A stretch of DNA of 7,414 nucleotides from a virus. Taxonomy: Duplodnaviria; Heunggongvirae; Uroviricota; Caudoviricetes. The notes beneath the pieces were generated by a model that did no database searches, was not told the DNA's origin, and worked only from the letters and a program-made list of their open reading frames with translations. Location of the stretch: positions 1 through 7,414 of the IMG/VR virus record IMGVR_UViG_2713896831_000005; one strand, written 5' to 3'. The position numbers and the translations under genes are program-made. Positions 1 to 7,414 of this stretch are shown here, piece by piece. How positions within the stretch are numbered: position 1 is the first letter of the stretch; each line of letters starts with the position of its first letter.

Positions 1-912
1 ATGATAACCAACATCACCACAGCAAAATGGTTTTTTCCAGCCTTTGATGCAGGTTTAATGTTAGTATTTTCATCCGCAGTCACGCTCTATTGCATCAATA
101 GGATCAGCAAGAAATTCCCAGATACTAACGAATTACTACCATTTTTTGGTTTAATCGTTTGGGTCTTGTTGATCGTCGGCTACTATGTCGTTCGCTACAA
201 CAATAACTATCAGACTTCATTATCAATAATCGTAGCCGGTTCGATAGCAGGTATGGGATGGTGGATACAGTTCATCACTTCAGCCGCAAGCGATCGCAGA
301 AAGCATACCCTCAATGTAGTGCTAAGCACCAGAACATGTACTGAATATCAAACAAATCTGCGTAACTTTACTCATCTGTGGAGAGGCAATCGTCACATAC
401 CCAAAGAACTTTGTGAATGGAGAGACGATCCAGATAACCCTAAATTTCAAAACGCAAATGTTCCAAAAGAGGTCGTGGACGGCATAAACGGGATGCTATA
501 TATCCTCAACTTCTTCGAGTTTTTGGCACAAGGTATCAAAGCAAATGACCTTGATGATAAATTACTCCGCGAATGCTTTTGTGGTTTTTTGGAAGGATTA
601 GAAAGACGAGCATATTTCATTTTGTCAGAGGCACAAAAGAAGGATGAGCGTTTTTTTGAAGGTATTGTTTTCTTATGCAAGCGTTGGAACAATGATAAGT
701 CAATCATAGAAAAGCATCGTCATTCAGCCCCTCCGGTTGATATAGGGATAAGCTATCCTCCTAAAGATGAAGTGATGGAAATGTTAGGAATGACCTCACA
801 CGACCATCAGTCTCGCAAACGTAGACGTAGAAAAACAAAAAAAGTTACAACTACTCAACCTGCAGCCAACACGAGCCCTCTGAATTCATCTCAAATAGCC
901 TCATCAGGATAA
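1..912 (+). CDS. Hypothetical membrane-anchored protein (303 aa) with three predicted N-terminal transmembrane helices, a soluble domain of about 200 aa and a poly-basic C-terminal tail; function unknown
   Basis: Uninterrupted 303-codon ORF from the first base of the window to a TAA stop at 910..912. Hydrophobic segments in the translation (FFPAFDAGLMLVFSSAVTLYCI, LLPFFGLIVWVLLIVGYYVV, SLSIIVAGSIAGMGWWIQFITSA) look like three transmembrane helices, and the C-terminus is strongly basic (SRKRRRRKTKKVTT). The region is visibly AT-rich compared with the tail genes. The ATG sits at the window edge, so the true start and its ribosome-binding site cannot be checked. No family was recognised from memory. 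Confidence 0.55.
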   Translation: MITNITTAKWFFPAFDAGLMLVFSSAVTLYCINRISKKFPDTNELLPFFGLIVWVLLIVGYYVVRYNNNYQTSLSIIVAGSIAGMGWWIQFITSAASDRRKHTLNVVLSTRTCTEYQTNLRNFTHLWRGNRHIPKELCEWRDDPDNPKFQNANVPKEVVDGINGMLYILNFFEFLAQGIKANDLDDKLLRECFCGFLEGLERRAYFILSEAQKKDERFFEGIVFLCKRWNNDKSIIEKHRHSAPPVDIGISYPPKDEVMEMLGMTSHDHQSRKRRRRKTKKVTTTQPAANTSPLNSSQIASSG

Positions 913-937
913 CCACCTGATATGGCAGTTAAAGGAG

Positions 938-963
938 AAAGCCCGCTGATACGGGTTTTCTTC
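938..963 (+). terminator. Weak candidate intrinsic terminator downstream of the 1..912 ORF
   Basis: Short hairpin (CCCG 942..945, loop CTGATA, CGGG 952..955, extendable with A-T and G-U pairs) followed by TTTTCTTC. The stem is short and the T-tract partly overlaps it, so this is weak. Confidence 0.25.
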
Positions 964-1228
964 AATCCTTAGGCTTTCAGCTGAGTTCGGTATAGCTTGA
1001 TCCTGAATTCCCCATCTATCGCGCATATCAGCAGCGAGCAATCACAGGCTGAAAGCGACACGTCCACAACAAGTAGCGCCCCCTAGATTATCCCTTCCCT
1101 GAAATGTGAACGCGCAGCGCGCATGAAGTAAGTCGCTGATGGCTGGCTGATAAGCTGCTGATCGAGGGAAATCCTTTTTTCAACATAATCAGCCGCAGGT
1201 GAAGGAAAGCCCATGTTTACGCCCTCTC

Positions 1229-1257
1229 TTGAATACCGGATAAAAACACAGCATAAG
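1229..1257 (+). promoter_or_regulatory. Putative sigma70 promoter for the DinI-like gene
   Basis: TTGAAT at 1229..1234 as a -35 element, a 17-bp spacer, then CATAAG at 1252..1257 as a -10 element (4 of 6 matches to TATAAT), immediately upstream of the LexA-box-like site. Assigned by eye only. Confidence 0.3.
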
Positions 1258-1277
1258 TACTGCATATCCATCCAGTA
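1258..1277 (+). promoter_or_regulatory. Candidate LexA (SOS) operator upstream of the DinI-like gene
   Basis: TACTGCATATCCATCCAGTA has the CTG-N10-CAG core of the E. coli LexA box (consensus TACTGTATATATATACAGTA), with 15 of 20 positions matching. It sits just downstream of the putative -10 and ends right where the ribosome-binding site begins, the usual position for an SOS operator. Confidence 0.5.
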
Positions 1278-1292
1278 AAGGAGCAATGAGCA

Positions 1293-1535
1293 ATGTTCGT
1301 GGAACTCGTTTATGACAAAAGGAATTTTGATGGCCTGCCCGGTGCAAAAGATATCATTCTGGGCGAATTTACCAAGAGGGTTCACCGGATTTTCCCCGAT
1401 GCTGAGGTCCGGGTTAAACCGATGATGATTCTGCCAGCAATCAACACTGACGCGAGCAAACATGAGAAAGAACAGATAAGTCGTACTGTTCAGGAAATGT
1501 TTGAAGAGGCTGATATGTGGCTGGTTGAAAGTTAA
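1293..1535 (+). CDS. dinI: DinI-family protein (DNA-damage-inducible protein I-like, 80 aa)
   Basis: 80-aa ORF with AAGGAG at 1278..1283, 9 nt before the ATG. The translation has the DinI-family size and conserved blocks (central FPD motif and a C-terminal KHEKEQISRTVQEMFEEADMWLVES resembling the KEDKQRISEILQETWESADDWFV region of E. coli DinI, as recalled from memory). The LexA-box-like site upstream fits an SOS-regulated dinI paralogue, which lambdoid prophages commonly carry. Confidence 0.85.
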   Translation: MFVELVYDKRNFDGLPGAKDIILGEFTKRVHRIFPDAEVRVKPMMILPAINTDASKHEKEQISRTVQEMFEEADMWLVES

Positions 1536-1795
1536 CCATAAAACGCAGCCCCAAACACCTGTGAACAACTACATCTAGTGTTGCAAAATGAAAAACACAA
1601 CTACATGGAACTTTTATCATTAAAAGGTGTCTGATTTTTTACAATCTACTATCAGAAACTAATCTTTAGTAAAAAATGCCATCTGATTACAAGTGACTGA
1701 TGAGTATAAACTCATTAATATGTACTAACGGTTACCAATACGGTAAACTTGTTGCAGTATCTGAAAGAAAACCACACAACAAAAGGGGGCATGTT

Positions 1796-2266
1796 ATGGC
1801 TTATTCTGCAGCAGCAGTTGCTAATGCCTTCATTGAGAAGGCGAACAAAGGTGAACTTTCTGAGCTGACTCCCATGAAGCTCCAGAAGTTGCTTTTCTAT
1901 ACACAATCTTGGCACTTGAAGCTGTGCAATGGCAGACCTCTTTTTGATGATCTCTTTGCACGCTGGAAGTTTGGCCCAGTAATACCGCCGCTCTATCACA
2001 TGCTAAAAAAATACGGGTCTGGTGAAATACAAGAACCCATTAGCATAATTATTGACTCAAATGGAGAGTGGAAGCGTATTACCCCCACGATACAGAAAGA
2101 CGATGCTGACGCCATGAAACTGATTGATAAAATCATAGAGGTCTATGGCGGATATTCAGGAACAGCATTATCAAATATGACTCATGCACCTGGTAGTGCC
2201 TGGAGCCGTGGAGCTGTTGACGGTGGTCCAATCACTCATACGGACATGGCTGAACATATCCATTAA
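1796..2266 (+). CDS. DUF4065 / Panacea-domain protein (PanA/SocA/GepA-like, COG3600), 156 aa; candidate antitoxin or anti-defence component
   Basis: The ORF track gives 1700..2266, but the first in-frame ATG with a ribosome-binding site is at 1796 (AAAAGGGGG at 1781..1789, 6 nt spacer). From that start the protein begins MAYSAAAVANAFIEKA and contains TPMKLQKLLFYTQSWHLKLCNGRPLFDDLFARWKFGPVIPPLYHMLKKYG, matching my recollection of the conserved DUF4065 core (MKLQKLLYFAQ ... PLF ... W..GPV ... Y). The stop overlaps the next start as TAATG. Confidence 0.7.
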   Translation: MAYSAAAVANAFIEKANKGELSELTPMKLQKLLFYTQSWHLKLCNGRPLFDDLFARWKFGPVIPPLYHMLKKYGSGEIQEPISIIIDSNGEWKRITPTIQKDDADAMKLIDKIIEVYGGYSGTALSNMTHAPGSAWSRGAVDGGPITHTDMAEHIH

Positions 2267-2652
2267 TGTCTGAATTTGAACGAATCTCCATCCCCAGCGG
2301 CACTAGATTAGGTGCCGCTCCCATTTCCAGCTCAGAAGATGAGCCTCCTTCATCTGAAGTATCCACTCGCGGTGATAATGTAACCCCGCAAAGCGTTGAA
2401 GATGCGAAATCTTATCGTAAGTTGCGGGAAATTTTCGCCGAAAAGGCTTATAAGGTAGCAAAAAAATCACTTTATGGATGGGCGATTCTACTTTTCGCAC
2501 AAGGATGGTTTTCACTGATTGGTATTCAGATTTTCTCTGACAAAGTCCTCATAGCTATAACAACCGCTGTAACACTTAACGTCTTCGCCGCTTTCCTTGG
2601 TGTAATAAGAGGACTGTTTCCTTCAGGTAAGTCCTCCGGGGAAAAAGAGTAG
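2266..2652 (+). CDS. Small two-transmembrane-helix protein (128 aa) translationally coupled to the DUF4065 gene; candidate membrane-acting toxin or effector
   Basis: The ATG overlaps the upstream stop by one base (TAATG at 2264..2268) and has no separate Shine-Dalgarno, which suggests translational coupling. The N-terminal ~65 residues are hydrophilic and acidic (SSEDEPPSSEVSTRGDNVTPQSVEDAK), followed by two hydrophobic helices (LYGWAILLFAQGWFSLIGIQIF and VLIAITTAVTLNVFAAFLGVIRGLF). The ORF ends 69 nt before a hairpin terminator. Confidence 0.6.
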   Translation: MSEFERISIPSGTRLGAAPISSSEDEPPSSEVSTRGDNVTPQSVEDAKSYRKLREIFAEKAYKVAKKSLYGWAILLFAQGWFSLIGIQIFSDKVLIAITTAVTLNVFAAFLGVIRGLFPSGKSSGEKE

Positions 2653-2720
2653 CTTTTCAACCAATCCGCCGTGACTGGCAATCATTCAATACTCGCACTA
2701 TCAAAAGTTTACTAGCCAAA

Positions 2721-2766
2721 CCGCAGCACGTCCTGCATACGTCGTGTCTGCGGTTTTTCTTTTTTG
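2721..2766 (+). terminator. Rho-independent terminator between the convergent accessory operon and tfa
   Basis: Inverted repeat CCGCAGCACG ... CGTGTCTGCGG (2721..2753, one bulged base) followed by TTTTTCTTTTTT (2754..2765). It lies between the plus-strand ORF ending at 2652 and the minus-strand tfa ending at 2768. The U-tract is on the plus strand, so termination is expected mainly for the plus-strand operon and only weakly for the minus strand. Confidence 0.5.
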
Positions 2767-2767
2767 C

Positions 2768-3352
2768 TTACATTGTGTCTGGTTCTTCCGGCCACTCAAT
2801 ATCAGGTGCAGTTGATGTATCAACACGGTTCAGCAACACCCGATACTTTTTCCAGGCTTCCAGCAATGAGTTTTCTTCCTCCGTTGCGATTTCCAGATCT
2901 ACAGCATCCTGAAGTGGCGCAATATGCTCACTGGCTACCTGCATCAGGTTGTTTTTTGTTTCTTCCGCCTCCCGGATCCGGAACAGTTTTTCTGCTTCCG
3001 TATCCTTCAACCAGGCTGTGCCGTTCCACTTCTGATATTCCCCTTCCGGCGATAACCAGGTAACATTTTCCGGTAACGGACCGAGTTCAGAAATAAATAA
3101 CGCGTCGCCGGAAGCCACGTCATAAACCGTTTTACCCCGATGATCTTCAACGAGATGCCACGATGACTCATCACTGTTGAAAACAGCCACGAAGCCAGCC
3201 GGAATATCTGGCGGTGCAATATCGGTACTGTTTGCAGGCAGACCTGTATGAGGTGGAATATATGCGTCACCGTCACCAATAAATTCATTAGTTCCGGCCA
3301 GCAGATTATAAATTTTTATGGTCCGTGGTTGTTCACTCATTCTGAATGCCAT
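2768..3352 (-). CDS. tfa: Tail fibre assembly protein Tfa (194 aa), lambda Tfa-like chaperone
   Basis: 194-aa minus-strand ORF. The translation ([62 protein letters not shown]...) is near-identical over most of its length to phage lambda Tfa as I recall it. Its start overlaps the stf stop (TAATG on the minus strand at 3350..3354), the expected stf-tfa arrangement. Confidence 0.95.
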
Positions 3353-6300
3353 TATGCAAGCCTCACAATATAGTTAAATGCGATGTTTTTGACGGTGTTT
3401 TCCGCGTTACCAGCAGCGTTAACGGTGATGGTGTGTCCATGTGAACCAATCGCAACGGAGTGCGTATGAGCACCAATACCGACAGTATGCGCGTGTGCAC
3501 CTGCAGATGCTGCTGTGCCGGACAGTGAATGGCTATGATTACCATCTGTACTGGTATTCGCTAACCACCCCGTAGACATACCTACTGAGCCTTGTACACC
3601 CCAGGTATTTTGACCTGAGCTTGTATAACCATATTGATAAGTATCTTTAAAAACACTGGGGTTAAATCGACGGCCATCTCTATGGCTGTGATTACCAGCT
3701 GCATTCGTGCTGCCACTTAAACTATGGGTATGCGCACCAGTGTTATTCGTGGATTTAGTGCCGTAATCAAACGACGATGTGGTTTTCGTCCCCAAATCCG
3801 TACTGGATGCGCTGGCGCTGTGGGTATGCGATTTAATGCCATCCTGTTCCTGAGACAATACGGCACGACCACTGGCGGGCTTGCCCTTAATCGTCCAGCC
3901 ACGCAAATCAGGGATCACGCCTGACGGATAAGCGGCAGCAAGTTTCGGGTAGGCAGATTTGTCAAAAGTCTGCCCCTGCATCAGGGCATAACCAAACGGA
4001 ACGGTATCTGATGGCCACGGGATTGGTGCGCCGACTGGGTAGCTTTCTGGTGGAAGATTTTTCGAGGTATAAACTTCTGCCCAGTCTTCCTCAAAACCAT
4101 AACCGTCTCTTGAAGAACGGTAGAACAGACCACCATTTCTGTAATGCGCCTTCATCTGCAAGGTCCGGCAACTTCCGACTCCGGTATAGAAGTTAACCAG
4201 AATATAGCTGTCGCCAGAGCGGGTGACATTATAAGCGCCTGATTCGGCATTCCAGGGAACGCCACCATCCGCATCGGCATATGTATCCGTTGCCCTTCTG
4301 GCAAAAGCAGCCACATGCGCGGCGGTTAAAGTAATATCTCTGGAACCATCAAACTCAACACCAGAAACCCGTCTTGGCGTTTGCAGCTTTGTTGCTGTTA
4401 ATGCATTACCGTTCAGACTTGCGGACAGTTTGGTTCCAATAACCAGTTCGCCGGTTGCGTTATCAATAGCAAACGGTCTTAATGTATTCCAGCCACCATA
4501 AACATCACCTTGATTGGTAAGCAGCAGGTAAGTTTTAGCGCCATCATTACGCCATAATGCCCCATACTCCCCACCTATCATTCGAATCTGATTACCACCA
4601 CGCGCTACAATTTCGTCTGTGGCAAAAAGTTTTTTGCACGACAAGTTATCGTTAACGATTAACGAATGAGACTCATAAAAACCACGCCCACTCTTAAAAT
4701 CAAGGATAACGTCCGCCGCGATACATTCAGTCGCCGGATTTGTTGCCCCAAACTTATAGGTCGTATCATTAACAACGAGATCAGCACCAGGTGCGGATAT
4801 TGACAGGCCATCTTCGATAAACGCAAAAACAGGGAAAGCAGCGCCATCAACATAGAACACAGAGCGCAAATCATCGCCCTTATTACTCATCATTATTGAG
4901 TGGATGGCTCGTTCATTGTTTTGATATTGCCAGAACATTCCATAAGCATAACGCCCCCTGTCAGTCCAGCCACCAGGCATAACAAATCCGTTAAACTCGC
5001 AGTTATTCATCGGATCGCCTGCGGTTCGCGTTGCCGTGGTGATAATGACCCTTGATGCCAGTTCGCTTACTGAGCCAGCAGAACGCATAACAACAACAGG
5101 GTAATATTTTCCAGATGTTGCACCTGCAGGAGCGTTAACCCGCACATAACGCATACCACGCTTATCAGCAAAGTCTGTTTTACTGACCGCGTTAATGTTG
5201 TTCAGGAAGCGTCCCTTATCGGGTATATCAGCGCCGTTCTGGTCTTTCTGCAGACGTTTCTCTGCATTGTCATAGGCTGATTTTACTGCCTTTGGCGTTG
5301 CCGCCAGCGTTTCAGACGTACTGTTGGTCGCACTGCTGAGCTGTACTATCCCCTTTTTCGTCGTACTTGCATCCTCAAGCGCCACGGCGGATGCAATATC
5401 CTCTGCCCGTTTTGCCGCTGTCTCGGCGCGCGTTGCCGCGGATTCCGCCGTACTTTTGCTCTGTGCTGCCGCCGTCGCACTGCCAGCTGCCTCTGTCGCC
5501 TTCGTGGATGCTGTCGTGGCGCTGCCCTTCGCTGCGGACGCTTGTCTGGTCGCCTCATCTTTTGAAGCAGACGCCGATGATGCCGATGACGCCGCCGAAC
5601 TGGCGGACGATGCGGCAGCCGTTTTTGAGGATTCTGCGCTGGTTTCCGACGCTTTCGCGTTCGTCTCGGATGTCTTCGCTGCGGAAGCAGACCTCGCTGC
5701 TGCGCTGGCCTGTTCAGTGGCTTCGCCAGCCTTCGTTGTGGCTGTTGAAGCAGACGATGCGGCACTTTCTGCCGATTTTCCGGCGGCGGTGGCACTGGCT
5801 GAGGCCTGCCCGGCACTTGTTGACGCGGCACTGGCAGACGACGCAGCCGCTGTTTTTGAGCCTGCCGCAGCCGAGGCGCTCTGTCCCGCTGCCGTTTCAG
5901 AAGACCTGGCGTTTGTCTCAGACGTCTTTGCCGCCTTCGCGGAATTGCCTGCCGCCGTTGCCGAGGAAGCGGCACTACTGGCGCTTGATGATGCGTTCGT
6001 TTCTGATGATTTCGCTGCCTCTTTTGAGGCCGCCGCATCCCGTGCTGAGGTGGCTGCTTCTGACGCCTTCGTGGTCGCGGCGGATGCAGAAGTGGCTGCT
6101 GATTGTTGTGACGCTGCCGCATTCGTTTCTGACGTTTTCGCCGCAGCGGCACTGGTAGCTGCCGCGCTTTTTGAGGACTCTGCAGCAGCAGCACTTTTCG
6201 ATGCTTCACTGGCCTTTGTTGATGCCGTTCCTGCGCTGGAAGATGCTGACTGAGCCGACGACGCGGCCTGTCCGGCTGACGTGCTGGCTGCGCGTGCTGA

Positions 6301-6750
6301 GCCTGCAGCATCAGTCGCATGGGTTGCCGCCTCACGGGCTGATGTGCCGGCATCGCTGGCTGACTTCTTCGCGGCTGCCGTGTTCTGTGCCACCGCGGAC
6401 GCGTTACGCGCCACCTCTTCCACCATCAGTTCAAAACGGCGCAGTGCCTCAGGACGGGCATCATCCTCCGTCATGGCACCGAGAAAATCATTCAGCGTAC
6501 CGGGTCGGGAATCTTCATACACGGTGATGGTCCCGGCATGTGACGGCGGGAATCCCTCCACCAACAGAATAACGCTGTACTGACCGTACTCAACGTCCAT
6601 GCTGTAACGCCCGGCTTCATCCGGATTTTCTGAGGCCAGCGTGTTCACCACCACCGTGGTGCTGTTACGTTTTGCTTTCAGCTGGATTGTGCAGTTCTGT
6701 ACCGGTTTTCCTGTGCCGTCTTTCAGTACACCTGAAATCTTTACTGCCAT
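3352..6750 (-). CDS. stf: Side tail fibre protein Stf (about 1132 aa), full length, with a histidine-rich HxH-repeat C-terminal receptor-binding tip
   Basis: Long minus-strand ORF. The N-terminus ([60 protein letters not shown]...) matches lambda Stf as recalled. The ORF track starts at 6756 (MNM...), but the ATG at 6750 has GGGG 5 nt upstream and gives the canonical MAVKISG start, so 6750 is preferred. The middle is a long Ala/Ser/Thr-rich low-complexity shaft. The C-terminus carries multiple HxH motifs ([45 protein letters not shown]) and ends [11 protein letters not shown], as in lambda/T4 gp37-type fibre tips. Confidence 0.9.
5407..6408 (-). repeat. Internal low-complexity quasi-repeat region of stf (Ala/Ser/Thr-rich shaft with recurring KTSETNA-type units)
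   Basis: Stf residues about 117..450 are almost only A, S, T, K, E, Q and G, with recurring units such as [41 protein letters not shown] and [18 protein letters not shown]. The underlying DNA is GC-rich and stop-poor in every frame, which explains the long overlapping spurious ORFs at 5324..6353. Boundaries are approximate. Confidence 0.5.
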
Positions 6751-6760
6751 ATTCACCCCA

Positions 6761-6788
6761 CAAAAAAGCCCGCCTGAACCGGCGGGCT
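6761..6788 (-). terminator. Rho-independent terminator downstream of lom, immediately upstream of stf
   Basis: On the minus strand an 8-bp GC-rich stem (AGCCCGCC / GGCGGGCT, 6767..6788 on plus coordinates) with a 6-nt loop is followed by TTTTTT (plus-strand A-run at 6762..6767). It lies 27 nt after the lom stop and just before the stf ribosome-binding site. Confidence 0.55.
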
Positions 6789-6814
6789 GTCATAACACTG
6801 TGTTACCTGGCTAA

Positions 6815-7414
6815 TCAGAATTTATAACCGATACCCACGATGAAACCGTCAGTGCGCCAGTCACCACTGCCGGAGCCTTCATAAGCAATATCAATGGCCA
6901 CGGATTCGGTCGGGTTAAACTGCACGCCAGCCCCCCACGCCAGAGACGTGTTGCTGTGGCGACCGTCATCACTTCCGGTCAGCACATCGTGCTTTTTCCC
7001 CTTGTTGTCAGTTACGCGAAGATAATCCCCGGAGAAAGTCGACACACGGCTGTAAGCTACACCCGCCATCGCATACGCGCTGAACCATTCATTCACGCGC
7101 ACAGACGGCCCCGCCATTACGCTGAACCAGCGGTTACGAACGGAATCTTCATGCCAGCGGGTATCGCTGTAACGGGTCAGCTGGCGATTCTTGTCTCCTG
7201 CATAGCTGAATGACGTCACCAGCCCCAGTGTGTCCGTAAACTCATAACGGTATTTCACGTTAATCCCGTTCAGATCATCGCTGCCGGGGACGTTCGTCGA
7301 GGCATGAAGATACCCCGCGCTCAGCGTGGACTGATGTTCAGACGCCCATGCAGGCGCACCGGATACGGCCAGACAAATGGCTGCGGACAAAATTGCTGCA
7401 CAAACTTTACGCAT
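6815..7414 (-). CDS. lom: Lom outer-membrane protein (Ail/Lom/OmpX family beta-barrel, 199 aa)
   Basis: Minus-strand ORF with a signal-peptide-like N-terminus (MRKVCAAILSAAICLAVSGAPAWA). Conserved blocks match lambda Lom as recalled (GINVKYRYE, VMAGP, SAYAMAGVA, and the C-terminal DIAYEGSGSGDWRTDGFIVGIGYKF ending in aromatic F). The start codon is at the last bases of the window, so the promoter and ribosome-binding site are not visible. Confidence 0.95.
   Translation of the reverse strand: MRKVCAAILSAAICLAVSGAPAWASEHQSTLSAGYLHASTNVPGSDDLNGINVKYRYEFTDTLGLVTSFSYAGDKNRQLTRYSDTRWHEDSVRNRWFSVMAGPSVRVNEWFSAYAMAGVAYSRVSTFSGDYLRVTDNKGKKHDVLTGSDDGRHSNTSLAWGAGVQFNPTESVAIDIAYEGSGSGDWRTDGFIVGIGYKF

Follow-up and report, generated by a model that had tools for sequence, protein, structure and literature searches.

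A mosaic accessory segment between tfa and the attachment site of a lambdoid Escherichia coli prophage

Results

Gene content and organization

In each locus inspected, the cassette described here lies beside prfC in a lambdoid E. coli prophage 46 kb long, at the end opposite the integrase, with int located at the yjjG end and an 11-bp shared core. Within the 7,414-nt stretch of DNA analysed (the window), positions 1-2766 carry four intact plus-strand genes, in the order DUF4760, dinI, panA and orf128, which converge on tfa, stf and lom (Table 1). The opposed orientation of the cassette genes and the minus-strand late tail genes, noted in a preliminary description of this DNA, is borne out by the ORF map; the accompanying statement that all cassette genes lie on the plus strand holds for the four intact genes but not for an S24/UmuD/HumD-like relic, which is on the minus strand. 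Assignments from Pfam, PHROGs and NCBIfam confirm the three mutually unrelated modules within 2.7 kb that had been proposed. The accessory region is cut by the left edge of the window and continues for ~1.2 kb, to the attachment site beside prfC, and positions 1-2766 are the tail-proximal two thirds of a ~4-kb moron segment extending from tfa to this site.

Table 1. Features of the window, with the evidence by which each was assigned.
Feature	Position	Strand	Evidence and remarks
DUF4760-domain inner-membrane protein gene	1-912	+	Pfam PF15956, E = 2e-15
Short GC hairpin, CCCG-CTGATA-CGGG	938-959		Terminator scan; T-rich tails on both strands; weak terminator candidate at the right edge of the DUF4760 unit
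S24-peptidase UmuD/HumD-like pseudogene fragment	~984-1220	-	RefSeq annotation in identical loci; PHROG UmuD-like 4e-19 and NCBIfam HumD 2e-20, both partial
LexA-box-like palindrome, TACTGCATATCCATCCAGTA	1258-1277		Perfect TACTG-N10-CAGTA, between the divergent umuD-like relic and dinI
DinI-family gene, 80 aa	1293-1535	+	Pfam DinI PF06183, 4.9e-20; PHROG 'RecA filament binding protein DinI'
dinI-panA spacer	1536-1795	+	34% GC; blocks conserved with Enterobacter
Stand-alone Panacea (SocA-like, PanA) antitoxin-type gene, 156 aa	1796-2266	+	Pfam SocA_Panacea, 3.4e-20
orf128, 128 aa, putative PanT-type membrane toxin	2266-2652	+	PHROG 33656, 4e-43
Conserved boundary element: dinI 3' flank and intrinsic terminator	2675-2768	+	Abuts the tfa stop codon
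Boundary terminator within this element	2718-2768	+	Hairpin 2718-2756, then T-run 2757-2768, TTTTTCTTTTTT
tfa (tail fibre assembly)	2768-3352	-	Pfam Caudo_TAP, 2.8e-44; conserved right flank of the variable region
stf	3352-6756	-	
lom	6815-7414	-	

Base composition and codon usage

Windowed GC content and codon usage, the check proposed with the preliminary description, are not uniform across the window. GC is 0.428 in positions 1-2766 and 0.528 in positions 2767-7414. GC3 is 0.39 in DUF4760, 0.41 in panA, 0.37 in orf128 and 0.48 in dinI, compared with 0.44 in tfa, 0.42 in the C-terminal half of stf, 0.60 in lom, 0.56-0.68 in tail genes J to M and 0.58-0.65 in host genes. A CAI-like index, with the flanking host genes as the reference set, gives 0.44, 0.455 and 0.43 for DUF4760, panA and orf128, respectively, and 0.59 for dinI, while the phage core genes score 0.54 (tfa), 0.51 (stf), 0.65 (lom) and 0.57-0.65 (J to M) and host genes 0.59-0.77. 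The compositional contrast is real yet graded. The earlier statement that the cassette is more AT-rich than lom, stf and tfa stands on GC, GC3 and codon index for DUF4760, panA and orf128, but does not extend to dinI, which the codon index does not set apart; values in between are found for tfa and the C-terminal part of stf.

The high GC to the right of the cassette results in part from an Ala/Ser-rich segment of stf (GC 0.61, driven by a GC2 of 0.74). Together with the GC3 of tfa and the stf C-terminal half (0.42-0.44), which is near that of the cargo genes, this could suggest that the whole contrast is artefactual, arising from the composition of the proteins encoded on the right, namely the Ala/Ser-rich stf and the beta-barrel Lom, and is no sign of a foreign left side. 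We consider this extremely doubtful, as GC3 and codon index still separate DUF4760, panA and orf128 (index 0.43-0.46) from J to M and lom (0.57-0.65) and from host genes (0.59-0.77), and the presence/absence data described below independently mark the segment as accessory.

Occurrence of the cassette and conservation of its flanks

Comparison of the tfa-proximal site among relatives, also proposed earlier, reveals variable cargo between conserved flanks and a gene set that is not part of the core, the whole 2766 bp being present in 16 of 5426 complete E. coli genomes and a tfa-like flank in 5240 of them, at ~16,000 places. Seven related lambdoid phages or prophages that retain J-lom-stf(-tfa) have other cargo in the cassette position: dinI only, a GIY-YIG gene with a type II restriction-modification (R-M) system, Mn-catalase and ferritin-like genes with a methyltransferase, or a (SAM) methyltransferase alone. 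All 24 loci inspected share one arrangement at one site, including those with an otherwise decayed prophage, and the cassette persists at two loci (L029 and L034) despite deletion of tail or head genes.

A terminator had been placed between the cassette and tfa, and this is confirmed. The boundary hairpin has a folding energy of -23.3 kcal/mol (z = -4.8), none of 200 shuffled sequences folding equally well. Its T-run is on the plus strand and it thus terminates transcripts of the cassette; the tail on the minus strand is weak. A simple terminator scanner failed to call this hairpin because of its long loop. The boundary element is conserved in ~600 E. coli genomes and in phage mEp460, the hairpin is retained beside tfa even with different cargo (R10) and, in strain C1, its arms carry compensatory changes.

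The accessory region contains two dinI genes, that in the window being the second, and two copies of the dinI 3' flank which bracket the insert, at positions 11241-11313 of locus L001 (copy A) and 2675-2766 of the window, 3434 bp apart. In a relative in strain C1, dinI is joined directly to the 3' flank, without panA-orf128. The duplicated flank and the C1 junction support the stepwise accretion suggested in the preliminary description, and nested accretion of the cassette is supported by these sequence comparisons. As all carriers have one fixed arrangement, the individual steps are deduced from other lineages rather than seen as intermediates in this one. The apparent insertion of panAT could equally be a loss in strain C1, as the dinI-panA-orf128 trio is present also in Enterobacter and is, for that reason, itself old. 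The boundary terminator is historically part of the dinI unit or of the tfa boundary, not of the newer cargo.

The two dinI genes and flank copies, the pseudogenised state of the umuD-like gene and the presence of humD-dinI pairs at the ends of unrelated prophage types (e14/Mu-like and lambda-like) would also be expected if the cassette were what is left of another prophage or integrative element, the end of one that was once in tandem at prfC and supplied the umuD-like relic together with the second copies of dinI and of the flank. This is improbable, as the prfC-tfa interval contains no second integrase, att repeat or structural-gene remnant, flank copy A stops precisely at the hairpin, with unrelated sequence and not tfa beyond it, and the arrangement is identical in 24 of 24 loci, even with a decayed prophage; in addition, this reading differs from accretion by recombination between phages mostly in name. 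Accretion at the tfa-proximal site is the reading followed below.

The SOS relic and dinI

The umuD-like relic retains ~43 N-terminal codons in frame at 1083-1211, followed by an internal stop, and its 3' third is missing, so that it is not full-length and the catalytic C-terminal domain is absent. An intact homologue adjoins dinI in Nissle 1917 and GDSC2BY4G. The LexA-like box is located 16 nt upstream of the dinI ATG, and its chance expectation is 0.14 per window, even with one mismatch allowed; the truncated umuD/humD-like pseudogene and the divergent dinI share this box. The DinI family damps RecA co-protease activity after DNA damage, and the DinI encoded in the window would be expected to do likewise. 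It is not an equivalog of chromosomal DinI, scoring 38 bits against the NCBIfam model with a cut-off of 111. The arrangement resembles prophage dinI and umuD-humD modules, represented by mEp460 gp21 ('RecA filament binding protein DinI') and P1 HumD, in having dinI at the tail-fibre end with a LexA box in front of it, and the same conserved 3' flank and terminator follow dinI in mEp460, EDL933 and many others. It differs from these modules in that dinI is present in two copies, the umuD-like partner is dead and a toxin-antitoxin (TA)-like pair is located between dinI and the terminator.

The panA-orf128 pair

PanA scores 73.5 bits against Panacea (DUF4065/SocA) PF13274, for which the cut-off is 25.7, and 3.9e-24 against NCBIfam SocA, below the equivalog cut-off, and its start at 1796 is backed by alignment with three other loci. 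orf128 overlaps the panA stop codon by 1 nt (TAATG) and encodes a protein whose acidic N-terminus is variable and which has a conserved amphipathic helix and, at the C-terminus, two TM helices; it matches no Pfam, NCBIfam or PADLOC family. A conserved motif, TLN..AAFLGVIRGLFP, and the two TM helices are compatible with a PanT role. A Panacea gene is directly upstream of the orf128 homologue in all loci inspected, with homologues (44-59% identity) found behind a Panacea gene in Proteus, Enterobacter, Pantoea, Providencia, Serratia and Stx2a phages, and the pair is also conserved in E. coli.

Published membrane PanTs consist of an N-terminus that is charged or unstructured, a helix and TMs at the C-terminus, and are neutralised directly by a stand-alone Panacea protein (Kurata et al. 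2022, PMC8832971; Ernits et al. 2023, PMC10440598). The pair shares with these PanAT systems an upstream stand-alone Panacea gene, similar partner anatomy and a prophage location, and its antitoxin-then-toxin order and small overlap fit many published pairs. In contrast to the validated PanTs (E. coli STEC O31 WP_000019185.1, Bartonella, Helicobacter and B. choladocola), orf128 belongs to no Pfam family and the likeness is one of anatomy; the accessions of orf128 relatives that were looked up coincide with none of the T3 or T6 entries examined in the PanT table. By this analogy, panA-orf128 is most likely a type II PanAT toxin-antitoxin pair, in which the orf128 toxin would depolarise or permeabilise the inner membrane, an action that PanA would prevent by binding to the N-terminal region and pre-TM helix of the toxin.

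The dinI-panA spacer contains a weak promoter-like site, GTGACT-17-TAATAT at 1693-1721 (8 of 12 consensus matches), conserved with Enterobacter, and an inverted repeat at 1730-1736/1742-1748, and the terminator scan found no terminator-like site in this interval. The promoter scan returned fewer sites than shuffled sequence, and promoters here are consensus-level guesses. Because panA-orf128 lies after dinI and ahead of the dinI terminator, its transcripts may arise both at its own weak promoter and by read-through from the LexA-controlled dinI promoter, and it is on the basis of this shared transcription unit that an SOS-coupled membrane TA system is proposed below.

The DUF4760 unit

The DUF4760 ORF encodes 303 aa from the start given in the window and in RefSeq. 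The true start is most likely 90 nt to the left of window position 1, giving a protein of 333 aa, as judged from homologues of 330-343 aa which cover 98-100% of this longer form. The 333-aa form has four N-terminal TM helices (four hydrophobic segments), an all-helical domain and a basic disordered tail, and its AF2 model has a pLDDT of 83; searches returned no characterised relative, informative fold match or literature for DUF4760. To the left of the window, DUF4760 is preceded by a conserved 11-codon leader ORF and then a terminator, an arrangement kept in 13 of 14 DUF4760 loci, with the leader peptide ending in [IV]-G-[YF]-G-E-G-stop. A promoter-like site, consensus-like only, is located at L001 11707-11736. 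The hairpin at 938-959, between DUF4760 and the umuD-like relic, resembles one at L001 11471-11492, left of the unit. DUF4760 would appear to form a self-contained transcription unit, with a promoter-like site, a leader ORF-terminator attenuator and a weak terminator of its own. In E. coli and Cronobacter, the homologues stand alone at the ends of prophages; in Pantoea, they adjoin umuDC.

Possible functions of the cassette

A preliminary characterization as a 'moron or defence hotspot' is upheld in its first half, as rarity, variable cargo and composition point to a moron/accessory cargo site; for defence, PADLOC v2 gave no credible system match for any cassette protein, the sole match listed, at E = 0.0086, being that of DinI to a phospholipase effector. 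Defence would nonetheless be a plausible function. DUF4760 may be a conditionally expressed membrane protein for superinfection exclusion or abortive defence, the least supported step of the scheme. In its most elaborate form, DUF4760 with its leader peptide and terminator would be an undescribed prophage membrane effector gated by an attenuator which senses the nascent peptide or the state of translation, switched on, for example, when infection or stress perturbs translation termination and leading to exclusion or abortive defence, and panA-orf128 would be an SOS-coupled membrane TA system. We offer this scheme tentatively and regard it as unlikely in full.

TA pairs classically stabilise mobile DNA, and persistence of the cassette at L029 and L034, where tail or head genes are deleted, is what an addictive module would give. 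These points, together with the PADLOC result, leave a realistic, if lesser, chance that panA-orf128 and DUF4760 serve the prophage itself, as a module for addiction or stabilisation or as an accessory in lysis or membrane timing, and not anti-phage defence. Against this, the Stx2a-phage pair is located beside cI and an R-M system, a position where exclusion genes expressed in the lysogen, lambda rexAB for example, are found, and R-M and GIY-YIG genes occupy the same tfa-proximal site in other prophages. In published work, PanA has been argued to be the sensor component of TA networks related to defence (PMC10440598). One role does not preclude the other. The panA-orf128 pair provides a small, clean and naturally bounded test case of PanA and a putative membrane toxin on E. 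coli prophages, and DUF4760, a widespread uncharacterised membrane protein of prophage ends with a conserved leader-peptide attenuator, is a candidate for functional screening.

Relationship to known accessory regions

Overall, the cassette is very probably a prophage moron/accessory segment, a mosaic of units with separate histories in which all plus-strand units are directed towards the tail operon and one conserved terminator stands at the tfa boundary. It is an ordinary kind of phage cargo region and no new kind of system, a further example of how the gap between tfa and the attachment site of lambdoid prophages receives interchangeable genes for host benefit or defence, and it overturns nothing in current understanding. 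The suggested correspondence with the lambda b-region is correct with respect to position. Like this region and like the 'exchangeable effector loci' (EELs) with which lambda-like prophages of O157-type EHEC/STEC end (PMC8112680), the cassette follows J-lom-stf-tfa at the end opposite the integrase and is non-essential, variable and transcribed against the tail operon. Gene content differs from both, the cassette having no T3SS effectors, unlike EELs. By megablast, three phage records match, lambda not among them, and the region thus has no detectable DNA similarity to lambda.

The morons of HK97/HK022-type lambdoid phages are extra transcription units between conserved genes. The DUF4760 unit, known here from sequence alone, resembles them in being present or absent among relatives, in its distinct composition and in the promoter-like site and terminator hairpins that flank it, and differs from the classic moron description in having an additional upstream leader ORF and terminator. 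Its product is a membrane protein, as is HK97 gp15, a phage moron according to a paper cited in PMC11364771. panA-orf128 departs from the classic moron in having no terminator of its own and using that of the dinI/tfa boundary; new cargo can enter upstream of a pre-existing boundary terminator which guards the tail operon from antisense read-through.

A rare cassette in a variable prophage slot

Composition, rarity and the varying cargo of related prophages support the view that window positions 1-2766 form an accessory mosaic, rare, distinct in composition and transcribed convergently, in a lambdoid prophage at the slot equivalent to the b-region; the hotspot cassette noticed in the preliminary description is confirmed as an observation and its interpretation is supported. 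Fifteen complete genomes, E. coli AH01 among them, carry the segment at 100% identity, and one more carries it at 99.7%. Of 5426 complete E. coli genomes, 5240 contain tfa-like sequence (~16,000 places in all) and 16 contain the cassette; neither the DUF4760 gene nor panA-orf128 was found alone in any complete E. coli genome at megablast sensitivity. In AH01 a 46-kb lambdoid prophage between yjjG and prfC has the cassette at one of its ends, with the integrase at the yjjG end and, at the prfC end, J-lom-stf-tfa, the cassette and a further DinI gene (the outer dinI) in that order. An 11-bp sequence, TTGTACATAAT, is common to both prophage junctions, the chance expectation being about 0.04 by our own estimate (search space/4^11). 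From attachment site to tfa the accessory region measures ~4.0 kb, of which the window covers the right-hand 2.77 kb.

The order prfC-dinI-DUF4760-dinI-panA-orf128 was observed in 24/24 contigs read that encode an identical DUF4760 protein. tfa comes next in most of them; in a few, adjacent tail/head genes are deleted, tfa included in locus L034. In L029 and L034 tail-fibre/tail genes beside the cassette are deleted (tfa joined to terminase genes; stf-lom-J missing) and the cassette and prfC junction are intact despite these deletions, indicating that the cargo outlives the prophage.

Cargo variation between conserved flanks, the comparison proposed in the preliminary description, is observed in relatives. 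With J-lom-stf-tfa kept, the slot holds dinI only in strain 17-07187, a GIY-YIG protein and a type II R-M system in R10, Mn-catalase, ferritin-like and yciG genes with a methyltransferase in NZRM4169, and a SAM methyltransferase in IHE3034 and one ST131 strain. dinI is alone in EDL933, where only a tfa remnant is present at the slot, and in phage mEp460, without an annotated tfa there. The slot behaves as a cargo hotspot, at a prophage position corresponding to that of the exchangeable effector loci at the 'very end' of lambda-like prophages, which carry T3SS effectors in STEC (PMC8112680). As a moron or cargo hotspot the region is of an ordinary type; its cargo combination is previously undescribed. 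Position and association make a defence or exclusion role of the cassette plausible.

Gene content and composition

The four intact cassette genes are on the plus strand, opposite the tail genes, as originally described, but that gene list was incomplete, having overlooked a minus-strand UmuD/HumD-like fragment that is in frame for its first ~43 codons (1083-1211), then meets an internal stop and lacks the 3' third. The PanA start was set at 1796, the position from which three other loci are homologous; an alternative at 1700 (188 aa) was discarded for this reason. All cassette genes already carry generic RefSeq annotation. A PADLOC scan of all cassette proteins gave no credible match, and PDB sequence searches gave only spurious Kelch-like or designed-protein matches for PanA and none for DUF4760 and orf128. 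No Rfam family matched the boundary terminator, the dinI-panA spacer or the DUF4760 leader. Rfam IS009 (RF02111, an annotated sRNA gene) matches wholly inside the tfa CDS at 226 bits (gathering score 117); the family may simply be a model of prophage tfa DNA.

Coordinates and codon usage of features (window positions unless a locus is named; L001 is the E. coli AH01 locus; codon index relative to eight flanking host genes)
Feature	Position	Strand	Evidence or remark	GC3	Codon index
DUF4760 leader	L001 11707-11910 = window -293 to -90		left of window
Outer DinI-like gene with LexA-type box and 3' flank	L001 10969-11313		left of window, directly at prophage-prfC junction
Degenerate dinI 3' flank	L001 11241-11313		after outer dinI
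DUF4760 protein	1-912	+	PF15956 E=2e-15	0.39	0.44
humD'-dinI segment	982-1526
UmuD/HumD-like S24-peptidase fragment	~984-1220	-	relic
LexA-box-like site	1258-1277
DinI-family protein	1293-1535	+	Pfam E=4.9e-20	0.48	0.59
Promoter-like site	1693-1721		weak
Inverted repeat	1730-1736/1742-1748
PanA (Panacea/SocA-type protein)	1796-2266	+	Pfam E=3.4e-20; start by homology	0.41	0.455
orf128, 128 aa	2266-2652	+	ORF listing; no Pfam family	0.37	0.43
Conserved 90-bp element	2675-2764
Intact dinI 3' flank	2675-2766
Terminator hairpin	2718-2756	+
tfa	2768-3352	-	six-frame ORF listing and Pfam	0.44	0.54
Rfam IS009 match	2811-3009	-	inside tfa
stf, 1134 aa	3352-6756	-	six-frame ORF listing and Pfam	0.48 (C-terminal half 0.42)	0.51
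stf low-complexity stretch	5250-6500	-	Ala/Ser/Thr-rich
lom	6815-7414	-	six-frame ORF listing and Pfam	0.60	0.65
Tail genes J to M				0.56-0.68	0.57-0.65
Host genes				0.58-0.65	0.59-0.77
umuDC-linked locus, Pantoea ananatis	L024 5001-7664
umuDC-linked locus, Pantoea dispersa	L048 620-3423
SocA/PanA-orf128 pair, Lys12581Vzw	L057 1931-5381		Stx2a-type phage

GC content is 0.428 in 1-2766 versus 0.528 in the rest of the window. The compositional contrast is genuine in three of the four cassette genes, yet graded: the cassette was described as AT-richer and compositionally distinct, which holds for DUF4760, PanA and orf128, whereas the DinI codon index falls within the tail-gene range, and intermediate values are seen in tfa and at the receptor-binding end of stf. 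The amino-acid make-up of the Ala/Ser-rich stf segment (GC2 0.74) accounts for part of the high GC on the right. The long low-complexity stretch of stf reaches a local GC of ~0.61 via second codon positions and gives long spurious ORFs on both strands. The stf copies of the window and AH01 are at least 16 substitutions apart and differ in length by 2 codons, while the cassette is identical.

A constant terminator boundary and probable stepwise assembly

The terminator said to separate the cassette from tfa was located as a long hairpin followed by TTTTTCTTTTTT, which reaches the tfa stop codon. As plus-strand RNA the hairpin folds at -23.3 kcal/mol (z = -4.8, 0/200 shuffles as good) and on the minus strand it is followed by a poor U-tract, suggesting that it chiefly terminates cassette transcripts; owing to its long loop, it was missed by the pattern scanner. 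Next to tfa in R10 only the hairpin and T-run are kept and the upstream sequence is unrelated, and in strain C1 both hairpin arms are changed with pairing preserved. Both comparisons indicate that the terminator is the constant boundary of the variable region.

The 90-bp element containing this hairpin is conserved in ~600 genomes and phage mEp460, in which it forms the 3' flank of a dinI directly facing tfa or stf. Its identity as attP was considered and rejected, as in prophages dinI separates the element from the host junction. AH01 has the dinI 3' flank twice, the copies 3434 bp apart: the one in the window is intact and that after the outer dinI is degenerate, with no T-run. The hairpin arm is mutated in the outer copy. 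The sequence between the copies is therefore extra relative to a minimal dinI-terminator-tfa layout.

Within this insert, the humD'-dinI segment shares 83-92% identity with humD-dinI modules that prophages of other types carry at their ends. In strain C1 the same dinI lies within 38 bp of a homologue of 2662-2709 with panA-orf128 absent between them, placing the 1.1-kb panA-orf128 segment between dinI and the dinI terminator. This difference from strain C1 could be either gain or loss. In Enterobacter dinI-panA-orf128 is also found, and the DNA from the LexA-box region into panA is 68% identical without interruption, so the trio is old. The stepwise accretion suggested earlier is supported by the duplicated flank bracketing the insert and by strain C1, and the sequence comparisons support a region that would have been built in steps around a pre-existing dinI-terminator boundary.

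SOS-associated elements

A perfect LexA-box frame, TACTGCATATCCATCCAGTA (0.14 expected by chance), lies between the dead umuD-like gene and dinI, and CTGT-N8-ACAG was read directly from the sequence upstream of the outer dinI. A terminator scan found no terminator-like site in the dinI-panA interval, and SOS-driven read-through into panA-orf128 is therefore possible. Conserved with Enterobacter in this AT-rich spacer are a weak promoter-like GTGACT-17-TAATAT and an inverted repeat, GGTTACC-N5-GGTAAAC; these blocks (1693-1748) are kept in both E. coli and Enterobacter despite 68% overall identity. For panA-orf128 the blocks may serve as promoter and operator, or form a 5'-UTR hairpin; a spacer promoter, like SOS read-through, is a possible reading of the sequence. 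At Pantoea prophage ends, DUF4760 or panA-orf128 is the immediate neighbour of intact umuDC-like genes, suggesting that such cargo is recurrently linked to SOS-mutagenesis modules.

The panA-orf128 pair

The panA stop and orf128 start overlap in TAATG. orf128 has two C-terminal hydrophobic helices, and 27 homologues share an acidic, variable N-terminus, a near-invariant pre-membrane helix (R.LRE.F..KAYKV) and a likewise near-invariant second TM helix (TLN..AAFLGVIRGLFP). Its relatives, ~200 across Enterobacterales, are all unnamed. In every lineage inspected (Proteus, Enterobacter, Pantoea, Providencia, Serratia and Stx2a-converting phages; 44-59% identity) a Panacea gene lies immediately upstream of the orf128 homologue, inside prophage DNA. 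The pair is again located between integrase or umuDC and tail tip genes in Pantoea and Serratia, and adjoins cI and an R-M system in Stx2a phages. The region by cI is the immunity region, the usual home of lysogen-expressed exclusion genes. In the Stx2a-type phage Lys12581Vzw the pair (59% identity) directly follows cI and a BsuBI-type R-M system.

Validated membrane toxins neutralised by PanA combine a charged N-terminal segment with TM helices at the C-terminus, and stand-alone Panacea contacts the toxin's unstructured N-terminus and the helix before the TM region (PMC8832971; PMC10440598). The anatomy of orf128 fits that of these PanTs (PanAT toxins), compared by description, known PanTs being available by accession only. 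Among the accessions looked up for orf128 relatives, none coincides with the PanT cluster T3 and T6 entries compared in the Kurata et al. supplement. Assignment to PanT cluster T6 of that supplement was rejected, as it holds MazF-like RNases and 'terminase' entries.

DUF4760 and its leader

The window edge probably truncates the DUF4760 ORF. Read from an in-frame ATG 90 nt upstream of its start in the window, it encodes 333 aa, and homologues of 330-343 aa (65-78% identity) cover 98-100% of this form, with a conserved N-terminus, MYRWIK. The protein combines four N-terminal TM helices with an all-helical domain, in which many polar residues are invariant, and a disordered basic tail. No match was found in PADLOC or NCBIfam, no relative in PDB by sequence and no informative fold match; its PHROGs matches are functionally unannotated and a literature search gave one incidental, uninformative mention. 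Homologues are solitary at prophage ends; in other E. coli strains and Cronobacter they come immediately after the integrase. A Pantoea homologue is convergent with umuDC, resembling the layout of DUF4760 and the umuD-like relic in the cassette.

The DUF4760 leader, outside the reported coordinates, is the most unusual item. Neither Rfam nor a leader-motif literature search gave anything relevant to it. A promoter-like site comes first, then an 11-codon ORF (MRNFEIGYGEG*) and a strong hairpin with T8 (AAACTCCTC..GAGGAGTTT and T8), and the main ATG follows. Of 14 DUF4760 loci from gamma-proteobacteria (Enterobacterales, Pseudomonas, Stutzerimonas, Halomonas, Shewanella and Rheinheimera), 13 have upstream a short ORF that ends in [IV]G[YFVT]G[EAL]G-stop and varies in synonymous codons; behind it lies an intrinsic terminator (hairpin and T-run), which differs in sequence from genus to genus. 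From this arrangement the leader looks like a conserved leader-peptide attenuator.

Follow-up and report, generated by a model that had tools for sequence, protein, structure and literature searches.

LexA-controlled dinI paralogues of prophages have been documented since the work on phiKO2, 186 and Gifsy, and one more of them has little meaning beyond annotation; tools such as PSOSP use boxes of this type for calling prophages SOS-dependent. The dinI-like gene of phage phiKO2 has been reported to be regulated by LexA, and in phage OS31 dinI-like genes with LexA boxes adjoin the tail genes (PMC7556043). [quoted passage not shown] Their LexA-controlled operon has the order dinI-antirepressor-irsA, and prophage induction was not significantly altered when dinI was removed by non-polar deletion (PMC3121763). 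Tum of phage 186, which is likewise controlled by LexA, represents an antirepressor-DinI fusion of 146 aa, and a split version of tum is present in PSP3 and Fels-2 (PMC3121763).

The intact arrangement of humD, LexA box and dinI is found in phage phiKO2, phage HK140 and Escherichia coli Nissle 1917. Comparison with these cassettes identifies the region 1229-1535 of the DNA studied here as the dinI half of a putative divergent SOS cassette ("humD <- LexA box -> dinI") whose humD half is dead. This kind of humD-dinI LexA cassette is already known, and the present locus is one more, degraded member of it.

Setting of the cassette in the prophage

The window, i.e. the whole stretch of 7,414 nucleotides that was analysed (IMGVR_UViG_2713896831_000005:1-7414), is the right arm of a lambdoid prophage, and its DNA is 100% identical in 16 of 5426 complete E. 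coli genomes. The prophage adjoins prfC in E. coli and has Lom, Stf, Tfa and J alongside, which bears out the prophage setting proposed in the earlier note. The minus strand carries an Ail/Lom gene (6815-7414), the gene of a side tail fibre of 1134 aa (3352-6756) and a tail-fibre assembly gene (2768-3352), followed by a group of cargo genes on the plus strand. Between 5324 and 6353 the tail-fibre gene contains a long Ala/Ser/Thr-rich stretch of low complexity, which creates spurious ORFs (>300 aa) on the opposite strand as well as in further frames, along with sub-threshold isrG matches in Rfam. A strong Rfam match to IS009 (RF02111; 226 bits, gathering score 117) is located at 2811-3009 on the minus strand, where it falls within the 3' half of the gene for tail-fibre assembly; the Rfam search of 900-2700 yielded no match. 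The cargo includes the gene of a DUF4760 protein of 303 aa (1-912, plus strand). The protein has a basic tail (RKRRRRKTKK) and, in its N-terminal part, hydrophobic segments, and its PHROG matches are all of unknown function. The DUF4760 gene has taken the place of the 3' part of humD.

Genes 22 (DinI-like) and 23 (UmuD'-like) of phiKO2 share 67% nucleotide identity with the window over 89% of the range 984-1560, and in both loci humD and dinI are on opposite strands and a single LexA box adjoins the putative -10 of dinI on its downstream side. The position beside tail genes or the att end is common to the window, phiKO2, HK140 (gp26/gp28) and the E. coli Nissle prophage. The window differs from these three cassettes in its humD pseudogene and in a -10 that reads CATAAG instead of TATAAA, and it is flanked by other cargo, namely the DUF4760 gene and a Panacea pair. 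At the homologous site, the GenBank record of phiKO2 has entries for a "lexA binding site" and for a pair of divergent promoters. In this record (AY374448, 1712-1861 of our locus L002) the annotated -35, -10 and lexA site lie 18 nt away from the matching sequence motifs, and for the -35 of gene 23 there seems to be an additional shift of 100 nt.

The DinI-family protein and its LexA box

The earlier note had described an 80-aa DinI-family ORF preceded by a LexA-box-like 20-mer, and its coordinates and description match the sequence as read (ORF 1293-1535, 20-mer 1258-1277). The gene extends on the plus strand from the ATG at 1293 to the TAA ending at 1535 (stop included), and its predicted product is a member of the DinI family at the family level. 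The HMM search was well above threshold for Pfam DinI (PF06183; 72.1 bits with a gathering threshold of 24.2; E 4.9e-20; match to positions 3-63 of the 63-position profile), PHROG 189 ("RecA filament binding protein DinI") was matched with an E of 6.5e-21, and a phmmer comparison with DinI in the PDB (1GHH/7YWA, E 1e-6) aligned residues 15-79 including the acidic C-terminal helix. RefSeq labels the ORF as "DinI family protein" (WP_024172627.1).

Chromosomal DinI of E. coli (1GHH; RecA-filament complex 7YWA) resembles the window protein in Pfam family and length, and both genes are located behind a LexA box. The acidic C-terminal helix is common to the two proteins (KEQISRTVQEMFEEADMWLVE versus KQRISEILQETWESADDWFVS), and the acidic positions are kept in the C-terminal segment EKEQISRTVQEMFEEADMWLVE of the window protein. 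The latter nevertheless scores with 38.4 bits below the cutoff of 111 of the NCBIfam equivalog for chromosomal DinI (NF007893); it is therefore a phage paralogue, and an identity with the housekeeping dinI is excluded. In other E. coli genomes (matches H76-H82) a related DinI-family gene adjoins a DUF4113 gene (UmuC C-terminal domain), an adjacency that represents another linkage between DinI and translesion polymerases.

Within PHROG 189 the window protein aligns solely to positions 71-150 of the 151-position profile, i.e. to its second half. This partial alignment, together with the Gifsy operons and the Tum fusion of phage 186, would fit a locus in which dinI heads an operon with a small antirepressor and the box controls prophage induction directly. 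The likeness to Gifsy comprises a prophage dinI paralogue with a LexA box few nt before the ATG, and that to 186, PSP3 and Fels-2 a DinI-like module under LexA control. However, the window has neither the antirepressor (gfoA/gftA) nor the irsA gene that follow dinI in the Gifsy operons, and no suitable Gifsy-like antirepressor ORF was found in 1536-1795; a 25-aa TTG ORF overlapping the end of dinI is the only plus-strand ORF of at least 20 aa there. The next genes encode a Panacea antitoxin and a membrane protein. The 80-aa protein represents the DinI module alone, without the N-terminal antirepressor domain of Tum, and its gene lies by the tail-fibre/att end, as in phiKO2, HK140 and OS31, unlike the Gifsy operons, which are situated after the replication genes. 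A direct control of prophage induction by this box is accordingly regarded as highly improbable, and the locus is treated in the following as the dinI half of a humD-dinI cassette.

The predicted LexA (SOS) box TACTGCATATCCATCCAGTA at 1258-1277 is regarded as the operator common to two divergent promoters, those of dinI and humD. Its CTG-N10-CAG core is located at 1260-1275, and the 20-mer abuts the inferred dinI -10, ends 15 nt before the ATG and adjoins the Shine-Dalgarno sequence. Scored with the Lewis matrix, the box has a heterology index (HI) of 8.00. This matrix was recovered by regression on 363 published sequence/HI pairs, which comprise all candidate boxes of E. coli K-12 (PSOSP Table S1, PMC12527982), with a maximal error of 5e-5. 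Among the tested E. coli sites all 19 with an HI of 12.6 or less bind LexA, and none of the five with an HI of 15.5 or more does so; the Mean-Shift threshold of PSOSP is 13.2. With an HI of 8.0 versus binding thresholds of 12.6-13.2 the 20-mer passes the matrix check that the earlier note had proposed as a possible refutation, as the protein does for the proposed HMM check, and proven LexA sites are found close to this value (lexA box 2, 8.3; uvrD, 8.8). What the note had called the gene's "own LexA-box-like operator" is hence confirmed as a conserved LexA box upstream of dinI, but the box is not its own, because it is common to the divergent humD. The HI of 8.0 compares with 2.8 in phiKO2, 4.95 in E. 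coli Nissle, 6.0 in HK140 and 3.9-5.3 in the Gifsy boxes. A second DinI-like gene of 82 aa, which is nearer to chromosomal DinI, is located on the same prophage arm 783 nt past the left end of the window (L001 9859-10168), where it adjoins prfC; it has two tandem upstream LexA boxes, CACTGTTTATTCATACAGTT (HI 6.2) and TACTGTATACAAACACAGTG (HI 7.5).

A search for the LexA consensus with up to three mismatches did not find TACTGCATATCCATCCAGTA, because the box has four mismatches to the perfect consensus. Its half-sites are CTGC and CTGG, neither of them CTGT. The CTGG half-site is present in proven boxes such as ruvAB, and CTGC occurs in none of the proven boxes examined. Reversion of 1263 from C to T would alone lower the HI to 3.89, so that this base costs 4.11 HI units, a penalty that represents the pseudocount ceiling, since C never occurs at position 6 in the Lewis training set. 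LexA reads the CTGT motif through direct base contacts (PMC4139847), and the true loss of affinity may thus exceed the one implied by an HI of 8.0.

Conservation and erosion of the humD-dinI cassette

A scan with one genome per species retrieved 80 loci whose DinI proteins are 71-96% identical, from genera that include Citrobacter, Kluyvera, Klebsiella, Enterobacter, Raoultella and Salmonella. In 77 of the 78 usable loci from other enterobacterial species a LexA box (HI 1.4-10.5) is present within 200 nt upstream of dinI. The boxes fall into two positional classes, located either 11-17 nt (29 loci, as in the window) or 32-56 nt from the ATG. The sole exception, Citrobacter youngae ATCC 29220 (L011 2960-2985), has this box too, though with a CAG-to-CAA mutation, an independent decay of the cassette. 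The 15.4 kb of DNA upstream of dinI contain 101 boxes and the remaining 449 kb only 11, which corresponds to an approximately 270-fold higher density. The presence in 77 of 78 loci and the enrichment upstream of dinI show that the box belongs to this gene family as a conserved regulatory element. The box at 1258-1277 is positionally homologous to the LexA boxes of the dinI homologues in other species. The control regions of 12 related cassettes can be aligned with it column by column from the -35 via the 17-nt spacer, the -10, the box and the Shine-Dalgarno sequence to the ATG.

These comparative data rule out that the box is a chance palindrome in AT-rich intergenic DNA without regulatory meaning, a reading whose probability we consider negligible. 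The bare CTG-N10-CAG skeleton is not significantly enriched (five copies in the window against an expectation of 1.75; five were also reached in 6 of 200 shuffles), and this would be in line with chance. The other four copies have, however, HI values of 17.6-27.2, whereas a full 20-mer with an HI of 8.0 or less is expected about 0.001 times per window, 3e-5 times per 200 nt and about 0.8 times per 5 Mb; both the column-by-column alignment and the density in the homologous loci argue in the same direction.

The dinI promoter was assigned by homology with phiKO2. Its putative -35 TTGAAT (1229-1234), with whose first base the region given in the earlier note starts, is kept as TTGAA(T/A) in the 12 related cassettes and aligns with TTGACA of the phiKO2 gene 22 promoter. 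After a spacer of 17 nt follows the -10-like hexamer CATAAG (1252-1257), degraded from TATAAA. The box starts directly after this -10 and so would cover the transcription start site. A Shine-Dalgarno sequence AAGGAG is located at 1278-1283, 9 nt before the ATG. The inferred humD promoter on the minus strand (1250-1279) consists of a -35 TTTACT (1279-1274) and a -10 TATGCT (1255-1250; TATACT in the relatives), and its 18-nt spacer holds the LexA box. After correction of the 18-nt offset its hexamers correspond to the -10 and -35 of phiKO2 gene 23. A strict sigma-70 scan of 1000-2000 predicted no promoter, a negative result that is uninformative, because the TATAAA of the relatives also fails the rule (T at position 6).

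The humD half of the cassette is a pseudogene for a UmuD'-like S24 peptidase (975-1214, minus strand), as documented by tblastn, NCBIfam and RefSeq. It begins with an ATG at 1214-1212, is interrupted by an in-frame TAG at 1083-1085, and its homology stops near residue 80 of about 127; the last approximately 45 codons are gone where the DUF4760 gene begins. Gp23 of phiKO2 matches with 65% identity over residues 1-80 (tblastn, E 4e-32), the NCBIfam HumD equivalog NF051876 scores 130.5 bits versus a cutoff of 120 with the in-frame stop read through, and RefSeq lists the remnant as a pseudogene with an internal stop. The humD start lies 43 nt from the box, a geometry like that of L004, L007, L030 and L040, and 27 of the 80 genome loci share with the window a divergent humD. 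The remnant is about 71% identical at the nucleotide level to humD of P1, P7 and D6; it is truncated and has a nonsense codon in comparison with P1, whose matching stretch is annotated as humD only. HumD of phage P1 is reportedly a functional UmuD' homologue, a finding credited to McLenigan et al. 1999 (as listed in PMC4713147). As the operator belongs to a two-gene humD-dinI cassette, an annotation of dinI alone misses half of the module.

The window copy is the weakest of its kind. Three core positions that do not vary among the 12 aligned relatives are changed in the window alone, and all three changes are transitions. Two of them, T to C at 1252 and A to G at 1257, convert the -10 from TATAAA (12/12 relatives) to CATAAG, and the former also changes the humD -10 from TATACT to TATGCT. 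The third, T to C at 1263, converts the left half-site from CTGT to CTGC (box position 6). The window-specific nucleotide changes in the coding sequence are all nonsynonymous (3/3; L26F, T46I), and dinI is frameshifted in one of the 16 sister genomes (E. coli Z1323PEC0010, L086 614-855). Together with the dead humD these changes suggest a relaxed constraint, and the comparison argues that the cassette is eroding in this E. coli lineage. An independent decay is seen in E. coli XDL (L085 3077-3304), which has a truncated DinI of 75 aa and no humD.

The serious alternative is that the locus is a relic, in which the operator, the promoter or both are dead, dinI is silent or weakly constitutive and the gene lies outside the SOS regulon of its host. 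The three lineage-specific transitions at the invariant -10 and CTGT-core positions fit this explanation, as do the distribution of 154 homologous half-sites (119 CTGT, 32 CTGG, 3 CTGA and no CTGC), the humD pseudogene, the exclusively nonsynonymous coding changes, the frameshifted sister copy, the similar decay in C. youngae and strain XDL, and the negative sigma-70 scan. The scan is, however, failed by relatives with TATAAA too, the HI of 8.0 is within the range of proven LexA sites, and the ORF, the Shine-Dalgarno sequence and the -35 are intact and identical in 15 of the 16 genomes. We therefore judge a complete relic to be unlikely. Given the dead humD and the transitions in the -10 and the CTGT core, the locus is most likely still LexA-responsive with a weaker promoter and operator than its relatives, and dinI is probably still responsive to SOS, but weakened in comparison with them.

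The reading that we regard as probable is that of the dinI half of a LexA-controlled humD-dinI cassette, which is repressed until SOS and likely still responds to LexA, if more weakly. Lambdoid and N15-like temperate enterobacterial phages carry this cassette beside their tail-fibre genes and the att end. A single LexA dimer at 1258-1277 would cover the start site immediately behind the putative -10 of dinI and at the same time occupy the spacer of the humD promoter, thereby repressing both promoters. Upon DNA damage, RecA* would trigger the self-cleavage of LexA, the promoter would open, and the 80-aa DinI paralogue would be made. By analogy with DinI of E. coli, this protein may bind RecA filaments via its acidic C-terminal helix, and its presumed physiological role would be a modulation of the co-protease activity of RecA, chiefly affecting UmuD processing and filament stability. 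In the ancestral cassette, dinI would have been co-expressed with a pre-processed UmuD' analogue. The earlier note had also suggested that the gene could tune prophage induction; Gifsy is the one system in which such a role was examined, and there the dinI deletions left induction without significant change. The lineage represents a natural allelic series (CTGT to CTGC plus the two -10 changes), which could be used to measure the cost of a C at position 6 to LexA binding, a value that the standard HI guesses by pseudocount.

The Panacea pair and possibly SOS-linked cargo

Downstream of dinI, the plus strand encodes a SocA/Panacea-domain antitoxin of 156 aa (1796-2266; Pfam PF13274, E 2e-20) and a 128-aa membrane protein with C-terminal hydrophobic segments (2266-2652; phrog_33656), for which no Pfam match was obtained. 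The stop codon of the antitoxin gene overlaps the start of the membrane protein gene, and 1796-2652 is likely a PanA-type toxin-antitoxin pair. PADLOC found no defence-system match for the DUF4760 protein, the Panacea protein or the membrane protein.

Homologous pairs in viral contigs of IMG/VR (L087-L121) have a LexA box within 200 nt upstream in 32 of 35 cases. These boxes comprise 20 distinct sequences with HI values of 4.5-12, whereas the other 170 kb hold four boxes; the Panacea-pair family therefore looks SOS-regulated. No link between Panacea modules and LexA was found in the literature searched. Neither the window copy nor its three closest relatives have a LexA box upstream of the pair. 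At 1759-1778 the window retains a relic left half-site ATCTG-N10-ACA (ATCTGAAAGAAAACCACACA), which still has its left CTG but no longer the right CAG, and the relatives L090, L116 and L121 have a LexA box at this place. This comparison indicates that the Panacea pair of the window has lost its own LexA box. A conserved GGTTACC-N5-GGTAAA(A/C)T element is located just upstream of 1759-1778 (region 1730-1795).

Between dinI and the Panacea gene lie 260 nt of AT-rich DNA, in which a perfect 10-nt direct repeat ACAACTACAT occurs at 1565-1574 and 1597-1606, 32 nt apart, and a 9-nt inverted repeat ATTTTTTAC/GTAAAAAAT is found at 1634-1642 and 1669-1677. A terminator scan of 1000-2000 made no prediction, and none is accordingly placed between dinI and the Panacea pair; RNA folding of 1525-1700 likewise revealed no terminator-like or unusually stable structure (z 0.08). 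With no terminator predicted behind dinI, transcripts that start at its promoter could conceivably run on into the Panacea pair. That the LexA-controlled dinI promoter also supplies the SOS input to 1796-2652 is nonetheless quite doubtful. If true, dinI, panA and the toxin gene would form a composite DNA-damage-inducible unit via read-through from P-dinI. In a wider sense this would then speak for a family of Panacea toxin-antitoxin modules in prophages that is under SOS control and as yet undescribed.

[quoted passage not shown] This stacking hints that SOS-timed expression of cargo genes may be a recurrent design here.

Follow-up and report, generated by a model that had tools for sequence, protein, structure and literature searches.

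Gene content and expression signals of the locus

The window, by which we mean the whole 7,414-nt stretch of DNA analysed here, forms the right end of a lambdoid prophage that is inserted beside prfC in E. coli. The region around it was taken from NZ_CP085637, and window positions 1600-2760 are 100% identical to 15 complete genomes. The left part of the window carries a gene for a DUF4760 membrane protein (1-912, + strand) and a DinI gene (1293-1535, + strand), with an S24/UmuD-like pseudogene on the - strand between them. Two overlapping genes follow on the + strand: panA (1796-2266), which encodes a predicted stand-alone Panacea-domain antitoxin of 156 aa, and panT (2266-2652), which encodes a putative membrane toxin of 128 aa assigned to cluster T3. 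The tail-fibre assembly gene tfa (2768-3352) and the side tail fibre gene (3352-6756) lie on the - strand, convergent to this pair, and are followed by the Lom gene (6815-7414, - strand). The initial annotation had described the pair as cargo of a prophage locus convergent to tail-fibre genes, and the gene order of this lambdoid prophage bears out that description.

In sibling prophages at prfC, the slot between DinI and tfa holds two other genes, unrelated to panA-panT. On the right, positions 2672-2760 are tail-fibre backbone, common to ~600 E. coli genomes that lack panA-panT; we therefore place the right-hand edge of the insertion at about 2672, where the backbone of the pair-less genomes resumes. 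Since other genes fill the sibling slot and the common sequence restarts at 2672, the pair has the form of a swappable cassette of ~1 kb. Neither of the two sibling-slot genes matched a Pfam or PADLOC family, so this alternative cargo does not demonstrate that the slot is a defence hotspot. A LexA box-like site with one mismatch (1559-1574) was considered as a sign of LexA control and set aside, as three such sites were found where 2.5 were expected by chance.

The panA start was taken as the ATG at 1796. A longer open reading frame from 1700 (188 aa) was ruled out because conservation among homologues begins at this ATG, and RefSeq/PGAP uses the identical start, giving the product name 'Panacea domain-containing protein'. 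The sequence carries a Shine-Dalgarno element, AAGGGGG (1783-1789, + strand), 6 nt ahead of the ATG. Of six aligned homologous upstream regions, four (the window, L016, L017 and L018) keep GGGGGCAT; the other two, L002 and L019, carry GCGGAGTAG instead. At the downstream gene, the first base of the panT ATG is also the last base of the panA stop codon (CAT TAATG), which confirms the TAATG overlap first noticed between the 156-aa and 128-aa reading frames. No Shine-Dalgarno element was seen ahead of panT in the window sequence; this, together with the one-base overlap, suggests termination-reinitiation as the way in which panT is translated, and synthesis of PanT would then be tied to that of PanA.

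A candidate sigma-70 promoter lies upstream of panA at 1693-1721 (+ strand), with a -35 element GTGACT (1693-1698), a 17-nt spacer and a -10 element TAATAT (1716-1721). The alignment of upstream regions, from which it was read by eye, shows it in the window, L016 and L018; farther upstream these sequences diverge. An automatic promoter scan upstream of panA returned nothing at its threshold; it passed over the candidate because this agrees with the consensus at 8 of 12 positions and 9 of 12 were required. This element, weak by consensus, may drive the cassette. Just past the candidate -10 is an imperfect palindrome, GGTTACC-N5-GGTAAAC (1731-1750, + strand), partly kept in L016 and L018, which is a possible operator. 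Autoregulation by PanA through this palindrome would be speculative, because the Pfam search found no HTH domain in PanA.

A predicted intrinsic terminator occupies 2718-2765 (+ strand), between the convergent panT and tfa genes, and consists of a 13-bp G+C-rich stem followed by UUUUUCUUUUUU. The RNA fold of positions 2650-2770 has a free energy of -27.6 kcal/mol (z=-2.9), and none of 200 shuffled sequences was as stable. By prediction, this strong hairpin and its U-run end the panA-panT operon.

Family assignment of PanA and PanT

Searching PanA against Pfam gave a match to SocA_Panacea (PF13274) with E=2.1e-20 and 74.1 bits (gathering cut-off 25.7), covering residues 29-136 of 156. This HMM result settles the identity of the domain, which had been proposed as DUF4065/Panacea from the sequence motif. 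PanA also matches phrog_1281 (E=6.5e-40) and is 34% identical to the validated antitoxin WP_000287252.1 (E=3e-24). Outside the Stx2a-converting phages that carry the same pair, the closest phage PanA is that of Aggregatibacter phage S1249 (44.5% identity), whose partner is a member of cluster T12 (PMC8832971). A PDB sequence search for solved structures related to PanA gave spurious matches to designed Kelch repeats alone.

The same Panacea/DUF4065 domain is found in SocA of the Caulobacter SocAB system (type VI). PanA matches the NCBIfam model SocA_antitoxin (NF047745) with E=4e-24, but its 85.3 bits lie far under the equivalog cut-off of 190. The partners differ as well: that of PanA is a two-helix membrane protein, and Pfam and NCBIfam searches gave no SocB match to PanT. 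SocA is a ClpXP adaptor and not a direct neutralizer.

PanT is built of an acidic N-terminal part and two C-terminal membrane helices, the architecture that the initial annotation had assigned to it. Its net charge is -5 over residues 1-45 and +5 over residues 46-68, and hydrophobic segments span residues ~69-91 and 93-118, with a turn of four residues between them. An AlphaFold2 model built from an alignment of 43 homologues gives a helical hairpin: residues 1-38 are disordered, a long helix spans 39-84, and after a turn a second helix covers 92-117; for residues 60-110 the pLDDT lies at 81-87. By the positive-inside rule, the basic helix ahead of the membrane together with R115 and K122 after helix 2 suggests that both termini are cytoplasmic. 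In the family alignment the N-terminus is variable, the pre-membrane helix is conserved (R51, L53, R54, K60, Y62) and the second membrane helix is near-invariant (T99, A101, T103, L104, N105, A108, F110, L111, I114, R115, G116, L117, F118, P119).

PanT has many homologues. It matches phrog_33656 (E=4e-43), and a search for homologues found 209 proteins in Enterobacterales, every one annotated 'hypothetical'; its profile matched 434 clusters at E<=1e-3 among 1.84 billion cluster representatives. PanT matched no Pfam, NCBIfam or PADLOC family, and it is because the toxin family has no model in these collections that it appears as a hypothetical protein everywhere. In PADLOC-DB v2, which includes RexAB and the Abi families, PanA, PanT and the DUF4760 neighbour were all without a match at E<=1.

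We next placed PanT among the PanA-associated toxin clusters described by Kurata et al. (2022, PNAS 119:e2102212119; PMC8832971). Two of its homologues, WP_015835255.1 of Photorhabdus asymbiotica (E=3.2e-27) and WP_029687115.1 of Tatumella saanichensis (E=4.1e-28), are entered as putative toxin cluster T3 in Dataset S1 of that study (PMC8832971), and their assemblies and intergenic distances agree with the entries. Cluster T3 includes a validated pair from E. coli STEC O31, PanA WP_000287252.1 and PanT WP_000019185.1; this PanT is toxic, depolarizes and permeabilizes the membrane and causes SYTOX uptake, and its PanA rescues the cells (PMC8832971). In our comparisons the 182-aa allele WP_000019187.1 stood in for WP_000019185.1. 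Exactly the validated PanA, WP_000287252.1, is encoded in phage PhiR47_1 and in 79 E. coli genomes, where PanT allele WP_000019187.1 follows it after 22 nt.

BLASTP found no similarity between the window PanT and the PhiR47_1 PanT (WP_000019187.1). A relationship to cluster T1 was also considered and rejected, since BLASTP against the T1 partner of Salmonella phage Emek was blank and T1 is unrelated. Profile comparison with hhalign, however, aligned the window PanT family with the validated PanT family at 93.4% probability (E=2.5e-7) over 80 columns with ~20% identity, and these columns reach from the pre-membrane helix through the two membrane helices into the C-terminal tail. The HMM of the validated family matched 36 of the 141 representatives that the window PanT family profile had retrieved (best E=1.3e-10), and in the reverse search the window family profile matched 36 members of the validated family. 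Motifs aligned in both families are D-x-x-L-R, an invariant W within membrane helix 1, and G-L-F-[KP]-S followed by a short charged tail. Given the ~20% identity and the blank BLASTP result, we call the homology to the validated toxin remote, and the profile signal could partly reflect the composition of membrane helices. On these findings, PanT represents a subfamily of short proteins within the published T3 PanT superfamily. The initial annotation had found that the membrane partner resembled no toxin family that could be named, and this view is superseded by the T3 homologues and the profile match. Its proposal of a candidate toxin-antitoxin module is supported by the homology; the further suggestion of an undescribed pairing falls away, because homologues of PanT are in the T3 list and the profile and bridging matches lead to the validated family.

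The STEC O31 pair is among the closest known systems. Both pairs place a stand-alone Panacea antitoxin first and a membrane toxin second; both toxins have a charged, disordered N-terminal part, two C-terminal membrane helices and the same terminal motif with its short charged tail, and both fall in T3 through shared homologues. The profile probability between the toxins is 93%. The STEC O31 pair is likewise prophage-borne, at the dusA-proximal end of PhiR47_1. It differs in that its PanA is 34% identical to that of the window, its PanT has 182 aa in place of 128, and its genes are separated by a 22-nt gap instead of overlapping by 1 nt. Toxicity, rescue and depolarization experiments exist for the STEC O31 pair, whereas the window subfamily is known from its sequence; that this subfamily is toxic is accordingly a matter of inference.

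Pairing, mobility and prophage location

We surveyed PanT-homologue loci in IMG/VR to assess how strictly the two genes are kept together. The PanT family matched 58 loci, one of which was left out as spurious (a 24-residue match). In all 57 genuine loci a PanA homologue lies directly upstream on the same strand. The flanks of the 56 loci for which both sides were available fall into 29 upstream clusters and 37 downstream clusters, in 36 combinations, and the same PanA-then-PanT arrangement occurs in Serratia, three different Proteus prophages, Photorhabdus and Stx2a-converting phages. The pair is thus conserved across unrelated contexts in several genera, a point that the initial annotation had raised. 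Among 5,426 complete E. coli genomes, 16 contain the window allele and 15 the allele of the Stx2a phages, and copies with more than 90% identity are found in Klebsiella, Salmonella and Citrobacter. Pairing appears to be obligate, and the pair mobile and located in prophages. Because PanA and PanT each have hundreds of homologues and their adjacency is kept at every one of these loci, panA-panT is not a chance pair of open reading frames.

Pairwise identities of PanA and PanT co-vary across the loci (Pearson r=0.85). This relationship bears on whether PanT is a toxin at all, or instead serves in superinfection exclusion or membrane remodelling (by blocking DNA injection, for example) with PanA as its chaperone, regulator or adaptor. 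Small prophage membrane proteins in such slots are often exclusion factors, which lends this explanation some weight, as does the remoteness of the homology between PanT and the validated toxin. In the Kurata screen, 8 of 25 putative PanTs were non-toxic in E. coli, including two T1 partners (from E. coli and a Salmonella phage; PMC8832971). The T3 cluster, however, groups the PanT subfamily with the validated toxin, and unbroken adjacency with co-variation is what a neutralization interface would yield. The second helix, studded with polar residues (T99, T103, N105, R115), also suits a pore-forming or oligomerizing helix better than a passive anchor. We consider a non-toxic PanT improbable.

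A Pfam survey of adjacent open reading frames identified the recurrent neighbours of the pair as cI-type repressors (Peptidase_S24, HTH_3), CII, DinI, integrases, tail-fibre assembly proteins and N antiterminators. These neighbours speak against PanT as a holin or antiholin in a lysis-timing device regulated by PanA. The small size of PanT, its two membrane helices and its charged C-terminal tail would fit such a device, and PanT has a weak PHROG match to phrog_881 over 17 residues, but at E=0.084 this match is not significant. A holin domain was found in 1 of 53 upstream open reading frames, and neither endolysin nor spanin was present among the best 25 of 33 neighbour families per side; the named contexts show immunity-region, integrase, DinI or tail genes beside the pair, not an endolysin/spanin cassette. 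In the window the pair lies beyond the tail-fibre genes on the opposite strand. A role in lysis timing is therefore very improbable indeed.

Several of the contexts are immunity regions. In Photorhabdus the gene order is cII, cro, cI, panA, panT, N, and the Stx2a phage carries the pair beyond cI and a BsuBI restriction-modification system. The Serratia pair adjoins an integrase, beside a dihydrouridine synthase (Dus) gene. A true toxin-antitoxin pair might serve as an addiction or stabilization module, penalizing loss or excision of the prophage by post-segregational killing through a longer-lived PanT instead of stopping other phages. The classic type II order, with the antitoxin first and translational coupling, is in keeping with this role, and the pair is always on mobile prophages, often at the attachment-site end beside the integrase; stabilization of genomic elements is one of the proposed toxin-antitoxin roles cited by Kurata et al. 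(PMC8832971). Against it, the pair is found repeatedly in immunity slots expressed during lysogeny (downstream of cI, in the cI-N interval, beside restriction-modification genes) that typically house phage exclusion or defence cargo, and an integrated prophage is not segregated away as a plasmid is. We judge addiction unlikely as the explanation, though it deserves more weight than a non-toxic PanT, and addiction and anti-phage roles are not mutually exclusive.

Proposed mechanism and biological role

We favour the reading, to which we give a probability of about 70%, that the pair is a type II PanAT module carried as accessory prophage cargo, in which PanA would neutralize PanT directly. In a lysogen, panA and panT would be co-transcribed, probably from the cassette's own promoter, and the TAATG overlap would couple their translation such that PanT is never made without PanA. 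PanT is expected to form a helical hairpin in the inner membrane, its two ends facing the cytoplasm. Free PanT might then self-associate through its near-invariant second helix and depolarize and permeabilize the membrane, so that transcription, translation and replication would halt together.

Neutralization would take place on the cytoplasmic side, where PanA is proposed to bind the N-terminal region of PanT and the conserved basic helix ahead of the first membrane segment. Ernits et al. (2023) reported that stand-alone Panacea antitoxins neutralize directly, and in the Bartonella choladocola pair the Panacea domain contacts the unstructured N-terminus and a short pre-membrane helix of the toxin, as mutagenesis supports (PMC10440598). 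These Panacea contacts map onto PanT residues 46-68, and for this reason we place the putative PanA contact on that basic helix. By its published description, the Bartonella choladocola/apis PanT(D11):PanA system resembles the window pair in that its toxin is small and depolarizing, has a charged N-terminus and carries its membrane helices at the C-terminal end. Its toxin belongs to a different cluster (T12 rather than T3), although the authors suggest that T3 and T12 may be homologous (PMC8832971).

The most likely biological role of the pair, as we infer it, is abortive infection or superinfection exclusion, which we favour because of the prophage-only distribution and the lysogeny-expressed locations. 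An infecting phage might remove or inactivate PanA, or PanA might sense the phage; in either case the freed PanT would kill the cell before the phage cycle is completed. The anti-phage role raised by the initial annotation is plausible; in the literature that could be searched, we found no PanAT with demonstrated anti-phage activity.

One version of this role takes lambda RexAB as its model. RexAB is made from two prophage genes that are active in the lysogen; one product is cytoplasmic and the other is a membrane effector that brings down the membrane potential, and rexAB lies between cI and N in lambda. In Photorhabdus prophages panA-panT occupies this cI-N slot, as it does at several of the viral homologue loci, and the pair recurs in other lysogeny-expressed cargo slots as well. 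The likeness extends only to position and proposed logic: RexB crosses the membrane with four helices, RexA does not belong to the Panacea proteins, and there is no sequence relationship, PADLOC matching neither PanA nor PanT. By this analogy, the T3 PanAT subfamily might act in RexAB-like abortive infection, with the Panacea protein as phage sensor and PanT as depolarizing effector, a tentative proposal that we hold at rather less than even odds.

The pair does not represent a new kind of system, as its antitoxin domain and its toxin cluster have both been in print since 2022 and the dataset of that study includes close homologues. It is a compact, strictly paired PanAT variant that is native to E. 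coli, found only in prophages and often located in the lysogeny-expressed immunity region. These properties make it a convenient candidate for questions of phage defence and of sensing by Panacea domains. If the RexAB-like reading is true, the pair would give PanAT modules their first demonstrated anti-phage function, and the 'Panacea as sensor' hypothesis (Ernits et al. 2023; PMC10440598) would gain a tractable model in E. coli.

Cargo genes around panAT at the prfC site

SOS-related cargo adjoins panAT, the gene pair encoding a Panacea-domain antitoxin (panA, 1796-2266, plus strand) and a putative membrane toxin (panT, 2266-2652, plus strand). Positions 985-1535 of the window hold a DinI gene (1293-1535) together with a minus-strand pseudogene of the S24/UmuD-like type, and a survey of neighbouring ORFs also placed DinI upstream of panAT in 3 of the contexts it covered. 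A second DinI-like gene lies outside the window, at the prfC junction (L001, 17370-17618). Between dinI and panA, we also considered a LexA-box-like sequence on the plus strand, CTGTGAACAACTACAT (1559-1574), whose CAG half-site carries one mismatch. It was rejected as a real signal, as such matches were not above chance (3 found, 2.5 expected).

The prophage cargo slot holding panAT is shared by a plus-strand gene at the left end of the window (1-912), which encodes a 303-aa protein with a DUF4760 domain (E=2e-15). Membrane helices are located at the N-terminus of this protein, and its C-terminal tail is strongly basic (SRKRRRRKTKK). Searches against PADLOC and NCBIfam models returned zero matches, and the PHROG families that it matched were all without assigned function. 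The DUF4760 gene could be a further accessory or defence gene.

Sibling prophages integrated at the same prfC site (L074, 3040-4931, from NZ_CP058874; and L075) carry two different unknown proteins of 344 and 252 aa, neither of which was matched by Pfam or PADLOC. These replace the DUF4760, dinI and panAT genes; the slot at prfC is a variable cargo site.

Features within the tail-fibre genes

The tail-fibre assembly gene tfa (2768-3352, minus strand) contains a full-length match to the Rfam family IS009 (RF02111; 226 bits; 2811-3009, minus strand). This family is an already described candidate RNA, and it overlaps prophage sequence resembling tfa. Within the side tail-fibre gene (3352-6756, minus strand), long ORFs of 263-335 aa occur antisense to the gene and in its other reading frames (5324-6353, both strands). 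They are confined to the Ala/Ser-rich repetitive N-terminal region of the tail fibre, and look like by-products of this region's composition, not genes.

Phage association of panAT homologues

In Photorhabdus asymbiotica (FM162591; L012, 2954-5040), panA-panT homologues are flanked by genes for a cI-type repressor and an N antiterminator, the same position as that of lambda rexAB. In the Stx2a phage Lyz12581Vzw (L002), the genes preceding panAT are cI and those of a restriction-modification system of the BsuBI type.

The experimentally validated E. coli PanAT is labelled 'NotPhage' in Dataset S1 of Kurata et al. (PMC8832971). In the phage genome PhiR47_1, however, the first two genes encode this very PanA (WP_000287252.1) and an allelic form of the validated PanT; in chromosomes, the two lie at the dusA-proximal end of the PhiR47_1 prophage (loci L014, 1501-2545, and L004, 308-1352). 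The published dataset thus understates the phage association of T3, the PanA-associated putative toxin cluster that includes this PanT.

Follow-up and report, generated by a model that had tools for sequence, protein, structure and literature searches.

The stretch of DNA analysed here (7,414 nucleotides, hereafter referred to as the window) encodes, with a probability that we put at roughly 85%, a side tail fibre of the Rac StfR type and the Tfa chaperone that goes with it, both belonging to a lambda-like prophage that resides in prfC, is some 46 kb long and appears to be complete. The pair consists of ordinary, already annotated prophage genes that are nearly identical to stfR and tfaR of Escherichia coli K-12, save for a swapped tip of 48 residues. 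Alignment to Ur-lambda Stf, StfR and T4 gp37 assigns the tip to the gp37 type and the gene as a whole to the longer Rac StfR type. The coordinates of the genes and of the individual domains are given in table 1.

Table 1. Features of the stf–tfa region of the window, with the evidence for each.
Feature	Stf residues or protein length	Position	Strand	Evidence and remarks
lom, Ail/Lom outer-membrane beta-barrel gene upstream of stf	199 aa	6815..7414	minus	Pfam Ail_Lom, E=1.4e-122
Intrinsic terminator between lom and stf		6767..6788	minus	8-bp stem (7 of the pairs GC) and a T run; lies 16 nt 5' of the stf start codon
stf CDS	1132 aa	3352..6750	minus	Rac StfR-type side tail fibre; TAA stop
StfN domain	1–94	6469..6750	minus	Pfam phage_tail_N, PDB 9e7m, identity to lambda
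Ala/Ser/Thr-rich shaft	102–464	5359..6447	minus	Alignment with Ur-lambda Stf, composition
Conserved motif	465–490	5281..5358	minus	Alignment with lambda; inside lambda's hinge region
Middle module	491–901 (411 residues)	4048..5280	minus	In common with StfR; alignment, Pfam, PDB
gp34-type trimerisation domain	663–762	4465–4764	minus	Pfam Gp34_trimer, E=3.4e-27; PDB 4uxe, 5nxf (gp34)
Mu S-like segment of the middle module	809–907		minus	PDB 8ju3 match
Collar domain	907–954	3889..4032	minus	Pfam Collar, E=4e-11; aligned to T4 gp37 tip structure 2xgf
Descending half of needle stem	955–1023	3682..3888	minus	HxH motifs 1–3
Tip subdomain	1024–1071 (48 aa)	3538..3681	minus	Putative receptor-binding pole; between HxH 3 and 4
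Ascending half of needle stem	1072–1132	3355..3537	minus	HxH motifs 4–7 and conserved C-terminus
tfa, tail fibre assembly chaperone	194 aa	2768..3352	minus	Pfam Caudo_TAP (PF02413), E=2.8e-44

The original prediction described stf as a single uninterrupted ORF of about 1132 codons, and both the ORF list and the RefSeq CDS agree with it. The listed ORF (3352..6756, minus strand, 1134 aa) starts with GTG; an ATG at 6750, two codons further inside and with the sequence GGGGTG 5 nt on its 5' side, yields a protein of 1132 aa with zero internal stops. An identical CDS of 3399 nt is annotated in RefSeq, where a gene with 100% DNA identity to the window's stf bears the name stfR. The whole window occurs at 100.0% identity in at least eight complete E. 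coli genomes that are independent of one another, which shows that the open frame did not arise from a sequencing error. The protein ends on precisely the residues that close K-12 StfR, T4 gp37 and Ur-lambda Stf and is therefore not truncated. The Ala/Ser-rich segment (approximately 5350–6450, with GC up to 63%) does leave other long ORFs open on both strands, for example 5346–6353 on the minus strand and 5324–6253 and 5367–6158 on the plus strand, which might be taken to mean that the long stf frame is a by-product of composition, or else an assembly error, instead of a real single gene. We regard this as refuted, with next to no probability left to it: the competing ORFs are confined to the stop-poor repeat region, the Pfam and PDB matches at both ends of stf and in several internal segments all lie in the same frame, the similarity of the protein to StfR runs through its whole length, and an artefact is at odds with the identical genomes.

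The closest well-known counterpart is StfR of the Rac prophage of E. coli K-12 (StfR/TfaR, b1372/b1373), whose domains are arranged identically along the entire protein. A single BLASTP alignment, middle module included, joins residues 1–1132 of the window's Stf with residues 1–1120 of StfR at 94.7% identity. At the DNA level, the identity profile against Rac stays at 97–100% per 60-nt interval outside one cassette of about 230 nt, which is the sole real difference between the two genes (divergent DNA at approximately 3500–3745); here, the tip subdomain of Rac StfR has 36 residues and that of the window's Stf 48 unrelated ones. Upstream of stf, Rac carries lom as the window does, whereas the final few residues of Tfa and all the DNA downstream differ, with the invertase gene pinR in Rac and a Panacea gene pair in the window. 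Rac is defective, having lost most of its genes, while the prophage of the window looks complete. Even closer is the Stf of PhiR34_1 (PV340559), a sequenced phage whose record gives E. coli K-12 MG1655 as the host: it is 99.5% identical to the window's Stf, its tip cassette being 100% identical at the DNA level. The Tfa of PhiR34_1 has 94% identity to that of the window but differs at its C-terminus, and the downstream neighbour of tfa in that phage is a serine recombinase gene, not the Panacea pair. Related lambdoid phages with this Stf are Kati, PhiR42_1, PhiR68_2, mEp460, PhiR26_1 and PhiR30_1. Literature searches covering PhiR34_1, mEp332 and StfR turned up no account of what the StfR-type fibre binds or does, no experiments on the fibres of these phages and no paper dealing with this type of tip.

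The N-terminus and Tfa had both been predicted to be lambda-like, and so they are. Residues 1–134 of Stf match the prophage tail fibre N-terminal domain of Pfam (phage_tail_N, PF08400; E=1.6e-71), and StfN matches the lambda tail fibre protein in a virion structure (PDB 9e7m, E=2e-51) and is identical to lambda StfN at 87 of 94 residues. In lambda, twelve copies of StfN build a collar by which the fibres are attached to the tail where gpV and gpM meet (PMC12617516). The shaft that follows consists of Ala, Ser and Thr to 71%, lacks proline and contains the motif K[TS]SETNA four times. In the alignment, its homologue in Ur-lambda Stf is the proximal coiled coil, a coiled-coil assignment that was made for lambda (PMC12617516); the shaft of the window's Stf has 105 additional residues (304–408) with no lambda counterpart. 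The shaft is repetitive at the protein level only: a recent duplication of DNA was rejected, Tandem Repeats Finder having returned trivial arrays only, and a BLASTN comparison of the extra 105-codon segment with the rest gave a single match of 26 nt.

The motif at residues 465–490 is the final segment in common with lambda before the two proteins diverge, and residues 441–521 around it match the tail fibre protein S of Mu (PDB 5yvq, 8ju3). Similarity to lambda ends at residue 490 and returns at residue 903; what lies between is the 411-residue middle module, in whose place lambda has a short, unrelated linker of about 40–130 residues. Shared by Ur-lambda Stf and the window's Stf are StfN, the Ala/Ser-rich shaft, the KKGIVQLSS...ATPKAVK motif and the gp37-type collar; the collar and HxH needle are about 70% identical between them, the C-terminal 30 residues being fully identical. 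Lambda, however, has eight HxH rungs instead of seven, and its tip subdomain of 45 residues is unrelated to the 48 residues found here. Ur-lambda Stf has 774 aa; in laboratory lambda, its place is taken by two separate frames, orf-401 and orf-314. The gene of the window is not a repaired version of lambda stf: the two diverge over residues 491–902, and as this divergence begins shortly before the point where lambda PaPa has its frameshift, the frameshift site has no counterpart here.

The C-terminal part was predicted to be a tip with HxH repeats, and comparison with the T4 long tail fibre revealed it to be one of the gp37 type. Residues 902–1132 match the crystal structure of the T4 gp37 tip (PDB 2xgf) with E=2.7e-84, a match that is decisive for the fold, and collar, stem and C-terminus align with T4 without large gaps, the collar being followed by an HxH stem in the gp37 register. 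All seven HxH motifs fall within residues 975–1106 (the first three with histidines at 975/977, 1007/1009 and 1021/1023), compared with a mean of 0.34 and a maximum of four motifs in 2000 shuffled versions of the protein. All 14 histidines are conserved, and the spacings of the motifs (29, 11, 48, 11, 6 and 6, against 29, 11, 34, 11, 6 and 6 in T4) differ solely in the interval that holds the tip subdomain. By analogy, this part of Stf would form a trimeric needle in which the HxH histidines coordinate metal ions octahedrally. The variable insert of 48 residues separates the descending half of the stem from the ascending one; it is dissimilar in sequence to the 34-residue subdomain of T4 and situated at the position of gp37 residues 932–959, which have been mapped as the LPS/OmpC-binding tip subdomain of T4 (PMC6957217). 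The docking domain and shaft of gp37 are unrelated to those of the window's Stf, the former being a myovirus long tail fibre and the latter a siphovirus side fibre. The original prediction had regarded the histidine-rich tip as the swapped part that sets specificity. The histidine-rich stem proved instead to be conserved (97–100% DNA identity to Rac), yet a piece of the tip is indeed exchanged, namely the 48 residues between HxH 3 and 4, which would also be the piece that determines specificity.

The gene for the chaperone lies directly downstream of stf (2768–3352), as had been proposed, its ATG overlapping the TAA of stf by one base (TAATG). With its Caudo_TAP domain and its place immediately behind the fibre gene, the protein falls among the Tfa/gp38 chaperones; it is 95.3% identical to TfaR, 94.2% to lambda Tfa and 28.9% to T4 gp38 (E=1.6e-17), the homologue that is encoded directly 3' of gp37 in T4. 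The Panacea gene pair follows tfa on its 3' side. Lom of the window is 45% identical to lambda Lom. An invertible-segment organisation as in the G segment of Mu, the C segment of P1 and the P segment of e14 was ruled out: neither an invertase gene nor a second tfa or a second copy of the tip, that is, an alternative cassette, is present in the window. PADLOC defence-system models gave zero meaningful matches, either to Stf and Tfa or to the cargo genes next to them.

The host prophage, which is inserted at the 5' end of prfC of E. coli, contains an integrase, a repressor, Q, lysis, terminase, portal and head genes and a full lambda-like tail module. The order annotated in RefSeq at the identical locus is tape measure, M, L, K, I, J, lom, stf and tfa, and the order J–lom–stf–tfa, the same in lambda and PhiR34_1, is that expected of a side-fibre gene. 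At the two ends of the prophage there is an exact core of 14 bp, the only exact repeat of at least 14 bp between them, within a longer, imperfect repeat (about 50 bp) that stems from prfC, which suggests an att site. Replication genes were not identified with certainty, and there are a few pseudogenes (DUF551 and a small hypothetical gene). As every module that one would expect is there and an att-like repeat marks either end, the prophage looks complete.

The analysis shows the structure of the genes, their homologies, the register of the HxH motifs, the swap of the cassette and the prophage context; what we infer about expression, assembly, metal binding, receptor and inducibility of the window's Stf can be put together as a mechanism drawn by homology with Ur-lambda and T4. 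During late lytic growth, Q-antiterminated transcription would pass the terminator located after lom and reach stf and tfa, which would be translationally coupled. Tfa would aid trimerisation of the C-terminal gp37-type needle, an intertwined beta structure with seven metal ions, each held by six HxH histidines. Four Stf trimers would dock via the N-terminal StfN collar at the junction of tube and tip, the Ala/Ser-rich shaft and the StfR-specific middle module keeping the needle away from the tail. The 48-residue subdomain at the distal pole may then bind reversibly to a cell-surface receptor, thus speeding adsorption ahead of irreversible binding by the central fibre J. For Ur-lambda Stf, four trimers, the StfN collar, binding to OmpC and adsorption accelerated 10–30 times have been described (PMC12617516). 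Our best guess at the receptor is an OmpC-type porin and/or a core sugar of LPS, as may be expected from lambda, T4 and Gifsy-1. The tip subdomain, which is rich in aromatic residues and Arg/Lys, has no detectable similarity to its counterparts in StfR, T4 and lambda; the receptor is not transferable by homology.

It is conceivable, though not very probable, that stf is intact but idle, the prophage forming no particles or the fibre being dispensable, and that the gene persists mainly as a recombination reservoir of tail-fibre sequence. An intact ORF is indeed weak evidence of function, because the defective Rac prophage of K-12 retains an intact stfR of 1120 aa, and lambda is known to recombine with Rac and Qin in the stf–tfa region (PMC3945230). 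Side fibres are not required for lambda plaques (PMC12617516), so viable phages carrying stf are no proof that the fibre works. The few pseudogenes inside the prophage may be read in the same way. All this has to be set against a prophage in which no expected module and neither of the att-like repeats is missing, when Rac has lost most of its genes, against the preservation of stf, tfa and their stop/start overlap, and against seven sequenced genomes of lambdoid phages whose Stf has this tip as well.

If the fibre is functional, its tip might bind an LPS core sugar and no porin, in the manner of Gifsy-1 Stf and, on E. coli B, of T4 gp37; we consider this a possibility to be taken seriously, although the odds are somewhat against it. 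The Stf tip of Gifsy-1, which targets galactose II of the LPS core, is about 55% identical to that of the window, and the aromatic and Arg/Lys-rich character of the 48-residue subdomain suits contacts with sugars and phosphates. Positive charge would, however, also suit the OmpC trimer, whose cavity has been described as negatively charged in the work on Ur-lambda (PMC12617516), and OmpC is used by the relatives lambda Stf and, on K-12, T4 gp37. The T4 tip subdomain binds both LPS glucose and OmpC, via overlapping patches (PMC6957217).

The tip cassette is present in 1151 of 5426 complete E. coli genomes (21%), and it has a counterpart outside lambdoid phages. In gp37 of P896 (OL451225; Gaprivervirus, Tevenvirinae), a virulent phage, 45 of the 48 residues of the tip subdomain are identical to those of the window. 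The DNA identity to positions 3556–3690 of the window is 93–98%, while the flanking stem DNA is just 64–81% identical. Otherwise, the fibre backbone of P896 is that of a T-even phage, with eight HxH rungs instead of seven and a gp38 only 27% identical to Tfa of the window. We give slightly less than even odds to the idea that the 48-residue tip is a mobile receptor-binding cassette swapped recently and directly between lambdoid prophages and P896, with the conserved HxH-coding stem serving as the recombination substrate, and that its target on the cell may be a receptor or receptor variant other than those of T4, lambda and K-12 StfR.

Phage textbooks already cover side tail fibres of this kind, chaperones such as Tfa, needles with HxH motifs like that of gp37, and the exchange of fibre tips as mosaic pieces. 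The stf and tfa genes of the window are of little consequence for basic biology, the exact gene being already present as stfR in RefSeq. The clean swap at stf, with a backbone that is otherwise nearly identical, an exchange confined between HxH 3 and 4 and a chaperone that stays with the backbone, is useful in chimeric fibre design, and the tip cassette, if indeed mobile, would constitute a ready-made module for engineering of host range. Being very common, this type of tip is also a reasonable candidate for receptor mapping. An earlier survey reported recent mosaics of temperate and virulent coliphages to be absent and viewed shared tail fibres as the outcome of ancient events, with invertases as the probable driver (PMC3945230); the exchange with P896, if true, would therefore provide a concrete and recent counter-example.

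The long reading frame taken in the original prediction for an uninterrupted side tail fibre gene (stf) is real and reproducible, because the E. coli GN4554 chromosome, like several other complete genomes, matches the whole window at 100% identity. The same CDS is annotated there as 'stfR: prophage tail fiber N-terminal domain-containing protein', so the predicted coordinates are correct, and stf with its chaperone gene tfa is an ordinary, already annotated feature. The genes lom, stf and tfa are collinear on the minus strand (see table). The frame is open from a GTG at 6756, but the ATG at 6750, with GGGGTG 5 nt upstream, is the probable start; the stf stop and the tfa start overlap by one base (TAATG), tfa adjoining directly downstream as predicted. 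Several alternative-frame and opposite-strand ORFs of 260-335 codons, lying in the part encoding the Ala/Ser-rich shaft (GC up to 63%), are by-products of stop-poor GCN/TCN repeats and not genes.

Features of the window, of the encoded Stf protein and of the prophage ends in NZ_CP102694
Feature	Position	Strand	Remarks
DUF4760 protein gene	1-912	+	303 aa; membrane helices predicted near N-terminus
UmuD-like S24 peptidase pseudogene and adjoining intact DinI-family gene	984-1220, 1293-1535	-, +
Panacea gene	1700 (or 1796)-2266	+	Panacea/SocA antitoxin domain, Pfam PF13274, E=3.4e-20
ORF downstream of Panacea gene	2266-2652	+	128 aa; two hydrophobic stretches, about residues 72-115
tfa	2768-3352	-
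stf	3352-6750	-	1132 aa; long ORF from GTG 3352-6756
Block divergent from Rac (cassette)	~3500-3745
Segment shared with P896 gp37	3556-3690	-	DNA 93-98% identical; flanks 64-81%
Alternative ORFs	5324-6353
Intrinsic terminator	6767-6788	-	8-bp stem, 7 GC pairs, then T run
lom	6815-7414	-	full-length Ail/Lom family match
Stf, lambda virion tail fibre protein 9e7m	residues 1-94		solved structure, E=2e-51
Stf, phage_tail_N	residues 1-134		Pfam, E=1.6e-71
Stf, shaft	residues 102-464		Ala+Ser+Thr 71%, no proline
Stf, Mu fibre protein S	residues 441-521, 809-907		solved structure
Stf, Gp34_trimer	residues 663-762		Pfam
Stf, T4 gp34	residues 706-777		solved structure
Stf, T4 gp37 receptor-binding tip 2xgf	residues 902-1132		solved structure, E=2.7e-84
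Stf, Collar	residues 907-954		Pfam
Stf, seven HxH motifs	residues 975-1106
Prophage end (L003)	18688-18740
Prophage end (L004)	18310-18362
Second DinI-like gene (L003)	18969-19217		extreme prophage end, beside prfC

The lambda-like character proposed for the N-terminus and for tfa is borne out by the match of the former to the lambda virion protein and by the 94.2% identity of Tfa to lambda Tfa (95.3% to TfaR of the K-12 prophage Rac; T4 gp38 is a distant relative at 28.9%, E=1.6e-17). The gene could be read as a lambda stf lacking the frameshift. When Ur-lambda Stf (774 aa) was reconstructed by joining the two lambda ORFs, the window protein proved collinear with it to residue 490, but its shaft is 105 residues longer, 411 residues replace a short unrelated linker of lambda, and similarity resumes only at the gp37-like tip (about 70% identity). 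With K-12 StfR, in contrast, it is collinear over its full length at 94.7% identity, and with Stf of the lambdoid phage PhiR34_1 it shares 99.5%. Since collinearity with StfR is unbroken whereas similarity to lambda breaks after residue 490, and nothing here corresponds to the frameshift site, we reject the lambda reading; judged by its sequence, the fibre is of the StfR type. Lom, encoded between J and stf, has only 45% identity to lambda Lom and has thus drifted much further from lambda than the genes beside it.

The homologue of the shaft in Ur-lambda Stf is the proximal coiled coil; the shaft repeats are visible in the protein and not in the DNA. A weak Pfam match to a fibre repeat was also found. 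The HxH motifs are confined to the tip (in shuffled Stf they averaged 0.34 and never exceeded 4). Successive motifs are separated by 29, 11, 48, 11, 6 and 6 residues, compared with 29, 11, 34, 11, 6 and 6 in T4 gp37 and 29, 11, 36, 11, 6 and 6 in K-12 StfR, so that the three proteins with seven motifs differ in a single interval, the one from motif 3 to motif 4. Ur-lambda Stf (39, 11, 45, 11, 6, 6, 6) and gp37 of phage P896 (39, 11, 48, 11, 6, 6, 6) have eight motifs, one rung more. In T4 gp37, residues 932-959 fall into this stretch from motif 3 to motif 4; they form a 'tip subdomain', inserted in the stem, to which LPS- and OmpC-binding residues map (PMC6957217). The histidine-rich part is thus a conserved structural stem, and the insert between motifs 3 and 4 the putative specificity element. 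The original prediction, which assigned receptor specificity to a distal histidine-rich tip, thus holds as to the HxH-repeat tip and needs refining as to the histidine-rich part; its overall interpretation is supported, the alignments to lambda, Rac and T4 indicating a T4 gp37-type tip on an StfR-type backbone.

The surrounding prophage, about 46 kb long, sits between prfC and yjjG. Integrase, LexA-type repressor, Q antiterminator, lysis genes (holin, lysozyme, spanin), terminase, portal, a protease/capsid fusion and a full lambda-like tail module as far as J are present, as are a few small pseudogenes; the prophage, whose completeness had been singled out for checking, looks complete by gene content. 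At either end, an exact 14-bp core, GGGTGAGAAATAAT, is embedded in an imperfect repeat (about 50 bp) that comes from the prfC 5' end, where the prophage is inserted. The phage end provides a replacement prfC N-terminal coding segment, and near yjjG the original fragment that it displaced carries the annotation of a partial hypothetical gene.

Several neighbouring genes appear to be cargo. The Panacea gene and the ORF directly 3' of it (1-nt TAATG overlap), in the slot immediately downstream of tfa, look like a PanA-PanT toxin-antitoxin pair with a small membrane toxin (family described in PMC8832971); Pfam and PADLOC searches with the 128-aa protein gave no match, nor did a defence-model search with the DUF4760 protein. 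The UmuD-like pseudogene and the two DinI genes form an SOS-related cargo cluster with one decayed member. While stf-tfa is widespread, the left third of the window, with the DUF4760 gene, is rare, and of 5426 complete E. coli genomes just 16 contain at least 80% of the window.

In Ur-lambda, four Stf trimers are docked at the gpV/gpM junction by an StfN collar of twelve copies, and the tip binds OmpC reversibly, speeding adsorption 10-30 times while being non-essential (PMC12617516). By analogy, four trimers of the present fibre would dock in the same way, and a coiled-coil shaft and hinge would present the distal needle. The fibre should be longer than that of lambda, given its longer shaft and additional gp34-like and Mu S-like distal modules. 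Receptors of related tips are OmpC (lambda, T4), LPS glucose (T4) and LPS core galactose II (Gifsy-1). The strong terminator between lom and stf, 16 nt upstream of the stf ATG, would insulate stf from lysogenic lom transcription, and stf expression would therefore depend on antiterminated late transcripts.

In 60-nt sliding windows along stf and tfa, 54-60 positions match Rac, except in the final 20 or so tfa codons and everything downstream, and in a block where identity collapses, extending from near HxH 2 to between HxH 4 and HxH 5. Only in this cassette, which encodes the tip subdomain, does the gene really differ from K-12 stfR. Of the 5426 genomes, 1151 carry the cassette at an identity of at least 95% (3695 have the conserved collar and stem segment); seven lambdoid phage genomes carry it as well. 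Among 50,697 phage records its only non-lambdoid carrier is P896, a virulent T-even-like phage (Gaprivervirus), whose gp37 tip subdomain is identical to that of the window Stf at 45 of 48 residues. The chaperone follows the backbone rather than the tip subdomain, because P896 gp38, despite the shared tip, is only 27% identical to the window Tfa, whereas TfaR, serving a different tip, is 95% identical. Such a pattern is consistent with recombination inside the conserved HxH-coding stem, an idea dating from the T-even adhesin literature of the 1990s. An earlier coliphage survey reported an absence of recent mosaics between temperate and virulent phages (PMC3945230). The sequences suggest that the virulent phage took its cassette from a prophage, or the opposite, and this recent-looking sharing of a tip cassette between prophages and a T-even-like phage is the only, mildly notable, point of the locus.
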